A stretch of DNA of 64,000 nt from Eubacterium sp. Its GTDB lineage: Bacteria > Bacillota > Clostridia > Lachnospirales > Lachnospiraceae. Under the pieces are notes generated by a model. That model worked only from the letters and a program-made list of their open reading frames with translations. It had not been told where the DNA came from and ran no database searches. The DNA lies in contig JAILQM010000083.1 in assembly GCA_024698965.1 (NCBI GenBank), forward strand, positions 8,882-72,881. The letters run 5' to 3'. Both the position numbers and the translations under genes were made by a program. Below, piece after piece: positions 1-64,000 of the stretch; within the stretch, counting starts at the first letter, position 1, and the number at the start of each line of letters is the position of its first letter.

Positions 1-87
1 ACAGCTGTTGAATGGTTCAAGGCTAAACATCCTGAAGAGTACGCTGAACTTGCTAAGGATCTTGATGGAGATCACGACTACAAATAA
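1..87 (+). CDS. 3' end of an unidentified CDS (…TAVEWFKAKHPEEYAELAKDLDGDHDYK*)
   Basis: Frame 1 is open from the window edge to TAA at 85-87 and is followed by a strong intrinsic terminator. Its codon choice (gct/cct/ctt) matches the biased set seen in 28890-29240 and 45214-46221. Confidence 0.5.
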   Translation, partial: TAVEWFKAKHPEEYAELAKDLDGDHDYK

Positions 88-110
88 AATATAGCGAAAG
101 CTTTAAAAAA

Positions 111-141
111 ACAGCTGCACAATTTGTGCAGCTGTTTTTTA
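111..141 (+). terminator. Rho-independent terminator
   Basis: An 11-bp perfect stem (acagctgcaca / tgtgcagctgt) with a 3-nt loop is followed by a T-run, about 24 nt after the stop codon. Confidence 0.85.
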
Positions 142-506
142 TTGGAAGGACAACCAAATGTATAAATAAAAGCTACCGGTGTGGCAGCTTTTATCTATAA
201 CAGTTGTAATCTTGAATAAAGTATTGTAAAAATAGTAAAATAATGTTAACATTATTTTTGGAAAAATCAAATATTGAGGTGTTACGATGTGTACCACTGC
301 GGAAAGCGCCAACTCTCCGCAGCAGGGTATGGCAGAACAAGTGCCACACAGTACAGACAAAGTCTGCGATACACAAACAAGAGTATAACACAATTAGCTA
401 TTTGTCGCAATTACTTGCTATGTACTTATGAAGCGGCTTAAATGTTGTGTTACTTCATTTGTTTCTGGTGTATTCGTTTATTTTGTTTCTTAAACCTTAT
501 ATATAT

Positions 507-551
507 GAGGTGCTGGTGTGGATGCCGGCACCTCTTTTTGATTTTTCTTAA
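507..551 (+). terminator. Orphan rho-independent terminator inside the long leader upstream of the surface-protein gene
   Basis: A 10-bp stem (gaggtgctgg / ccggcacctc, one G-U pair) with an 8-nt loop is followed by tttttgattttt. No credible CDS ends here. Confidence 0.6.
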
Positions 552-649
552 GGTTACATCAGGTGCCTCTAATAAGGTCACATGGTGTAACCAAAAGAGA
601 AATCAGCCGGTCCTTTTCATACCGGCATATTAAGGAGGAGAAGAAACAA

Positions 650-3568
650 ATGAAAAACGAGAAACTATTAAAAAAGTGCCTCGCATTCTTGCTTGCAGCA
701 GTTATGACACTTGCGGCAGCACCTAATGTGGGGTTATTTGCACCTGTAGTAGTTTATGCGGCGTCTAATGCAACTCTCTACACAAATGACATTAAAATGG
801 TATATATCCAGGGTCAAGAAATTGATTTAGATAATTTTGAGTATTATGACGGAGATGCACAACTTACATATTCAGTCGAATCAAACTCAGTAATAAGTCT
901 AAGTTCAACAGACAGTAGCATGGCAACTATGAAAGGAAGAGGGACTGTTACTGTAACAGTGGAAGCCGCAGCTACTGACAATTATAATGCTGTGTCGGGT
1001 ACTTTTACTGTAACACTTACAGATTTAACTGTAAGCATAGGGGAACAAACAGGTGAACTTACAAGTGGTACAGCAGGAGAGGTTACTTATACTGTTACTA
1101 CTAATGTTAGAGGGGAATATCAATTTTTTATAAATTCTCTTCCGGACGGAGTGAGTGCTAAGGGAAATTCCGATACTCTTGGTGACGATTATGTTCTGTG
1201 CCGGGCACCGCTTGATGAAGATGGGTATGAATGCATAACTGGTTCAGAAACTGAATATACAGGAACTATAACTCTGACTACCACTGCTGAAGCAGAAGCC
1301 GGTACAACTGCTCTTACGTTTAATGTTGGCGCAGTATATGCTAGTCCGGTTTCTTTAACAATTTCAGAGGAATCAGATAATAGAACTAGCCTTAGTGGGG
1401 CTACAGTTTCTGTTACAGGAGATTACACTTATACAGGTAGCGCTATTGAACCGGAATCATCTGCGGTAACTGTAACATTAGATGATCAGGAAGTGGATTC
1501 TTCTCAATATACAGTTTCATATTCGAATAATACAAATTCAGGAACAGCAACTGTTACTGTAACTGCTGCTGAAGATTCAGAAAATTATAAGGGGAATGCA
1601 ACGGGTGAATTTACAATTGCAAAAAAATCACTTACACCAACCTTAACGGTTACAGGAGATAAGACATATGACGGAGATACTGCGCTTTCTGATGACCAGT
1701 CTTACGAATTATCGCTTACAGGAGTTGTAGAAGGTGACACTGTAAATGCTGAAGCTGAAAGTATAGCATATTCATCAGCTGATGCAGGAACAACAGGGGT
1801 AACTGCATCAGGCCTTACTCTTTCAGGTGATGATTATTCTAACTATTCGTTGACAGATACTACAGCTACAACGACAGCATCTGCTATAGCAAAAGCATCA
1901 TTTACGGATGGTTCCGAGACAGACTCATATGTATATGGTGAAAGCTCAAATTCTCTTCTTGCTGTAACTGTACCAACCCAGGCTTATAATACTACATCTC
2001 TTGAAGGTGTGGTTGTTAAGTATAATGGAAAAACTCTTGCAGCAACGTCAGATTATACGGTAGGAACAGGTGAAATTGATTCTGAAAATGCTACAGCCGG
2101 GACATTTACTTTAACAGGAACAGGTACTAATTTTGAAGGCGCGATTAGTGTACCATATACTTTAGCTACAGAGGACGCAATAAATCTTTCTGATTATACT
2201 ATAGTTGTTAGATCTTCTGAGAATGAAACTACTACGATAACTGCTGTAACTGCCGTAAATAATTCATATGAATATACCGGTTCTGCAATTACAATTCCGC
2301 AGTTTGGAATGTATCTTACATCTGATATATCAAACGAAACACTTACAGATACAAATTTTGCCGGTAGCATTATTACAGATGATGATTTTGTGACAACTTT
2401 TACAGATAATGTAAATGTCGGCACAGCTACACTTACTGTTCAGGCAACAGGTACAAACTGCTATGGCACTACTACTGCAAATTTTGTTATAACTAAGGCA
2501 ACAAATGCGTGGACAAAGGAACTTACCTGCGCAAATACAACGGGCACACCTTCTCCAAGCGCAACAGCTAAATTCGGAGAAGTAACATATAAGTACAGCT
2601 CAGACGGTGAAACCTATACAGATGATGTACCTGCATCAGTAGGAACCTACTATGTAAAAGCCTATGTTGAGGGCACAAGTAATTATACAGCTCTTGAATC
2701 TGATGCAGTTTCATTTAAGATTAATAAAAAGAGCAGCGGAGGCAGCTCATCATCAGGCTCGTCAAGTAGCTCGTCATCAAGCTCATCAAGCAGTTCATCG
2801 TCATCTGACAGCAGTTCGTCATCAGAGAGCAGTTCATCAGATACAACTACAAATGCAGACGGCTCAACTACAACAAAAACCACTGATGCAGCAGGAAATG
2901 TAACTGAGACAACCACATCAAGCGATGGAAAGACGGTGGTTACCGAAGTGACAAATGCGGACGGCACAGGCTCTGTAACAGAAACTGCAACAAGTGATTC
3001 GGGCAGCACAAAGACATCTGTTGTTGAATCAGATGCCAATGGTAACGCAACAAGTATTACCATAACTACCGAAAATGCATCGGGCGGAGAAAAGACTGTT
3101 TCCTATGAAGTATCCGATGCAGGAACTCTTACTTTTAGCAGCGTAGATACAAATGTAAAGAATCTTGCTATTCCAAAAACCGTAACAGCAGCAGACGGAA
3201 AGACCTATGCGGTTACAAAGATTGCAGCAGGAGCGTGCAAGGGCGAAGATACTATTACAAAGGTAAAAGTAGGAAAGAATGTTGAAATAATCGGATCGGG
3301 AGCATTCAGAGACTGCGATAACTTAAAGAGCGTTACTATAAGCTCCGGAATAACAAAAATTGGTGCAAATGCGTTTAACGGTGCCGAGAATCTTAAGAAT
3401 ATTGTAATCAACTGCTCAAGCCTTAAGAAAATAGGAAAGGGCGCGTTTGATAATATTAATTCAAAGGCAACTATAAAACTTAAAGGCACAAACAAGCAGG
3501 TTGCAAAGGTTAAAAAGCTCCTTAAAAAATCAGGACTTTCATCAAGCATAAAAGTAGTGAAAGCATAA
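650..3568 (+). CDS. Secreted cell-surface protein: signal peptide, Ig-like/MBG-type repeats, poly-Ser linker, C-terminal BspA-type leucine-rich repeats
   Basis: ATG at 650 is preceded by AAGGAGGAG. The N-terminus MKNEKLLKKCLAFLLAAVMTLAAAP…VYA looks like a signal peptide. KTYDGDTA…GDDYSNYSL motifs are typical of MBG domains. The C-terminal repeats fit the LRR_5 pattern (IGSGAFRDCDNLKSVTISSGITKIGANAFNGAENLKNIVI). The ORF track extends to 563, but that N-terminal extension lacks an RBS. Confidence 0.85.
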   Translation: MKNEKLLKKCLAFLLAAVMTLAAAPNVGLFAPVVVYAASNATLYTNDIKMVYIQGQEIDLDNFEYYDGDAQLTYSVESNSVISLSSTDSSMATMKGRGTVTVTVEAAATDNYNAVSGTFTVTLTDLTVSIGEQTGELTSGTAGEVTYTVTTNVRGEYQFFINSLPDGVSAKGNSDTLGDDYVLCRAPLDEDGYECITGSETEYTGTITLTTTAEAEAGTTALTFNVGAVYASPVSLTISEESDNRTSLSGATVSVTGDYTYTGSAIEPESSAVTVTLDDQEVDSSQYTVSYSNNTNSGTATVTVTAAEDSENYKGNATGEFTIAKKSLTPTLTVTGDKTYDGDTALSDDQSYELSLTGVVEGDTVNAEAESIAYSSADAGTTGVTASGLTLSGDDYSNYSLTDTTATTTASAIAKASFTDGSETDSYVYGESSNSLLAVTVPTQAYNTTSLEGVVVKYNGKTLAATSDYTVGTGEIDSENATAGTFTLTGTGTNFEGAISVPYTLATEDAINLSDYTIVVRSSENETTTITAVTAVNNSYEYTGSAITIPQFGMYLTSDISNETLTDTNFAGSIITDDDFVTTFTDNVNVGTATLTVQATGTNCYGTTTANFVITKATNAWTKELTCANTTGTPSPSATAKFGEVTYKYSSDGETYTDDVPASVGTYYVKAYVEGTSNYTALESDAVSFKINKKSSGGSSSSGSSSSSSSSSSSSSSSSDSSSSSESSSSDTTTNADGSTTTKTTDAAGNVTETTTSSDGKTVVTEVTNADGTGSVTETATSDSGSTKTSVVESDANGNATSITITTENASGGEKTVSYEVSDAGTLTFSSVDTNVKNLAIPKTVTAADGKTYAVTKIAAGACKGEDTITKVKVGKNVEIIGSGAFRDCDNLKSVTISSGITKIGANAFNGAENLKNIVINCSSLKKIGKGAFDNINSKATIKLKGTNKQVAKVKKLLKKSGLSSSIKVVKA
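2732..2839 (+). repeat. Serine-rich low-complexity tract (about 36 codons, mixed AGC/TCA/TCG/AGT) within the surface protein
   Basis: The translation reads SSGGSSSSGSSSSSSSSSSSSSSSSDSSSSSESSSS. Confidence 0.9.
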
Positions 3569-3594
3569 CCTTCTTTACCCTATATGAACCATGT

Positions 3595-3624
3595 GAAGAC
3601 CGCCATTTGGCGGTCTTCTTGTTT
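3595..3624 (+). terminator. Rho-independent terminator of the surface-protein gene
   Basis: Hairpin gaagaccgcc-attt-ggcggtcttc is followed by ttgttt. Confidence 0.8.
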
Positions 3625-3788
3625 GGGGAAGGGGCTATAAGCACATTGGTAGCAGTGCTACCGTAACATATGCAAAACATAGAGCTATAAGACAAAATGT
3701 GTTGATAAAAAAACTGTAAAGTATTGTAAATACAGGATTTATAGGTATTTAATCTTCTTAAAATCAGAAGGTTTTGGAGGAAGATTAA

Positions 3789-4575
3789 ATGAATCAAGTA
3801 AATTGTCCGGTTTGTGGAAATAAATGTGTGAAGTCCGGAAAAACAAAAGCCGGGGCACAACGCTGGCTATGCAAATCATGTAACACATCTTTAACGCATA
3901 ATATAGATAACAGTTCAAAAGAACTTCAGCTATTCTTAAATTGGTTATTTGGAAAGAATTATCGCAGAACCTAGGATGGTTGTTTCTGATGGTGGTACAG
4001 GTTTTGCTAAGGCACTTAAAAAGGTATGGCCAAATGCGAAACATCAATGTTGTATTTTTCATGTTTTTTGTCAGGTAAAGCGATATACAACTTCAAGACC
4101 TAATACATTGGCAGGTTTCGAATTATATCATTTGGAAAAGGATTTGTTGAAAATAAAAACAAAAAAGGAAGCGAATGAATGGGTTAAACGTTTTGTAAAC
4201 TGGACAAAAAAGCATCAGGATTTTTTGAGTCAAATGACAACAGATGAGTATAGAAGAAAAAGACCTACACATGAACGATTATTAAAGGCTCAGAGATCGT
4301 TGTTAAAACTAATAAAAGAAAGCACTATGTTTACGTATCTCGATGATGAAGTGGCAGTCGATTTTGAAACGCCTGCTACTAATAATAGAATTGAAGGCGG
4401 CGTTAATTCGAGACTAAGAGAAATGCTTAGAAATCACAGAGGTCTATCTATAGAAAGAAGAATAAAAGCGGTTTACTGGTGGTGCTATATGAATTCACCA
4501 GAACCGCTTACTTCTTCTGAAATATTAAGTACAATGCCTACAGATACAAGCATTGCAGCTATATATAAAAAGAGA
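3789..4575 (+). pseudogene. Degraded IS transposase (IS256/IS1249-group-like mutator-type DDE transposase) with an internal deletion/frameshift
   Basis: The N-terminal zinc ribbon (CPVCGNKC…RWLCKSCN) ORF stops at 3974. The catalytic-core-like part (VVSDGGTGFAKALKKVWPNAKHQCCIFH…TNNRIEGGVNSRLR) continues in another frame from about 3949. Only about 10 aa lie between the two parts, where about 100 aa would be expected. Beyond about 4590 the ORF 3949-5271 is merely antisense to the ABC gene. Confidence 0.6.
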
Positions 4576-4596
4576 GTGTATATTCTCATTATTATA

Positions 4597-6333
4597 TTAC
4601 GCTATCTTCCAGCTTACGGCCTGTTTCCTTCCCTGTATAAAGTTCTTATAAATTCCGTCTTCTTCCATAAGCTCCTCGTGTCTTCCCTGTTGAACTATTT
4701 TGCCGTTATCAACAACAATTATCTGGTCTGCTCCTCTTACTGTCTTAAGTCTGTGAGCAATCATGATTATTGTCTTTTCTTTCGTAAGGTTTTCAATAGC
4801 CGCAGTAAGCTCTTTTTCGTTTTCCGGATCGACATTAGCCGTAGCCTCATCAAGAATTATAATAGGTGCGTCTTTCATAATGGCTCTTGCAATCGCAATC
4901 CTTTGCCTCTCTCCGCCCGATATTGTAGCTCCGCCTTCGCCTATAACGGTATCATATCCGTCCGGAAGCTGCATTATAAAATCATGGCAGCATGCCTTTT
5001 TAGCCGCTTCTTTTACCTCATCCAAAGATGCTTCAGGTCTGCCGAATTTAATATTATTTGCTATCGTATCCTCAAAAAGATATACCTTCTGGAATACAAA
5101 ACTGAAGTTTTCCATAAGGGAATCAAAGCTGTAGTCTTTTACGTCTCTTCCGCCCAAAGTCACTCTTCCTTCATCCACATCCCAGAATCTTGCGATAAGA
5201 GATGTAAGAGTTGTCTTTCCGCCGCCGGACGGTCCGACTATTGCGGTTGTTGTATTTTCCTTAATATCTAAAGTAACACCGTCTATTATCTTTCTGTTTT
5301 CATATGCAAAGCTTACGTTTTCAAGATGAATATCTCTGTTTTGCGGTACAATGTTTTCTCCGTTAATATCCATCTGTTCAATTTCAAGTACCTCATTTAT
5401 CATATCAACACCTCTGCCTATTACTCTTAAAAGCGGAGTATATACACCGGCCGCATTAAGGGTATCAAAGAGCATGAAAGAACAAAGAAGCATTGTTATT
5501 GTGTAATTAAGCTCCATTGTGCCGTTTAAATAAAACCATATTGAAAAGCCCGCGATAAAAACACCGGTGAGTTTACACACAAAGTTTTGAACATTAACAG
5601 CAGGAATTGCAGCAACTTCGGCGCCTATATCCACATTCTTTTTCTTCTCTATATACTGCTTCATCTTTGCATCATTTTGAGCAAACATATTGTAGTTTCT
5701 GATTTCGGCAATACCCTGGATATACTCGAGCACAACTCCCACGACTTCTCTGTCGCTCATAACTTTTGCTTCGGAAATCTCTTTAACGTGATTATTTGTA
5801 TATCTGTTTACAATAAGGAAAAGTACAACACCTACGGCCGATATCAAACCTATTCTTATATCAAAGGCAAATATGGCAGCGGCAATTACAATAGATCCGA
5901 TGCTTCCCTGAACAACCATCATTATTGCCCTTGTTGCAACATCTCCGACCTGCTCTAGCATATTAGTCGTAACAGAGGTAATATGTCCCAAGCTGTTGTC
6001 GTTAAAATACCCCATAGGAAGATATCTTAAATGTTCTCCAATCTCGACTCTCTTTCCGGCGCAGGTATTATAACCGGCCTCAGTTTGAATCATCTGAGAG
6101 TATCTGTTTACCACCATCTTTCCGACAGTACTTATAAGCATAAGACCGATTACCGTTGCAAAGGTAGCGGCAGTAATTTCACGGTTTATAACAGCCGTTA
6201 TGGCAAAATACGCTGCCGGAATTTTGGTTGCCCCGAAAAGTCCGTCTATTACTCCGAGCACAATTGATATATAAAATTTTCTTCTGTTTTCTTCATTACA
6301 AAAATCAAAGAATTTTTTAAGCCACTTAAACAC
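4597..6333 (-). CDS. ABC transporter permease/ATP-binding protein (type I exporter half-transporter, subunit B of a heterodimer)
   Basis: A 6-TM N-terminal domain is followed by Walker A GPSGGGKT, signature ISGGERQR and Walker B IIILDEAT. It overlaps the upstream paralogue by 8 nt. Confidence 0.9.
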   Translation of the reverse strand: MFKWLKKFFDFCNEENRRKFYISIVLGVIDGLFGATKIPAAYFAITAVINREITAATFATVIGLMLISTVGKMVVNRYSQMIQTEAGYNTCAGKRVEIGEHLRYLPMGYFNDNSLGHITSVTTNMLEQVGDVATRAIMMVVQGSIGSIVIAAAIFAFDIRIGLISAVGVVLFLIVNRYTNNHVKEISEAKVMSDREVVGVVLEYIQGIAEIRNYNMFAQNDAKMKQYIEKKKNVDIGAEVAAIPAVNVQNFVCKLTGVFIAGFSIWFYLNGTMELNYTITMLLCSFMLFDTLNAAGVYTPLLRVIGRGVDMINEVLEIEQMDINGENIVPQNRDIHLENVSFAYENRKIIDGVTLDIKENTTTAIVGPSGGGKTTLTSLIARFWDVDEGRVTLGGRDVKDYSFDSLMENFSFVFQKVYLFEDTIANNIKFGRPEASLDEVKEAAKKACCHDFIMQLPDGYDTVIGEGGATISGGERQRIAIARAIMKDAPIIILDEATANVDPENEKELTAAIENLTKEKTIIMIAHRLKTVRGADQIIVVDNGKIVQQGRHEELMEEDGIYKNFIQGRKQAVSWKIA

Positions 6334-8104
6334 TTAATGCCTCCCTTCCGATGCCGATCGGGGCATCTTCGTCATTGTCCTTTGCCATGCTGTGTGCTTC
6401 CCACATATTCTTGTAGAGCTCGCAGTTTTTAACCAGCTCTTCATGAGTTCCTTCTCCGGCAACATTTCCGTTATTAATAACAAATATCTTGTCCGCATCT
6501 TTTACCGTAGAAAGTCTGTGAGCTATAACAATAAGTGTTCTTCCTTTAACAAGTTTTGCCACAGATGCCTGCACCAAAGCTTCGTTTTCGGGATCTGTGT
6601 AGGCCGTTGCCTCATCTAGGATAACAACCGGTGCATCCTTAAGCATTGCTCTCGCAATACAAATTCTTTGCCTCTCTCCTCCGGACAAATGTCCTCCGGC
6701 TCCGCCAACCATAGTATCGTATCCGTTTTCAAGATTTAAAATAAATTCGTGACAACCGCTTCCCTTGGCCGCATTTATTACATCTTCATCAGTTGCTCCT
6801 GCGCGGCCGAGTCTTATATTTTCCATAATGCTCATATCGAAAAGATAATTATCCTGAGCAACGTAAGCAATCTGACCTGTGTAATAATCCAGCGGCAAAT
6901 CCTTAATATTTACTCCTCCGTAGGTTATCTCTCCCCCGTCTACATCCCAAAGAGAATCTATGAGTCTTGCAATCGTACTTTTGCCCGATCCCGAAGGCCC
7001 TACAATTGCATTTACCTTGCCCTCAAGAATATCCATATTTATGCCGTGAAGAACTTCTTTATCTTTATATTTAAATCTGACATCTTTTACATCAATCTTA
7101 GAACCTTTTGGCTCTTTTATGAGTTTTTCAGGCCTTACCATATCTTCTCTTGTAAGTATTTCCGTTACTTCTCCGAAAATAGTGCTTACTTTCATAATGT
7201 CGTCCATATATGAAAAAGCAACTACAAGAGGAGAAATGAGGCCGACGGAAAGTATTATACCCGTAATAAAATCCTCGGGCAGCATAGATCCGTTTTTAAC
7301 AAGAACAAGTCCCACAGGAAGAGCTCCGAGTAAAGTTGCCGGCAAAAATGCCAAACTTCCCGCCTGCCACCATATGCATTTTCTCATCCAGTCAATAAAA
7401 CAGTCCGCACCTTCTTTTGCAGCAATAACAAACTTCTCATACGAGCTTCCTGTCTTACCGAAAGCCTTAATAACCTCGATACCGTTAATGTATTCAACCG
7501 CCGTATCGTTGAGCTTTTTGGTTTTTTCCACCGTGATCTCAAAGTTACCTTTACTCTTCAGCATCATAACCGCCACAAATACAAGACCTATCGGCAGGCA
7601 GATGAGATTCGAAAGTCCCATTATCGGATTCAGTTTAATAAGATATATAAACATTACACACGGCAGAAGTATATTCGATGTAAACTCCGGCACGATATGC
7701 GCAAGTGTTACCTCCATCGCATCAACTCTTTCAACGATAATGTTTTTATAACTTCCGCTATGATCGTCGAGAACCGATCCGAGCGGTATCTTTCCGAGTT
7801 TTTCACAAAGCTGTATTCTTATGCCGCCAAGGACATTATATGTAGCTACATGTGAAAGTGTTGTTGATACGGAATGAAGAAATATTCTAAGAGCCCAGCA
7901 AACCGCCATCCATATAACAGGGCCTATATAACAGCTCCAATCTCTTTCGCCTGCAAGAAGCAGACTCACCATATAAGAAATAAGTAAATACGGCAAAAAT
8001 GATGCCGCCACGCCGAGCATGGCAAAAAGCACACTGCCGACATAGTAGATTTTCTTTCTCCCGGCAAATTCAAGTATCCAGGAAAGAGTACTCCTCTTTT
8101 TCAT
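6326..8104 (-). CDS. ABC transporter permease/ATP-binding protein (type I exporter half-transporter, subunit A)
   Basis: TMD plus Walker A GPSGSGKS, signature LSGGERQR and Walker B VVILDEAT. Confidence 0.9.
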   Translation of the reverse strand: MKKRSTLSWILEFAGRKKIYYVGSVLFAMLGVAASFLPYLLISYMVSLLLAGERDWSCYIGPVIWMAVCWALRIFLHSVSTTLSHVATYNVLGGIRIQLCEKLGKIPLGSVLDDHSGSYKNIIVERVDAMEVTLAHIVPEFTSNILLPCVMFIYLIKLNPIMGLSNLICLPIGLVFVAVMMLKSKGNFEITVEKTKKLNDTAVEYINGIEVIKAFGKTGSSYEKFVIAAKEGADCFIDWMRKCIWWQAGSLAFLPATLLGALPVGLVLVKNGSMLPEDFITGIILSVGLISPLVVAFSYMDDIMKVSTIFGEVTEILTREDMVRPEKLIKEPKGSKIDVKDVRFKYKDKEVLHGINMDILEGKVNAIVGPSGSGKSTIARLIDSLWDVDGGEITYGGVNIKDLPLDYYTGQIAYVAQDNYLFDMSIMENIRLGRAGATDEDVINAAKGSGCHEFILNLENGYDTMVGGAGGHLSGGERQRICIARAMLKDAPVVILDEATAYTDPENEALVQASVAKLVKGRTLIVIAHRLSTVKDADKIFVINNGNVAGEGTHEELVKNCELYKNMWEAHSMAKDNDEDAPIGIGREALSV

Positions 8105-8156
8105 TAATCCAGCCTCCTTAACTATCTAACCCTTTTCTGCGAATATGGTTTTCACA

Positions 8157-8759
8157 TCAGAATCCCAAAAATTTGCGCCAACCTTCTCTAAAGAAGACAT
8201 TTACCGTCTCTGCATAATGAATGGCCTCCTCATAAGTAAAGTCATGCATTATCATCTCAAGCATCGCAGAATACTGCGCGCTCAGCAAAAGGTGCATCTC
8301 CTTATCGTCAATTTGTTTAACCTTCCCATCTTTCGGACCGAACTCTCTCATAAACTTAAGTGTTGAGTTTTGTACCTTTGTAATGGTTTCGTGGAAATAA
8401 TTAGCGTATTTTGTACCTTCACTACCGAAAAACAAAAGTTTTTGTTCGTCAAAGTTGGCATAGAACATATCGACCATAAGCTTAATTTGGGTTTTGTCCG
8501 CCCACATGGCTTCAACTCCTTGGCAATCAGCGATTTCGTGTTCCCTTTCCTCTTCAGAACCGCAAAAGCTTTCGCATGCATCTACAGCAGGTTTTACCAC
8601 GGCATCAAATATTTCTTCCTTATTTTTATAATGCCTGTACAATGCCGTTGCAGATATTCCGAGTTCTTTGGCTATGTTTCGCATAGAAGCCTCTTTAAAA
8701 CCTTTTTCCATGAACTCTTTTTTTGCCACTCCCAAAATCTTGTCTTTAGTATTCATCAT
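8157..8759 (-). CDS. TetR/AcrR family transcriptional regulator (first gene of the ABC exporter operon)
   Basis: The N-terminal HTH reads ILGVAKKEFMEKGFKEASMRNIAKELGISATALYRHYKNKEEIF. ATG at 8759 lies 5 nt after GGAGG. The ORF track uses GTG at 8765 instead. Confidence 0.85.
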   Translation of the reverse strand: MMNTKDKILGVAKKEFMEKGFKEASMRNIAKELGISATALYRHYKNKEEIFDAVVKPAVDACESFCGSEEEREHEIADCQGVEAMWADKTQIKLMVDMFYANFDEQKLLFFGSEGTKYANYFHETITKVQNSTLKFMREFGPKDGKVKQIDDKEMHLLLSAQYSAMLEMIMHDFTYEEAIHYAETVNVFFREGWRKFLGF

Positions 8760-8770
8760 TTCCACCTCCG

Positions 8771-8802
8771 GTTAACGCCGTTAACTTGTTAACGCTGTTA
8801 AC
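8771..8802 (-). promoter_or_regulatory. Two adjacent GTTAAC-containing palindromic operator-like sites (likely TetR autoregulation)
   Basis: gttaacgccgttaac (8771-8785) contains the perfect 13-bp palindrome TTAACGcCGTTAA. gttaacgctgttaac (8788-8802) is a near copy. Both lie between the -10 box and the RBS. Confidence 0.55.
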
Positions 8803-8831
8803 ATTATAGTTAGACATATCTACCCTGTCAA
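8803..8831 (-). promoter_or_regulatory. Sigma-A type promoter (TTGACA-17-TATAAT) for the tetR-ABC operon
   Basis: On the reverse complement, TTGACA is at 8826-8831 and TATAAT at 8803-8808, with a 17-nt spacer. Confidence 0.7.
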
Positions 8832-8862
8832 TGTAAATATTTCTCAATAAGCTCGTTTGCCC

Positions 8863-8891
8863 AAAAAAAGCCGGTGCATACATACACCGGC
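8863..8891 (-). terminator. Rho-independent terminator downstream of potD
   Basis: The minus strand reads ggccggtg-tatgtatg-caccggc followed by ttttttt. Confidence 0.8.
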
Positions 8892-8910
8892 CTCTTAATC
8901 TTAGGCTTAT

Positions 8911-10278
8911 TTAAAACAAATCAAAACATCTTATATTTGTCCACATCTGCATTATTCTTTCGTTTGCTTCCTCATCAAAACAGTTCATAACCACAGCCCT
9001 TTCGATGATTTCCTCTGTGGGATACTGTGCCAATAGCTGTCTTTTGGTCTGCTCTTTGGAACACTCCAATACATAGTCCTGCCCAAAGAAATATGAAAGG
9101 TCGTATTCGGCCACCTCGTCTCCTTCTTCTGCTCCGTACATATATTCAAGATATTCTTTTATCACATCGCTCTCTCCGCCCGAGATTGCCGATGTATAAC
9201 CTATGTAGTACATATTTCGCACAACATTTTCCGGCATGGAAATGTAGTTAAGAAATGCTTCGGCCGCCTGTTTTTTTCTCGTATCTTCACTTATTCCGTT
9301 CTTCATCATTACCCAGCCGTCAAACCAAAGATTTGTACATTCTTCGGGCACCGAATAGTTAAGCAGACATCCGTCTTCTTCAGCCTGGTCCAAAGTATAC
9401 ACCGCATCTCCCGACCACTGCATATTGGCAACAACCTTGCCCGTTATCATGTCCGCCTTACCTGAATCCGTCTCCAAAGAATAAGCATTCTTTCTCATCT
9501 CGGAAAGAATATCTTCAGCAACATCTACCGCCTCTTTTGAGGTATCGTTTAAAAGAGCGGACAGGTTCTGATAATACAAAGGATCCGAAAGATAATCTTC
9601 CTGCATTACCTTTTCTTCATTGGCTATACACTGTGCGACGAAAAATGAGTCCCTGACTCCGTCCTTCATCGTTATTCTCTTATAATAATCACTGTCTAAA
9701 AGCACGCTCCAATGAGCCACATCGCTTTCCGAAAGGATTTCCGGATTATACACAAGTCCCATTGTGCCCCACATATATCCTGCGCTGTAGATTGACAGGC
9801 TCTCGCCGTTTCTCTCAAGGCTCTCAAAAACGCCCTCTATATAAGGAGACACCCCGTTTATATAGTAGTTTTCGGGATTGGACTCATCAAAAAATTCCTC
9901 CGAAAGAGGCTCAAGTCTCTCCTCTTCCATCAGCTTCATTATCATATAATCCGACGGACAAACAAGATCGAATACATTTCCGAGGCTCATCTGATTATAG
10001 AGCTCCTCATTTGTACCGTAGGTCGAATACTCAACCTCAATCTCTTCTCCGTAGGTTTCTCCATACCAGATTTCAAAATCATCAATAAGTGAGTCTTCGC
10101 TGAAAATATCTCCGCTTTCAAGCTCTATAATCTCATCTTCGCCCCAATATCCTTCGTCAATATACTCCTCGCAGTTTGCAATTCTGAGCACCAGCTTATC
10201 GTCACCGATGTTTCCGCAGCCCGAAAGCATAAAGCAAAAGCATGCACCAAAAAGGACGGTTAATAATTTCTTACGCAT
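8911..10278 (-). CDS. potD: Spermidine/putrescine ABC transporter substrate-binding lipoprotein
   Basis: Lipobox MRKKLLTVLFGACFCFMLSGC. The PotD-like body is the last gene of a potA-B-C-D arrangement. Confidence 0.8.
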   Translation of the reverse strand: MRKKLLTVLFGACFCFMLSGCGNIGDDKLVLRIANCEEYIDEGYWGEDEIIELESGDIFSEDSLIDDFEIWYGETYGEEIEVEYSTYGTNEELYNQMSLGNVFDLVCPSDYMIMKLMEEERLEPLSEEFFDESNPENYYINGVSPYIEGVFESLERNGESLSIYSAGYMWGTMGLVYNPEILSESDVAHWSVLLDSDYYKRITMKDGVRDSFFVAQCIANEEKVMQEDYLSDPLYYQNLSALLNDTSKEAVDVAEDILSEMRKNAYSLETDSGKADMITGKVVANMQWSGDAVYTLDQAEEDGCLLNYSVPEECTNLWFDGWVMMKNGISEDTRKKQAAEAFLNYISMPENVVRNMYYIGYTSAISGGESDVIKEYLEYMYGAEEGDEVAEYDLSYFFGQDYVLECSKEQTKRQLLAQYPTEEIIERAVVMNCFDEEANERIMQMWTNIRCFDLF

Positions 10279-11068
10279 TACCGTTTTCCTCCTTTGGTGT
10301 CTTAAGATTCATGAGCACAACAGCAGCGACAACCACAACGAATATAATTGTCGAAAGTGCCCAAAGAGCGGTTTTAATGCGAGTCTGCGAGCCTCTTGTC
10401 GCGTTTACCACATAGGTTGATATCGTATCAAATACCGCAGGTTTTGTATAACTTGTAATAAAATAATCATCCAAAGAAAGAGTAAGAGCAGTCGCAAATC
10501 CTGCAATTATTCCCGGAATAAGCTCTCTTAAGGTCACGGAAAACATGGCCTTTAAAGGAGTTGCCCCAAGGTCAATCGCCACCTCATAGTGGTTTTTATC
10601 CATCTGAACAAGTCTCGGCAAAACAGATAAATACACAAACGGAGTGCAAAGCGCCATCTGTCCGGCTATCAGCGGAATATATGTATCTTTATCCATATTA
10701 AGAAATACTATGAATAAAACGCAGATGGAAAATCCGGTTACAACATCTGCATTAACTACAGGAATACGGTTGAAAAACTCTATAGTACTTCCGAGCTTTT
10801 TGCCAACATAAAATCTACCTATAGCCCCGATAGTTCCGAGGATTGTCGAAAGAAAAGCTACCGTAATCGCAAGCAAGAATGTGCCCGCAATCATGTTTCT
10901 GAGTTCTTCCTCTTCTATAAGCGTTTTATAATTATCAAGTGAAAATGCTCCGCTTTGTCCCACCTGGGTTGCATCTGTAAAACTGTAAAGCGCAAGAAGC
11001 AAAATAGGCAGATACATAAACAGCAGCACAACTATTAACCATAAATAAGCAAATCCGTTTTTCTTCAT
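10271..11068 (-). CDS. potC: Spermidine/putrescine ABC transporter permease
   Basis: Six-TM binding-protein-dependent permease with the EAA-like loop (AIDLGATPLKAMFSVTLRELIPG). Its ends overlap both neighbouring genes. Confidence 0.85.
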   Translation of the reverse strand: MKKNGFAYLWLIVVLLFMYLPILLLALYSFTDATQVGQSGAFSLDNYKTLIEEEELRNMIAGTFLLAITVAFLSTILGTIGAIGRFYVGKKLGSTIEFFNRIPVVNADVVTGFSICVLFIVFLNMDKDTYIPLIAGQMALCTPFVYLSVLPRLVQMDKNHYEVAIDLGATPLKAMFSVTLRELIPGIIAGFATALTLSLDDYFITSYTKPAVFDTISTYVVNATRGSQTRIKTALWALSTIIFVVVVAAVVLMNLKTPKEENGNA

Positions 11069-11844
11069 TATGCCACCTCACTTTCCGCACGCTGGGCTCT
11101 GGTTTTGGTGTAAGATGCCAAAAGAATGAAAAGCAGAAGAATTATAGAAACCATCGATCCTCTGTGCCAGTCAAATGCAGCAAAGTAGCTTCCTATAAGG
11201 CTTCCCATGATATAGGTAGAATTGTAAATCATATCAAGCACTACGTAATTTGTCATTGCCGGCAAAAATACCATTGTAATACCGCTTGCAATTCCCGGCA
11301 TTGAAAGAGGAAGAAGTACCTTAACAAAAGCCATTCTCTTTCTTGCTCCAAGGTCTCTTGCAGCCTCAATATATCCCCAATCAATATCTTCAATACATGT
11401 ATAAATAGGCAAAATCATAAACGGCAAAAAGTCATAAACCTGACAAAGCACCGTATTAAAAAACGGATAGTAAGCCAGATTTCCTTCTATAGTCGAAAGG
11501 ATTTCCTTCATTGCGGTAATTCTGAGCGTAAAATTGATCCACATAGGTAAAACCAAAAGAGTGACCAAAACTCCGCTCTTTTTTATATTCTTTCTGACAA
11601 GAACATAGGCTGTAGGATAGGCGATTAAAAGTGCAAGTGCCGTCGTACAAAAAGCAATGGCAAGGCTGTAGACAAAGGTGCCGAGCATCTTGCCGTTTGT
11701 GAAAAATTCCGTGAAATTTTCAACCGTGAATCTTCCTTCAGAGTTTGTAAACGCGTAATATCCAACCACTAAAAGCGGCAGAACAACAAACACGACAAGA
11801 AAGATCACATAGAAAATTCCCAGATATCCTCTGCGATCTTTCAT
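11068..11844 (-). CDS. potB: Spermidine/putrescine ABC transporter permease
   Basis: Permease with EAARDLGARKRMAFVKVLLPLSMPG, adjacent to potA. Confidence 0.85.
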   Translation of the reverse strand: MKDRRGYLGIFYVIFLVVFVVLPLLVVGYYAFTNSEGRFTVENFTEFFTNGKMLGTFVYSLAIAFCTTALALLIAYPTAYVLVRKNIKKSGVLVTLLVLPMWINFTLRITAMKEILSTIEGNLAYYPFFNTVLCQVYDFLPFMILPIYTCIEDIDWGYIEAARDLGARKRMAFVKVLLPLSMPGIASGITMVFLPAMTNYVVLDMIYNSTYIMGSLIGSYFAAFDWHRGSMVSIILLLFILLASYTKTRAQRAESEVA

Positions 11845-13245
11845 CTATTCTTCCTCCCTAGTGATTTCAAACTCGAGTCTGTCTTCAGGAATAATAAGGC
11901 CTACATAGTCTCCCGTATTCCAAAGATAATCGTCATCAATATAATAGTCCGTTCCGCTTTCACTTCTTACTCCGTAGCTATAGTGATCACCCTTATATAT
12001 AATTGAAATAATATTTCCGGTTATATCGCAGGTCTCGGCCTCGTCTGTAAGATCTCCGTATCTTGGATCAAAGAATGCCGATACATGAACTCCTTCCGGG
12101 TTCTCCGGAACATTCTCTCCAAATATCTTTTTAAGATCTACGTTTAGAGAATTATCCGCAAATCTAATGCTTCCGTCGGATTCAATAACGCCTTTGAAGT
12201 GATTCTTTGTGGCATCGTATGGCATTACATGGATTCCGTCCGGCTCTATTTTTATTCCCACATTAGCTCCGACCTCAACAGGATCGGTGCTTTTGGCAAC
12301 AATCTCGTTTTTACCGCTCTGAATTATAATCTCGTAAAAAGTTCCTTTGAACAATACCGAAAGTACTTCGCCTGTAATATCTCCGTCTTCGGCTTTACAG
12401 ATATCCACATCTTCAGGGCGCACTACGGCCTCTATCCTCATTCCGAGAGGATAATCGTCGAGACATTCAAACTCGCAGTCACAGAAGCTGACCTTAAGAT
12501 GACCTGTCATCCTGCCGTTGTAGATATTACTCTCTCCTATAAAATCGGCTACGAATGAATTCGCCGGCTCGTCATATATTTCCTTAGGTGTACCGATCTG
12601 CTGAATCTTACCGTCGGAAATAACCACGACTTTGTCAGACATTGTAAGCGCCTCTTCCTGATCGTGGGTAACAAAAATAAAGGTTATACCAAGCTCCTTA
12701 TGCATTTCCATAAGTTCAAGCTGCATATCCTTTCTCATCTGATAATCCAGGGCCGAAAGAGGCTCATCCAAAAGAAGAATCTCCGGCTCATTTACAATGG
12801 CTCTGGCAATAGCTATTCGCTGCTGCTGTCCGCCCGAAAGAGTCTGAACCCTTCTCTTCTCAAAGCCTTCAAGATCCACCATTTCAAGTGCATCCTTGAC
12901 CTTTTTATCTATCACATCCTTCGGCAGCTTTTTAAGCTTAAGGCCGAAAGCTATATTATCGTAAATGTTGAGAAACGGGAAAAGTGCGTAATTTTGAAAC
13001 ACCGTATTGATCGGCCTTTTATTGGCCGGAAGATCGTTAATTTTTTCCCCGTCAAGAAAAATATCCCCTGATGTGACACTCTCAAATCCCGCAATCATTC
13101 TGAGTATGGTAGTCTTTCCGCATCCCGAAGGACCAAGCAGTGTCACGAATTCACCCTTCTCTATTGAAAGGTTAATATCCTCTATAACCTTTGTCTTTCC
13201 GTCATAGCTCTTACCAACATTCTTAAGTTCGATAATTTTCTCCAA
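11845..13245 (-). CDS. potA: Spermidine/putrescine import ATP-binding protein with an extended C-terminal domain
   Basis: Walker A GPSGCGKTT, signature LSGGQQQR, Walker B LLLDEPLSALD. It is about 90 aa longer than a typical PotA. Confidence 0.85.
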   Translation of the reverse strand: MEKIIELKNVGKSYDGKTKVIEDINLSIEKGEFVTLLGPSGCGKTTILRMIAGFESVTSGDIFLDGEKINDLPANKRPINTVFQNYALFPFLNIYDNIAFGLKLKKLPKDVIDKKVKDALEMVDLEGFEKRRVQTLSGGQQQRIAIARAIVNEPEILLLDEPLSALDYQMRKDMQLELMEMHKELGITFIFVTHDQEEALTMSDKVVVISDGKIQQIGTPKEIYDEPANSFVADFIGESNIYNGRMTGHLKVSFCDCEFECLDDYPLGMRIEAVVRPEDVDICKAEDGDITGEVLSVLFKGTFYEIIIQSGKNEIVAKSTDPVEVGANVGIKIEPDGIHVMPYDATKNHFKGVIESDGSIRFADNSLNVDLKKIFGENVPENPEGVHVSAFFDPRYGDLTDEAETCDITGNIISIIYKGDHYSYGVRSESGTDYYIDDDYLWNTGDYVGLIIPEDRLEFEITREEE

Positions 13246-13269
13246 TTCTATTATCCCCTCCTAACGATT

Positions 13270-14292
13270 TTATTTTCCGAATCCGCAATTCGGGAAAGTG
13301 CATACATTGCAGTTGAGGCAAAGGCCTCCTTCTCCGAATCTGTGCAAATCTTCCTCAGTTACAATATCATCTGCCATAAGTCTTGGCAATACCAAATCAA
13401 AAATAGTTCTCTTAGCATACATTACGCAACCCGGAAGCCCAAGTACCGGAATCTTCTTTTCTCCGTAATAAGACAATAAAAACATTGCTCCCGGAAGAAC
13501 AGGCGCTCCGTAAGTAATAATTTCAGCTCCCGTATTTTTGATTGCGAGAGGAGTCTTATCATCGGGATCGACACTCATTCCTCCCGTACATACAACCATT
13601 TCTGCTCCCATGTCAAGAAGCTTCATAATGCATCCCGTTATTCTCTCATTATCGTCATCCGAAATCTCGTGTCCGATAATCTCCGCGCCAAACTCTGTAA
13701 CCTTATCTATAATAACCGGTGTAAAAGTATCCTCAATCCTCTTATGGAATACTTCGTTACCCGTCGTCACAATTCCGACCTTTTTCTTTTTAAACGGACA
13801 GACATTGAAAAGCGGCTCGCTTCCTGCCGCAAGAATAGCTCTATCCATCTTTTCCTTTTCAATAACCAAAGGTATGATTCTCGTGCCTGCAAGCTTGTCG
13901 CCCTTTTTCACGGCAAAATCTCCGTGACGCGAAGCAATCATCATCTCACCCAAAGAGTTAACGGCCAAAAGCTTTTCTCTGTTTATTTTAAGAACACCGT
14001 CGCAATCGGCAATAAGCTCAATCTTGCCTTCCTTTACATCAGAGCCGTGCATATTCTGGCCTGCACAGATTTTATAAAGAACCTCTGCCGCATCATTTTC
14101 ATGCATCATATTCTCATCATTTTCCCAAATATAAACATGATCCTTTCCGACACTCAAGAGCACCGGAACATCCTCTTCTTTTATAATATGACCTTTGCGG
14201 AATACCGCATCCTTTGTCACACCCTTTATAATCTGCGTAATATCGTGGCAAAGTACCTGCCCTACCGCATCCTGTGTTTTCATTAATTTCAT
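13270..14292 (-). CDS. Molybdopterin-binding (MoeA/MoCF_biosynth-like) domain protein with a C-terminal Cys cluster
   Basis: MoeA-like N-terminus (DAVGQVLCHDITQI), a MoCF-BD-like core (VGIVTTGNEV…CTGGMSVDPDD) and a C-terminal CLNCNVCTFPNC. It lies 24 nt upstream of potA. Confidence 0.65.
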   Translation of the reverse strand: MKLMKTQDAVGQVLCHDITQIIKGVTKDAVFRKGHIIKEEDVPVLLSVGKDHVYIWENDENMMHENDAAEVLYKICAGQNMHGSDVKEGKIELIADCDGVLKINREKLLAVNSLGEMMIASRHGDFAVKKGDKLAGTRIIPLVIEKEKMDRAILAAGSEPLFNVCPFKKKKVGIVTTGNEVFHKRIEDTFTPVIIDKVTEFGAEIIGHEISDDDNERITGCIMKLLDMGAEMVVCTGGMSVDPDDKTPLAIKNTGAEIITYGAPVLPGAMFLLSYYGEKKIPVLGLPGCVMYAKRTIFDLVLPRLMADDIVTEEDLHRFGEGGLCLNCNVCTFPNCGFGK

Positions 14293-14460
14293 GGCATTAA
14301 CCTCATTTCATAGTGAATTAATTCTATCATATTTTCATAACTTTGTTTATAAAAAGTTAATAATTCTTTATAGAATATTTCTTGAGCTTATAATGCAAAA
14401 AGAGTATCATCAAGAACGTAGAGAACTCATACTTCTCATCCCCCTAACATAATTTAGATA

Positions 14461-14499
14461 AAAAAATAAAACTTCCATTCGGAAGTTTTATTTTTTTAT
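14461..14499. terminator. Bidirectional rho-independent terminator
   Basis: aaaaaaataaaacttcc-attc-ggaagttttattttttt has a symmetric stem flanked by A- and T-runs. It ends the tRNA operon transcript on the minus strand. Confidence 0.8.
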
Positions 14500-14514
14500 C
14501 TTGCTTCTAGCATA

Positions 14515-14822
14515 GGGGACGGTTCTGCTTGCGCTTAGCATAGGGGACGGTTCTCTTTGTCGGTTTAGGGGGGACTCTCAGCATAGCATAGGGGACTCTC
14601 ACAGCATAGGGGACTCTCACAGCATAGGGGACGGTTCTCTTTGTTGAAACATAAGCATTTAGAACAAAGCTATATACTTTGATTGTTTCAACAAAGAGAA
14701 CCGTCCCCTATGCTGTGAGAGTCCCCTATGCTGTGAGAGTCCCCTATGCTATGCTGAGAGTCCCCCCTAAACCGACAAAGAGAACCGTCCCCTATGCTAA
14801 GCGCAAGCAGAACCGTCCCCTC
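14515..14822. repeat. Perfect long inverted repeat (137-bp arms 14515-14651 / 14686-14822, 34-nt spacer) composed of AGCATAGGGGAC iterons
   Basis: I reverse-complemented the right arm by hand and it equals the left arm with zero mismatches. Each arm carries about five AGCATAGGGGAC copies, each followed by GGTTCT(C/G) or TCTCAC. Confidence 0.9.
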
Positions 14823-14835
14823 CATATTCGTTAAT

Positions 14836-14921
14836 GCCGGCGACCGGAGTCGAACCGGTACGGGAAATTAATCCCACGGGATTTTAAGTCCCGGGCGTCT
14901 GCCAATTCCGCCACGCCGGCA
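14836..14921 (-). tRNA. tRNA-Leu (anticodon UAA), no encoded CCA
   Basis: The reverse complement is GCCGGCG-TG-GCGGAATTGGCAGACGC-CGGGA-CTTAAAA-TCCCG, then a long variable arm, ACCGGTTCGACTCCGGT and CGCCGGC-A. It forms a cloverleaf with a 7-bp acceptor stem. Confidence 0.9.
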
Positions 14922-14957
14922 TTTCAATATAAAATTGTAAAATATTATATTAAAAAA

Positions 14958-15039
14958 TGGACGGAGAAGGATTCGAACCTTCGAAGTCGTAGACAACAGA
15001 TTTACAGTCTGCCCCCTTTGGCCGCTCGGGAATCCGTCC
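14958..15039 (-). tRNA. tRNA-Tyr (anticodon GUA), no encoded CCA
   Basis: The reverse complement reads GGACGGA…GCAGA-CTGTAAA-TCTGT, then a variable arm, then …GGTTCGAATCC…TCCGTCC-A. Confidence 0.9.
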
Positions 15040-15073
15040 ATATGTCAAGGCTTAATTGCCCTGACGAGATTAG

Positions 15074-15102
15074 ATTATAGCATAGTAATTTCTATAATGC
15101 AA
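15074..15102 (-). promoter_or_regulatory. Sigma-A type promoter (TTGCAT-17-TATAAT) of the tRNA-Tyr/tRNA-Leu operon
   Basis: On the reverse complement, TTGCAT is at 15097-15102 and TATAAT at 15074-15079, about 35 nt upstream of tRNA-Tyr. Confidence 0.6.
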
Positions 15103-15109
15103 CCATATT

Positions 15110-16132
15110 TTAATTAAATGGCACAATTAAATGCGCAAATCTGAAACCGATTATTCCAAGCTCTCTTCCAAGCTTACCCGGAAGGTTTACAAATGCTGCA
15201 ATAGAGGCTCTTCTTACGACTATAGCCATTTTTCTGTTATGCTTGTAAAGCTCCTTCCACATGTCGGAAATCATTTTTTCCGCCTCATCTGTGCGGTTAA
15301 GTCTCGTAAAGATTGTTGCAAGAGTCATCATAAATGTAATCTCATGATATAAATATTTTACAAGACGCGGCTTTGTCTCTTTAAGCTTTTCAAGATCATG
15401 TGCCTTAAAGATTTCCTTTGACACAAGAATCTGGTGATCGCAGCGTTTCTTTAAGCTTTCTTCCGATACCGACTGGTTCTCTCTACCGATGAGGTAGAAG
15501 TAAAAGTCCTCATTGAGGTATACGATTTTTTCCACATAAGGAAGCGGATAGTAAGCAAAAAGGTTATCTTCAAAGAATGTATGCTTCGGAAGCACAACTC
15601 CGCATTTTCTCAATATCTCTGTACGATAAAGATTTGAATGCATTGTCATATACTGCCATGGTCTGAATCTTTTCACATCATCCCACTCGCAGGTAACCTT
15701 TTCCGGAATAACGTTTTTATATCTTATTGTTCTTGTTACTCCCTTGCCCTTGGTATAGTAAACGTAATTACAAACCATAAGGTCAATTCCGCCGTGACTT
15801 TCGGCAGCCTTTAATCTTTTAATTACAGCTTTAAGGGCCTTTTCTCCAACCCAGTCATCCGAGTCAACCACCTTAAAGTATTTTCCGGTAGCCTCGCGAA
15901 GTCCATGATTAATACCTTCGCCGTGACCTCCGTTTTCCTGTGTAAGAACTCTTACTATTGTCGGATACTTTTCTGCATAAGCAGCAGCAATTTCTCCGGT
16001 TTTGTCTGTGGAACCGTCATTAACGATAAGTATTTCCGCATCCTCACCGGCCTTAAGAAGACTGTCCACGCAGATATGCAAATAATCCTCCGAATTATAA
16101 CTCGGAACCACAAATGTTATTAATTTACTCAT
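15110..16132 (-). CDS. Family 2 glycosyltransferase
   Basis: GT-A N-terminus FVVPSYNSEDYLHICVDSLL…ILIVNDGSTD…VVDSDDW. Its ATG overlaps the TGA of the upstream gene (ATGA). Confidence 0.85.
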   Translation of the reverse strand: MSKLITFVVPSYNSEDYLHICVDSLLKAGEDAEILIVNDGSTDKTGEIAAAYAEKYPTIVRVLTQENGGHGEGINHGLREATGKYFKVVDSDDWVGEKALKAVIKRLKAAESHGGIDLMVCNYVYYTKGKGVTRTIRYKNVIPEKVTCEWDDVKRFRPWQYMTMHSNLYRTEILRKCGVVLPKHTFFEDNLFAYYPLPYVEKIVYLNEDFYFYLIGRENQSVSEESLKKRCDHQILVSKEIFKAHDLEKLKETKPRLVKYLYHEITFMMTLATIFTRLNRTDEAEKMISDMWKELYKHNRKMAIVVRRASIAAFVNLPGKLGRELGIIGFRFAHLIVPFN

Positions 16133-19100
16133 AATATTTCCTCTTTAGCAACCTCCATCATAAGTTTAATACGGTTGAGCTGATTCACACGGCTCGCACT
16201 CGCATCATAGTCTATTGCCACAATATTTGCCTGCGGGTAAAGCGACTTAACTTTTTTTACTATACCCTTTCCGACAATATGGTTCGGCAGGCATCCGAAC
16301 GGTTGCACGCAGACTATATTATTAACCTTTTCTTTGATTAAGTCAATGACTTCTCCCGGCAAAAACCAGCCTTCACCGCACTGATTCCCGAGCTGAAGCA
16401 CTTCCGCACCGTCCGCCCTTATATTCTCAAGGCTTGAATTTCTTTTAAAATGAATGCTCTTATCGAGCCTGGTCATTACATCTTTTCTGACATAATCGGT
16501 AACCCAAAGTAATAAATCAACAAGTTTTGCCGCCTTTTTACTCTTACCGAAAACCTCGGCCCTGTATTTGGCATTCCAAAAACAGTATTCCAAAAATTCT
16601 ATCACGTCCGGAATTACAACCTCTGCGCCCTCGGCCTCAATTAAATCCGAGAGGTGATTGTTGGCCATCGGCATGTATTTTACTAGTACCTCACCGACAA
16701 TTCCGACTCTTACCTTTTTATCTGTTCCGCTTACCTTAATCGCATCAAACTCATCTATTATAGCCCTGCAGTTTTTCTTTAGGCTTCTCCAATTAACACT
16801 CTTTTGAGAGACGTCTTCTTTAATAATCTCCATCCACTTTGCGTAAAGCTCATTGGTGCTGCCTTTTTCCACCTCGTAAGGTCTCATTCTGTGAGATACT
16901 TTCGAAAGCAGGTCTCCGTAAATAAGGCACTTAATTATCTTAAGAAGGGTTTTTATACCAATCTTAAATCCGCTCTGCGTCTCCATTCCGTTAGGGTTTG
17001 CCGAAATAACGGGGATATGTCCGTATCCGGCCTCGGCAAGAGCTTTTCTGATAAATCCAACGTAATTTGAAGCCCTGCAGCCTCCACCCGTCTGAGCCAT
17101 AACAACAGCAAGATGATCCGTATCGTATTTTCCGCTCATAACCTCGGCAAGTATCTGCCCGGTTGTAATTATACACGGATAGCAGGTATCGTTATTTACA
17201 TATTTAACGCCGAGATCGTATACATCCTGACCTTCGTTCCACATCATGACAAAGTTGTAGCCCTCGCTTCTTAGCGCAGCTTGCATAAAGTCAAAATGCG
17301 GTGTTATCATTCCCGGACAAAGTATTGTATATTTTTCCTGCTGCATCTTGTCGGTATACTCGACTCTTTCGTAGTCATACGGTTTTTGCAGCTTTTTGCT
17401 GGCGTCTTTGTTTCTCTCTTTTAACGCCGCAATCATTGAACGCACCCTGATTCTGGCCGCTCCGAGGTTGTTAACCTCATCTATTTTAAGAAGGGTGTAC
17501 ATCTTTCCGGTCTGCTCGCAAAGCTCGGAGATTTGGTCTATTGTTACCGCATCCACACCGCAGCCGAAAGAATTAAGCTGTATAATCTCAAGGTCATCCC
17601 TCGTCGCCGCATACTCGGCAGCAGAATAAAGCCTTGAATGATATACCCACTGGTTTGTCGTACGCAGTTTTACCTCATGCGGGTTAAGCCCTGCCACAGA
17701 GTCTTCCGTAAGCACCGCGAGCCCGTAACCCTGAATCATCTTAGGTATTCCGTGATTTATCTCCGGATCCAAGTGATACGGTCTTCCGGCCAAAATAACG
17801 CCTGTCTTTCCCTTCTTTTCAATCCATTTAAGAGCTTCTTTTCCCTTGTTTAGAATATCTTCCTTGCACCTCAAAAGCTCCTTCCATGCCTTATGCACGG
17901 CACTTCTTACCTCGCCTCCGCCTATGCCCCAGTATTCTGCGGCAACTTCGCAAAGCCTGTGTGCCAAAACATCTTCATTTTCAAATGAGATGAAAGGATT
18001 TAAATATCTCACATTTTTGTTCTCAAGGTCATCGACATTGTTTCTTATATTCTCGGGATAAGATATAACCATCGGGCAGTTATAAATATTCTGCGTATTT
18101 CTTCCCTCGTCTCTCTCATAAAAAACGCATGGGTAAAATATCGTTTTAACTCCGCTCTTAATCAGCCACTCAATATGACCGTGAACTATTTTTGCAGGAT
18201 AACACTGAGACTCGCTCGGAATTGTATCCATTCCCGATTCGTACATTTGTCTCGACGTAAGCGGAGAAAGCACTGTTCTAAAACCTATCTCCCTGAAAAA
18301 CACTGCCCAGAAAGGATAATTCTCATACATATTTAAAGCTCTCGGAATGCCGATTTCTCCCATCGGAGCCTTGTTTTCCGGCAGCGGCTCATAATCAAAA
18401 ATTCTCTTAAGCTTGTAGGCAAAAAGGTTCGGAGCTTCTTCTTTTGCACCTCCGCCTCCCAAAGCTCTCTCACATCTGTTTCCGCTGATATATCTTTTGC
18501 TGTCTCCGAAGTGGTTAATCGTAAGACGACATTTATTTTCGCACCCCTTACAATAGGTTGTACTTGTTTTATAGGTAAATTCCTTAATCTTGTCGTAAGA
18601 CAAAATGCTGCTCTGCCCGGTAGAACGCTCTCTTGCAATAAGCGCCGCTCCGAAAGCTCCCATGATTCCGGAAATCTCCGGCCTTACGGCCTCTCTTCCG
18701 CTTATGATTTCAAAGCATCTTAAAACGGCGTCATTGTAAAATGTACCGCCCTGCACAACAATTTTCTTTCCGAGTTTTCCCGCATCCCTTAATTTTATTA
18801 CCTTAAAGAGAGCGTTTTTAACTACAGAATAAGCAAGGCCGGCCGCAATGTCCGCAACATCTGCGCCCTCTTTCTGCGCCTGCTTTACATTCGAATTCAT
18901 AAATACCGTACATCTCGTACCGAGATCTACCGGTTTTTTTGACTTAACTGCGATATTTGCAAACTCCGCCGCATTATAGCCCAAAGACTTTGCAAACTGC
19001 TCAAGAAATGATCCGCATCCCGACGAGCATGCTTCGTTTAAGACAATCGAGTCCACATACCCATCTTTGAGCATTATGCACTTCATGTCCTGTCCGCCTA

Positions 19101-20352
19101 TATCAATAATGCTTGTCACATCCGGCACAAAATACCTTGCCGCAAAAGTATGAGCAATTGTCTCAACTTCACCTTCGTCAAGGTTAAACGCGTTTTTAAG
19201 CAGGGCCTCTCCGTATCCTGTGGCGCACGCCCTTGCTATATGCGCTTTCGGATTCATACGGCTCATCATATCGAGAAGGTTTTCTTTTGCCACATCCAAA
19301 GGACTTCCCATATTTCCGCCGTAGAACGAATACAAAAGCTCTCCGCCTTCGGAAATAAGCACGATTTTAATGGTTGTAGAACCACCGTCTATTCCAAGAT
19401 AACAGTTTCCCTCATACTCCGAAAGATCAGCCCTTACAACATCATGCTCCGACTGTCTGCTCCTGAATTCTCTGTACTCATCTTCATCTTTAAACAAAGC
19501 CTGAAGTATATTCATATCAGATGAAGAATCCCCGAGCTTTGCTATATTTTCAATTGTTTCTCCAAGATTAATTTCGCTTGAATTTCTCGCCTTATATGCA
19601 GCGCCCAATGCCGCAAAAAGATGAGCATTTTCCGGACAGCTTTCCATATCGTCCCCAAGGTTTAGCGTCCTTGAAAACGCAGCTCTAAGCTCAGTCAAAA
19701 AATGCAAAGGGCCGCCAAGATAAACAACTCTTCCCTTTATCTTTCTTCCGCAGGCAAGTCCCGATATCGTCTGGTTTACCACCGCCTGAAGCACACTTGC
19801 CGCAAGATCTTCTTTGGCGGCTCCGTCGTTTATAAGCGGCTGAATATCAGTTTTAGCAAAAACGCCGCATCTTGCGGCTATTGGATAGATATCCTTATAT
19901 CCTTTTGCCAGCTCGTTTATACCATCGGCATCGGTCTGCATAAGGGCAGCCATCTGGTCAATGAAAGCTCCCGTACCGCCGGCACAGATACCGTTCATTC
20001 TCTGCTCAACTCCTCCGGTAAGATAGATAATCTTTGCATCCTCACCGCCGAGCTCTATTACCACATCTGTATCGGGATATTCGTTTTTTACAGCAAAAGA
20101 GACAGCCACAACCTCCTGAACAAAGGTAGTGCCCGTCGCTCCCGCAAGTTTAAGTCCGCCGCTTCCCGTCACAGCCAAAAAACATTCATTAATATTAAGA
20201 GATGCATAAATCTCTTTAAGCATCTCTATCACGGTCTCTCTTACATTCGAATAATGTCTTTTGTAATTATTATACTCTATTTTGTTATCTTCACTCAAAA
20301 CCACGACCTTTACGGTCGTGGATCCGATATCTATTCCGATTGACTTTTTCAT
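16129..20352 (-). CDS. Fused BcrAD/BadFG-type ATPase (x2) plus 2-hydroxyacyl-CoA-dehydratase-like (DUF2229/HgdB-like) protein, i.e. an 'acyl-CoA dehydratase activase-related' giant protein
   Basis: Two ASKHA ATPase starts are present (IGIDIGSTTVKVVVL and YLGIDGGSTTIKIVLI), plus a Cys motif CKGCENKCRL and C-terminal dehydratase-component-like halves. I chose the start at MKKSIGID; there is no strong SD, and the ORF track's TTG at 20388 is possible. Confidence 0.8.
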   Translation of the reverse strand: MKKSIGIDIGSTTVKVVVLSEDNKIEYNNYKRHYSNVRETVIEMLKEIYASLNINECFLAVTGSGGLKLAGATGTTFVQEVVAVSFAVKNEYPDTDVVIELGGEDAKIIYLTGGVEQRMNGICAGGTGAFIDQMAALMQTDADGINELAKGYKDIYPIAARCGVFAKTDIQPLINDGAAKEDLAASVLQAVVNQTISGLACGRKIKGRVVYLGGPLHFLTELRAAFSRTLNLGDDMESCPENAHLFAALGAAYKARNSSEINLGETIENIAKLGDSSSDMNILQALFKDEDEYREFRSRQSEHDVVRADLSEYEGNCYLGIDGGSTTIKIVLISEGGELLYSFYGGNMGSPLDVAKENLLDMMSRMNPKAHIARACATGYGEALLKNAFNLDEGEVETIAHTFAARYFVPDVTSIIDIGGQDMKCIMLKDGYVDSIVLNEACSSGCGSFLEQFAKSLGYNAAEFANIAVKSKKPVDLGTRCTVFMNSNVKQAQKEGADVADIAAGLAYSVVKNALFKVIKLRDAGKLGKKIVVQGGTFYNDAVLRCFEIISGREAVRPEISGIMGAFGAALIARERSTGQSSILSYDKIKEFTYKTSTTYCKGCENKCRLTINHFGDSKRYISGNRCERALGGGGAKEEAPNLFAYKLKRIFDYEPLPENKAPMGEIGIPRALNMYENYPFWAVFFREIGFRTVLSPLTSRQMYESGMDTIPSESQCYPAKIVHGHIEWLIKSGVKTIFYPCVFYERDEGRNTQNIYNCPMVISYPENIRNNVDDLENKNVRYLNPFISFENEDVLAHRLCEVAAEYWGIGGGEVRSAVHKAWKELLRCKEDILNKGKEALKWIEKKGKTGVILAGRPYHLDPEINHGIPKMIQGYGLAVLTEDSVAGLNPHEVKLRTTNQWVYHSRLYSAAEYAATRDDLEIIQLNSFGCGVDAVTIDQISELCEQTGKMYTLLKIDEVNNLGAARIRVRSMIAALKERNKDASKKLQKPYDYERVEYTDKMQQEKYTILCPGMITPHFDFMQAALRSEGYNFVMMWNEGQDVYDLGVKYVNNDTCYPCIITTGQILAEVMSGKYDTDHLAVVMAQTGGGCRASNYVGFIRKALAEAGYGHIPVISANPNGMETQSGFKIGIKTLLKIIKCLIYGDLLSKVSHRMRPYEVEKGSTNELYAKWMEIIKEDVSQKSVNWRSLKKNCRAIIDEFDAIKVSGTDKKVRVGIVGEVLVKYMPMANNHLSDLIEAEGAEVVIPDVIEFLEYCFWNAKYRAEVFGKSKKAAKLVDLLLWVTDYVRKDVMTRLDKSIHFKRNSSLENIRADGAEVLQLGNQCGEGWFLPGEVIDLIKEKVNNIVCVQPFGCLPNHIVGKGIVKKVKSLYPQANIVAIDYDASASRVNQLNRIKLMMEVAKEEIL

Positions 20353-20408
20353 ATTATTTAATTGTACCCAAATAATGTGAAAAGTCAACCGAAAACAATG
20401 CTACACAT

Positions 20409-21281
20409 TTACATTAATGTTTTCATTTTTTCCTTGATTTTTTTACCGGTCAAAGTTGCTGCCAGCCCTCCGTTTCCCGTCTCTCTTATAGAAGAATCCA
20501 TTCCGCGGCCGATTGCATTCATGGCATCAAACACCTCATCAGCAGGTATTGCCGATTTAATGCCCGCAAGAGCAAGCTGCGCACTTGTAACAGCATTTAC
20601 GGCTCCGCTTACGTTTCTTTTTACACACGGCACTTCGACAAGTCCCGCAACCGGATCGCAGGCAAGACCGAGCATGTTCTTCATAGCAAGTGCGGCCGCA
20701 TTCGCTATCATTTTTGAGTTGCCACCCATAAGATAAGCAAGCCCTGCCGCAGCCATAGAAGATGCCGCACCTATCTCCGCCTGACATCCGCCCGCAGCTC
20801 CCGAAAGCGAAGCCCTTGCTGCAATCACTCCTCCTATACCTGCTGCCACATACATAGCTTCCGTCATCTTTTCATCGCTAAGCTCTAATCTTTCCTGAGC
20901 CGCTAAAAATACCGCCGATACCACTCCGCATGAACCGGCAGTGGGCGCGGCAACTATTTTTCTCATACAGGCATTACTCTCTGCAATCTTTAATGCCTTT
21001 ACGGCAGTGCTGCCTATAAAGTCACCCAAAAGCAGGTTTTCTTTTTCAAGTGCTGCTTCAAGCTTATATGCCGCACTTCCCGAAAGCCCGGCCCTGCTTT
21101 TCATATCTTTGCTGTAACTTTTTTCCGACTCTCTCATCGCTCCGTATATATAATGCATTTTCTCCCAGGATTCTTTCTGATCATATCCGTTTTCGCGGCA
21201 ATCGTTTTCCATTACAACCTTCCAAAAAATGCTCTTTTTCTCTTTTTCTTCTTTTAATATATCTTTTACTGCTTCAAACAT
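20409..21281 (-). CDS. sdaAA: L-serine dehydratase, iron-sulfur-dependent, alpha subunit
   Basis: ATPTAGS-type and SGAAGGCQAE, NMLGLACDPVAGLVEVPCVKRN and RETGNGGLAAT motifs match the SdaAA family. Confidence 0.9.
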   Translation of the reverse strand: MFEAVKDILKEEKEKKSIFWKVVMENDCRENGYDQKESWEKMHYIYGAMRESEKSYSKDMKSRAGLSGSAAYKLEAALEKENLLLGDFIGSTAVKALKIAESNACMRKIVAAPTAGSCGVVSAVFLAAQERLELSDEKMTEAMYVAAGIGGVIAARASLSGAAGGCQAEIGAASSMAAAGLAYLMGGNSKMIANAAALAMKNMLGLACDPVAGLVEVPCVKRNVSGAVNAVTSAQLALAGIKSAIPADEVFDAMNAIGRGMDSSIRETGNGGLAATLTGKKIKEKMKTLM

Positions 21282-21288
21282 TTTACTC

Positions 21289-21948
21289 CTAACATAAAGA
21301 TAAATAAGTTACCTTTATTACTCCATCCATATCTTTTAATTCTTTAAGTGCCTCGGGGTTTACCTCTTCATCGCATTCTATAACCATTACAGCCTCTCCG
21401 CCTCTGCTTTTTCTGTAAAGCTGCATGGCCGCAATATTTATAGAATTCCTTCCGAGCATTCCGGTAACTCCTGTTACATGCCCGGGACTGTCGACGTTAT
21501 GAACGATAAGCGTCGGATAATCGGCGGCAAAATTAGTATCTATTCCGTCAATCTTATTTATGCATATTCTGCCTCCTCCGACCGAAGAAGCCACAACCTC
21601 AAGCCTGCGGCCACCGGCCGACTCCATCTCTATTTTTACCGAATTCGGATGAACATCTCCCAAATCCGTTCCTTCTATTATAAAATCGAGCCCTGCTTTT
21701 TTTGCCTCCTCAAAGCTGTCCGGAATTCTCTCATCATCCACCTCAAATCCAAGGAGTCCGGCAACAACGGCCCTGTCGGTTCCGTGTCCCTTTCCCGTCA
21801 AAAGAAAGGAACCGTGAAGATAAATCTTTGCGCTTGCTATAGGATCCCTCATTAATTTTTTACATATGTTTCCTATTCTGACCGCTCCGGCAGTATGCGA
21901 ACTTGACGGGCCGACCATTACAGGTCCCACAACATCGAAAATGTTCAT
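21289..21948 (-). CDS. sdaAB: L-serine dehydratase, iron-sulfur-dependent, beta subunit
   Basis: N-terminus IFDVVGPVMVGPSSSHTAGAVRIG, with a C-terminal ACT-like domain. Confidence 0.9.
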   Translation of the reverse strand: MNIFDVVGPVMVGPSSSHTAGAVRIGNICKKLMRDPIASAKIYLHGSFLLTGKGHGTDRAVVAGLLGFEVDDERIPDSFEEAKKAGLDFIIEGTDLGDVHPNSVKIEMESAGGRRLEVVASSVGGGRICINKIDGIDTNFAADYPTLIVHNVDSPGHVTGVTGMLGRNSINIAAMQLYRKSRGGEAVMVIECDEEVNPEALKELKDMDGVIKVTYLSLC

Positions 21949-21969
21949 ATTTTTCTCCTGTCTCTCACG

Positions 21970-22005
21970 AAAAAAGGGAGCTCATATCATATGATATGAA
22001 CTCCC
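21970..22005 (-). terminator. Rho-independent terminator after the methyltransferase gene
   Basis: The minus strand reads gggagttcatatcat-atgatatgagctccc followed by tttttt. Confidence 0.7.
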
Positions 22006-22069
22006 TTGTTCGTTTCTTTTTTAGTTTTGATTATTGTATCACACTTTGCTCAGGTTAAAAAGCAAAAGT

Positions 22070-22702
22070 TTACTTTTTTCCTTCACCGCACACCCAGGTT
22101 GTGCCTTCTTTGGTATGAATCTTAACGTCTTTATATCCGGCCTCTTTTAAAAGTTCTTCAAATTTTGAAAGCGTCGGATTATAAAGATTATATTTTTTAA
22201 TGTTTTCTCTCTGGTGATCGTCAAGCTCATCCGTGTCATAAATATCGGCAATTAGGAAAAATCTTCCGCCGTCTTTAAGCACTCTTTTAATCTCGCAAAG
22301 GCCTGCATTATGATCCGGCCAAAAATAAAATGACTCTACCGTAAAGACAACATCAAATTCTCCGTCTTTAAACGGAAGATCATCTACCGATGCACGAATA
22401 ATCTCGGCTCTTCCTTCTTTTATATATTCATCATTGTTTTTCTCGGAAAGAGCAACCGATACTTCGGAATAATCTATTCCGAAAGCCGAAAGCTTCTCAT
22501 ATTTATCCATTGTGTTTTTAAGAGCCATTCCGCTGCCGCAGCCCACATCAAGAATTTTCTTTGCATCCTCCAAAGGTGCAAACGAAAGTCCCCAACCTGT
22601 GACTTCCTTATGAGAATCCGCCATACGCATAAGCATTTCCTGACCTGCTTCTCCTGTAGGCTTTGCCGGATTTCCAAGCTCTGTTATACTTTTTTCACTC
22701 AT
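22070..22702 (-). CDS. Class I SAM-dependent methyltransferase
   Basis: Motif I ILDVGCGSGMAL and post-I/II motifs (VVFTVESFYFWPD, LKDGGRFFL). Confidence 0.8.
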   Translation of the reverse strand: MSEKSITELGNPAKPTGEAGQEMLMRMADSHKEVTGWGLSFAPLEDAKKILDVGCGSGMALKNTMDKYEKLSAFGIDYSEVSVALSEKNNDEYIKEGRAEIIRASVDDLPFKDGEFDVVFTVESFYFWPDHNAGLCEIKRVLKDGGRFFLIADIYDTDELDDHQRENIKKYNLYNPTLSKFEELLKEAGYKDVKIHTKEGTTWVCGEGKK

Positions 22703-23003
22703 TTTTCAACATCCTTTTAATCTTACCGTTTGGGTCTTTTATAAGGACTCTTACCATCCAGATAATAAGTCCGAGCGCAACGACTGACATTCCCAAAAAT
22801 GCGTCGTTTATCATATCTGCAATATCCGGCGTAAAATACGCACTTTTAAGCTCGGCATATTCAAATACGGCATCCACAAGCCACATAAGAGACGCGCCCC
22901 AGTACATAAAGCAAAGTATTCCGAGATTTTTACTTTCGTCCTTTCCGAAATACCAGCATGCCGTCGATATTAGCGCAGCAAATACAGTTATAAGAAGTGT
23001 CAT
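22695..23003 (-). CDS. Small hypothetical membrane protein (3 predicted TM segments)
   Basis: Hydrophobic segments are visible in the translation. It overlaps the downstream methyltransferase by 8 nt. I recognise no family. Confidence 0.55.
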   Translation of the reverse strand: MTLLITVFAALISTACWYFGKDESKNLGILCFMYWGASLMWLVDAVFEYAELKSAYFTPDIADMINDAFLGMSVVALGLIIWMVRVLIKDPNGKIKRMLKNE

Positions 23004-23015
23004 TTTCCTCTCCTT

Positions 23016-23390
23016 CTACGCATTTTCTTCTTTTGCATCGCGTCTTACAATAGCATCGGCCGCCTTACAGACAAAAAGCCATACAACAGTAAGAACAACT
23101 GTCATACCAACTCCCACCGTTGCCATCTCCTTAAACATTTCCATCATATCCTCCGGATTTGACATTGCGGTAAGGAATGGGAAATAAGGAACGATTTCTC
23201 CGTGCCAGATATGCTCAAATAAAAGCAGTGTGCACCCGCCTACAAGCATATCCCTAAGCCATCCTATTTTTCTGCTTAAAGGGATTGTTATTTCTTTCTT
23301 ATTTTCTTCAATCGCCTCTTTTTTTTCAGCGTTTTTCTTTACAATATGAGCAACTGCCGCCTCTGCTCCGGGCACTATAAAACAAGCCAT
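23016..23390 (-). CDS. Small hypothetical membrane protein
   Basis: Two or three hydrophobic segments, an operon position between the AKR gene and the 102-aa protein, and no recognised family. Confidence 0.55.
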   Translation of the reverse strand: MACFIVPGAEAAVAHIVKKNAEKKEAIEENKKEITIPLSRKIGWLRDMLVGGCTLLLFEHIWHGEIVPYFPFLTAMSNPEDMMEMFKEMATVGVGMTVVLTVVWLFVCKAADAIVRRDAKEENA

Positions 23391-23411
23391 ATTAACCTCC
23401 GTTCAATCAAT

Positions 23412-24554
23412 CTATTCTTCTTCGTTACTATCAAACACTGCCGAAACATCTTCGAGAAGCTTCCTTATCTCAAGATGCTGCGGACAGACCTTTTCGCATT
23501 TTCCGCATTTAATACAATCCGCCGCCTTGCCATGCTCTCCGGCGGTTATAACCGTATCATAGTAAAAATTCGTGTTCCAGTTATGAAATGTCTCATGGGC
23601 ATTTAACGCTGAAAACATATCCGGAATAAGTATTCCCATAGGACATTCACTTTCCTCAATGCAGTATTTGCAAGATGTACACGGAATAAGGTCCATGCTC
23701 TTAAATATACTGCAGACCTTTTCTACCGCCTCTTTCTCCTCGTTTGAAAGAGGAGCAAAATCCTGCATCGACCTTAAATTATCCTCCATCTGAGCCATGT
23801 CGCTCATGCCCGAAAGCACCATCTCCATACTCGGAAATCCCGCCGCATACCTTAAAGCATAGCTTGCATTGCTACCTCCGAGCTTTCTGAAAATATCATC
23901 CGCTTCCTTAGGTAAATTAACAAGGCTTCCTCCCTTTACCGGCTCCATAACAACTATTGGTTTTTTATGCTTCAGACAGACCTCGTAAACCTTTCTGCCT
24001 TCTACAGAAGCATCTTCATAGTCCACATAGTTAAACTGTATCTGCACAAGTTCAATCTCGGGATGCTCATTTAAAATTTTGTCCAAGACCTCGGCCTTAT
24101 CATGAAACGAAAGTCCAAAATGCCTTATAAGTCCCTCATCTTTAAACTTGTAGGCCGTCTCATATGCCTTAAGTGCTTTATACTTTTCGTAATTGTCCCT
24201 GTCCTGCGCGTGCATCAGATAAAAATCAAAATAATCGACACCGCAGCATTCGAGCTGACTTTCAAAAAACGGTCTTATATCTTCCTGCTTTGCAAAAAAC
24301 GGATCGGAAAGCTTATTCGTAAGCAAGAAATCCTCTCTTTTATATCTTGCAGAAACGCAGTCTCTTATTGCCGTCTCAGAAGCCCCTTCAAGATATCCGT
24401 GTGCCGTATCAAAATAATTAAACCCGGCCGCAATAAATGCATCCGCCATTTTGATAAATTCTTCGTAATCCACCTTGCCGTCCTTCATCGGAAGTCTCAT
24501 ACATCCAAAGCCGAAATTGCCGTGAATCTCCGGAAATACCTTGCTGTTTTCCAT
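23412..24554 (-). CDS. Aldo/keto reductase fused to a C-terminal 4Fe-4S ferredoxin-like domain
   Basis: AKR N-terminus (FGCMRLP…FDTAHGY) and C-terminal CTSCKYCIEESECP…CIKCGKCEKVCP. Confidence 0.85.
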   Translation of the reverse strand: MENSKVFPEIHGNFGFGCMRLPMKDGKVDYEEFIKMADAFIAAGFNYFDTAHGYLEGASETAIRDCVSARYKREDFLLTNKLSDPFFAKQEDIRPFFESQLECCGVDYFDFYLMHAQDRDNYEKYKALKAYETAYKFKDEGLIRHFGLSFHDKAEVLDKILNEHPEIELVQIQFNYVDYEDASVEGRKVYEVCLKHKKPIVVMEPVKGGSLVNLPKEADDIFRKLGGSNASYALRYAAGFPSMEMVLSGMSDMAQMEDNLRSMQDFAPLSNEEKEAVEKVCSIFKSMDLIPCTSCKYCIEESECPMGILIPDMFSALNAHETFHNWNTNFYYDTVITAGEHGKAADCIKCGKCEKVCPQHLEIRKLLEDVSAVFDSNEEE

Positions 24555-24558
24555 GCAG

Positions 24559-25197
24559 TTACCCCCTTAATACTTCAAACATTCCTCCGTCGCCTATCTC
24601 TACCTTTGCCGCGCCTCCCGTGGCTTCGGTAATGGCGTTTACTACCTTGTCCTTTTTATCCCCCGGAACTAAAATATCCATCTCTACATTTTCCGTATAC
24701 CTTGTATCCGTGGTCATGATTTCTTCGGTTCTTACTATATATTCTATCTTGCCCAAACCGTTATAATCAGTCGTAACACTGACCGGATAGCAGAATTCCA
24801 TCTCAGCTATCCTGCTGCATTTAATTCCTTCCCTTACAGCTGCCTGATAGGCTCTTACGAGTCCTCCCGTACCAAGCAAAACGCCGCCGAAATATCTTGT
24901 TACCACAACTACTGCATTATGAATATTTTCTCCGAGTAAAACGTCAAGCATGGGGCGTCCCGCAGTTCCGGACGGCTCCCCGTCGTCAGAGCATCTTGTA
25001 ATCTCGCTTTTTTCGCCGATTACAAATGCGCTGCAGTTATGACGCGCATCCCAGTACTTTTTTTTCATCTCATTTATAAAGGCGGTTGCTTCCTCTTCGG
25101 AGCTTACACTTTTAACGGTTGCAATAAATCTTGATTTCTTTTCGACTATCTCACCGCTTCCGCCTTCTTTTACCGTTCTGTATGTTGCTTCACTCAT
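24559..25197 (-). CDS. yigZ: YigZ (IMPACT/UPF0029) family protein
   Basis: EKKSRFIATV…ARHNCSAF…DDGEPSGTAGRPML…VVVTRYFGG.LLG.GGL motifs are typical of YigZ. Confidence 0.85.
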   Translation of the reverse strand: MSEATYRTVKEGGSGEIVEKKSRFIATVKSVSSEEEATAFINEMKKKYWDARHNCSAFVIGEKSEITRCSDDGEPSGTAGRPMLDVLLGENIHNAVVVVTRYFGGVLLGTGGLVRAYQAAVREGIKCSRIAEMEFCYPVSVTTDYNGLGKIEYIVRTEEIMTTDTRYTENVEMDILVPGDKKDKVVNAITEATGGAAKVEIGDGGMFEVLRG

Positions 25198-25204
25198 GCT
25201 TTAG

Positions 25205-25233
25205 ATTATAACTTATGCTTCTTTTCATCGCAA
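25205..25233 (-). promoter_or_regulatory. Candidate promoter (TTGCGA-17-TATAAT) placed 7 nt from the yigZ ATG (possible leaderless mRNA)
   Basis: On the reverse complement, TTGCGA is at 25228-25233 and TATAAT at 25205-25210. No SD lies upstream of the ATG at 25197. Confidence 0.45.
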
Positions 25234-25248
25234 CAATTCTTATATTTC

Positions 25249-26103
25249 CGTAACGCATTTACTTTACTAGCCTCGCTCCCGCAAGCCATCTCCCATACTT
25301 TCGAAAACGCATACCGATTGAAGTTTGCACTGCTTTATTTGTCAGCGTTTTCTCGGCATGGGGCCCTCTTGCTCGCGCTCGGGCCTACTTTTACAGTCGA
25401 TGGGCATATTCATAAATTGCCCGTAACGCATTTACTTTGCCACCCTCGCTCCCGCAAGCCATCTCCCATACTTTCGAAAACGCATACCGATTGAAGATTG
25501 CATTACTTTGTTTGTCAGCGTTTTCTTGGCATGGGGCCCTCTTGCTCGCGCTCGGGCCTACTTTTACGGTCGACGGGATATACAAGAATTGCCCGTAACG
25601 CATATTCTTTGCCAGCCTCGCTCCCGCAAGCCATCTCCCATACTTTCGAAAACGCATGCCGATTGAAGATTGCATCACTTTGTTTGTTAGCGTTTTCTCG
25701 GCATGGGGCCCTCTTGCTCGCGCTCGGGCCTACTTTTTTGGTCGACGGGCTTTCTTTATATATTTGTTGCACGTAACGCACTTACTCTGCCACCCTCGCT
25801 CCCGCAAGCCATCTCCCATACTTTCGAAAACGCATGCCGATTGAATCCTGCCTTACTCTATTTGTTAGCGTTTTCTCGGCATGGGGCCCTCTTGCTCGCG
25901 CTTGGGCCTACTTTTACGGTCGACGGGCATATTCATAAATTGCCCGTAACGCATATTCTTTGCTTGCCTCGCTCCCGCAAGCCATCTCCCATACTTTCGA
26001 AAACGCATGCCGATTGAGCCCTGCCTTACTCTATTTGTCAGCGTTTTCTCGGCATGGGGCCCTCTTGCTCGCGCTCGGGCCTACTTTTACGGTCGACGGG
26101 CGG
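25249..26103. repeat. Tandem array of five repeat units of about 172-178 bp (non-coding)
   Basis: Units start at about 25249, 25422, 25594, 25772 and 25945 with CGTAACGCA. Two cores are invariant: CCTCGCTCCCGCAAGCCATCTCCCATACTTTCGAAAACGCAT and GGCATGGGGCCCTCTTGCTCGCGCT(C/T)GGGCCTACTTTT. Three variable segments separate them. Confidence 0.9.
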
Positions 26104-26129
26104 TTTTATATACGAAAATGCGGCAAACC

Positions 26130-26158
26130 TTGAATAAACTCTTTAATGAATATATAAT
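26130..26158 (+). promoter_or_regulatory. Sigma-A type promoter (TTGAAT-17-TATAAT) for the PBP1A gene
   Basis: TTGAAT at 26130-26135 and TATAAT at 26153-26158, 40 nt upstream of the start codon. Confidence 0.6.
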
Positions 26159-26197
26159 GTAGTGGAGTATATTCAGTTTTATGTACGGAGGCTTTAA

Positions 26198-28798
26198 ATG
26201 GACTACAGTAAAGAAGAAGTAAGTAAAAAGAAAAAGAACCTAAATTCAAAAAGAAAAAAGAATCATCCGTTCTTTTCCGCATTTAAGATAGTAGTATGTT
26301 CGCTTATTGCAATAGGCTGTATCGGACTTTGCTGTTTATTCGGTCTTATTAACGGAGCGCTTGCAAGTGCGCCTTCAATAGACTCAATAGACGTTTCTCC
26401 CACAGGCTTTGCAACAACGGTGTATGACAGTGAAGGCACGGAGCTGACACAGCTCGTATCATCGGGTTCAAACAGAGTCTATGTAACAATAGATGAAATA
26501 CCCGAATGTGTGCAACACGCATTTGTCGCTATAGAAGACAGCCGTTTTTACGAGCATAACGGTATCGACATTAAAGGTATTATCCGTGCGGCATTTATCG
26601 GTATTACCACGGGTAACTTCTCAGAAGGTGCTAGTACAATCACTCAGCAGCTTCTTAAGAACAATGTCTTTACGACCTGGACAAGTGAGTCAAGTTTCGG
26701 CGAAAAGCTCAAGCGAAAGATTCAGGAGCAGTACCTTGCCGTCGAGCTTGAAAAGGTAACGGATAAAGATACGATTCTCGAAAACTACCTTAATACAATT
26801 AACCTCGGTCAAAACACCTTAGGTGTAGAGGCCGCATCAAACCGATATTTTAACAAAGATGTTTCTGAGCTTACAATATCAGAAGCTGCGGTTATTGCGT
26901 CAATTACGCAAAACCCTACAAAATACAATCCTGTAACAAACCCTGAAGAGAATGCAACAAGACGTGAAAAAGTATTGGGCAATATGCTTAAAGACGGCTA
27001 TATAACAGAAGCCGAATATAATGAAGCCCTTGCGGATGATGTTTATTCGAGAATTCAGGATATTAACGAATCGACAGAAACATCCATCTACTCATACTTC
27101 GTAGATGAGCTTATAGAGCAGGTAATAAACGATCTTCAGGAACAGAAGGGTTATTCCGAATCTCAGGCCTACAAGCTATTATACAGCGGCGGCCTTTCGA
27201 TTTACACAACTCAGGATCCGGAAATTCAGGCTATATGCGACGAAGAATACCAGGATTCATCAAACTTCCCGGATTCTACGGAGTGGACGGTTAACTTAAC
27301 GCTTACCATAGAACATTCCGACGGTACCTACAGTTATTATGATGAGCAGTCAATGCTTTCATATTATAAGGCTAACGTATCTTCAAGCTCTTACCTAATA
27401 TACAGTACGAAAAAAGAAGCCAAGAAGGCCGTTCGTGCATACGAAAAGGCTATTATGGAAGCCGGAGATACAATACCTGAAAACGGCGAGGTTATTACAT
27501 ATGTAGCCCAGCCGCAGTCATCTATTGTAGTAATGGATCAATCCACCGGAGAAGTAAAAGCCATTGTCGGCGGACGAGGCAAAAAGCAGGCTTCTCTTAC
27601 ACTTAACCGAGCAACAAACACTTATCGTCAGCCAGGTTCTACATTTAAAGTTGTATCGACATTTGCTCCGGCAATTGATGCGGCAGGATATACCCTCGCT
27701 TCCGTCCAGGACGATGCTCCTTACAGCTATTCCGACGGAACAACCGTCCACAACTACGATAATTCATATGGCGGCTTTACAACAATAAGACGTGCGATTA
27801 TGAAATCAATAAACATAGTTACCGTAAAAACACTTACGGATATCACTCCGCAGCTCGGTTATAATTACCTGTTAAACTTCGGATTTTCAAAGCTTTCAGA
27901 ATCAGACATCGTACAGTCCCTTGCCCTCGGAGGTATTACAACAGGTGTATCAAACTTAGAGCTCACCGCATCTTATGCGACAATAGCAAACGGCGGCACT
28001 TATACGGAGCCTATCTTCTATACAAAAATACTTGACCACGACGGCAATGTGCTCATTGAAAACGAGCCTGAAACAAGACAGGTATTACAGGAGACAACAG
28101 CCTTCCTTCTTACAGATGCAATGGAAGACGTTGTAACAAGCGGAACAGGTACAGCAGTAAACTTCGGTACTACAGCAATAGCCGGAAAAACAGGTACAAC
28201 AACTTCAAATGTTGACTCATGGTTTGTCGGATTTACAACCAGCTATACTTGCGGCGTATGGGGCGGATATGACACTAATGCCTCCCTTAGCTCAACTACC
28301 TACACCAAGAATTTATGGCGAGCAGTTATGTCTAGGATTCACGAGGATATGGAATACGAGAGTTTCCCTGTACCGGATGGTATTGTGAAAGCCTCTGTAT
28401 GCTCTAAATCGGGACTTTTACCTATAGACGGAGTTTGCTCTAACGATCCGAGAGGAAGCATGGTGATAACAGAATACTTTGCCAAAGGCACGGTTCCTAC
28501 AGATTACTGTAACCACCATATATCGGTTACAATTTGTGAAGATTCCGGTCTTATAGCGAGTGATTACTGCCCTGAAAGCAGCAAAACCACTCAGGTATTT
28601 ATAATAGACGGTTCGTCTTCAACCTCAGACGGTTCATATCTCTATGATGATATAGCCGATCAGATATGTAATATTCACGACGGTTCGCAAACCGAAGAAG
28701 CAACCGACGAAGAGACAACAGAAACCGAAGAAGACACCGGTGCAGAAGAAACCTCTGACGATAGCCAAAGCGACACAGGAACGGAAACTGCAGAATAG
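26198..28798 (+). CDS. Class A penicillin-binding protein (PBP1A family; glycosyltransferase plus transpeptidase) with an acidic C-terminal tail
   Basis: An N-terminal TM anchor, GT51 motifs (EDSRFYEHNGID, GASTITQQL, RKIQE) and transpeptidase motifs STFK and KTGTT. Confidence 0.92.
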   Translation: MDYSKEEVSKKKKNLNSKRKKNHPFFSAFKIVVCSLIAIGCIGLCCLFGLINGALASAPSIDSIDVSPTGFATTVYDSEGTELTQLVSSGSNRVYVTIDEIPECVQHAFVAIEDSRFYEHNGIDIKGIIRAAFIGITTGNFSEGASTITQQLLKNNVFTTWTSESSFGEKLKRKIQEQYLAVELEKVTDKDTILENYLNTINLGQNTLGVEAASNRYFNKDVSELTISEAAVIASITQNPTKYNPVTNPEENATRREKVLGNMLKDGYITEAEYNEALADDVYSRIQDINESTETSIYSYFVDELIEQVINDLQEQKGYSESQAYKLLYSGGLSIYTTQDPEIQAICDEEYQDSSNFPDSTEWTVNLTLTIEHSDGTYSYYDEQSMLSYYKANVSSSSYLIYSTKKEAKKAVRAYEKAIMEAGDTIPENGEVITYVAQPQSSIVVMDQSTGEVKAIVGGRGKKQASLTLNRATNTYRQPGSTFKVVSTFAPAIDAAGYTLASVQDDAPYSYSDGTTVHNYDNSYGGFTTIRRAIMKSINIVTVKTLTDITPQLGYNYLLNFGFSKLSESDIVQSLALGGITTGVSNLELTASYATIANGGTYTEPIFYTKILDHDGNVLIENEPETRQVLQETTAFLLTDAMEDVVTSGTGTAVNFGTTAIAGKTGTTTSNVDSWFVGFTTSYTCGVWGGYDTNASLSSTTYTKNLWRAVMSRIHEDMEYESFPVPDGIVKASVCSKSGLLPIDGVCSNDPRGSMVITEYFAKGTVPTDYCNHHISVTICEDSGLIASDYCPESSKTTQVFIIDGSSSTSDGSYLYDDIADQICNIHDGSQTEEATDEETTETEEDTGAEETSDDSQSDTGTETAE

Positions 28799-28840
28799 TG
28801 TTTTTAATCATGGTTTCGAAAATCAAAATAAACCCCAAAC

Positions 28841-28870
28841 AAAAAACCCACCGCCTAAGCGGTGGGTTTT
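28841..28870. terminator. Bidirectional rho-independent terminator
   Basis: aaaaaacccaccgc-ctaa-gcggtgggtttt lies between convergent genes. Confidence 0.85.
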
Positions 28871-28889
28871 AAATATTAATCAGAAATAA

Positions 28890-29240
28890 TTATTTCTTCA
28901 TTACGAGGCATACAAGCATCTGAGCTGTAACAATACCTGTGTTCTTAGACTCTCTCTCGCATCCCTTAGCCATGTGAATAGAATCGCCGGCATGAAGAAC
29001 ATGAGCTTTTCCGTCTTCACCTGTTGTAACTGTCATTTCGCCTTCTACGATGTAGTAGAACATTTCTACAGGAGCCGGAGCCATCTCAGCACCGCCGCCA
29101 GGTAAGAAGTGAGATAATCCGAGTGAGATTTCTCCTCCGTCTACCTGATCAGGTTTGTGAAGGTTTGTGCAACGCACATCATAGTGTCCAGGTGGTTCGT
29201 AAGTAACTGCTTCTGCAGCTGTAGTAACTTTGTAACTCAT
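28890..29240 (-). CDS. Cupin domain protein
   Basis: A small beta-barrel-type sequence (GLSHFLPGGGAEMAP…YYIVEGEM…GDSIHM). It shows strong 'optimal' codon bias. Confidence 0.7.
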   Translation of the reverse strand: MSYKVTTAAEAVTYEPPGHYDVRCTNLHKPDQVDGGEISLGLSHFLPGGGAEMAPAPVEMFYYIVEGEMTVTTGEDGKAHVLHAGDSIHMAKGCERESKNTGIVTAQMLVCLVMKK

Positions 29241-29368
29241 TGTTTACATCTTCCTTTCTTTTTTAAAAATTAACTGAATAATGATATTCAGATTAAGACA
29301 TGCTTATAAGTTCAAGCACCTAATTAGTATAACTCTATTTCCCCAAAAGTTCAATAGCGCTATGACTT

Positions 29369-29629
29369 TTATTGTGCCCCTGTAGTAAGGTATTTTTCTA
29401 TTTTTTCCATGGCTTCTTCTTCATCATCACCTTCAATTGTGATGTTGATAGGTTCACCCGGATAAAGGCCCAATGTCATCATTCCCATAATGCTTTTGGC
29501 ATTCACCTTTCTATTATCGGATTCAAAATAAATTCGGCTCTGGAACTCTCCCGCAAGCTGTACCATAACAGCGATTGGGCGCTCCTCTTTTCCATCCAAA
29601 ATGTTTACCGTTACTTCCTTCTGAATCAT
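29369..29629 (-). CDS. HPr-family phosphocarrier-like protein lacking His15 (Crh-like; Ser46 region retained)
   Basis: It aligns to HPr/Crh. GKEERPIA replaces G(I/L)HARPA, and KVNAKSIMGMMTLG retains the HprK target Ser. Its position after whiA matches crh in Bacillus. Confidence 0.8.
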   Translation of the reverse strand: MIQKEVTVNILDGKEERPIAVMVQLAGEFQSRIYFESDNRKVNAKSIMGMMTLGLYPGEPINITIEGDDEEEAMEKIEKYLTTGAQ

Positions 29630-29662
29630 TTTTTCCTCCTTCGTCTGCCTAAAGCAGCCACA

Positions 29663-30607
29663 TTAACCCCGAATATTTTCTGCTGTTTCGCTTAATTTCT
29701 TCAGTCTGTGATTAACACCCGACTTGCCGACCTTAGGGTCGCACATTTCTCCGAGCTCCTTTAAAGAGCTCTCCGGATGTTCCAATCGAAGATGTGCCAT
29801 TTCCTTTAAATGCTCCGGCATCTTATCAAGCTCGCCGCAATTTATAAGGAATTTGATATCTTCTATCTGCTTAACCGCCGCACTTACAGTTTTATTAAGG
29901 TTTGCGGTCTCACAGTTCACCTGCCTGTTCACATTGTTTCTCATATCCTTAAGAATGCGAACGTTTTCCATCTGCATAAGAGCCACAAAAGCTTCCATTA
30001 CATTTAAAAGATCGATAATCTGCGTACCCTCTTTTATATATGCAATATAATGGTTTTTGCGCTCCACAACCTTGGCATCTATACCAAAGGCTTTCATCTG
30101 CTCAACAAGTTGATCGGCCCGGCCGCTTTTATCACAGATAAATTCCAGATGATAAGACTTTTCCGGGTCGCTCATTGAGCCTCCCGCCATAAACGCACCT
30201 CTTAAAAATGCTCTCCTGCAACAATCGTTTAGTACAAGCACTTTGGGCACAAGCCCTTCCGGCGGTCTATAGTTTCCGTCTTCTCCTATTTCCTTAAAGG
30301 CCTGCAGCACATTTAAGGCATCCTCAGGTGAAGAAATCCTAATAATAAACCTGCGGCCCTTGAACTGGCCGCTACCGTTTTCTATCTCGATTTCTGTAAT
30401 AATTTTAAATGTTTTCTTTATTAAAGTAAAGCACTTTCTGGCAAGTCTGGCATTTTCGGTTTGAATGGTAATTTTGTAGCCTTCATCCGAATTTCCCTCT
30501 ACATTTCCACACATTCCGACAATAGCGCCAAGTTCCGCTATTTGGCAATGTCTGGCCTTCGGAAGCTGCTTCGAAAGTTCTTCTTTTACGTCTCCGGAAA
30601 AGGACAT
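29663..30607 (-). CDS. whiA: DNA-binding protein WhiA
   Basis: N-terminus MSFSGDVKEEL, LAGLIDADG-like halves, and a C-terminal HTH (SLKELGEMCDPKVGKSGVNHRLKKL). Confidence 0.9.
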   Translation of the reverse strand: MSFSGDVKEELSKQLPKARHCQIAELGAIVGMCGNVEGNSDEGYKITIQTENARLARKCFTLIKKTFKIITEIEIENGSGQFKGRRFIIRISSPEDALNVLQAFKEIGEDGNYRPPEGLVPKVLVLNDCCRRAFLRGAFMAGGSMSDPEKSYHLEFICDKSGRADQLVEQMKAFGIDAKVVERKNHYIAYIKEGTQIIDLLNVMEAFVALMQMENVRILKDMRNNVNRQVNCETANLNKTVSAAVKQIEDIKFLINCGELDKMPEHLKEMAHLRLEHPESSLKELGEMCDPKVGKSGVNHRLKKLSETAENIRG

Positions 30608-30626
30608 TAAAAGTCCTCCTTTTTTG

Positions 30627-31514
30627 TTATTTTCCTCTTAAAGCGTCTTTGCCTATATCCCTGTGCTCTTTTCTAAGGCCATAGTCCTCAAGGTCTGAAA
30701 GTGCGTCAAACAGAGCATTTGCAAGTGTTACGCTTCTGTGCTTTCCTCCCGTGCAGCCTATTGCTATAACGAGCTGATTTTTTCCTTCTGAAGTATATCT
30801 CGGAAGCAAAAATTCTATCATGTCTTTTAATTTGTCCAAAAAGACATGAGAATCCTCGAAACCCATAACATATTTTTGAACCTCTTCATCTTCACCTGTA
30901 AGCGGCTTTAAGCTGTCGATATAAAACGGATTCGGCAAGAATCTTACATCAAACACAAGGTCTGCATCTGCCGGAATACCGTATTTAAACCCAAAGGACA
31001 TAACCATGATATTAAGGCTCTTATAGGTTTGTTTGTTTACAAAAATATCTTTAAGCTGCGAGTTTAATTCCCTCGTAAGAAGGTGGCTCGTATCTATAAT
31101 ATAGTCTGCCTGTTCCTTCAAAAACTCAAGTTTTTTCCTCTCAAGCGATATACCGGTATCCACTCTTCCTTTAGGCGCAAGAGGATGGCTTCTTCTCGTC
31201 TCTTTATAACGCTTAACAAGAACCGAATCTTCGGCATCCAAGAAAAGAATTTTATAGCTTCTTCCAAGATCGTTCATCTGCTCAAGCACATTTTCAAGCT
31301 CGCCCAATCTGTCACCGTTTCTTATATCTATAACGATGGCCACTCCCATGTCGCTGTCTGATGCCGGCGAGCCTCCCTGATATGCCAAATCGGCAAATTT
31401 TTCAAGCAAAGGTATGGGCAGATTGTCAATGCACAAAAACCCCATATCTTCCATCATCTTAAGCGCCTGACTTTTGCCGGCACCGCTCATTCCGGTTAAA
31501 ATAACAAATTCCAT
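30627..31514 (-). CDS. rapZ: RNase adapter protein RapZ (YvcJ family P-loop NTPase)
   Basis: ILTGMSGAGKS, FLDA.D..L..R, CTGG.HRS motifs. Confidence 0.9.
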   Translation of the reverse strand: MEFVILTGMSGAGKSQALKMMEDMGFLCIDNLPIPLLEKFADLAYQGGSPASDSDMGVAIVIDIRNGDRLGELENVLEQMNDLGRSYKILFLDAEDSVLVKRYKETRRSHPLAPKGRVDTGISLERKKLEFLKEQADYIIDTSHLLTRELNSQLKDIFVNKQTYKSLNIMVMSFGFKYGIPADADLVFDVRFLPNPFYIDSLKPLTGEDEEVQKYVMGFEDSHVFLDKLKDMIEFLLPRYTSEGKNQLVIAIGCTGGKHRSVTLANALFDALSDLEDYGLRKEHRDIGKDALRGK

Positions 31515-31525
31515 AGTTTTTCCTC

Positions 31526-32434
31526 TTAAAACTCACCGATAATTCTGACCTCGGGTGAAAGCTCGACTCCGAATTTACTCTTAACCTCCGCCGATACATT
31601 CTGCATGAGAGTATATACGTCTTCAGCTGTTGCCCCACCTTTATTTATCACAAATCCGCAGTGCTTTTCCGAAACCTGAGCTCCTCCTACCGTATATCCC
31701 GCAAGCCCTGCATCCATAATAAGCTTTCCGGCAAAATAGCCTTCCGGTCTTTTGAATGTAGATCCCGCGCTCGGATATTCCAAAGGCTGCTTTTCGGTCC
31801 TCTTCTTTTTAAGCTCATCCATTTCTTCGCGGATTTTTTCCTTATCTTTTTTCTCGAGCTCGAACTCGCCCCAAAGGACGATTGCTCCGCTCTTCATTAT
31901 ATAACTCGTTCTGTACTGTCCGTCGTATTTTTCTGCATCTATAATATCGCTGTTTCCGTCCTTATCCAAAATGCCTATACGCTTTACGACCTGTTTCATC
32001 TCACCGCCGTAGGCTCCTGCATTCATTGTAAGCGCGCCGCCGACAGTTCCGGGAATTCCGGACGCAAACTCAAGCCCGCCAAGTGAAGATTCTGCTGCCT
32101 TTGCGGCAAGACCGATCAGCATTGCTCCCGCCTGGGCGCGAATAATATTTCCCTTAATCTCAATGGAATTCATCTGCTTTTCAAGAGCTATCACCACGCC
32201 CCTTATGCCTTTGTCCGAAACCAAAAGATTGCTTCCGTTTCCGACTATCATATAAGGCATATTTTCTTGTTTGCAAAGTTTAATTGTCTCTGCAACCTTA
32301 TCAGCCTCCGGCATCAGAAAATAATCGGCTTTCCCGCCTATTCGAAATGTCGTATGCAGGCTCATAGGTTCATTTTCTTTAATCCCGCTTTCGGGCAGTA
32401 TTTTCAAAAGTTTCTCTTTAAAATCCATGTCCAT
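31526..32434 (-). CDS. murB: UDP-N-acetylenolpyruvoylglucosamine reductase
   Basis: FAD-binding TFRIGG, GNGSNLL and PSAGSTFKRP motifs. Confidence 0.92.
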   Translation of the reverse strand: MDMDFKEKLLKILPESGIKENEPMSLHTTFRIGGKADYFLMPEADKVAETIKLCKQENMPYMIVGNGSNLLVSDKGIRGVVIALEKQMNSIEIKGNIIRAQAGAMLIGLAAKAAESSLGGLEFASGIPGTVGGALTMNAGAYGGEMKQVVKRIGILDKDGNSDIIDAEKYDGQYRTSYIMKSGAIVLWGEFELEKKDKEKIREEMDELKKKRTEKQPLEYPSAGSTFKRPEGYFAGKLIMDAGLAGYTVGGAQVSEKHCGFVINKGGATAEDVYTLMQNVSAEVKSKFGVELSPEVRIIGEF

Positions 32435-32441
32435 CCCCGGC

Positions 32442-33833
32442 TTACTGAAAATATTCTATCTCTTTAAGAAAGGCGATATAGCCTTTATATGCTTCGTAAA
32501 GATCGGCTTTACTGATGATTTCCCAAGGTGCGTGCATATTTAATACAGCAACTCCGCTGTCAATTACCTGCATTCCGTATCTTGCCAAAATATAGGCAAT
32601 GGTTCCGCCGCCGCCCTGGTCAACCTTACCAAGCTCTGCTGTCTGGAATCCGATCTTGTTTTTGTCAAAAATGTTTCTTATTGCCGCCATATACTCAGGG
32701 TTGGCATCGTTAGAACCGCTCTTTCCGCGGCTTCCGGTAAACTTGTTAAATACGATTCCGTTTCCGAGGAAGGCTGCGTTTTTCTTTTCAAAAGCCGATG
32801 CATAGTTTGAATCAAAGGCCGCACTTACATCAGATGAAAGCACGCACGAATTTGTAAGCGCTCTTCTTACCGAAAGCTCTGAGTAGTCTCCGCAAAGATT
32901 CATAACCTCTGCCACCATGTTTTCAAAAAATCTCGACTTCATTCCGGTAGCTCCCACGCTTCCGATTTCTTCCTTGTCCACAAGAAGGCATACGCTTGTG
33001 CGCTTCGGATTCTTCATTTCAGTAATTGCCTTAAACGAAGGATAGGCGCAAACTCTGTCATCATGTCCGTATCCCATAACCATACTTCTGTCAAGGCCGT
33101 AGTCTCTCGCACGTCCTGCCGGCACAACTTCTATCTCCGCAGAAAGGAAGTCTTCCTCTTCTACCTTATATTCTTTTTTAAGTATCTCTATAATGTTTTT
33201 GGCTACCGCATCCTTTTCCTCTCCTTTTAAAGGAATGCTTCCGACAAGCACATCAAGCTTTTCACCCTCAACAGCCTTTGCGGCTTTTTTCTCAAGCTGA
33301 TCCTGAGCAAGATGAATAAGGATGTCCGATACACCAAATACCGGATCGTCATCTTTTTCTCCGATGTTTACGCTGACTTTTGTGCCGTCTTTTTTAACTA
33401 TTACGCCGTGAAGTGCAAGAGGGAGAGTAACCCACTGATACTTCTTTACTCCGCCGTAATAATGAGTGTCCAAAAGGGCCATCTTTGAATCTTCATAGAG
33501 AGGATTTTGCTTAACATCGAGTCTCGGAGAATCTATATGAGCGCCCAAAATATTCATTCCTTTTTCAAGCGCATCCTTTCCGATTACAAACATCGCAATC
33601 TCTTTTCCCATGTTGTTGCAGATGACCTTGTCTCCGCTCTTTAACTTCTTGCCTTTTTTGATTGCGTCTTCTATTTTTATAAAACCTTCTTTAAGAGCAA
33701 GCTCTTCAAAAAATGCAGCGCATTCTCTCTCGGTCTTGCAATTTGACAAAAATTCCTTATATCCGTCAGCAAAAGAAAATACCTTTTTCTTTTCGGCTGC
33801 GGTATATTTTTCCCATACGTTTGGTCTTTCCAT
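32442..33833 (-). CDS. M18-family aminopeptidase
   Basis: A 463-aa protein with HIDSPRLD, GYGHDDR and DKEEIGS motifs characteristic of M18/M42-type metallo-aminopeptidases. Confidence 0.8.
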   Translation of the reverse strand: MERPNVWEKYTAAEKKKVFSFADGYKEFLSNCKTERECAAFFEELALKEGFIKIEDAIKKGKKLKSGDKVICNNMGKEIAMFVIGKDALEKGMNILGAHIDSPRLDVKQNPLYEDSKMALLDTHYYGGVKKYQWVTLPLALHGVIVKKDGTKVSVNIGEKDDDPVFGVSDILIHLAQDQLEKKAAKAVEGEKLDVLVGSIPLKGEEKDAVAKNIIEILKKEYKVEEEDFLSAEIEVVPAGRARDYGLDRSMVMGYGHDDRVCAYPSFKAITEMKNPKRTSVCLLVDKEEIGSVGATGMKSRFFENMVAEVMNLCGDYSELSVRRALTNSCVLSSDVSAAFDSNYASAFEKKNAAFLGNGIVFNKFTGSRGKSGSNDANPEYMAAIRNIFDKNKIGFQTAELGKVDQGGGGTIAYILARYGMQVIDSGVAVLNMHAPWEIISKADLYEAYKGYIAFLKEIEYFQ

Positions 33834-33856
33834 GATCTACTCCTTCTTTCCTTTTG

Positions 33857-34828
33857 TTATGAATTTTCCAATCTTTCCTGCTGTTTACGCAGCATGTTTT
33901 CTTCCACTCTTCTGTAAAGCTCCTGGGCTGCGTTATATCCCATCTTTTTCTGTCTGTGGTTAATAGCGGCAACCTCACAGATAACCGCAAGGTTTCGGCC
34001 CGGTCTAATAGGAAGTTCCTGGCAAACCACGTCAAGGCCGAGAAAATTAATGTACTTTTCATCGAGCCCAATTCTGTCGTAATCTGCACCCTTTTCCCAT
34101 TCTTCGAGCTTAATTACAATATCTATATTCTGTTTCGGCTTGATTGATTCAACTCCGAAAAGCATCTTAACATCAATCATACCGATTCCTCTAACCTCAA
34201 GGAAATACTGGGTAACCTCCGGCGCCGTTCCTACAAGCGTCCATTCGTTAACCCTTCTTATTTCAACGACATCGTCTGCAACAAGACGGTGTCCTCTTCT
34301 TATAAGCTCAAGCGCCGCTTCGCTCTTTCCGATTCCGCTCTCTCCCATAATCAAAAGTCCCTCGCCGTAGCAGTCGACAAGCACTCCGTGTACTGTCATA
34401 AACGGTGCAAACACTTCTCCGAGTTCAGTAATCAGAACGCCCATAAAAGGCGAGGTCTCTTCCTGGGTAAGATATACTGGTACATTGTTTTTCTCTGCAA
34501 TTTTAAGGATTTCCTCATCCGGTCTGTTTCCTCTGCAGAAAATGATTGCCGGCACGTCATAGGAAAACATTTTTTCAAATATCCATGTTCTTCGCGCTTT
34601 GTCCATAAGCTGAATATAGTTGTACTCAACTTTGCCTATGATGAGTATTCTCTGATACGGAAAACTTTCAAAATATCCCGTAAGCTGAAATCCGGGTCTG
34701 TGTACCTCTCTGGTTGTTACCCTTATATTTGAAGTATCCACGCTCGGCGTAAGATACTCAAGATCTATTCCTTTAAGCAGTTCATCAAGTTTAATGCTTT
34801 CTCTTGCCGCATCACTCATGTAATTCAC
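33857..34828 (-). CDS. hprK: HPr kinase/phosphorylase
   Basis: Walker A GESGIGKSE and signature LVADD…LE(V/I)RG(I/L)G. Confidence 0.92.
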   Translation of the reverse strand: MNYMSDAARESIKLDELLKGIDLEYLTPSVDTSNIRVTTREVHRPGFQLTGYFESFPYQRILIIGKVEYNYIQLMDKARRTWIFEKMFSYDVPAIIFCRGNRPDEEILKIAEKNNVPVYLTQEETSPFMGVLITELGEVFAPFMTVHGVLVDCYGEGLLIMGESGIGKSEAALELIRRGHRLVADDVVEIRRVNEWTLVGTAPEVTQYFLEVRGIGMIDVKMLFGVESIKPKQNIDIVIKLEEWEKGADYDRIGLDEKYINFLGLDVVCQELPIRPGRNLAVICEVAAINHRQKKMGYNAAQELYRRVEENMLRKQQERLENS

Positions 34829-34877
34829 CCCTTCTTAATTCATTATACTTAATAATACCATAAATCTGCCGCGAATA

Positions 34878-36737
34878 TCACTCGGAAGAGTCTAATCGCA
34901 AAAAATTATACAGTTCTCTTGCCACATTTTCCGGCATATCTCCGGCATCTGCAAGCTCTTCTACGCTCGCCTCTCTCATCTTATCAATCGATTCAAAGCT
35001 TTTCATAAGAGCTTTTCTTCTCGCCGGACCTATTCCCTTTACATCATCAAGTACCGAATGCACCTGTCCCTTACTTCTCAAAGACCTGTGATAGGTTATC
35101 GCAAATCTGTGCGCCTCATCCTGAACCCTCGTTATAAGATGAAACGCTGCGCCGGACTTGTCTATCGGTATTTCCTTATTATCCACATAAAGGCCTCTCG
35201 TCCTATGGTGGTCATCTTTTACCATTCCGCAAACCGGTATGTGAATACCGAGTTTTTCAAGAACGGCTTCAGCTATATTAACCTGTCCTCTTCCGCCGTC
35301 CATCAAAATAAGATCCGGAAACTTTGTAAAGCTGTCAAAATCCTTTGACTTTCCTTCCTCCATTTCATTTAGGCCGTGAGAAAACCTTCTCGTAAGCACC
35401 TCATCCATGGCCGCATAATCGTTCTGTCCGGAAAGAGATTTGATTCTGAACTTTCTGTAGTCGTTTCTTTTGGGCTTGCCGTTTTCATATACCACCATTG
35501 AGCCCACCATGTTGTAACCGCTGATGTTCGATATATCATAGGCCTCTATTCTTTTAAGCTCTCCGACTCCGGTAAGCTTTCCGAGTTCATTCATGGCCCC
35601 TATTGTGCGTTTTTCTTCACGCTTTAATTTCTCTTTGTCCGTACTTAAAACAAGCTCTGCGTTTTTCTTTGCAAGCTCCACCAGCTTTTCCTTGGCTCCT
35701 TTTTTCGGAACCTTGATATATACCTTATGACCTCTTAAATCCGAAAGCCACTCCTCTATAAGCCCGCTGTCTTTTACCTCGCTTTGAAGCATAAGCTCCT
35801 TTGGCACAAACGGAGTTCCCGAATAATACTGTTTAACAAAACTTCCGAACACATCCGCATCATCATCATCTTCGCCAAGTTCAAGGTAAAAATGCTCTCT
35901 GCCCATGAGTTTCCCGTCTCTTACAAAAAATACCTGAATAACCGCATCCCTTTCATCTCTCGCAAGCGCGATTATATCTTTATCTTCTCCGTCGGATGCT
36001 GTAATTTTCTGTTTTTGCGCGACGGCCCTTACGCTGTTTAAAAGCTCTTTTGTCTCTGCCGCCTCCTCAAATTTAAGCTCTTCGGAAAAAGCATACATCT
36101 TTTCCTCAAGCTCTTTTATAAGCGGGGCATAGTTTCCGCCGAGAAAGTCAAGTGCCTTATCAACCTGCTTCATATAATCTTCGTGGGAAATATAACCCTG
36201 ACACGGGGCCGGACATCTGTCCATGTGATAATTCAGGCATGCTCTGTCATTCTTTTTTCCCGAAGGAATCTTCTTTCTGCAGGTTCTGAGCTTATAGAGC
36301 TTTTGCATAAGCTCTACCGTATCTTTTACGGCACCCGCACTCGTATAAGGCCCAAAATACTTTGAGCTGTCTTTTTTCATCTGCCTTGTACTAAATACTC
36401 TCGGGAATTGTTCGCCGACCGTCACCTTGATATAAGGATAGGTCTTATCGTCCTTTAAAAGAGTGTTATATTTTGGTCTGTGCTCTTTTATAAGATTGTT
36501 TTCAAGCACAAGAGCTTCGAGCTCCGAGTCCGTTACTATGTATTCAAAATAATCTATTTTAGGCACAAGCTGAGCCAGAATAGCCCTGCCGTCTCCGCCT
36601 TTTTGAAAATACTGGCGAACCCTGCTTTTAAGGCTAAGCGCTTTGCCCACATAGATAATCTCATCGCTTTTATCATGCATTATATAAACTCCCGGTTTAT
36701 CCGGAAGCTTTTTAAGCTCTTCCTTGATATCAAACAT
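34878..36737 (-). CDS. uvrC: Excinuclease ABC subunit C
   Basis: GIY-YIG N-terminus (PGVYIMHD…IYVGKA), a UVR domain, and C-terminal RNase H-like and HhH2 regions. Confidence 0.95.
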   Translation of the reverse strand: MFDIKEELKKLPDKPGVYIMHDKSDEIIYVGKALSLKSRVRQYFQKGGDGRAILAQLVPKIDYFEYIVTDSELEALVLENNLIKEHRPKYNTLLKDDKTYPYIKVTVGEQFPRVFSTRQMKKDSSKYFGPYTSAGAVKDTVELMQKLYKLRTCRKKIPSGKKNDRACLNYHMDRCPAPCQGYISHEDYMKQVDKALDFLGGNYAPLIKELEEKMYAFSEELKFEEAAETKELLNSVRAVAQKQKITASDGEDKDIIALARDERDAVIQVFFVRDGKLMGREHFYLELGEDDDDADVFGSFVKQYYSGTPFVPKELMLQSEVKDSGLIEEWLSDLRGHKVYIKVPKKGAKEKLVELAKKNAELVLSTDKEKLKREEKRTIGAMNELGKLTGVGELKRIEAYDISNISGYNMVGSMVVYENGKPKRNDYRKFRIKSLSGQNDYAAMDEVLTRRFSHGLNEMEEGKSKDFDSFTKFPDLILMDGGRGQVNIAEAVLEKLGIHIPVCGMVKDDHHRTRGLYVDNKEIPIDKSGAAFHLITRVQDEAHRFAITYHRSLRSKGQVHSVLDDVKGIGPARRKALMKSFESIDKMREASVEELADAGDMPENVARELYNFLRLDSSE

Positions 36738-36785
36738 ATTCTAATTCTACCACAAACTCTTCCCTCAGGCGAGTAACTTAAAGCC

Positions 36786-36819
36786 AAAAAAGGCCGCAGC
36801 TTTTACTAAAGCCACGGCC
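36786..36819 (-). terminator. Rho-independent terminator after the lipoprotein gene
   Basis: The minus strand reads ggccgtggcttt-agta-aaagctgcggcc followed by tttttt. Confidence 0.75.
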
Positions 36820-36832
36820 CTTTATACTTTAT

Positions 36833-38695
36833 TTATTTCATTGTAACAATAAACTTAACTTCGCCTTCCGCATCATCGGAAATTCCGGCATATGAGATAT
36901 AGCTTTCTCCGGCATCTTTTACCGCATTAAGCTTATCTAAAGCATCTCCCAAATCTCCTCCGAAAGCATCAACTATCTTTTGGATGCCTTCCTCGTCGAA
37001 CTCTGCCATGCCTTCTTTAAGTTCAACAGAGCCTTCATAAAGCTCTTTTGATCCGCTTGCGGCTTCGCTTGTGCCGTCTGCAAGAGAAGATGCTCCCGAG
37101 CTTATCTTTCCCGCTGCGCTCTTAAGCTGTGTGCTTGCCGAAGAAAGCGTATCTCCGGCCGACTGAAGAGCCGAAAGCGAACCCTTTGTATCAAGTCCTG
37201 TCGAAGAATCTTCTTCATCCATTCCGTCTTTAATTGCCTGAAGAGCTGCCGCAGCCCCTTTAGCCTGAAGCGCTGCCGACTCGTAATAAGATGCGCATCC
37301 TGTATTATAAGCTGCCGCATACTGAGTTGCCGCAGTTATTGCAGCCTGTGCGTTTTCTGCATCCCCTGCTGCCGCATACTGCTCATAAGCCGCATAATAT
37401 TTTTGAACTGCGGCATAAGCCTGCTGAAGTTCATCATAATCAGGTGTTCCGTAAGTGCCTGCAAGATACATTGCCTTCTGAATATCTCCGCCGTATGTAG
37501 CCTCTGCATCATCTGCTGCATAAGCCTTGGCAAGCTTAGGTGCCGATTCGGCAAGTGCAGAATATTCTGTAATGGCCGCATCAATCTCATCATACATTGC
37601 GTTCATCTTGGTATTAAGTGTTGCAAGAGCGGCATCGAGTTTTTTAACTCCCGCATCAAAGGTGCTGTAACTGCTCTCAAAGCTCTTAGTTCCCGATGCG
37701 AGGGTATCTGCTCCTTCATCTATTTCGGTAAGACCCTCATAAAGCTCTTTTGCTCCGTCGGAAAGTTCTTCCGTTCCGTCTACAAGCTTTGCCGAAGCCT
37801 CGGAAAGTTCATTTAACGAATCCTCAAGATCGTCTGTATCTTCGACATCGTCAAAGTCTAAATCGGAAAATACCGAAGATGTATAAAAGCTCATAATTGA
37901 GTCTACATTATAATTCGTTGTATCTGCGGTAATTACAACCTCATCCGTAAATACGGCATCGTCTCCCTCAAGTCCTAAGCTCTCATTCATTCCCGGAAGC
38001 CCGTAGCCTATTACAGTCTGATAATATCCGTTTGATACGACCTTTCCGTTTTCAACCTCTATATTTGTAAAATTGTCCGAATCAAGCAAAACTCCGCTTG
38101 CCACAAGGAACGGTACATATACCTCTTCGCCATCCGATTCGGTCTTTTCGTTGTTGGTATACTTAATAGTGATTTCAACCTTTCCGCTCTGTCCTTCAAG
38201 CTCTTCGGCCGAAACGCTCTTTCCGTCAAGCTTATAAGATACGTCAATACTTATCGGAAGGCTCTCTGAGCTCTCAACGCTTCCCTGATAATAAATATCC
38301 TCGCCCGATGCGTCTATCGAAAGATTGTCTCCTGTCTGAGTAATTTCCTGATCGCCTTTTACATTTACTACATCATCTAACGTTGTCACATCTGTAAGCA
38401 CATCATAATAATCGTTGTTTTTAAGCCAGTCGCTTACCGTAATATCGGTTACGTTTCCCGACATATCTGTTGTAACATAGACCGTCTCTTCTTTATAGGC
38501 AGTGCCTGTTCCCGATCCTTTGCTTTCTTCTTCGTTATCTGCCTCCGCAAGGGATGCATCTCCCGACTCTTCCACGTTTACCTCTTCGCTTTCGCCTGTC
38601 TGCCCGCAGCCGCTGAGGGATGCAGTGCTTATAAAAAGACTCGCGCATAAAACGGCTACACCGATTTTTTTTGTTATAAGTTCAAACCTCTTCAT
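36833..38695 (-). CDS. Putative lipoprotein with Ala/Gly-rich heptad (LxxG) repeats, YhgE/Pip-like accessory of the MMPL transporter
   Basis: Lipobox LSGC, with repeats such as KLVDGTEELSDGAKELYEGLTEIDEGADTLASGT. I chose the start at MKRF (AAAGGA 8 nt upstream); the ORF track starts 9 nt earlier. Confidence 0.65.
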   Translation of the reverse strand: MKRFELITKKIGVAVLCASLFISTASLSGCGQTGESEEVNVEESGDASLAEADNEEESKGSGTGTAYKEETVYVTTDMSGNVTDITVSDWLKNNDYYDVLTDVTTLDDVVNVKGDQEITQTGDNLSIDASGEDIYYQGSVESSESLPISIDVSYKLDGKSVSAEELEGQSGKVEITIKYTNNEKTESDGEEVYVPFLVASGVLLDSDNFTNIEVENGKVVSNGYYQTVIGYGLPGMNESLGLEGDDAVFTDEVVITADTTNYNVDSIMSFYTSSVFSDLDFDDVEDTDDLEDSLNELSEASAKLVDGTEELSDGAKELYEGLTEIDEGADTLASGTKSFESSYSTFDAGVKKLDAALATLNTKMNAMYDEIDAAITEYSALAESAPKLAKAYAADDAEATYGGDIQKAMYLAGTYGTPDYDELQQAYAAVQKYYAAYEQYAAAGDAENAQAAITAATQYAAAYNTGCASYYESAALQAKGAAAALQAIKDGMDEEDSSTGLDTKGSLSALQSAGDTLSSASTQLKSAAGKISSGASSLADGTSEAASGSKELYEGSVELKEGMAEFDEEGIQKIVDAFGGDLGDALDKLNAVKDAGESYISYAGISDDAEGEVKFIVTMK

Positions 38696-38709
38696 CTCAA
38701 TCATCCTTT

Positions 38710-40824
38710 CTATACATTTTGGCTCTTTAAAGTCACTTTTTTATCCATTTCTCTTACCTCTGCAAATCCTCCGCTTGTATGAATAATGACTCCGTCAAAT
38801 ATTCTTAGAAGTGAAGGAAGTACAAAAGCAACTACTATCATACTTATGATTGCTCCTCTTGACATCAGTATGCATAAAGAGCCGATCATATCTATGTCGG
38901 AATAAATACCGACTCCGAAGGTAGCGGCAAAGAATGACAATGCGCTTACCATTACGGATTCTATTGAGTTTTCATGTGCCTTTTTAAGTGAGCCTTCTTT
39001 GCCAAAGTTCGCACATCTGTACTGCTTATACTTTGTCGTCATAAGGATTGCATAGTCAACCGTAGCTCCGAGCTGAATTGTACCTATGACAATTGATGCT
39101 ATAAACGGCACCTCCGTTCCCAAATAATATGGGAACGACATGTTTACAAAGATTGCAAACTCTATTATTGCCACAAGCATTACAGGTATTGTTATAGATC
39201 TAAAGAGCACTAGGATTATCAAAAATACAAGTCCTATAGATACAAACGATACTGTCTTAAAGTCCTGATCTGTGATTTCGATAAGGTCTTTTGTACAAGG
39301 TGCTTCTCCTACAAGCATTGCGTCCTCGTCATAGCTTTTAATTATGGAAGAAATCTCTTCGCACTGACTGTTTACCTCATCTGTTGCAACCTCGTATTCC
39401 GACATTACAACTATCATCTTCCAGTTTTCGCTCTCAAGCATCTCTCTAAGTTCTTCCGGCACCTGACTTTCAGGTATCGTTGCACCAACAAGAGAATCAA
39501 GTCCTATTACACTGCTTACTCCGTCAAGCTTTGATATCTCGTCATTCATCTGAGCCACTTCATAAGAAGCCACATCAGAGCCCACAAGAATCATATGCAT
39601 TGAGTTAAGGTCGAATTTTTCGTTAACCTCTTCATTTGCAGCTATTGAAGCAAGGTCTTCCGGAAGTGAAGAATCAAGCTTGTAATATACAGGTGTACGG
39701 CTGTTTCCGTAAATTGCCGGAATCAAAAGCACAAGGAAGATAATCGTTATAACAATGTAATGCTTTGTTACAAATCCCGATATTTTACTGATTGACGGAA
39801 TAAGAGGCCTATGCGAGGTCTTCTCCAAAGCCTTGTCAAATACAAGAATCATCGAAGGAAGAACCGTTACGCAGCAGATAACTCCGCAAAGCACACCTTT
39901 TGCCATAACAAGTCCAAGATCAAGTCCCAAAGTAAAGCTCATAAAGCAAAGTGCCAAAAATCCGGCTATTGTTGTAACAGAGCTTCCGAGCACAGATGAT
40001 AAGGTAGCCGCAATCGCATTTGTCATTCCTTCTATCTTGTCACCGCCGAATCTTTCCGTCTGTTCCTTATAAGAATGCCAAAGGAAGATTGAGTAATCCA
40101 TCGTAACGCCGAGCTGGAGAACCGCGGCAAGGGCCTGCGTTATATAAGAAATCTCTCCGAAAATAATATTAGAGCCCAGGTTATATATAATCGCAATTCC
40201 TATTCCGATAAGGAAAATAAAAGGAATAAGGAAACTGTCCATTGTAATACTTAAAATAATTGCCGAGCATATAACGGCGATTATTACATATATTGGAGTC
40301 TCTGCCTCAGACAAGTCCTTGGTATCCGTTACTATCGCAGACATACCGCTGAGGAAACACTGCTCATTTGACAAAGCTCTTATTTCCTTTATGGCTGTCA
40401 TTGTTTCTTCGTCCGAAGTCGTCGTATTAAAAATTATGATAAGAAGATTTGCATCCCCATCTTCTGTCTGGAATGCGTCCACAACCTTCTGCGGAAGAGC
40501 TGAAATCGGAACCGAGATATCCACGATTGAGTCATACCAAAGAACGTTTTCCACATTCTCCACATCTTCAATCTTCTCTTTCAGCGCCGATACATCCTTG
40601 GCTTCCATTCCCTCAACCACAAACATCGAAAACGATCCGGAGCCAAATTCTTCGGTCAAAATATCCTGCCCCTTCATGGTTTCTATCTCGCTTGGGAGAT
40701 ATGAGAGAATATCGTAGTTAACTCCGGTTCCTATATAACCTACTGTCGCAGGTATGAGTAAAACCAGCGAAACAATTAGAATCGGAATGCGATATTTCAC
40801 AACTTTTTGAGCAAATTTATACAT
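38710..40824 (-). CDS. MMPL-family (RND superfamily) membrane transporter
   Basis: A 704-aa protein with two blocks of about six TM segments, each preceded by an extracytoplasmic domain, which is the typical MMPL duplication. Confidence 0.85.
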   Translation of the reverse strand: MYKFAQKVVKYRIPILIVSLVLLIPATVGYIGTGVNYDILSYLPSEIETMKGQDILTEEFGSGSFSMFVVEGMEAKDVSALKEKIEDVENVENVLWYDSIVDISVPISALPQKVVDAFQTEDGDANLLIIIFNTTTSDEETMTAIKEIRALSNEQCFLSGMSAIVTDTKDLSEAETPIYVIIAVICSAIILSITMDSFLIPFIFLIGIGIAIIYNLGSNIIFGEISYITQALAAVLQLGVTMDYSIFLWHSYKEQTERFGGDKIEGMTNAIAATLSSVLGSSVTTIAGFLALCFMSFTLGLDLGLVMAKGVLCGVICCVTVLPSMILVFDKALEKTSHRPLIPSISKISGFVTKHYIVITIIFLVLLIPAIYGNSRTPVYYKLDSSLPEDLASIAANEEVNEKFDLNSMHMILVGSDVASYEVAQMNDEISKLDGVSSVIGLDSLVGATIPESQVPEELREMLESENWKMIVVMSEYEVATDEVNSQCEEISSIIKSYDEDAMLVGEAPCTKDLIEITDQDFKTVSFVSIGLVFLIILVLFRSITIPVMLVAIIEFAIFVNMSFPYYLGTEVPFIASIVIGTIQLGATVDYAILMTTKYKQYRCANFGKEGSLKKAHENSIESVMVSALSFFAATFGVGIYSDIDMIGSLCILMSRGAIISMIVVAFVLPSLLRIFDGVIIHTSGGFAEVREMDKKVTLKSQNV

Positions 40825-40859
40825 TCTTTTTCATCCCTTTCTCAATAAATATTATCAAA

Positions 40860-40962
40860 ATGACCTCTAGTCATTTTTCTGTTCTAATATGTTTTATCAC
40901 AAAAATGACCACTAGTCAATATAAAAATGACTAAAAGTCATATTTTTTTGACCGTAAGTCAT
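40860..40962. promoter_or_regulatory. Four ATGAC-N5-GTCAT-type palindromic operator-like sites in the divergent MMPL/TetR intergenic region
   Basis: The sites are atgacctctagtcat (40860-40874), atgaccactagtcaa (40905-40919), atgactaaaagtcat (40927-40941) and ttgaccgtaagtcat (40948-40962). Confidence 0.65.
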
Positions 40963-41003
40963 TTTTCCTTGACCAAGGCGTTTTTTTGTGCTATGGTGCA
41001 GAT

Positions 41004-41666
41004 ATGGGAAAGATATTGGAAAATAAAAAAAAGAAAAAAGAAAGGCTTTTGGAAGCCGCATACGAACTCTTTACCGCGGAAGGTGTGGAAAACACTTCAA
41101 TCTCCGATATAGCAAGGCGTGCCCTGGTTGCAAAAGGCACCTTCTATCTTTATTTTAAAGATAAATATGAAATCGAGAGACATCTTATTGCTTCCAAATC
41201 CAACGAGATTATTGCTTCTGCTTTTAAAGAAGCCATGAAGAAAAAAATTCCGTCAAACAAAGAGAATGTTTTCTTTATTATTAACTACATAATAGACTTT
41301 CTTGCCTCAGATCCAAAGCTTCTTACCTTTATCTCCAAGAATTTAAGCTGGGGTGTATTTACCGAGGCCATCTTTAACGACTCGGAGGAAAATGTGCTTG
41401 ACTATGAAAAGCTCGTAAATGTCTTAATTTACGATGTAAGGGTAAACGACGGAGAAATTAATGAAATCTCAGACCTTTCAAAACTCGAGTTTGATACCTC
41501 AAATGTTAAATATAAAGATGTTGATATTATGATCTATACCATATTCGAACTCGTCAGTTCTACCTGTTATAATATCATTTTAAACGAAAAACCGACCACT
41601 CTAAAAAGCTACAAACCTTACCTTTTCGGACTCATAGAGGCTATTTTAAAACAGCACGAAATCTAG
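41004..41666 (+). CDS. TetR/AcrR family transcriptional regulator
   Basis: HTH LLEAAYELFTAEGVENTSISDIARRALVAKGTFYLYFKDKYE. The ATG at 41004 (MGKILE) is preferred over the upstream alternative start. Confidence 0.85.
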   Translation: MGKILENKKKKKERLLEAAYELFTAEGVENTSISDIARRALVAKGTFYLYFKDKYEIERHLIASKSNEIIASAFKEAMKKKIPSNKENVFFIINYIIDFLASDPKLLTFISKNLSWGVFTEAIFNDSEENVLDYEKLVNVLIYDVRVNDGEINEISDLSKLEFDTSNVKYKDVDIMIYTIFELVSSTCYNIILNEKPTTLKSYKPYLFGLIEAILKQHEI

Positions 41667-41756
41667 CGGTTTTTTCTAACAATTTACTGTTTTTCTTCTA
41701 TATATTGTGATATAATTTCCTTAGTGTATTATGTTTTTGCAAAAAGGAGATAAGGT

Positions 41757-43496
41757 ATGAAAACAATTAGAGGAAAAATCTTTCTTATCCTCGGAATAGT
41801 CTTCATTGTTTCCGTTTTGGGTATGCTTGTTAACATACGAAACGTAAGCAGTGTCAAGAATTCTTCCGAAACACTCGAAAATGTAACCTTTACAATGTAT
41901 CAGGATGCCACAACGGTACAAATCAGTATCGAGCAGATGCAGCAGTATATGTACGCTTACTGTACAACTGATGATGCCGAAAAACAAAGCGACATCAAAA
42001 CTCTTTTTGATACGGCAGAGTCCAATCTTTATACTGCCCTTAATGATTTCGCAGAACTCGGCGGCGTAAACGACTTCCCTGAAGACAGCGAGCAAGCTCA
42101 GAACTGGAATGTTCTCGTTACCGCAATTGACGCTTACTGCGCTTATTTCGATGAAATCACATCACTTGTGGACGACGGAAACGAAGCTTTTGCAAAAGAG
42201 CTTTTATGGAGTGACATCAGTGAAAACCAGGTTACCCTTCTTACAAACATGGAAGGAATGAGAACACAGAACGCAGGCGAGATTTCAACCGCTCTTTCAA
42301 GTCAGGTTAAAATATCAAATATTGCTGCCAATTTCAGTATTATTACTATTATCCTTCTTGTAATTGCCGGTATCGTTTCTCTTATAATCACAACTCTTCT
42401 CATTGTAAGACCAATAAAAAATGCTGACCTAAAGCTTGCGACAATCATTTCCGATATCGAAAACGGACAGGGCGATTTAACTCAGCGTATTCCTGTTGAA
42501 ACAAAAGATGAAATCGGACAGCTTGTCAAAGGATTCAATAAATTCATGGATACTCTCCAGAATATTATGCAGCAGATTATCAGCCATTCCGGAAACCTTG
42601 AAAATTCCGTAGAACTTGTAGTCGGACAGGTTGCAAATGCAAACGACAACGCATACAACACCTCATCTACAATGGAACAGCTTGCTGCAAGTATGCAGGA
42701 GATTTCCGCAACTGTTGACAGTGTAAATGCGGATGCAGGAAATGTCGGAGACGAAACTTCTAAAATTTCCGAAAGTGCAGAAGAAGGCGCAAGCTATGCT
42801 CAGGAAATGAAGACAAGAGCAACCGATATGAAGAACCTTGCCATGAAGAACAAGGCAACAACAGATAATATGATGCACGAGATGAACGAAGTGCTCCGCT
42901 CATCCATTGAAAACAGTAAAAAGGTTGAAAAGATTAACGAACTTACAAGCGACATTCTTGAGATTTCAAGCCAGACCAACCTCCTTGCTCTTAACGCTTC
43001 TATAGAAGCTGCCCGTGCGGGAGAAGCCGGTAAAGGCTTTGCGGTTGTTGCAGACGAGATTCGTGTTCTTGCAGAAAACAGCAGAAATACGGCTAACAAC
43101 ATTCAGGATATAAGTACTATGGTTGGAGATGCGGTATCAGAGCTTGTTGATAACGCCGACAAGATTCTCAACTACATAAACGACAACATCTTAAAAGACT
43201 ACGATACAATGGTTGAGATGGGTAATCAGTACAGCGAAGATGCCACAAGCATCCTTGATATGATGAGCAACTTCTCATCAAGCACAGAGCAGCTCCAGGA
43301 TACAATGAACGGAATCGTACATGCGTTTAACGACATTTCAACAGCGGTTGAAGAAAGCGCAAGAGACGTTGGAAATGTATCCGAAAACACAGGTATTCTT
43401 GTTAACAGCATGGAAGAAATCAAACACGAGATGGACAACAGCGAAGAGATTGCAAACGGCTTAAAGAGCGAAGCAGACAAGTTTACAAATGTTTAA
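41757..43496 (+). CDS. Methyl-accepting chemotaxis protein (two TM segments, HAMP, MA domain)
   Basis: The signalling hairpin reads [46 protein letters not shown] domain follows TM2. Confidence 0.92.
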
Positions 43497-43512
43497 AAAG
43501 ATTTTAGATAAG

Positions 43513-43543
43513 AAAAGCCGGGACAAAAGTCCCGGCTTTTTTA
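43513..43543. terminator. Bidirectional rho-independent terminator
   Basis: aaaagccgggac-aaaa-gtcccggctttttt lies between the convergent mcp and rsmE genes. Confidence 0.85.
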
Positions 43544-44287
43544 TTTACCTGTTTCAAGAACATACATGAGCATTGAAAGAACGGCAAGCCCAGCTGTTTC
43601 TGTGCGAAGAATGCGGCTCCCCAAAGAAATAATCTCACTTTTTCCTTCGGCCAGCGATATCTCCGAGGGGTCGAATCCGCCCTCCGGACCGATAAATACC
43701 GCAACGTCAGTTCCGGGCCTTACACTTTCAAAGGCAGCCTTTGTAGGCGCCATTCCCGCAGCATTTTCATACGGCAAAAGGATGACGTCCATTTTTGATG
43801 CGTATTCAAAAGCTTCTTTAAAGCTCATAACATCTGAGATTTGGGGAATCATCATTCTTTTTGACTGCTTTGCTGCGCTCTCCGATACAGCCTGCCATCT
43901 TTGAACTTTTTTTGCGGCCTTTTTATCATCGAGCTTAACCACGCAGTTTTTCATGGCAACCGGTATTATTTCAAAAGCTCCGAGCTCTACGGATTTTTGA
44001 ATGACAAGCTCCATCTTATCTCCTTTGGGAAGTCCCTGGAAAAGATGAATTCGGGCCGGCAGCTCACTGGTATTCTCCTCTTTGTAAAGAATAGATGCAG
44101 TAACCATATCATCCGTTATCTCAGATATTTCGCACATATAACAGGCTCCGTCTCCGCCTCTTGTGCAAACTCTTATCTTCTCTCCCGGTTTCATCCTAAG
44201 AGCGTTTTTTATATGATTTACATCGTTATCCTCTATATAGATAGCGTCTCCGCCCACTGCGGATTCTTCAACAAAAAACTGAAACAT
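43541..44287 (-). CDS. rsmE: 16S rRNA (uracil1498-N3)-methyltransferase
   Basis: PUA-like N-terminus (FFVEE…HI.NALRMK.GE) and a SPOUT C-terminus (GPEGGF…LG.RILR.ETA). Confidence 0.88.
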   Translation of the reverse strand: MFQFFVEESAVGGDAIYIEDNDVNHIKNALRMKPGEKIRVCTRGGDGACYMCEISEITDDMVTASILYKEENTSELPARIHLFQGLPKGDKMELVIQKSVELGAFEIIPVAMKNCVVKLDDKKAAKKVQRWQAVSESAAKQSKRMMIPQISDVMSFKEAFEYASKMDVILLPYENAAGMAPTKAAFESVRPGTDVAVFIGPEGGFDPSEISLAEGKSEIISLGSRILRTETAGLAVLSMLMYVLETGK

Positions 44288-45141
44288 TATTTTTCTCCAT
44301 CACCTTTTATAAGCATTACGATACCTAAAAGTATAAGGCATCCTCCGAGGAGTTTAAATACTCCGTAAGGCTCTCCGGCAAAAAGTATCCCTATAGTGCA
44401 GGCACTTAAGGGGTTGAGCGTTGCCCACATACCTGCCTCTGTAGCCGTCATGTATTTTTGAGCAAGCGGCTGGAAGGTAAATCCAAACACCGAGCAGACC
44501 AAAACAAGCATAAGAAGCATAGCCCACTGATTGGAACTTTGAGGAAGAGTCGGACTTTCAAATACAAAAGATAATATCATGCAGACAAGTCCCATACTTC
44601 CGAGCTGCAATATTCCTATAATAATAGGATCGCAGGTATTTGCCACATGAGTAGTATACATTATACAGGCTCCGTAGGAAAGTGCCGCCGCAATCGCAAA
44701 TAAAATTCCCACATTAATTGTCGCATCTCCCGTAAGCGTCAGAAAGCCTACGCCTATAAGGGTTATAAAGGCGCTTATTATCGTTATTTTCTTAGGCAGA
44801 ACCTTAAATAAAATAAGCTCATAAAAAGGCACTATAACAACTGCCGTATTTTCTATAAAAGAGCTTGTTCCGGTCTCAATCGTCTTAAGTCCCGTCATTT
44901 CGCATATCATACACACCGTGTATAAAAGTCCGAGAATAATACCGCCTTTAAGATTCTCTTTATCAAGCTCCTTAAGTTTTTTCCTGAAAATAACAAGAAG
45001 AATCAAAAAAGCCGTAAGGAATCTCAGTCCTAGTATGTTCAAAGCTCCCATGCTTCCCATAAGAGTCTTTGAGAATATAAATGATGTACCTCTTGCGACC
45101 ATAACCGCCGCCATGAGTATTCTTGCGTTTGTTTTAGTCAT
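44287..45141 (-). CDS. DMT superfamily (EamA-type) transporter
   Basis: Ten hydrophobic segments in two EamA-like halves. Confidence 0.8.
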   Translation of the reverse strand: MTKTNARILMAAVMVARGTSFIFSKTLMGSMGALNILGLRFLTAFLILLVIFRKKLKELDKENLKGGIILGLLYTVCMICEMTGLKTIETGTSSFIENTAVVIVPFYELILFKVLPKKITIISAFITLIGVGFLTLTGDATINVGILFAIAAALSYGACIMYTTHVANTCDPIIIGILQLGSMGLVCMILSFVFESPTLPQSSNQWAMLLMLVLVCSVFGFTFQPLAQKYMTATEAGMWATLNPLSACTIGILFAGEPYGVFKLLGGCLILLGIVMLIKGDGEK

Positions 45142-45150
45142 TTTATCTCC

Positions 45151-45183
45151 AAAAAACTCCCTGTGACAGTTGCCACAGGGAGT
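45151..45183 (-). terminator. Rho-independent terminator after the BKACE gene
   Basis: The minus strand reads actccctgtg-gcaactgt-cacagggagt followed by tttttt. Confidence 0.8.
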
Positions 45184-45213
45184 TTAAAATTCATATTAAG
45201 CTTTGAGGGGGAT

Positions 45214-46221
45214 TTAGCCCATGCCCTCTTCCTGCTTGTAAGTTGTACCGTATTCATCAGCACAAGCCTGCTTAGCTTTTTCAATCTCTTCAATTGTAAG
45301 AGCTTCTAAAGCCTTAACTTCTGCTTCACGATCAAGTGGTGCAAGTCCAAGCATTTCTCTTGCTTCTGCAGGAGTAGCACACTCGTTACCGAAAGCTTCG
45401 ATAGCACGAGCAGCACGCTCAACAAGCATAAGGTTTGTAGCAAGAATCTTGTTACCGTCTTTGTCCTTACCGTAAACAACGTTATCTTCCATACCAACAC
45501 GGATGTGGCATCCGTTTGCGATCATAGCAAACATTACAGGAAGATGTCCTTTACCGATACCAAAGCCTGAAACTGTAACTTCCTGAGGAAGGTTTCCTTC
45601 AGACTGAAGACGTCTGATTTCAGAAAGCATTGTCTGTACATCTTCAGGTGTAGCAGCCATACCACCAACTACGCCGAGGCAAAGCTGGAAGTGAAGAGGT
45701 GCCTTAACGATACCTTTCTTCCAATATACACCTACGGCACGGATCATACCCATGTCGAATACTTCGAACTCAGGCTTGATGTTCTTCTCAAGATAAAGGT
45801 TACCAAGCTCAGTAAGCATTGAAGGTGAGTTAGAGAAGATACCACCAGGGATACCCCAGTTGAATGAACCTGCATCGAATGTACCCATCTGGATGCCAGG
45901 TACAATCTTATGATGAAGCATACGGATGTGATTTCCGTAAGGTGAATCATCAGATACACGGTTGTCTCCTGATGATGTGCAGTTAACGATAACGTCACAA
46001 TCAGGATACTGTGTTCTTAAAATCTTAATTGTCTGATAGAATTTAACAGGATCCATAACACCTGCACCCTGATCATCTCTCATGTGAAGATGAACAATAG
46101 CAGCTCCTGCTTTCCATACATCATACGCGCATTTTGCGATTTCTTCCGGTGTTTCCGGAACATCATAACCATGTGGTGTAACAGCACCGGTAAGCGCTGC
46201 TGTGATAATTGTTTTTGCCAT
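45214..46221 (-). CDS. Beta-keto acid cleavage enzyme (BKACE/DUF849; 3-keto-5-aminohexanoate cleavage enzyme family)
   Basis: IITAALTGA…PEEIA…A..AGAAIVHLH.RD motifs typical of BKACE TIM barrels. I chose the ATG at 46221 (AAGGAG upstream); the ORF track's GTG at 46230 is too close to the SD. Confidence 0.8.
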   Translation of the reverse strand: MAKTIITAALTGAVTPHGYDVPETPEEIAKCAYDVWKAGAAIVHLHMRDDQGAGVMDPVKFYQTIKILRTQYPDCDVIVNCTSSGDNRVSDDSPYGNHIRMLHHKIVPGIQMGTFDAGSFNWGIPGGIFSNSPSMLTELGNLYLEKNIKPEFEVFDMGMIRAVGVYWKKGIVKAPLHFQLCLGVVGGMAATPEDVQTMLSEIRRLQSEGNLPQEVTVSGFGIGKGHLPVMFAMIANGCHIRVGMEDNVVYGKDKDGNKILATNLMLVERAARAIEAFGNECATPAEAREMLGLAPLDREAEVKALEALTIEEIEKAKQACADEYGTTYKQEEGMG

Positions 46222-46376
46222 TGGTTTCACACTCCTTGTATATTTTGGTTTATTGACCTAAACGGTCAGTTTTCACTTGTATACGGTTTAAATGCCAAAA
46301 CATTTAAACCGCTATGAATTATTATAACTGATAATTATTTATATAACAAGGATTATTTGTATTTTAAAAAATGCAA

Positions 46377-47396
46377 TTAGTTTGTTGCTTTGATTGCCTC
46401 TTCAAGTTTTGCATAAGCCTTGCCGCTGTCAATAATGTCTTTGGCAAGTTTTACTCCTTCTTCCAAAGAAGATGCTTTTTTATCAATATAAAGGGCTGCT
46501 CCCGCATTTAAAAGCACTGCGTTAAGTTTTGTCCCCTCTTCTTTTCCCATGAGAATATTTCGCGTAATTTCGGCATTCTCAGACGGCTCTCCTCCTACAA
46601 GTTCCTCTTTTTTGCCGGAAGCAAATCCGAAGTCCTCAGGCTTAATTACATAAGATTTGTAGTTACCGCCGTCAAATTCGCAAACAAATGTCTCTCCGCA
46701 GGCAGATATCTCATCTAATTTTTCTCTTCCGTATACTACCCTTCCTCTTTCGACTCCGAGGCTGTAAAGCACCTGTGCAAGCGGCTCCACAAGATATTCA
46801 TCATATACTCCGAGAAGCATTTTTTTAGGACGGATAGGATTTGTGAGAGGTCCTAAAATGTTAAATACGGTTCTAAATCCGAGCTCTTTTCTTATAGCGC
46901 CCACATACTTCATTGATGAGTGGTACTTCTGTGCAAAGAAAAAACAAAAACCAATGTCTTTTAAAAGTTTGGTGCATTTTTCCGGCTCAAGATTAATGTT
47001 TACCCCGAGCGCCTCAAGACAGTCCGCCGTGCCGCTCTTTGATGATGCTGCTCTGTTTCCGTGCTTTGATACCTTTACTCCGCCTGCTGCCGCAACAAAT
47101 GCCGATGTTGTCGAAATGTTAAAGCTGTGCGCGTTATCTCCGCCCGTTCCCACAATCTCAAAGGTCTCCATTCCTTCCGCATCTACGTTAAGTGCCTGCT
47201 TTCTCATAGCTGCCGCACTTCCGGCTATCTCATCTATTGTTTCTGCCTTTGCGCTCTTTGTTGAAAGAGCCGCAAGGTATGCCGCATTCTGAGTCGGTGT
47301 GGTCTGGCCTGTCATTATTTCTTCCATTACCGCATAGGCCTCGTCATAGGTTAAGTCCTCTTTGTTTACTATTTTTACTATTGCTTCTTTAATCAT
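46377..47396 (-). CDS. trpD: Anthranilate phosphoribosyltransferase
   Basis: GTGGD, KHGNRA.SS.SG.AD and NILGPL.NP motifs. Confidence 0.93.
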
Positions 47397-47421
47397 TGTT
47401 TACTCCTTTCTTCCAACCCTA

Positions 47422-48213
47422 CTAATTAAGTGCCGCCTTAAACTCTCTTACATACTCCGCGGCCTTATCTGCGCTAAAGCTGCTCTCCTTCATCAGATTA
47501 ATGAAATGGCTTCCGACTATCGCGCCATCAATAATATCCTTCATCGGCTCTACATCCTCTGCCGTTCTTATTCCGAATCCCATCATTACAGGGATTTTGG
47601 ATACACTCTTTACATCCTTTAGATAGTTTATTACTTCCTTATGAAAATCCGCTGCCTGGCCTGTAACGCCCATCGACGATACGCAGTATACAAAGCCTCT
47701 TGCGCCATCAAGAATCATCGGAATTCTGTCTTTTGAAACAGGGGAAACAAGTTGAAGAAGAATTGTTGTATCATCGCCTTTAAGTGCATTATTTAACTCT
47801 TCCTGCTCTTCAAACGGAAGGTCGGGAATAATGAGACCGTCCACGCCTGCGCCCCTGCATTCTTTTACAAAATCCTCTACTCCGCATGAAAGTACTGTGT
47901 TGTAATACATCATAAATACGATCGGAACATTCACGCCCTCACTTCTCATCTCCTTCATAAGAGAGAATATTTTCTTAAGCGTAACCCCGCCTAGTAGCGC
48001 CTCATAAGAAGCCTGCTGAATAACCGGGCCGTCCGCTATAGGATCAGAAAACGGGATTCCGAGCTCTATTACATCTATGCCGGCCTGTTCCTGTGCCTTT
48101 ATAAGCTCTTTTGTCTTTTCAAGGTTTGGAAGACCTGCTGTTATATAGGTTACAAAAGCCTTTTTACCCTCATTTTTTAGTTCCGCCATTTTGTTTTCTA
48201 TTCTGTTTGTCAT
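47422..48213 (-). CDS. trpA: Tryptophan synthase alpha chain
   Basis: IELGIPFSDPIADGPVIQ and GFGI motifs, located downstream of trpB. Confidence 0.93.
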   Translation of the reverse strand: MTNRIENKMAELKNEGKKAFVTYITAGLPNLEKTKELIKAQEQAGIDVIELGIPFSDPIADGPVIQQASYEALLGGVTLKKIFSLMKEMRSEGVNVPIVFMMYYNTVLSCGVEDFVKECRGAGVDGLIIPDLPFEEQEELNNALKGDDTTILLQLVSPVSKDRIPMILDGARGFVYCVSSMGVTGQAADFHKEVINYLKDVKSVSKIPVMMGFGIRTAEDVEPMKDIIDGAIVGSHFINLMKESSFSADKAAEYVREFKAALN

Positions 48214-48227
48214 AAAAGCTCTTCCTC

Positions 48228-49418
48228 CTAGTTAAGATAACCTTTACCCGAGAAATAATCGGATATGGTGTTTACATCTTTGTCTCCTCTGCCCGAAAGG
48301 CATACAATCATGGACTGATCCTTTGTCATTTCCTTTGCTTTCTTCATCGCATAAGCTATTGCATGTGCGCTTTCTATCGCAGGGATAATGCCTTCTATAC
48401 GTGTGATTTCCATGAGAGCATCCATTGCTTCCTTATCTGTTATTCCAACATATTTTGCTCTTCCCGAATCTCTTAAATAGCTATGCTCAGGTCCTACTCC
48501 CGGATAATCAAGACCGGCAGAAATGCTGTGTGCAAGCTTTATATTTCCGTCATCATCCTGCAAAAGATATGACTTCATTCCGTGGAGAGTGCCGACCTTT
48601 GACTCGTTTATGCTAAGTACTGCCGCATGCTCGTCTGTGTCAACGCCTTTTCCCGCTGCCTCAACTCCGATAAGCTCTACGCCTTCTTCATCTATAAAAT
48701 CCGCAAACATTCCGATGGAATTAGATCCTCCTCCGACGCACGCCATAACCACATCAGGGTTTCTTCCCTCGACCTCTAAATGCTGTTTCTTTGCCTCACG
48801 GCTAATGCAGGACTGAAACTCTTTTACCATCTTAGGATAAGGATAAGGTCCTACTGCAGAACCTATGATATAGAAGGTATCTTCCGCTGTTTTGGCCCAG
48901 GTACGGATTGCCTCATTCGTCGCATCCTTTAAGGTGTTAGACCCCGACTCCACAGATACTACCTTTGCTCCGAGCATCTCCATTCTCATAACGTTAAGGG
49001 CCTGTCTTTGTATATCTTCCTTTCCCATATAAACCGTGCATTCCATCCCGAAAAGCGCCGCTCCGGTTGCTGTTGCAACTCCGTGCTGTCCGGCTCCGGT
49101 TTCTGCTATAACCTTCTTTTTGCCCATTCTTTTGGCAAGAAGAATCTGGCCTATAACATTGTTTATCTTATGAGCTCCGGTATGGTTTAAATCCTCTCTT
49201 TTAAGATAGATTTTTGTTCCGTACTTTTCACTCATTCTCTCTGCAAAGTAAAGCGGTGTTTCTCTTCCCACGTACTGTTTTAAATAATAGTGGTACTGCT
49301 TTATAAACTCCTCATCTTTTATAGCCTCTTCGAAAGCTTCATCAACTTCTTTAAGTGTGTTCATAAGTGACTCGGAAACGTACTGTCCTCCGAATTTTCC
49401 GTAATAACTCTTATCCAT
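48228..49418 (-). CDS. trpB: Tryptophan synthase beta chain
   Basis: [19 protein letters not shown] (PLP lysine) and GGGSN motifs. Confidence 0.95.
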
Positions 49419-50013
49419 GTTCTTTCACCTTTCTTATAAATTCGCAAACCTTTAATTTATCTTTTCCAAACTCTCCTTCAACGGAGCTTGATACATCCAC
49501 AATGTCCGGGTTTAAAGCATCTATTGCCTGCCCTACGTTTTCGCTGTTTAATCCTCCGGCAAGAATAAGGTATCTGTCCCCGATTTTTTCCCTTACATCC
49601 TTTGCCCTGTCCCAGTCAAAAGTTTTGCCGGCTCCGTAGGAAGCTCCGTCTATGACGTAGGCTTTTATTTTTTCGTGCTTTTCAATATCCGGCAAATCTC
49701 CCGAAATGTTATACGCCCGCCAGATTGGAATCCTTGCCGCCGAAAGTGCTTCTTCATAAAGCTCTCCGTGAATCTGAAGCGCATCAAATCCCATCGTCTG
49801 TATATTTTCCACTGTTTTTTTATCGGGCGATACCAAAACGGCTATCTTTGCAATGTTTGGTGCGAGATGCTGCATTATCTGCGCTGCCGCATATTTATCA
49901 AGATTTCTTTTACTCTTTTCGTAAAACACAAATCCCGCATAATGTGCTCCGGCTTTTGAAACAATGATTGCATCTTCCGGACAAGTCAGTCCGCAGATTT
50001 TAACATATGCCAT
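49411..50013 (-). CDS. trpF: Phosphoribosylanthranilate isomerase
   Basis: MAYVKICGL start with GGAG 8 nt upstream, plus GFVF and LAGGL motifs. The ORF-track N-terminal extension is unlikely. Confidence 0.9.
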
Positions 50014-50015
50014 TT

Positions 50016-50807
50016 TTAAATCTCCTTCCACTTCTTTGCAAGTGCAGCAGGATCTGCCGTCTCCATAAATGCCCTTCCTATAAGGCAGGCATCCACCTTA
50101 CATTCCTTAAGGTATTTAATACTCTCATCATCCGTTATACCGCTCTCCGTCACAAAGCACTTATCATCCGGTATATATTTCCTTAAATTTTTCGTCGTCT
50201 CAAGCCTTATCGTAAAATCTTTAAGATCTCTGTTGTTTACTCCGATTATCCTGCCGCCGGTATAAAGAGCATCTTCGACTTCCTTTTCATTATGAGTCTC
50301 AATAAGGGCGTCCATCTCAAGTTCTCTTGTCAGCTGATAAAAGGCTTTCATCTGTTCTTTATCGAGTATCGCCGCAATAAGTAAAATCGCATTTGCTCCT
50401 ATGGCCTTTGCCTCGTAGAACTGATACTCATCAATCATGAAATCTTTTCTTATCATCGGGAGGTTCGTCATCTTTTTAATCTCTTTAAAATACTCCGTAT
50501 TTCCGTAAAAATGATCCTCTTCGGTAAGACAGCTTATCGCCTCTACGCTTTTTGTATACTCTGCGATTCTCTCATCAAGCTCCATCGTCTTTTCAATGTT
50601 TCCGAGCGAAGGAGAAGCCTTTTTAAACTCACCTATAATGGAAAGTCCCGGTTTTGAAAGCGCATCGTAGAATGTCTCTTTCGCGCCGGTTAAACTGTCA
50701 TCTTTAATTCTTTTTTCCGCCTCTCTTCTGGCCTCTTCAAAAGAAAACTTTTCCTTATGCTCTTTAAGTCTTATTTTTTTATCTTCAACAATCTTGTCTA
50801 ATATCAT
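50016..50807 (-). CDS. trpC: Indole-3-glycerol phosphate synthase
   Basis: IGEFKKASPS, IRKDF and L.E.H…GVNNRDL motifs. Confidence 0.93.
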   Translation of the reverse strand: MILDKIVEDKKIRLKEHKEKFSFEEARREAEKRIKDDSLTGAKETFYDALSKPGLSIIGEFKKASPSLGNIEKTMELDERIAEYTKSVEAISCLTEEDHFYGNTEYFKEIKKMTNLPMIRKDFMIDEYQFYEAKAIGANAILLIAAILDKEQMKAFYQLTRELEMDALIETHNEKEVEDALYTGGRIIGVNNRDLKDFTIRLETTKNLRKYIPDDKCFVTESGITDDESIKYLKECKVDACLIGRAFMETADPAALAKKWKEI

Positions 50808-50819
50808 GACTTATCCTTC

Positions 50820-51389
50820 CTACATAACTCCTGCCACAAAGTTTTCCATCATTCTTTTTCCGTGGTCTGTAAATATAGACTCGGGATGAAACTGCAGTCC
50901 CACAACAGGATATTCTTTATGTCTCATCGCCATTATCTCCTCATCATCGGTTTCAGCAAGGATTTCAAAGCACTCCGGAAGAGTATCTTTTTCAACTGCC
51001 AAAGAGTGATATCTTGCGATTTTTATCGGTGTATCTATTCCTGTAAAAATGCTTTTTCTTTTGTGGTTTATAAGTGATTGCTTTCCGTGGAAAATCTCCT
51101 TTGCATAAGTTATTACTCCGCCCAAAGCCTCTCCTATGCACTGATGTCCGAGACAGATTCCCAAAATCGGTATTTTATCGTAAAACTCTTTTACAACTTC
51201 TGTGCATATCCCGGCTTCTTTCGGGCTCTTTGGTCCCGGTGATAAAATGATTTTCTCGGGCGCCATTTCCTTTATCTCATCTATAGTTATCTTATCGTTT
51301 CTTACAACCTTTATATCCTGAGTAAAAGTTCCCACATACTGGTATAAGTTATAGGTAAATGAATCGTAATTATCTATCAGTAAAATCAT
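50820..51389 (-). CDS. trpG: Anthranilate synthase component II (glutamine amidotransferase)
   Basis: [24 protein letters not shown] and FHPES motifs. Its ATG overlaps the trpE TGA (ATGA). Confidence 0.92.
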   Translation of the reverse strand: MILLIDNYDSFTYNLYQYVGTFTQDIKVVRNDKITIDEIKEMAPEKIILSPGPKSPKEAGICTEVVKEFYDKIPILGICLGHQCIGEALGGVITYAKEIFHGKQSLINHKRKSIFTGIDTPIKIARYHSLAVEKDTLPECFEILAETDDEEIMAMRHKEYPVVGLQFHPESIFTDHGKRMMENFVAGVM

Positions 51390-52789
51390 AAGTTTTCTTC
51401 CTCCACAAGTGTTTTTGCAAGTGCCATTACTTTGTTGCAGCATTCGTAGTATTCATTTTCCGGAACGGAGTCTGCAACAATTCCGGCTCCGGCCTGAAGA
51501 TATACTTTATTGTCTTTTTTAACCATCGTTCTTATCGTAATACAAAAGTCCATGTTACCCGAAAAATCAAGATGTCCGGTGGCTCCGCCGTAAAGACCAC
51601 GCTTTGTATCTTCAAGCTCATCTATTATTTCCATTGCTCTTATCTTTGGAGCTCCGGATAAGGTTCCTGCCGGAAGAAATGAACCAACAAGGTCAAGCGG
51701 ATGATATTCTCCCTTCTTTCTGCCTTCCACCATTGAGCAGATGTGCATTACATGGGAATAATTCTGAACCTCCATAAACCTTGTTACTTTAACGGTTCCA
51801 AACTCGGATATCTTTCCCATATCGTTTCTTGCAAGATCTACAAGCATCGCGTGCTCTGCTCTTTCTTTTTCATCAGCCAAAAGATCTTCTTTTAAGAGTC
51901 TGTCTTCTTCCTCGTTTTTGCCTCTCGGTCTTGTTCCCGCTATAGGACAGGTATAAACCTTTCCTTCCTGCTGTTTTACAAGCATCTCAGGCGAAGAACC
52001 TATGAGCTCAAAGTCTCCGAAGTTAAAGTAGTAAAGATATGGTGAAGGGTTTACCTTTCTGAGTTTTTTGTATAGGTCAAATCCCTTTTGCCCGGTCTCA
52101 ATAGTCCATCTTTGCGAAAGCACCGTCTGGAAGATGTGACCTTCTTTTATATAATGCTTAATCTTGTTTACTTTCTCGCCATATTCTTCAACAGTATCGG
52201 ATTTTTTAACTATCTTTCCGTCAAGCACAAGTTCTTTGTCTTCAATATGAGGAGCATTTCTGCACTTGTCCGTCATTTCATCCGCATAACAAAGAGCTCT
52301 TTTTTCTCCCTCTTTGCTGTCCTCATCAAGCACTATTGCCGTAAGCGTCTCGGCTACATGATCTATAACGACAAATCTTGTCATAAGCATCATCTGCACC
52401 GTCTCAACTCCGATTTCATCCGGGTTTTCATCCGGAAGAGTTTCAATATATCTTATAAAGTCATATCCGAGGCTTCCTACAAGTCCTCCCTTAAAAGGTG
52501 TGCTCTCGTCAGAGATAATGTTAAACTCCGAATAATAATCCTTAAGGAGCTCCATCGGATTTCCCTCTAAAACCTCAGTGGTTCCGTCATTTTTTTCAAT
52601 GATTAAGCTATCGCCCTTAGAACGGATTATCTCTTCGGGATTTTCTCCCATGAATGTGTATCTGTCGTAGTTTTTGTCATAGCTTTCTAGCAGAAATCCC
52701 TTTTTATCTCCTACGAGGGCTTCGAACATATCGGTTGAGACCTCGTTTACTATGCTTACTGTTTTCTTGTAAAGTTTTAGTGTTTTCAT
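51386..52789 (-). CDS. trpE: Anthranilate synthase component I
   Basis: LESYD…, chorismate-binding [14 protein letters not shown] and GG..GY motifs. The ATG at 52789 follows GAGAGGA. Confidence 0.93.
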
Positions 52790-52804
52790 GTTTTTTCCTC
52801 TCAA

Positions 52805-53125
52805 TAAAAAACGCCCCTGAGACCTTAAGTCTCAGGGACGATACATACCGTGGTGCCACCCTGCTTCATTATGATGCCGCATTTTTAATAAAAAAGGCAG
52901 ATTCCCCGAAACCGGAAAATCTGCCACCGCTTATCATAACCTTTATCCAAATACGGAGCTATATGCTCGATATTCTGCCCCTGTAACGCGAGGACGCGGC
53001 ATCCGCTACTAAGTAAACCTTTTCGCTTTGCATCTCACAAACCCATTCCCTAAAAGCGCTGTTATCTGCTCACACCAACCGCAGACTCTCTGAAAACCTC
53101 ATCTAAAAGGTACTATCTTTGCTCA
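52805..53125 (-). promoter_or_regulatory. T-box riboswitch leader, Trp-specific (UGG specifier), with terminator
   Basis: On the minus strand I see the GA/K-turn GATGA, the AGAGAG box, a specifier context GAA-UGG-G, the T-box sequence GCAGGGTGGCACCACGG (UGGC bulge complementary to a G73-CCA tRNA end), and then the terminator ccctgagac-ttaa-ggtctcagggg followed by a T-run (52805-52840). Confidence 0.8.
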
Positions 53126-53160
53126 TAGATTTTATTGCTTTATTAAATTAACGCAAGACA

Positions 53161-53189
53161 AATATATCATCCATTCATAGGTATGTCAA
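53161..53189 (-). promoter_or_regulatory. Sigma-A type promoter (TTGACA-17-TATATT) of the trp operon leader
   Basis: On the reverse complement, TTGACA is at 53184-53189 and TATATT at 53161-53166. Confidence 0.65.
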
Positions 53190-53235
53190 CACATATTTAA
53201 GATATATTTTTAAATTTTTTGAGATATTTTTTATC

Positions 53236-54108
53236 CTATTCCCAATTATCACATACAGGTGCGCTTGGACTATCTCCTCTTAATCTTGTATAAAGTGCGG
53301 CATCCGTGCTCATTACATAAGGATTTACATAGAATATTCCCGCGATATGGAAGGTGATTGCATCAAGGATGTACCAGCCGATAAAAGAAAGGTCAAGCAC
53401 AAATGCTTTCCACTTGTTCCCATCCATCATTTTTCTTGACTCTGTAATTATCTCGCTTGCACTCATTTCAGGATGCTCTGCCAAAATATAAGGAACCATT
53501 CTGTATGAATAAGCCTTTACCAAACCCGGAATTATGAAAAGCAATGTCCATAATACCTGATATAAATCTCTCCAAAACAGAGTTGATACAACCTTTCCGT
53601 AAGGGGAAAAGCCCTCAGACATAGATGAGCCGAAATCTGCTTTTTCAAACTGATTGTTAAGCATAAATCTGCGGCATCCCTGAACCAGAGGATTAATTAC
53701 AAAAATCGAAAGTAAAATCGATCCTACAATTGCAAAAGCAAAAAAGCCCATAAACATCTTAACAGTAATAAGTCTTAAAAGTGTTCCGATATACCCCGGC
53801 ACATAACCCGAAAAATCAGAAAGATCGTAGCTAAAAGGTCCTACATTTATGCTGTAGTCCATTACCTCGTCAACATACTCTTCTCCCAAAATCTCCGAAA
53901 GAGATGCGTCAATACCCGCATCCTCGTTTATATTCTCCATTACAAACTCTTCAGTTGTCTGATCATCCGTTGTTGTATCAGCCGATGAAGACGAGTTCGA
54001 AAATCCGCCCGTTAAAAAAGCGAATATTACAGCGATAAGAACGCACCACCAGTAATTTTTCTTAAACGCTTCCTTTCCCTGCGTTTTAACCTCTTTTCTT
54101 GTCCACAT
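53236..54108 (-). CDS. DUF975 family membrane protein
   Basis: The N-terminus W.RKE.K..GKEAFKKNYW plus multiple TM segments and the C-terminal pattern are typical of DUF975. Confidence 0.7.
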   Translation of the reverse strand: MWTRKEVKTQGKEAFKKNYWWCVLIAVIFAFLTGGFSNSSSSADTTTDDQTTEEFVMENINEDAGIDASLSEILGEEYVDEVMDYSINVGPFSYDLSDFSGYVPGYIGTLLRLITVKMFMGFFAFAIVGSILLSIFVINPLVQGCRRFMLNNQFEKADFGSSMSEGFSPYGKVVSTLFWRDLYQVLWTLLFIIPGLVKAYSYRMVPYILAEHPEMSASEIITESRKMMDGNKWKAFVLDLSFIGWYILDAITFHIAGIFYVNPYVMSTDAALYTRLRGDSPSAPVCDNWE

Positions 54109-55234
54109 TTTTAGTCTCTCCCTTCATTTTTGAAAATGTGTTTTTGTTTTTTATGGCATCTGCCCCACTTTTAATAAGGCCGCCAATCACCTTACCGAAA
54201 TTAAGCTGCTCTTCTTTCGGCAGTGATGAAATATTTTTAAACATCTCAACCAAATTCCCCGGAATATTCTTTTGAAGCTCTTCAAAAGTCGTAGCTCCGG
54301 TTGATGAGAATGTATTAAAAAGCGTGTTTATAAACTCCTCTTTTTCCGAATCGTCAAACGAAGATATCCAGTTTGTAATCGCCGTATCCAAAAGACTGCT
54401 CGACTCTGAAAGCGACTCTGCCAAAACAAAACTCTCTCCCAAAACTTCCCACGAAAGCGGATCGTGCTGATGAGCCATATTGCCGCTGCTCTTTATAACC
54501 TTATGATCATACTCGTTGTTAAGCAGCATTCCTATAACGGAAGATTCGGGCACAATACTTTTTATCTTTGGCAAAATCTCCTTATATTCATCGGTTTCTG
54601 TTATGTCCTTTATAAATCCCGGTCCGTCGTTTGAATATATCTCAAATATCTTTTTTCTTATCCTCGGATTGCAAAACGCAGATGCATAAACCGCAAAATT
54701 GCCACCCTTTGAATGGCCTCCGACTCTTATCTTCCTTCTTTCAAGCCCAAAATGGTTTAAGTAATCCGCCGCCATTTTCTGCCCTCTTGTTGCGGAAGAT
54801 ACGCTGAAAATAAAGTCTTCCTTCCAGCCTACTATTGTATCGTCCGTGCCTCTGAAGGCAATATAAACGGACCTGTCAGGAATTGTAAAGACCATAACCG
54901 CAAACTGGGTATCCGTTGTTTCATCTATGAGATTTACAAAGCCGCCGAGTCCGACATTTTTAAAACGATTTGACTTTGCAGCCTCCCTAAATAAAAAAGG
55001 CGCCATCTTTGTGACGGTATTTCTGGCCAAAAGTTCTTCATCTGTGTGTTTTGAAAAATAAATCTCGGCAGCCTCTTCCATACTCATAGCATCTTTAGAG
55101 CCTCTCTGAGGGATTACATCGTCCAAATCCACATAGGCTATTTCCGAAAATATAAGATTGTCCACCTCATTAAACGGCCGCTCCCTAAAAGTAATATCTC
55201 CCCGCCATTTAATGTATTCTTCTATATTCGCCAT
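54086..55234 (-). CDS. Mbeg1-like / DUF2974 alpha/beta-hydrolase (lipase-like) protein
   Basis: IAFRGTD…W.ED and the nucleophile elbow GHSKGGN. It overlaps the DUF975 gene by 23 nt. Confidence 0.7.
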   Translation of the reverse strand: MANIEEYIKWRGDITFRERPFNEVDNLIFSEIAYVDLDDVIPQRGSKDAMSMEEAAEIYFSKHTDEELLARNTVTKMAPFLFREAAKSNRFKNVGLGGFVNLIDETTDTQFAVMVFTIPDRSVYIAFRGTDDTIVGWKEDFIFSVSSATRGQKMAADYLNHFGLERRKIRVGGHSKGGNFAVYASAFCNPRIRKKIFEIYSNDGPGFIKDITETDEYKEILPKIKSIVPESSVIGMLLNNEYDHKVIKSSGNMAHQHDPLSWEVLGESFVLAESLSESSSLLDTAITNWISSFDDSEKEEFINTLFNTFSSTGATTFEELQKNIPGNLVEMFKNISSLPKEEQLNFGKVIGGLIKSGADAIKNKNTFSKMKGETKNVDKKRG

Positions 55235-55249
55235 ATAAGTTCCCTCGTT

Positions 55250-55819
55250 TTACCAAAACTCCTTATAAAGCTTAAGTTCTCTTGTAAGCCTTGAAATAGG
55301 GAGCCCCACAACATTGTTGTAGTCTCCGTCAATCTTTTCGACAAAAAGTCCGCCCTTACCCTGTATACCATACGATCCGGCTTTATCCAAAGGCTCACCG
55401 GTACTTATGTATTGTCTTATCTCTTCATCGGTAAGCTCGTAAAACTTTACCTTTGTCAAAACAGCAAAGCTCTTATTTATATTTTTCCCTTCACAAAATA
55501 GGGCAACACCCGTATATACCTCATGCTCCCTGCCCGAAAGCTTTTTAAGCATCTTAAAAGCATCATCTTCATCTTTTGGCTTTCCGAGGACTTCATTGTC
55601 AATTGCAACAATGGTATCCGCGCCTATAACAAGCGCATCTTTGCCCTCTTTTTCTGCCACCGAAAATGCCTTTTGCTCGGCGAGAGATACTACAATCTCA
55701 TCCGGGGTATTTCCCTTTGCCACCTCTTCAATATCAGACGGGACAATCCTAAATTTTGCTCCGGCCATATTAAGAAGCTCTTTTCTGCGCGGAGACGCGC
55801 TTGCAAGTATCAGTTCCAC
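55250..55819 (-). CDS. maf: Maf-like nucleoside triphosphate pyrophosphatase (septum formation protein)
   Basis: ILASASPRRKELL, GADT.V and AG.YGIQ motifs. Confidence 0.92.
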   Translation of the reverse strand: MELILASASPRRKELLNMAGAKFRIVPSDIEEVAKGNTPDEIVVSLAEQKAFSVAEKEGKDALVIGADTIVAIDNEVLGKPKDEDDAFKMLKKLSGREHEVYTGVALFCEGKNINKSFAVLTKVKFYELTDEEIRQYISTGEPLDKAGSYGIQGKGGLFVEKIDGDYNNVVGLPISRLTRELKLYKEFW

Positions 55820-55831
55820 CTAAGACTCCCT

Positions 55832-56197
55832 TTAGTTAAAATCGATATCCGAATCGTCATCTGTCATATACTCTCTGGATACGACTCTCTTCTTTTCGCG
55901 GTTTTCCTCAACAAGATTGGAAAGCTGTTCTTTTACATCCATTACATTTTTAATGTTCTTGATTTCAAAGTCTCCCAAAGTCTTATCAGAGCTTTTAACC
56001 GCAATTGTACCCATGCCGAAAATTCTCTGAATAAGACTTCTTGTCACGCCCAAATCAAGTACCCTGTAAAGACGCATCTCATCCTGACGCTTGTTTAAGA
56101 ATCCTCTGTCAAGATAAAAACGTTCTTCATCAAAACTATATACCGTAAATGTCCACGGAAGCCCGCACCATATTCTCTTTCTTGCTTTCCAAAGCAT
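55832..56197 (-). CDS. Bacterial PH (bPH_2/DUF304-type) domain protein
   Basis: RFYLDRGFLNKRQDEMRLYRVLD…Q.IFG.GTI….D is typical of membrane-flanked PH domains. Confidence 0.65.
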   Translation of the reverse strand: MLWKARKRIWCGLPWTFTVYSFDEERFYLDRGFLNKRQDEMRLYRVLDLGVTRSLIQRIFGMGTIAVKSSDKTLGDFEIKNIKNVMDVKEQLSNLVEENREKKRVVSREYMTDDDSDIDFN

Positions 56198-56268
56198 ATG
56201 CTTGTTCTCCTTTGTGTTTAATATGCCGCAGACAATCCCGCAGCTACTTTAAATAATACCATATTTTA

Positions 56269-56297
56269 TTGCAAAAAGAACCTCCGAGTCATAAAAT
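56269..56297 (+). promoter_or_regulatory. Candidate promoter (TTGCAA-17-TAAAAT) for the threonine-aldolase-like gene
   Basis: TTGCAA at 56269-56274 and TAAAAT at 56292-56297. Confidence 0.5.
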
Positions 56298-56326
56298 ATA
56301 TGATAGTAAATCCATAGGAGGATCCC

Positions 56327-57364
56327 ATGAATAATACAAAACTTTCATTCTCATCAGATTACATGGAAGGCGCACACCCAAAAGTGTTAGCCCGCCTTCT
56401 TGAAACAAATATGGAAAAAACGTCCGGATACGGTTTTGATACATACTCACAGAGCGCCAAAGCCAAAATAAGAAAAGCCATAGACTGTCCGGATGCGGAT
56501 ATTTTCTTCCTTATCGGCGGAACACAGACAAATGCCACCGTAATAGACGCTGCCCTCTTACCTTATCAGGGCGTAATGGCCGCAAAAACCGGTCATATAA
56601 GCGTGCATGAAGCCGGTGCAATTGAAGCGGGCGGACATAAGGTTTTTGAGCTTCCCGCCAGCTGCGGCAAGGTAAAAGCGGATGATGTTCTTTCTTTTAT
56701 AAACTCATACAACAGCGATGAAAACAAAGAACACATGGTTATGCCCGGAATGCTTTACATCTCTCAGCCCACAGAATACGGCACCCTCTACTCTTTGTCA
56801 GAGCTTGAAGCTTTAAGCAAAATCTGCAGAGAAAGTAACGTGCTTTTTTATCTGGACGGAGCAAGACTTGCCTATGCCCTGGCCTGCCCTAAAAACGATG
56901 CCTCTTTAAAGGATATAGCCCGCCTCTGTGACGCATTTTATATAGGCGGCACAAAATGCGGCCTGCTTTTCGGTGAAGCAGTGGTATTTCCCAAAAAAAA
57001 TCTCATCCCGCATTTTTTCACCCTCATAAAACAGCACGGTGCCCTCCTTGCCAAAGGCAGAATAAACGGGCTTCAGTTTGACACCTTATTTACCGACGAT
57101 TTGTATTTTGAGATCGGAAAAAACGCGATTGACAAAGCCGAAAAAATCAAAAAAGCATTAAAAGAAAAGGGCTATGAGTTTGCAATAGATTCTCCGACAA
57201 ACCAGATTTTTATAATCTTAGACAAAGCCGGATATGACCGCCTCATTTCTCTTGTCGAAATGGGATTTTGGGAAAATCTTCCAAACGGCCAAACCGTTAT
57301 GCGCATTGCCACAAGCTGGGCAACAACAGATGAAGATGTAGAAAAACTCATAAATGTACTTTAA
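56327..57364 (+). CDS. Low-specificity L-threonine aldolase family PLP enzyme (beta-eliminating lyase fold)
   Basis: FSSDY.EGAHP, GGTQTN and the YIGGTKCG lysine motif. Confidence 0.75.
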   Translation: MNNTKLSFSSDYMEGAHPKVLARLLETNMEKTSGYGFDTYSQSAKAKIRKAIDCPDADIFFLIGGTQTNATVIDAALLPYQGVMAAKTGHISVHEAGAIEAGGHKVFELPASCGKVKADDVLSFINSYNSDENKEHMVMPGMLYISQPTEYGTLYSLSELEALSKICRESNVLFYLDGARLAYALACPKNDASLKDIARLCDAFYIGGTKCGLLFGEAVVFPKKNLIPHFFTLIKQHGALLAKGRINGLQFDTLFTDDLYFEIGKNAIDKAEKIKKALKEKGYEFAIDSPTNQIFIILDKAGYDRLISLVEMGFWENLPNGQTVMRIATSWATTDEDVEKLINVL

Positions 57365-57387
57365 AAAAGCGGCCTTTTGGCCGCTTT
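57363..57387. terminator. Bidirectional rho-independent terminator
   Basis: aaaaaagcggcc-tttt-ggccgcttt lies between convergent genes. Confidence 0.8.
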
Positions 57388-58186
57388 ACTTATGTTTAAG
57401 CTCATAATAGAAAAGATACTGCTGGATAATTCCGGCAATGCCTTCATATCTTTCAAAATCAAACCCTTTTGGATAATACTTTTCCAAAAGCTGCTTTACA
57501 TGGGTATCTATCGGAAACGCCTCCACATGATGAAGCCCGAAAAGGCAAATACAGTTTGCCACTTTTTTGCCTATACCCTTTCTTTCGACAAGAGTCTCCA
57601 TCGCCGTTTCATAGTCCATCCCTTTAAGAGAGTCTGTCCATCCCGGATTATTTACGGCATAGCTGTATATTTCTTCAAGATAAGAGTCTCTGTAGCCAAG
57701 CCCTAAGGTCTTATCCATAAAAAAGCCTTCCCTTATATCACCCGGTTCAGGCAAAATGCAGCCCCTTTTGCAATCCGTTTTCCTTCCGGCCTTTTGACAT
57801 ATCGCTTCCACGGAATTTGTGATTCTTTTAATATTGTTATTCTGAGAGATAATAAAAGTAACTATCATCTCCCACAAATCCTGTCTTAATATCCTTATGC
57901 CATATCCTTCTTTAAAAGCCTCTTTAAGATGATCATCGTTTGATGATAAGATGAGTTTTTCTATAGCAGCATAATCGGTTTTTGTATCAAAATAAGAAGC
58001 CCATATTTTCTCATACTCATCTTCATCGCATGAAAATGTAAATTCATCCCCTTTTTGCGTAACCTCTAAATATCTGCCAAAGGCCACTGTAGAATATTTA
58101 TTTTCTTCAATCTCTTTAAACCTGAAGCACTGCCCGCTTTCGGCAATCTGCTTAAGGTTTAGATGATCTAGATTTTTTACAAACAT
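57386..58186 (-). CDS. ogg: 8-oxoguanine DNA glycosylase / DNA lyase (Ogg, HhH-GPD superfamily)
   Basis: QCFRF N-terminal motif and HhH-GPD (KGIG.KVANCI.LFG…FPIDTHV). I chose the start at MFVKNLD (58186). Confidence 0.8.
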   Translation of the reverse strand: MFVKNLDHLNLKQIAESGQCFRFKEIEENKYSTVAFGRYLEVTQKGDEFTFSCDEDEYEKIWASYFDTKTDYAAIEKLILSSNDDHLKEAFKEGYGIRILRQDLWEMIVTFIISQNNNIKRITNSVEAICQKAGRKTDCKRGCILPEPGDIREGFFMDKTLGLGYRDSYLEEIYSYAVNNPGWTDSLKGMDYETAMETLVERKGIGKKVANCICLFGLHHVEAFPIDTHVKQLLEKYYPKGFDFERYEGIAGIIQQYLFYYELKHK

Positions 58187-58203
58187 ATTTACCTCTTGCC
58201 CGA

Positions 58204-58536
58204 TTATAAATTTTTTTCGCCCCATCTTTTAAGTTCTAAAAGAATCGGAATAATTGAATGAGCTTTTTCTGTGAGAGAATATTCTACCCTGACCGGCATC
58301 TCATCATACTGCATTCTTACAACGAGTCCGTCACTTTCGAGTTCTTTAAGCGACTGGGCAAGCATGGTATTTGTAATGCCGTAAACAGAGCGTCTAAGGT
58401 CTCCGTATCTTACAACCTCATTATTATCGATAATACATAAAATCATAATTTTCCACTTGCCGCCCAAGATGCCCATAACCTTTTTAAGAGCGCATCCTTC
58501 ACCGGCAATGTCTTCACATAACGGTTCTTTTTTCAT
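58204..58536 (-). CDS. HxlR family transcriptional regulator
   Basis: C.L..V…LGGKWK..IL and the winged helix (RYGDLRRSV.GIT..ML.QSLKELE.DGLV.R). I chose the start at MKKEPL; the ORF-track 5' extension is improbable. Confidence 0.85.
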   Translation of the reverse strand: MKKEPLCEDIAGEGCALKKVMGILGGKWKIMILCIIDNNEVVRYGDLRRSVYGITNTMLAQSLKELESDGLVVRMQYDEMPVRVEYSLTEKAHSIIPILLELKRWGEKNL

Positions 58537-58649
58537 GATCAGTTTTTCCTTACCTGGTTTATATTTTTTGCGTACTTGATATATTTTTCTTACCACATAT
58601 AATAAACGTATCTGCTTCAAAAAGCAAATAAAAATTAAAGGAAAAGAAA

Positions 58650-58853
58650 ATGAAAAAAGCAACTCCCAAAAAAGAATTATGTGTTAGCTGCGGCGCCTGC
58701 GTAAAGCAGTGTCCCCGAGAAGCAATACATATAAAAAACGGATGTTATGCAAAAGTCGACCTTTTAAAATGTGTAGGATGCGGACTGTGTGCAAAGGCCT
58801 GTCCGGCCAATGCCATTTTCATAAGTGAGGAGGTGGCATATGGCGTCTGTTAA
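58650..58853 (+). CDS. 2x[4Fe-4S] ferredoxin
   Basis: CVSCGACVKQCP and CVGCGLCAKACP motifs. Confidence 0.85.
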   Translation: MKKATPKKELCVSCGACVKQCPREAIHIKNGCYAKVDLLKCVGCGLCAKACPANAIFISEEVAYGVC

Positions 58854-59427
58854 AGGAAAAAGCCACTGGTATGATTATCTTTGGCTATGGACTATAATAT
58901 ATTTTACATTGGGATTTTTTAACATCCTTTTTGCCTGGCTTGGCATGATTGACTTCCTGCTGCCGATTGTTTTCGCCATCTTCGGCGGCAATAAATGGTT
59001 TTGCAATCACTTATGCGGCAGAGGACAGCTTTTCTGGCTTTTAGGACATGACCTAAAATGTTCAAGACATAAAAGCACTCCGAAATGGATGGTAAGCAAA
59101 TACTTTAGATACGGATTTTTGGTCTTCTTTTTAGCCATGTTTGGCTCTATGGTATTCCAAACCTATCTTGTATTTGCAGGCCAAGGCTCTTTAAAGAAAG
59201 TCCTTAAGCTTTTCTGGACATTTAAAGTGCCGTGGGATCACACCTACTCCGGAAGCATATTCCCGGACTGGGTAGCTCAGTTTGGCTTCGGCTTTTACAG
59301 TCTGATGCTTACGTCTACTCTTATAGGGCTTATCGTAATGGCACTTTATAAAGAAAGAACCTGGTGCACATTCTGTCCGATGGGAACAATGACTCAGACC
59401 ATTTGCAAATTAAAAAACAATGAATAA
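58840..59427 (+). CDS. Membrane protein with Cys motifs (4Fe-4S-binding, NapH/Fer4_5-like)
   Basis: The ATG at 58840 follows AGGAGG. There are four or five TM segments and the motifs CNHLCGRG and WCTFCPMG. It overlaps the ferredoxin stop codon. Confidence 0.65.
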   Translation: MASVKGKSHWYDYLWLWTIIYFTLGFFNILFAWLGMIDFLLPIVFAIFGGNKWFCNHLCGRGQLFWLLGHDLKCSRHKSTPKWMVSKYFRYGFLVFFLAMFGSMVFQTYLVFAGQGSLKKVLKLFWTFKVPWDHTYSGSIFPDWVAQFGFGFYSLMLTSTLIGLIVMALYKERTWCTFCPMGTMTQTICKLKNNE

Positions 59428-59444
59428 CAAGGAGGATTATAACT

Positions 59445-61094
59445 ATGGGAAAAACAGTAATTATAGGAGGCGTTGCAGCAGGTGCAAGCTGTGCAACAAG
59501 ACTTCGCAGATTAAAGGAGGATGAAGAAATCATACTTCTTGAAAGAGGAGAATACATCTCCTACGCCAACTGTGGCCTTCCTTACCATGTAGGTGAGGTA
59601 ATTGAGGAAAGAGACTCTCTTTTGGTCATGAAAAAGCAGATGATGGAAACTCGTTTTAAAATCGATGTAAGAGACCACAGTAAAGCCGTATCAATAGATA
59701 CTGCCTCAAAAGAAGTAACAGTAAAAAATGCTGACGGTACTACCTATACAGAAAGCTATGACAACCTTCTTATCGCAACCGGCTCATCTCCTATCCGCCC
59801 TGATGTTTCCGGAATAGATTCCGAGAGGGTAAAGAGCCTTTGGACAGTATCGGATACCGACAAAATAAAAGCATATATCAGCAATCAAAATGTAAAAAGC
59901 GCTGTAGTTATTGGCGGAGGATTTATCGGACTTGAGATGGCTGAAAACCTTTACGCCTTAGGGCTTGATGTAACAATTGTCCAGTCTCCGAATCAGGTCT
60001 TAAAGCAGCTCGATTTCGATATGGCCGCCCTTCTTCATAAATCAATTAAAAGTCACGGCATAAAGCTTATTTTAAAAGACGGAGTTGCAGGCTTTAAAGA
60101 AAGAGAAGACGGTATTGATATTACTCTTAGAAGCGGCAAAACGCTTTCGGCAGACCTTGCGATTTTATCAATAGGCGTACGTCCAAACAGCGAAATTGCC
60201 AAAAATGCAGGTATTAAAGTAAATGAGCGTGGCGGAATTATTACTGATGAGAGAATGCGTACAAGTGCCCCAAATGTCTATGCCGCAGGTGACGTTGTAG
60301 AAGTAACCGACTTCGTTCTTAAAGACAAGACAATGGTGCCTCTTGCAGGACCGGCAAATAAGCAGGGAAGAATTGTTGCAGACAACATTGCGGGACTTTC
60401 CACATCCTATAAAGGAACCCAGGGGTCTTTTGTCATTAAGGTATTTAACCTTACTGCCGCATCTACAGGCGCAAACGAAAAGACACTTATCGCAAAAGGA
60501 CTTGAAAAAGGAAAAGACTATGAAACAATTCTCATCGCTCAAAACTCCCATGCAGGATACTATCCGGGTGCAACGCCTCTTTTCTTAAAGCTTATTTTTT
60601 CGCCGGACGGAAGTAAAATCTTCGGCGCTCAGATAGTCGGAGAAAAAGGCGCAGACAAGAGAATAGATACCATAGGTACTGCCATACGATTAAATGCAAG
60701 CGTATTTGACCTTACAAACATGGAGCTTTCCTACGCACCACCGTTTTCTTCGGCAAAAGATCCTGTAAATATGGCAGGTTATGTTGCGGAAAACGTTATA
60801 AACAACTACATGACTCTCGCAAGAACGGATGAAATTCAGACAAATAAAGAAGCAACGGTTTTAGATGTAAGAGAAAAACCCGAAGTTGCAAACTTTTCTT
60901 TTGAAAATGCCGTAAACATACCGCTTGGACAGCTTCGCGAGAGATTAGATGAGCTTGACAGGGAAAAAGAATATATTATCATGTGTGGAATCGGCGTCAG
61001 AGCATATTCTGCCGCAAGGCTTCTTTCTCAAAACGGATTTAAAAACCTCAAGGTTTATCCCGGCGGAGTAAGATATTATACCTCAAGCCATTAA
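59445..61094 (+). CDS. CoA-disulfide reductase-type FAD/NAD(P)H oxidoreductase with a C-terminal rhodanese domain (CoADR-RHD)
   Basis: GGVAAGAS FAD motif, redox Cys in SYANCGLPY, a second Rossmann fold GGGFIGLE, and a C-terminal rhodanese active-site loop IIMCGIGVRA. Confidence 0.85.
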   Translation: MGKTVIIGGVAAGASCATRLRRLKEDEEIILLERGEYISYANCGLPYHVGEVIEERDSLLVMKKQMMETRFKIDVRDHSKAVSIDTASKEVTVKNADGTTYTESYDNLLIATGSSPIRPDVSGIDSERVKSLWTVSDTDKIKAYISNQNVKSAVVIGGGFIGLEMAENLYALGLDVTIVQSPNQVLKQLDFDMAALLHKSIKSHGIKLILKDGVAGFKEREDGIDITLRSGKTLSADLAILSIGVRPNSEIAKNAGIKVNERGGIITDERMRTSAPNVYAAGDVVEVTDFVLKDKTMVPLAGPANKQGRIVADNIAGLSTSYKGTQGSFVIKVFNLTAASTGANEKTLIAKGLEKGKDYETILIAQNSHAGYYPGATPLFLKLIFSPDGSKIFGAQIVGEKGADKRIDTIGTAIRLNASVFDLTNMELSYAPPFSSAKDPVNMAGYVAENVINNYMTLARTDEIQTNKEATVLDVREKPEVANFSFENAVNIPLGQLRERLDELDREKEYIIMCGIGVRAYSAARLLSQNGFKNLKVYPGGVRYYTSSH

Positions 61095-61156
61095 TAAATC
61101 CTCCCGCTAAAACATTTTTGTGGTAGAATGATAAAAAAGTTTTATCGGAGAAAAAA

Positions 61157-61756
61157 ATGAGTAAACAGATTTGGAAACCCGGCAACATGCTCTATCCCGT
61201 CCCTGCGGTTATGGTCAGTTGCCAAAGAAAAGATGAAAAACCCAATATTATTACAATAGCCTGGGCCGGAACCGTTTGTACGAATCCGGCCATGGTTTCT
61301 GTATCAATAAGACCTTCAAGGTATTCCTACGATATAATAAAAGAAACCGGCGAATTTGTAATAAACCTGGTTTCCAAAGATCTTGTATATGCCTGCGACA
61401 TCTGCGGAGTAAAAAGCGGACGCGACGTTGATAAATTTAAAGAGCTTAATCTTACTCCTTCAAAGTCGGTAAACATATCGGCTCCGGGAATAGAAGAAAG
61501 CCCTGTAAACATAGAATGCAAACTCAGGCAGATTTTACCCCTGGGTTCGCATGACATGTTTATAGCTGAGGTAAAATCCGTCGATATAGATGAATCTCTT
61601 TTGGATGAAACCGGTAAGTTTTGTTTAAACGACACCGGCCTTGTTTCATATTCTCACGGAGAATATTTTTCCCTCGGCGAAAAGCTCGGAAGCTTCGGCT
61701 ATTCCGTAAAGAAAAAGAAAAAACAATCTCTACATCAGCTCTGCAAAAAGTCTTAA
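61157..61756 (+). CDS. Flavin reductase-like (FMN-binding split-barrel) protein
   Basis: The pattern P.PAVMVS…NI.TIAW.G….P is typical of the Flavin_Reduct family. Confidence 0.8.
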   Translation: MSKQIWKPGNMLYPVPAVMVSCQRKDEKPNIITIAWAGTVCTNPAMVSVSIRPSRYSYDIIKETGEFVINLVSKDLVYACDICGVKSGRDVDKFKELNLTPSKSVNISAPGIEESPVNIECKLRQILPLGSHDMFIAEVKSVDIDESLLDETGKFCLNDTGLVSYSHGEYFSLGEKLGSFGYSVKKKKKQSLHQLCKKS

Positions 61757-63298
61757 TACCATCTGTCCGAAGCGCATAAAGCTGCTTCGGCCTGTTTTAT
61801 AATTCTCCGTTACATCATTGCACTCGGTAAAAAGCTTTTCAAAATCCGCTTTTATATCTTTTACCGCATTCATATTGTACATAAAGCATCCGTTCTCAAA
61901 ATGATGATAAAGGCTTCTGTAATCAAGGTTAATTGTGCCGCAGGTAGCCATTATATCGTCTGCCACACTCATTTTTGCATGAGAAAATCCCGGCGTCCAC
62001 TCATATATTCTCACACCGTTTCTGACAAGTCCGTTATAGAAAGATCTTGTAACGCCGTAGACTATCTTTTTATCCGGAATTCCCGGTGTAATTATCCTAA
62101 CGTCCACACCCCTTTTGGCTGCAAGCGAAAACGCATGTATCATCTCATCTGTGATAATGAGGTATGGCGTCACAAAATAGCAGTATTTGTCGGCCTTATT
62201 TATAATGCTAATATAAACTTCTTCTCCAACCTGCTCATCATCAAGCGGGCTGTCCGCATACGGCTGAATATATCCGTCATCGGCAGATAGATAACTCTCC
62301 TGCGGAAAATATTTATCCACATCCTCGTCTATATACATCTTGTTTTTATCGTTGATATTCCACATTTCGAGGAACATCACGGTAAAGCTTCTTACGGCTT
62401 CGCCCGTCACCTTAATTCCGCTGTCTTTCCACTTTCCGTAAGGCTCTGTTATACCGAAATACTCATTTGCAAGATTATACCCACCTGTAAATGCAACTCT
62501 TCCGTCTATTACTGTAATCTTTCTGTGGTCACGGTTATTCAAAAAGAAATTTATTCCATGAGAAAACTCATTAAAGACCTGGCATTTTATCCCGTTTTCT
62601 CGCAGTCTTCTCGCAAAGTCCGTGTTAACGAAACTGATTGAGCCCATGTCGTCATAGAAAACCCTTACCTCTACTCCCTCCGATACCTTTTGAAAAAGAA
62701 CATCTTCTACTTTCTTCCAGCTTTCCTTATTTTCTATTGCATGATACTCCATGAAAATAAAGTTCTTTGCTTTTTTAAGTTCCTCAAGCTGTGCGTTAAA
62801 AGCATCTATGGCTTTATCATAGTATTTAACATCGCTGTTTTGATACACGGGATATCCCGCATATTTTTCAATATAAGAACAGATATTGTAAATCCTTGTA
62901 TTTTCCTTTTTTACATTCTCAATCTCATCGGTATTTTCAGGCAGGTACTTAAAAAGCCACTCATCCGCCTCGGCAATTGCCTTTCTCTTTTTCTTGGTCG
63001 ATCCGTTTAGACCAACCAAAAGATACATCACAAGCCCAAACACCGGAAACATCAAAATAAAAATAATCCACGGCATCTTCATGGATGAAGTCTTATGCTG
63101 TCCGTAAATATAAAGCACAAATATTAAACCTATAATTTTGGTAAGAACAGCCACCCATTCCGCCACTCTGTAAAGGCTGGTAAACAAAAGCACTATCAGC
63201 ATTATTTCAATCAGCATTGACAATGCCGCAAACGCAAGCCTTTTTACACCGTTTTTATTTGCCGCTTTTTTCTCAATTGTGTTTTTCTTAAATATCAT
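61730..63298 (-). CDS. cls: Cardiolipin synthase (PLD superfamily, two HKD motifs)
   Basis: N-terminal TM segments and HKD motifs HRKITVIDG and HAKMSVADD. Confidence 0.9.
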   Translation of the reverse strand: MIFKKNTIEKKAANKNGVKRLAFAALSMLIEIMLIVLLFTSLYRVAEWVAVLTKIIGLIFVLYIYGQHKTSSMKMPWIIFILMFPVFGLVMYLLVGLNGSTKKKRKAIAEADEWLFKYLPENTDEIENVKKENTRIYNICSYIEKYAGYPVYQNSDVKYYDKAIDAFNAQLEELKKAKNFIFMEYHAIENKESWKKVEDVLFQKVSEGVEVRVFYDDMGSISFVNTDFARRLRENGIKCQVFNEFSHGINFFLNNRDHRKITVIDGRVAFTGGYNLANEYFGITEPYGKWKDSGIKVTGEAVRSFTVMFLEMWNINDKNKMYIDEDVDKYFPQESYLSADDGYIQPYADSPLDDEQVGEEVYISIINKADKYCYFVTPYLIITDEMIHAFSLAAKRGVDVRIITPGIPDKKIVYGVTRSFYNGLVRNGVRIYEWTPGFSHAKMSVADDIMATCGTINLDYRSLYHHFENGCFMYNMNAVKDIKADFEKLFTECNDVTENYKTGRSSFMRFGQMVLRLFAELM

Positions 63299-63367
63299 AT
63301 TTCATCCTTGTTTTTATAAAAACCGAAAAGTAACCTTTATATTTGAATGATACTTTAGTATAACACG

Positions 63368-63405
63368 AAAAAAAAGGAGAGAATACAAACAGTTGCATTC
63401 TCTCC
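63368..63405 (-). terminator. Rho-independent terminator
   Basis: The minus strand reads ggagagaat-gcaactgtttgt-attctctcc followed by tttttttt. Confidence 0.8.
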
Positions 63406-63423
63406 GGATTTTAATTGATTTAA

Positions 63424-64000
63424 TTACCATTTCCAATCAAGATCGTCTTCATCTCTGAATTTTTCAGGATCTGTCACCTTGTACGGAAGCGGCGGAACAG
63501 GAATAAGATTGTGAGCATCACACTCCGGTGTCTCTGTCGAAAGAGCAAGATAAGGTTTTTTGGTCTTTCTGTTAGGTCCAAGCTCAGGATGAGCCGCTGT
63601 CTGCTCCTGAAGTTCTTTCGGAGCATTTCCTATAATATCATAGCAAGGCTCTTCAACCCAGCCCTTTCCTTCATAAGGAGTATTTAAAATCTGATGCATC
63701 TCCTGTCTCCAGATTCTCCACTCTCCGTCCTCTTTTACAAATACAAAGTGATAGCGGTTAAATGCCCAGCAGGCTTTAAGCGAGCCGTCCGGATTCCATC
63801 CGGTTTCACATCCGTGGGATGAGAACATACAATCTGCCGATTTGCAGTCATCAGCAACCTCTATAAGAGGGGATACCATATCATGAAGATATAATCTTCC
63901 CGAAAGATCCTCTTCCGCATTTTTCATTCTGTTTATGAAATGATTTACCACACCGTTCCACTCATCATATATATCTCCGTTAAATACAAGTCTTGTTCCC
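63424..64000 (-). CDS. Hypothetical protein (possibly NTF2/SnoaL-like fold), 5' end outside the window
   Basis: The frame stays open from stop 63424 up to the window edge (…GTRLVFNGDIYDEWNGVVNHFINRM…). The ORF-track start at 63951 is a GTG inside this frame. The family assignment is tentative. Confidence 0.5.
   Translation of the reverse strand, partial: GTRLVFNGDIYDEWNGVVNHFINRMKNAEEDLSGRLYLHDMVSPLIEVADDCKSADCMFSSHGCETGWNPDGSLKACWAFNRYHFVFVKEDGEWRIWRQEMHQILNTPYEGKGWVEEPCYDIIGNAPKELQEQTAAHPELGPNRKTKKPYLALSTETPECDAHNLIPVPPLPYKVTDPEKFRDEDDLDWKW

Follow-up and report, generated by a model that had tools for sequence, protein, structure and literature searches.

The tRNA locus and its palindrome

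The window, i.e., the whole 64-kb stretch of DNA that was analyzed, contains a two-tRNA unit on the minus strand whose 3' trailer is occupied by a long palindrome, flanked by tRNA-Leu(UAA) on one side and by a bidirectional terminator on the other. Twelve nucleotides separate the 3' end of tRNA-Leu from the palindrome, and another 12 nt lie between the palindrome and the terminator stem. The locus comprises the following features:

14456..14501, no strand: bidirectional intrinsic terminator, ~20-bp stem with A/T runs on either side
14500..14513, plus strand: imperfect outward extension of the terminator-proximal arm, CTTGCTTCTAGCAT
14514..14651, plus strand: terminator-proximal arm (distal to the tRNA) with six inward-reading GGGGAC-core units at 14509-14527, 14537-14555, 14564-14579 (degenerate), 14585-14600, 14603-14618, and 14621-14639
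14652..14683, no strand: AT-rich, asymmetric spacer of 32 nt, TAAGCATTTAGAACAAAGCTATATACTTTGAT
14684..14821, minus strand: tRNA-proximal arm with six mirror units at 14696-14714, 14717-14732, 14735-14750, 14756-14771, 14780-14798, and 14808-14821 (truncated)
14834-14921, minus strand: tRNA-Leu(UAA), no encoded CCA
14957-15040, minus strand: tRNA-Tyr(GUA), first gene of the two-tRNA unit
15074-15102, minus strand: putative promoter of the tRNA unit, TTGCAT-17-TATAAT

A repeat search across the 64-kb window identified this palindrome as the only long inverted repeat, with arms that are complementary at 138 of 138 positions and 32 nt between them. The preliminary description of this DNA had recognized the structure, but its coordinates were 1-2 nt off (14515-14651 and 14686-14822, with 137-nt arms and a 34-nt spacer); its placement of the palindrome in the tRNA 3' trailer and next to a bidirectional terminator agrees with the features listed above. 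The sequence of the promoter proposed there is conserved in a syntenic relative (L011), but the site is absent from the list returned by a consensus promoter scan. The spacer contains a small CAAAG/CTTTG hairpin, and its inspection for a promoter or a coding remnant revealed nothing convincing. Folding of the minus-strand RNA, as suggested earlier, predicted one single long hairpin (-336.6 kcal/mol, z = -36). The nine neighboring genes that were scanned are ordinary chromosomal genes, including those for MoCF-domain, GT2, ABC transporter, and CoA-enzyme-activase proteins.

The repetitive substructure of the arms was confirmed and consists of six GGGGAC-core units per arm, three of the form GGGGACGGTTCT[C/G] and three of the GGT-deleted form GGGGACTCTC, irregularly spaced at 28, 48, 18, and 18 nt. 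The 12-mer AGCATAGGGGAC is found in exactly five copies on the plus strand and four copies on the minus strand of the 64-kb window, every one of them within the palindrome locus, compared to a chance expectation of 0.16 matches with at most one mismatch. The total rises to approximately 12 when two degenerate TTTAGGGGGGAC copies are counted together with a truncated AGGGGAC at the end next to the tRNA, in line with the 10-12 copies in two orientations estimated previously. The extension at 14500..14513 completes the outermost 28-nt unit, which shows 86% identity to the next unit, while its counterpart on the tRNA side is cut down to the truncated copy. Units of the tRNA-proximal arm are in sense orientation relative to the tRNA operon, as is usual for clusters downstream of genes. 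Folded singly, four of the window units performed no better than shuffled sequences. This is the only unit cluster in the 64 kb of this genome covered by the window.

A widespread repeat family and its Y1 transposase genes

Beyond the window, the GGGGAC/GGGGACGGTTCTC unit recurs widely as an extragenic repeat in multiple copies. Two tandem exact 12-mers were identified at nine genome loci and 85 metagenome loci across phyla, while we estimate that approximately 0.1 genome loci would be expected. The units accumulate in intergenic regions as tandem arrays or inverted doublets, usually in sense orientation just downstream of a gene, and the genes concerned are many and unrelated. Simple inverted doublets were found in a related Clostridial MAG (L005, 7297-7390) as well as in L002 and L007, and the related MAG RUG13409 carries at least six separate unit sites on two contigs. 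Arms that are perfect or close to 138 nt in length were found at none of the other 95 motif loci.

In these relatives, the unit is a hairpin in which a covarying stem of 5-8 bp surrounds a conserved GGGACGGTTCT. Stem pairing was observed in 70.7% of cells, compared to 53% in shuffles (0 of 500 reach the observed value) and at most 51.5% in slid controls, and the covariation score was 0.478, compared to at most 0.17 in controls. Units of L005 and L100 fold at z = -3 to -5. Neither a GTAG nor a CGTC tag was detected beside the stems, the conserved part being the central GGGGACGGTTCT. A literature search yielded no specific description of a Clostridial GGGGAC-core repeat. G·T wobble pairs occur in unit stems and point to one functional strand.

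The GGGGAC core was found to constitute the terminal inverted repeats (TIRs) of Y1 HUH transposase-like genes (RAYT/TIRYT) in gut Clostridia, Desulfobacterota, and Nitrospirota. Of 95 independent motif loci, 425 kb in total, at least 15 share their short contig with a Y1_Tnp gene according to an HMM search, and Y1 gene remnants are additionally present in L010, L053, and L097. The geometry at Y1 loci is constant, with [..ATAGGGGAC..]n upstream in sense orientation and its inverse downstream, and the TIR pairs around the gene measure 30-59 nt, share 88-97% identity, and are located ~1 kb apart. A Y1 gene with the repeat as its TIRs was observed at the related loci L099, L100-L108, L020, L024, and L085. 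The TIRs of the Clostridial genes P0182 and P0187 read ACACAGGGGACGGTTCCTTGTGT and ACACAAGGGGACGGTTCTCTTGTGT, and three units adjoin a Y1 gene in L027, one of which, GCATAGGGGACGGTTCTCTATGTTGAAATAA, is nearly identical to the inner unit of the window, AGCATAGGGGACGGTTCTCTTTGTTGAAACA. The window units (AGCATAGGGGACGGTTCTC... and the GGT-deleted variant) carry the 13-30 nt core common to the repeats flanking Y1 genes in gut Clostridia and other phyla, and a core of 12-13 nt (CATAGGGGAC / GGGGACGGTTCTC) is conserved beside such genes in Clostridia, Desulfobacterota, and Nitrospirota alike.

Among the encoded proteins, P0182 (annotated as “REP-associated tyrosine transposase [Eubacterium sp.]”) exceeds the cutoff of 80 on the NF047646 model with 84.2 bits, and its only PDB match is 4ER8 TnpArep. 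Scores on the same model are 75-76 bits for P0187 and P0121 and 60-63 bits for the proteins from Desulfobacterota. P0187 (L100-L109) occupies a fixed locus with the same neighbors on all 10 contigs shown, and its gene is single-copy. Pfam detects only Y1_Tnp in the Clostridial P0182 and L027 proteins, whose C-terminal tail comprises ~100 aa, and Y1_Tnp together with sub-threshold DnaA_C/DnaA matches in the L008 and L085 proteins. The window itself, searched over its 64 kb by tblastn and HMM, contains no Y1 transposase gene; as it covers only part of the genome, a cognate protein is assumed for this organism. The protein accessions of the window MAG and of P0182 differ (MCR5785163.1 against MGN0458662.1).

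Several earlier suggestions have to be revised in light of these findings. The view that nothing known explains the palindrome fails, as its unit is the TIR of RAYT/TIRYT Y1 genes, a class that has been described previously (PMC3733652; PMC6006769). The idea of an iteron array for a DNA-binding protein came close to the truth. As an outcome contrary to its reading, the preliminary description had itself named an arm that turns out to be the end of a common MITE or IS whose transposase is known from elsewhere. For the repeat unit, this is essentially the case.

Relation to known repeat systems

TIRYT/TIRtron repeats share the motif GGGGWSAS and exist singly, as dimers, or in clusters (Di Nocera et al., 2013, PMC3733652). 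The GGGG(A)(C) core corresponds to the start of this motif, inverted repeats likewise surround a Y1 HUH gene that often appears to encode a DnaA_C-like HTH tail, and the repeats also seem to be dispersed in the genome as singles, dimers, and clusters. The window units differ in that they lack the A at position 7: with the core GGGGAC(G/T)(G/C), they read GGGGACGG or GGGGACTC and agree with GGGGWSAS at seven of eight positions, whereas sister loci found by the same 12-mer (L007, L035, L042, and L098) read GGGGACAG and show the full fit. Further differences are the stem-loop nature of the Clostridial units with their conserved center and covarying stem, the perfect 138-nt arms of the window with their six-unit arrays, and the location of any TIRYT gene outside of the window. 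Subclass 2.1 Y1 proteins bear DnaA_C/HTH tails, and no REP-like structures were found beside their genes in the main phylogenomic survey (Quentin et al., 2018, PMC6006769), whereas the unit of gut Clostridia is a hairpin with a covarying stem.

With the REP/BIME/REPIN sequences and RAYT genes of E. coli and Pseudomonas, the family shares short extragenic repeats that gather downstream of genes, inverted doublets giving rise to long hairpins (REPINs), mosaic clusters (BIMEs), and a single-copy, repeat-flanked Y1 gene at a fixed locus; the Clostridial P0182 passes the NCBIfam RAYT model and matches TnpArep. However, the Clostridial repeats are devoid of the GTAG or CGTC tag, the GGGGAC family conserves the center of the hairpin rather than a stem plus tetranucleotide, and the units of the window appear to have lost their individual hairpin potential. 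The window palindrome can be described as an inverted doublet of six-unit arrays that is predicted to be able to form one long hairpin. REPIN arms measure a few tens of nucleotides, compared to 138 nt in this case.

The IS200/IS605 family (IS608, ISDra2) also combines a Y1 HUH enzyme with small subterminal DNA hairpins on one strand. That family, however, comprises autonomous insertion sequences that are present in many copies and lack terminal inverted repeats, whereas the Clostridial Y1 gene is single-copy and its repeats are inverted. MITEs resemble the palindrome in being gene-less with two inverted termini, and the decayed TIRtron in L053 indicates that such a route exists, but the arms of the window are tandem arrays rather than single termini. 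A second copy of the arm is absent from the window, and no matches were found in phage or plasmid collections; in none of the sequences searched did the palindrome as a whole recur as a repeated unit.

Taken together, the locus is probably a head-to-head, REPIN/BIME-like cluster of GGGGAC-core repeats belonging to the family that serves Y1 RAYT/TIRYT genes as TIRs. The palindrome is an unusually large and perfect case of a known selfish or domesticated repeat cluster and not a new system, and only its perfect long arms are unusual. For annotation, a striking “orphan” palindrome is thereby assigned to the known class of RAYT/TIRYT-associated extragenic repeats. It also illustrates that unit arrays can give rise to perfect palindromes of over 300 bp, with the potential to act as fragile sites and as sources of dsRNA in a tRNA trailer. 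The conserved core, the Clostridial hairpin unit, and such large palindromes may interest specialists in HUH transposases and REPINs, but change no major paradigm.

Origin of the palindrome and alternative explanations

In the close relative L011, the tRNA locus shares its promoter, tRNA pair, and terminator with the window, but a simple terminator hairpin takes the place of the palindrome. Approximately 90 nt are replaced between the two sequences, which does not correspond to a clean insertion with target-site duplication, and no such duplication is visible at the palindrome in comparison with L011. In L111, a different upstream synteny meets the conserved leader at the position corresponding to the terminator. 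An exact-protein look-up with the GT2 gene returned one Logan contig of the same species that stops in tRNA-Tyr, and look-ups with P0002, P0004, P0005, P0008, and P0012 led to differing upstream synteny, leaving L011 as the only informative relative. Judged from this sequence comparison, the palindrome is a recent, lineage-specific gain. The palindrome is not conserved together with the tRNA, which speaks against the dedicated processing or termination module for the tRNA transcript that the preliminary description had proposed.

In the model that we favor, a Y1 protein whose gene lies outside the window in this genome would have seeded or amplified units at the tRNA locus, where they may have replaced the terminator hairpin of the operon. 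An inverted copy of the six-unit array would then have arisen very recently through fold-back, template switching, or arm-to-arm gene conversion, which would account for the identity of the arms at 138 of 138 positions. As long or perfect arms are missing from the other 95 motif loci, this inverted-duplication step has no direct precedent in the sample. The palindrome probably forms the 3' trailer of the tRNA transcript, from which RNase Z-type cleavage would set it free, and the long hairpin would be a by-product, at most a 3' stabilizer or terminator, rather than a dedicated device. RNase III processing and cruciform extrusion, both raised in the preliminary description, may also occur.

A more far-reaching version, which we regard as quite unlikely, holds that the perfect arms are the fresh footprint of Y1 HUH multiplication, that the palindrome is a giant mobilizable REPIN-type unit, and that TIRYT/subclass 2.1 enzymes recognize the GGGACGGTTCT-centered stem-loop. 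After nicking by the enzyme within the array, the 3' end would fold back on itself and serve to copy the array, much as in the rolling-hairpin or terminal-resolution reactions that HUH Rep proteins of parvoviruses carry out. If true, the palindrome would have been caught just after its formation, and subclass 2.1 enzymes, hitherto without REP-like hairpins, would recognize a stem-loop.

It is unlikely that the assembler generated the second, inverted arm, or the number of unit copies, from a repeat-rich MAG region. The contig is metagenome-assembled, with a flanking protein that is 100% identical to a “MAG: Eubacterium sp.” protein on a 73.5-kb contig, the arms are identical throughout, the sole syntenic relative has no palindrome, and the same-species Logan contig ends short of it; moreover, contigs with Y1 genes are typically ~1 kb long, showing that these repeats break assemblies. 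Fold-back artefacts, however, normally invert the flank as well and are placed at contig ends, whereas this palindrome is internal, with unique flanks (tRNA-Leu and the conserved terminator) that are collinear with L011. Its spacer is asymmetric, the 64 kb contain no other long palindrome, and independent assemblies show head-to-head arrangements of the same unit. A different origin, namely a gene-less, MITE-like TIRtron remnant in which the Y1 gene between inverted arrays was deleted and the 32-nt spacer was left behind, appears very unlikely. The inward-reading orientation of the arms exactly matches that of arrays around Y1 genes, L053 retains ~20 N-terminal codons between inverted motif pairs, and the inner end TTGTTGAAACA is similar to the inner TIR ends TGTTGACA / TGTTGAAATA, which bear the -35 box of the gene. 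Yet the arms around real genes are much shorter and only imperfectly identical (see above), whereas 138 nt with irregular unit spacing match at every base in the window, which requires one arm to have been copied, as opposed to independent decay. Furthermore, neither tblastn nor HMM search of the window revealed a trace of Y1 coding sequence in the spacer.

Scarcely credible, finally, is a dedicated module, be it a tRNA processing or termination device, a dsRNA-producing locus, an iteron origin from a plasmid or phage, or the attachment-site scar of an integrative element. The position in a tRNA 3' trailer, with a conserved promoter on one side and a terminator on the other, the extreme stability of the predicted RNA hairpin, and the role of tRNA 3' ends as classic integration sites would fit such a function. 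On the other hand, L011 manages with its simple hairpin, the neighbors are ordinary metabolic and transport genes, and the same units stand downstream of unrelated genes. Phage or plasmid origin was rejected, as blastn of the element returned no match in either collection and the motif pair was detected on a single viral contig, and neither an adjacent rep or integrase gene nor a duplicated att site was found. An element integrated at the tRNA, whose scar or target the preliminary description had envisaged, was likewise dismissed, both tRNA 3' ends being unique in the window. A CRISPR-like array does not apply either: the unit spacing is 18-48 nt, there are no unique spacers, and no cas gene is among the neighbors scanned. 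The Rfam scan that had been recommended (gathering scores for the whole window, E-value threshold for 14300-15150) reported tRNAs only, apart from sub-threshold matches of the palindrome to miRNA precursors. These lie far below the threshold and are generic matches to a long hairpin.

Structure of the palindrome and its absence from a syntenic relative

The palindrome occupies the interval between a tRNA gene and a terminator, in the following surroundings:

14456-14501, bidirectional terminator
14834-14921, minus strand, tRNA-Leu(UAA) (ARAGORN and Rfam)
14957-15040, minus strand, tRNA-Tyr (ARAGORN and Rfam)

Its arms (14514-14651 and 14684-14821) measure 138 nt each, are 100% complementary and enclose an asymmetric, AT-rich spacer of 32 nt; a repeat finder returned no other long palindrome in the 64-kb window. 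The perfect inverted repeat of the preliminary description was thus borne out by sequence and repeat finder, with coordinates shifted by 1-2 nt. The 12-mer AGCATAGGGGAC occurs five times on the plus and four times on the minus strand, confined in a window scan to this locus; chance would yield 0.16 occurrences in the scan at up to one mismatch. Six units make up each arm: three carry the full core GGGGACGGTTCT[C/G], while three, one of them degenerate, lack the GGT and read GGGGACTCTC. Spacings between units within an arm are 28, 48, 18 and 18 nt. On the terminator side, an imperfect 14-nt extension (14500-14513) completes the outermost unit, whose mirror on the tRNA side is cut to AGGGGAC. 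RNA of the minus strand is predicted to fold into one hairpin (-336.6 kcal/mol, z = -36), the single long hairpin anticipated earlier. The units themselves are degenerate and did not fold individually in a fold test; their partner for pairing is supplied only by the inverted duplication.

The window is ordinary chromosome, in which GC content is ~41%, the GC skew of the plus strand stays negative throughout and genes are located mainly on the minus strand. Neighbors of the palindrome include genes for a MoCF-domain protein, a GT2 glycosyltransferase, a CoA-enzyme activase and ABC transporters. A protein annotated “MAG: molybdopterin-binding protein [Eubacterium sp.]”, encoded on a 73.5-kb contig, matches the MoCF protein at 100% identity, and the window therefore derives from a metagenome-assembled genome (MAG).

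One syntenic locus was found (contig L011; MoCF 88% identical), with highly similar flanks and the order GT2, promoter, tRNA-Tyr, tRNA-Leu, terminator, MoCF leader. The palindrome is absent there, and ~90 nt of unrelated sequence, including a hairpin-plus-T terminator of its own (AGCCCCTTAGGGGGCTTTTTT), separate the tRNA-Leu 3' end from the conserved terminator. The palindrome is therefore a recent, lineage-specific gain that replaced this segment, and no conserved part of the tRNA unit. In other relatives (MoCF identity 79-86%), the upstream synteny differs.

Related repeats and their Y1 genes

A search that took a single genome from each species and required two exact 12-mers separated by 2-30 nt identified nine loci, against ~0.1 expected by our own estimate rather than tool output, in Clostridia MAGs, Desulfobacterota, Nitrospirota and one Kistimonas MAG. 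A somewhat more permissive scan of JGI metagenomes added 85 motif loci, and a viral collection one. Motif pairs at three of the nine genome loci adjoin a gene whose product combines a Y1_Tnp (IS200-like) domain with a DnaA_C-like C-terminus. An HMM of this protein detected Y1 genes on 15 of the 95 motif-locus contigs (mostly 1-6 kb long, 425 kb in all) and remnants on three further contigs. As such genes normally occur about once per genome, we estimate their enrichment near the motif at roughly two or more orders of magnitude. The layout does not vary: upstream lie tandem ..ATAGGGGAC.. units in the gene's sense, downstream their reverse complement, and together they form terminal inverted repeats (TIRs) of 30-59 nt that are 88-97% identical and ~1 kb apart (self-blast).

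Clostridial examples connect this arrangement to the window. In contig L027, asnS is followed by three units at a 31-nt period and a 253-aa Y1 gene, and the unit GCATAGGGGACGGTTCTCTATGTTGAAATAA is near-identical to the inner unit of the window, AGCATAGGGGACGGTTCTCTTTGTTGAAACA. Its Y1 protein has ~1,900 homologs in gut-type metagenomes, in many cases on a contig of just ~1 kb, which is what repeats that flank the gene and break assemblies would produce. One homolog, P0182, bears the annotation “REP-associated tyrosine transposase [Eubacterium sp.]”, scores above the NCBIfam NF047646 cutoff (84.2 versus 80 bits) and matches a single PDB entry (4ER8, E. coli TnpArep); across the Y1 domain it is 36% identical to the Desulfobacterota-type proteins. 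The genes for P0182 (contig L099) and the related P0187 (L100-L109) carry inverted repeats on both sides, reading ACACAGGGGACGGTTCCTTGTGT and ACACAAGGGGACGGTTCTCTTGTGT, and the upstream repeat contributes, at its inner end, the TTGACA -35 box of the gene. P0187 has identical neighbors in all ten contigs listed and represents a single fixed locus, RAYT-like rather than IS-like. In L100 it is located 1.5 kb upstream of dnaA, a notable position as other family members bear a DnaA_C-like tail; the order at 3001-6550 is a PTA_PTB gene, the Y1 gene, a gene for a 410-aa protein without Pfam match, and dnaA.

Forty-one distinct units were aligned in register, the central GGGGACGGTTC being invariant by construction. 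Their flanks vary in compensatory fashion (GCATAG/CTATGC, GGCACTT/AAGTGCC, TGCACAG/CTGTGCA, ACACAAG/CTTGTGT). In the 8-bp stem, 70.7% of cells are paired versus 53.3% in shuffles, none of 500 reaching the observed value, though this control overstates significance because the sequences are related. The more relevant control, slid registers, gave at most 51.5% paired cells and covariation scores of at most 0.17 versus 0.478. Judged by this covariation, the unit is a stem-loop in the relatives. Fold z-scores of units from L005 and L100 are -3 to -5, with the stem lengthened by GGGG/TCTC via G·T pairs, and the frequency of such pairs suggests a functional role for the GGGGAC strand rather than its complement.

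According to a crude ORF call, direct arrays of two to eight units in intergenic DNA account for most clusters; they typically lie 0-75 nt 3' of a gene in sense orientation, which is also the orientation of the tRNA-proximal arm in the window. Two loci of a Candidatus Gallispira MAG (L002 1888-1928; L007 538-600 and 2694-2751) carry a short, perfect head-to-head AGCATAGGGGAC-T-GTCCCCTATGCT followed by more inverted copies; the adjacent ORFs appear phage-like by eye (capsid-like, XkdQ-like). L005 contains a head-to-head doublet with 27-nt arms and a 7-nt spacer. Self-blast revealed no arms near 138 perfect nt among the other 95 motif loci. Arrays of more than 14 units at a 31-nt period (ATCATGTCCCCTATGCTAATGTCATAACAAA) that share the core occur in L017 (1700-2130) and L021 (1620-2050) and are a satellite-like expansion of the family. 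Not all matches are extragenic: GTCCCCTATGC-type repeats with 27-36 nt periods in Kistimonas and related metagenome contigs (L009, L019, L081) apparently lie within a long ORF and appear to be repetitive protein-coding sequence.

Placement among known repeats and possible origin

RAYT-like genes flanked by TIRs rather than REPs were named TIRYT/TIRtrons, and many of their repeats, found as singles, dimers or clusters, share GGGGWSAS (Di Nocera et al., PMC3733652). TIRYT genes were equated with subclass 2.1, which has DnaA_C/HTH tails and near which REP-like sequences were reported as not found (Quentin et al., PMC6006769). Because the GGGGAC core, the inverted repeats around a Y1 gene and the clustering agree, the palindrome locus is, on sequence grounds, assigned to the RAYT/TIRYT-associated repeats. 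Sister loci (GGGGACAG) match GGGGWSAS fully, whereas the window units lack the A at position 7. The repeats work similarly to REP/BIME/REPIN elements but lack the defining GTAG/CGTC tag. A Clostridial hairpin with a conserved center extends published knowledge modestly. The preliminary interpretation holds in part: a protein plausibly recognizes the repeats, and the structure is no conserved device of the tRNA unit. The idea that nothing known explains the palindrome fails on that description's own terms.

The array was probably seeded by a Y1 protein encoded elsewhere in the genome and one array then copied in inverted orientation, by fold-back/template switching or arm-to-arm conversion; such copying is favored because independent decay cannot produce identity across irregular spacings. 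The palindrome is probably co-transcribed with the tRNAs, starting at the conserved TTGCAT-17-TATAAT promoter and ending at the conserved terminator, and would then be released as a trailer.

An assembly artefact would fit the MAG origin of the sequence and the perfection of the arms; it is nevertheless improbable, given that the palindrome lies inside the contig between flanks that are both collinear with L011, that it has an asymmetric spacer and that head-to-head units recur in independent assemblies. We consider it very improbable that the palindrome is a gene-less TIRtron remnant. Decay of this kind is seen in L053, where the first ~20 codons alone remain between inverted repeats; tblastn and an HMM search detected no Y1 transposase gene in the 64-kb window. 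A dedicated RNA, replication-origin or att module has scarcely any likelihood: the Rfam check proposed earlier gave no meaningful match for the palindrome, blastn no match in phage/plasmid collections, and the window contains no duplicated tRNA 3' ends. Only two aspects merit further attention: the length and perfection of the arms, and the chance that they preserve a trace of the copying mechanism.

Further elements of the window and its relatives

The window (14293-14455), L011 (2806-3000) and a further contig, L111 (530-700), share a highly conserved leader of ~160 nt (TAAATTATGTTAGGGGGATGAGAAGTATGAG...) 5' of the MoCF gene. Its retention despite differing upstream synteny suggests a cis-regulatory element; it has no Rfam match at gathering score. 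L011 (2456-2545) further exhibits a 68-nt insert between tRNA-Tyr and tRNA-Leu, absent from the window, in which the 22-nt tRNA-Tyr 3' end (GGTTCGAATCCTTCTCCGTCCA) is repeated exactly; the insert looks like the att-type scar of an integrative element.

Elsewhere in the window, a non-coding stretch of ~1 kb flanked by divergent genes (24559-25197, minus; 26198-28798, plus) contains ~4.9 tandem copies of a 173-nt unit (25248-26101; 89% identity); an Rfam search relaxed to E <= 0.1 returned no match for it. A T-box leader (Rfam RF00230, 108.9 bits) is present at 52831-53135 on the minus strand.

Follow-up and report, generated by a model that had tools for sequence, protein, structure and literature searches.

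The five tandem units that fill the intergenic region between yigZ and PBP1A in the window (the whole 64,000-nucleotide stretch of Eubacterium sp. DNA analysed here) have probably arisen from a single member of a dispersed family of non-autonomous, hairpin-forming intergenic repeats, through its tandem amplification at this site. The repeat appears to be a selfish element, or one that has been co-opted, and not a series of small-RNA genes. It reads as a previously undescribed intergenic family of a small number of Lachnospiraceae-like lineages from rumen or gut. In the mechanism that we propose, one copy would have arrived between yigZ and PBP1A via trans-acting mobilisation or recombination and would then have multiplied by unequal crossing-over or replication slippage. 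The complementarity of its arms may have been kept largely at the DNA level, through template switching in the quasi-palindrome together with conversion between copies, and selection against the disruption of mRNA hairpins in operons may have added to this.

The array had been described in the original prediction as five tandem copies of a unit of about 175 bp, and this description was borne out. Tandem Repeats Finder reports a period of 173 with 4.9 copies, 89 % matches and a score of 1327 for window positions 25248-26101, and covariance-model searches place five head-to-tail units of approximately 160 nt each at 25246-26104, separated by spacers of 12-18 nt and beginning no more than 3 nt from the starts first given. 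The bit scores listed here were obtained with two covariance models: R1, built from nine units (those of the window, of a second contig of the same genome, C13, and of the congener G005), and R2, built from the R1 units and the copies of a genome of another genus, G234. The unit strand is the strand that was modelled; relatives in operons are mostly transcribed as its reverse complement.

24559..25197, minus strand: yigZ (IMPACT family), left neighbour (Pfam UPF0029 3e-41, DUF1949 1.5e-14)
25205..25233, minus strand: yigZ promoter-like site TTGCGA-17-TATAAT, 10/12 matches, directed away from the array
25246..25405, plus strand: unit 1, R1 184.4 bits, R2 136.4 bits (cmsearch, with alignment); its terminal stem, at the array edge, is degenerate (TTCCGT...ATGGGC)
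25406..25418, no strand: inter-unit spacer ATATTCATAAATT, which recurs at 25929-25941
25419..25578, plus strand: unit 2, R1 191.3 bits, R2 141 bits
25579-25590 and 25751-25768: remaining inter-unit spacers
25591..25750, plus strand: unit 3, R1 192.8 bits, with a perfect 6-bp terminal stem GCCCGT/ACGGGC
25769..25928, plus strand: unit 4, R1 184.5 bits
25942..26101, plus strand: unit 5, R1 190.5 bits
26130..26158, plus strand: PBP1A promoter-like site TTGAAT-17-TATAAT, directed away from the array and kept in G005, which lacks the array at this site
26198..28798, plus strand: class A penicillin-binding protein, right neighbour (Pfam Transgly 1.1e-61, Transpeptidase 6.2e-35)

The names first given to the two neighbours were confirmed by Pfam, the left one being a YigZ/IMPACT protein with UPF0029 and DUF1949 domains and the right one a class A penicillin-binding protein. 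The -10 hexamer of the yigZ promoter-like site ends 7 nt before the ATG at 25197, which fits a leaderless mRNA. Within the family the position of the array is atypical, between two promoter-like sites that both fire outward, and it probably lies outside both neighbouring mRNAs and has no dedicated RNA product. That the array is non-coding, as had been claimed, agrees with the short ORFs that cross it, with their shift in frame between units and with periods that are not multiples of 3. A coding element was likewise rejected for the family, in which ATG-initiated frames vary in frame and length between copies.

When the five units are aligned, mean column identity is 90 %; pairwise identities range from 87.5 to 93.8 %, and the relationships among the units are mosaic. 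The two cores described as invariant are both unchanged in 5/5 units, and the three variable segments between them, also seen at the outset, correspond to the unpaired parts of the hairpin. Differences within the array avoid the stems: 7/76 paired columns vary versus 23/85 unpaired columns (Fisher p = 0.004), which, at this level of identity between units, implies some constraint or hairpin-templated correction since the amplification. The array is therefore not of very recent origin, and either selection or such correction has maintained its stems. Each unit is a conserved structure in which invariant blocks alternate with variable loops, and not a decaying unique duplication, in line with what had been surmised from the sequence.

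Every copy of the repeat is one long, imperfect, rod-like hairpin, which measures about 160 nt in the window units. It begins at its base with a terminal stem, followed by an internal loop of loose conservation, then the core helix, a central stem and, at the tip, an apical module. As read on the modelled strand, GCTCCCGCAAGCCATCTCCCATAC and GGCATGGGGCCCTCTTGCTCGCGCT are the two conserved strands that make up the core helix, which is interrupted by small internal loops that are fixed; the word GCG(C/G)GAGC occurs on both arms in the same orientation. The apical module varies by subfamily and may contain a nested hairpin of approximately 70 nt. Terminal stems are perfect and 6-15 bp long, and their sequences are unrelated from copy to copy. 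The central stem of the window units is the pair of complementary octamers GAAAACGC and GCGTTTTC that had been noticed in every unit. Both octamers are indeed present in each, and the stem is real, since it covaries in the family to GCATGGGA/TCCCATGC, GCTAGG/CCTAGC or GCCAGG/CCTGGC. Covariation is also visible by eye in the replacement of GCAAG/CTTGC by GCAGG/CCTGC, GGAAG/CTTCC, GTAAG/CTTAC or GTAGG/CCTAC.

Among 105 distinct copies, 93.9 % of the cells in paired columns hold standard pairs, as compared with 72.9 % in column shuffles and 33-47 % when the partners are slid against each other; these alignments were fitted to the covariance model, which favours the structure, although the margin is very large. 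Double-sided changes occur in 26 of the 33 pairs. Folding of single sequences is not decisive, as the z-scores against shuffles are only -0.2 to -2.9, with the minus strand performing slightly better. Wobble pairs are also ambiguous as a guide to the strand: two U-G pairs that are conserved point to the modelled strand, but A.C pairs scattered through the central stem point to the opposite one. The family-wide fold places the bases of two further complementary pairs, GGCCC/GGGCC and CATGCCG/CGGCATG, in the core helix. The second pair had been considered a possible alternative pairing or pseudoknot; the complementarity exists as sequence, but it is broken in units 1 and 2 and in the C13 and G005 copies, and the proposed alternative structure is not supported.

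With regard to distribution, the genome to which the window belongs (a 2.23-Mb MAG in 141 contigs) holds seven units by BLAST of one unit: the five in the window, on contig C29, and two in tandem on C13, which are 81-82 % identical to a window unit and lie between a gene for an ABC-F ATPase and a thioesterase/purA pair. A BLAST search of 60 relatives gave matches only in the congener G005 (uncultured Eubacterium sp. Rumen_Coassembly_mag_1555), which has two units. A BLAST search of this kind had been put forward as a means of learning whether the unit is confined to its locus, and the answer is that it is dispersed, with copies on a second contig and in a congener. The nine-unit model then revealed six dispersed, shorter copies in G234, which belongs to a different genus of the same family, and with the second model the element was found in 28 of 34 genomes of that genus, with 1-50 dispersed copies each. 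Within the window's own genus, only two of the 11 genomes give a match to the same model, and only 3 of 400 genera sampled in this bacterial family carry the element. The short version in the genus of G234 is 131-148 nt long, and a few variants of approximately 205 nt add an apical hairpin.

Metagenome contigs contributed about 35 more model-verified copies, apparently mostly from rumen or gut, judging by the record names. A looser two-block pattern had matched more than 120 metagenome contigs, mostly by chance in G+C-rich soil DNA, and it is from these that the model kept the approximately 35. A pattern with the exact core and the GAAAACGC stem matched only G005 among GTDB genomes and nothing in metagenomes, from which it follows that the 160-nt subtype is rare. 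No BLAST match to the repeat was obtained among plasmids and phages, and both pattern matches in viral contigs were due to chance. No RNA family had been recognized in the original prediction, and a search with Rfam 15 at E <= 10 similarly returned nothing inside the array, ribozymes and riboswitches included; seven loci of the G234 genus gave no match at E <= 0.1. A weak match to SQ2397 (E = 7.3) lies outside the array, and one to mir-548 is spurious. A literature search on repeats in Lachnospiraceae or Butyrivibrio found nothing relevant of such a kind. The possibility that the unit would turn out to be a known repetitive extragenic element, which had been raised at the outset, was thus essentially borne out: it is a dispersed intergenic repeat, although of a family previously undescribed.

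Comparison of orthologous intergenic sites shows that the element can be present or absent between relatives. The argJ-argB spacer contains the element only in G234, and most congeners have a gap of 15-35 nt without a hairpin. The purN-purD spacer, about 180 nt long in G234, is empty in a related metagenome contig, L125 (TAA-AAGGAGAATAAGT-ATG). At the locus of the window itself, the closest congener, G005, in which the N-terminus of PBP1A is 92 % identical, has a yigZ-PBP1A spacer of approximately 112 nt without the element, so that the 1-kb region is as unusual as had been suspected. G005 also keeps the PBP1A promoter words to the right of the insertion point, and the whole 860 bp of the array are hereby shown to be an insertion between two back-to-back promoters. 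Every copy with a resolvable context sits between ORFs. The five units share the terminal stem GCCCGT/ACGGGC and similar spacers, and in independent insertions the stems are always unrelated; the array therefore derives from one inserted copy. The two-unit array on C13 grew likewise, by duplication of one copy. In the other genus, what looks like the 3' end of another copy (CTGCTCGCGCTGCCAAGGTTGTGTGCTGAAAAAAAA) is found on the element strand approximately 20-60 nt downstream of the copy at 1501-1639 of locus L021, which suggests that decayed or partial tandem copies occur there too.

The search for a mobile-element signature gave negative results. No flanking direct repeats indicative of a target-site duplication were seen among 64 copies inspected, the copies have no conserved terminal inverted repeats, their terminal stems being unrelated, and no mobilising enzyme was found for the repeat; the lack of these three features counts against the interpretation as a repeat element. 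Nor was there any sign among the copies inspected that the stems derive from target sequence. An origin of the unique stems by insertion into a pre-existing hairpin was rejected as well, because the empty argJ-argB and purN-purD sites have no hairpin, and one subfamily carries its variable stem inside a conserved outer frame. A BLAST search with a full copy in the four richest genomes, aimed at separated halves, returned full-length or closely paired matches besides solo matches of 27 nt, with no evident autonomous parent IS having the same ends.

Several other elements were noticed in the neighbourhood of the repeat. A second, unrelated hairpin repeat of approximately 100-170 nt, which we call E2 and which is not in Rfam, occupies the argJ-argB spacer of six species of the G234 genus and adjoins several copies of the main element. 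Its sites are as follows.

L061, 1329-1496: E2
L079, 1400-1497: E2
L073, L066, L074 and L076: E2 (argJ-argB)
L044, 607-705: E2

E2 and one subfamily of the main element share the outer frame (T)TA(A/G)ATGA|GC...GC|GGA(C/T)TAGGAGG. In G005, the two units (L014 4960-5099, minus strand, and L015 5479-5618, plus strand) each lie about 100 nt from an element resembling TwoAYGGAY (RF01731), which scores 33-36 bits, below the gathering score of 43, and unit and neighbour together form a duplicated module of approximately 500 bp. On contig C93, a 50-bp inverted repeat flanks this module, and a terminator-like hairpin forms part of the repeat.

The manner in which complementarity is maintained bears on the level at which the hairpin evolves. 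Pairs in the freely varying helices are Watson-Crick in 94-95 % of cases, and wobble pairs make up less than 3 % on either strand, no commoner than other mismatches; an RNA selected to stay paired would not usually show such a near-absence of wobble. Orthologous copies differ by 2-4 double, complementarity-preserving changes per stem of 8-10 bp, and their flanks are 86-99 % identical. Template switching in quasi-palindromes has been reported to perfect inverted repeats and to produce apparently compensatory changes in single events (PMC7202029; PMC8794818). At one site, two genomes agree exactly over the outer 45 nt of either side, unique stem included, but differ in subtype over the inner 65 nt. 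The breakpoints of such inner modules fall at the invariant blocks GCGAGCA and TGCGGGAGC, and the swaps of inner parts are gene conversion between copies. The patterns of complementarity thus fit DNA-level processes, and the swaps fit recombination among copies. A deletion derivative between GAGCA direct repeats was seen at approximately 1650-1727 of L032 (genome G441), immediately downstream of a second, full copy in the opposite orientation; the orthologous site in G437, G445 and a metagenome contig is occupied by a full copy.

Two orthologous pairs are more conserved than their surroundings. In the first, the copies are 99.3 % identical and the flanks 87-88 % (1/142 nt versus 75/600 changed; Fisher p = 1.6e-6), and in the second 98.5 % and 90-92 %, respectively (2/131 versus 53/602 changed; p = 0.003). 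This hints at purifying selection, or else marks a recent recombination tract. The higher conservation of intact orthologues than of their coding flanks also speaks for the alternative that survives best, namely that the family is a cis-acting structured RNA module of mRNAs, acting as the reverse complement of the modelled strand. Such a module might stabilise transcripts between cistrons, serve as a processing site, regulate translation of the gene downstream or be a self-cleaving ribozyme of a new kind. Its spread would have been like that of the multi-copy ribozyme or riboregulator families, and the window array would be a displaced and possibly inert offshoot. We regard this alternative as unlikely.

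Its main support comes from orientation and context. In the genus of G234, the modelled orientation is antisense to the genes in 21 of the 23 copies whose neighbours are co-directional (21:2), and in three closed or nearly closed genomes 17 copies are antisense versus 4 sense. As operon copies are antisense as modelled, transcripts usually carry the reverse complement of the strand that was modelled, which corresponds to the minus strand of the window. With dnaA as the marker of the replication origin, four of five copies beside lagging-strand genes follow transcription and not replication, and a replication-strand bias was for this reason rejected as the cause of the orientation. One nearly closed sequence, G466:C2, has two genes with a DnaA domain, at 64806-65300 and 1000209-1000700, and the one at 1.0 Mb was taken as the origin. 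Most copies end 8-20 nt ahead of the downstream ribosome-binding site in tight operon spacers, and the mixed contexts in the closed genomes are all convergent 3' ends, never a divergent promoter region. The fixed internal loops, read on the gene-sense strand, are rich in purines (G.A, G.G, A.G), as is typical of RNA motifs, and a very conserved core with free stems is known from ribozyme and riboswitch families. Both the transcription-linked orientation and the extreme conservation of the core, which fit a functional RNA as well, count against the repeat-element interpretation.

However, the variable helices that an RNA of this kind would be expected to fill in part with wobble pairs have hardly any. 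The distribution is sporadic, in three of the 400 genera and with presence or absence at the same site among congeners, and the neighbouring genes are unrelated (purD, argB, prfC, polysaccharide genes). In addition, the window array is upstream of both flanking promoters, and the C13 copies are oppositely oriented to genes, with the modelled strand sense to their neighbours. The bias itself could equally be explained by the purging from operons of the orientation in which the hairpin precedes a T-run, so that an RNA role in mRNAs and such purging are both possible causes. Hammerhead and twister ribozymes have a conserved core in internal loops or junctions, free stems and a sporadic distribution, and they occur in many copies and occasionally in tandem arrays. 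The repeat resembles them in its conserved core, free stems, sporadic spread, many copies and tandem arrays; unlike them, it matches no ribozyme model in Rfam, nor any riboswitch model, even at E = 10, and G-U pairs are nearly absent from its variable stems. A functional structured RNA, either a new ribozyme or an mRNA-embedded regulator, is a rather doubtful proposition for the family, and it is unlikely to explain the window array.

On a tentative and more speculative note, the conserved core, with its GCG(C/G)GAGC strands and purine-rich loops, could represent a structured nucleic acid of a new class; we do not think this likely. It might be, for example, a self-cleaving or protein-recruiting RNA of operon spacers, or the recognition hairpin of a single-strand-specific mobilisation system able to work without conserved ends or target duplications. 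In that case, a dedicated or structure-driven mechanism would maintain the terminal stem, which is hypervariable yet always perfect.

A role for the array as a DNA architectural or protein-binding module between divergent promoters, in the form of cruciform-prone spacers or of regulator sites at the conserved blocks or TACTTT words, might be suggested by its location exactly between back-to-back promoters and by the same-orientation GCG(C/G)GAGC words on both arms. It also contains 17 TACTYT words within 860 bp (window 25260-26087, plus strand; three or four per unit), where approximately one is expected; they lie on one strand only and all within unpaired parts of the hairpin, and the extra words are specific to this locus, being absent from the C13 copies and from the other copies of the family. 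However, the other members are single copies in transcribed spacers without a link to promoters, the closest congener has the same two promoters without the array, and no candidate binding protein was found, and we consider this role improbable.

The leading idea of the original prediction, one discrete small-RNA gene per unit, fared no better. In this model each unit would have its own promoter and a weak terminator, in a tandem array like LhrC1-5 of Listeria or NsiR1 of Anabaena, which are tandem arrays of sRNAs with a promoter and a terminator in each unit. Several head-to-tail structured units of approximately 100-170 nt in an intergenic region are indeed common to both. A weak TTTAC(A/G)-17-TAAATT site is found at the unit junctions, one of which passes the scan, on the plus strand CTACTTTT follows a 5-bp G+C hairpin in every unit, and both changes in the internal stems within the array are wobble-compatible on that strand. 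However, no unit has a significant promoter: three promoter-like sites were found versus 1.7 +/- 1.3 in shuffled sequence, two of them being those of the flanking genes. The GGCCC...GGGCC hairpin with the adjoining TACTTTT, which had been called weakly terminator-like, exists as sequence, but as a terminator it is unsupported, because in the family-wide fold their partners lie in the 5' half of the unit; the T-run is missing from the C13, G005 and G234-genus copies, and no other copy of the family has either the T-run or the small hairpin. A transcript ending at the T-run would moreover lack the 3' arm of the terminal stem, and the relatives are single copies in operon spacers, antisense to this strand. 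With unit promoters and terminators neither significant nor conserved, unlike those of LhrC1-5 and NsiR1, independent sRNA genes are very unlikely. A neutral minisatellite unique to the locus, which the head-to-tail organisation and mosaic relationships of the units might bring to mind, is refuted, since the unit is dispersed in its own and other genomes, the fold is conserved and the variable positions avoid the stems.

The interpretation as a dispersed hairpin repeat can also be viewed against described systems. Ninety-two stem-loop-containing intergenic repeat families of bacteria were catalogued by Cozzuto et al. 2008 (PMC2267715; see also Petrillo et al. 2006, PMC1590033). Both features by which such families are recognized, a repeated intergenic sequence and a common predicted stem-loop, are found here. 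The ERIC/IRU, Correia/NEMIS, RUP and BOX families resemble the repeat in their length of approximately 100-200 bp, their intergenic and dispersed location, their long imperfect hairpin, their frequent co-transcription with neighbours and a copy number that varies widely between related genomes. In contrast to these families, the repeat has no conserved ends in the form of terminal inverted repeats, each copy having a perfect 6-15-bp terminal stem of its own, and no duplication of TA or another target; its core is asymmetric with fixed internal loops, its apex is modular and it is restricted to 3/400 genera. No sequence similarity to any described family of this type was found. MITEs are similarly small, non-coding, multi-copy, insertion-polymorphic and able to fold back, but the conserved terminal inverted repeats and target-site duplications that define them were tested for and are absent here. 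REP/BIME elements, which are associated with RAYT transposases, are palindromic extragenic repeats (PMC2817692; PMC3733652). They are alike in being tolerated within transcribed spacers, in clustering and in evolving as hairpins at the DNA level. However, REPs are 20-40 bp long, have a conserved GTAG or CGTC head and alternate in orientation within BIMEs, whereas the units described here are 131-160 nt long, are arranged head-to-tail and have no conserved head tetranucleotide.

A noticeable part of the intergenic DNA of bacteria consists of hairpin repeats, which can affect mRNA stability, termination and genome rearrangement; to our knowledge, very few such families have been described for gut and rumen Clostridia. 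The present family is also a caution for the discovery of non-coding RNAs, as strong covariation statistics arise here independently of any transcript evidence. If it is true that the core is a ribozyme or the recognition hairpin of a mobilisation enzyme, the interest of the family would be considerably higher. With its near-invariant core, its free Watson-Crick stems, its cassette-like inner swaps and an orientation tied to transcription, the family is a good natural system in which to distinguish hairpin covariation that results from RNA function from that produced by template switching at the DNA level.
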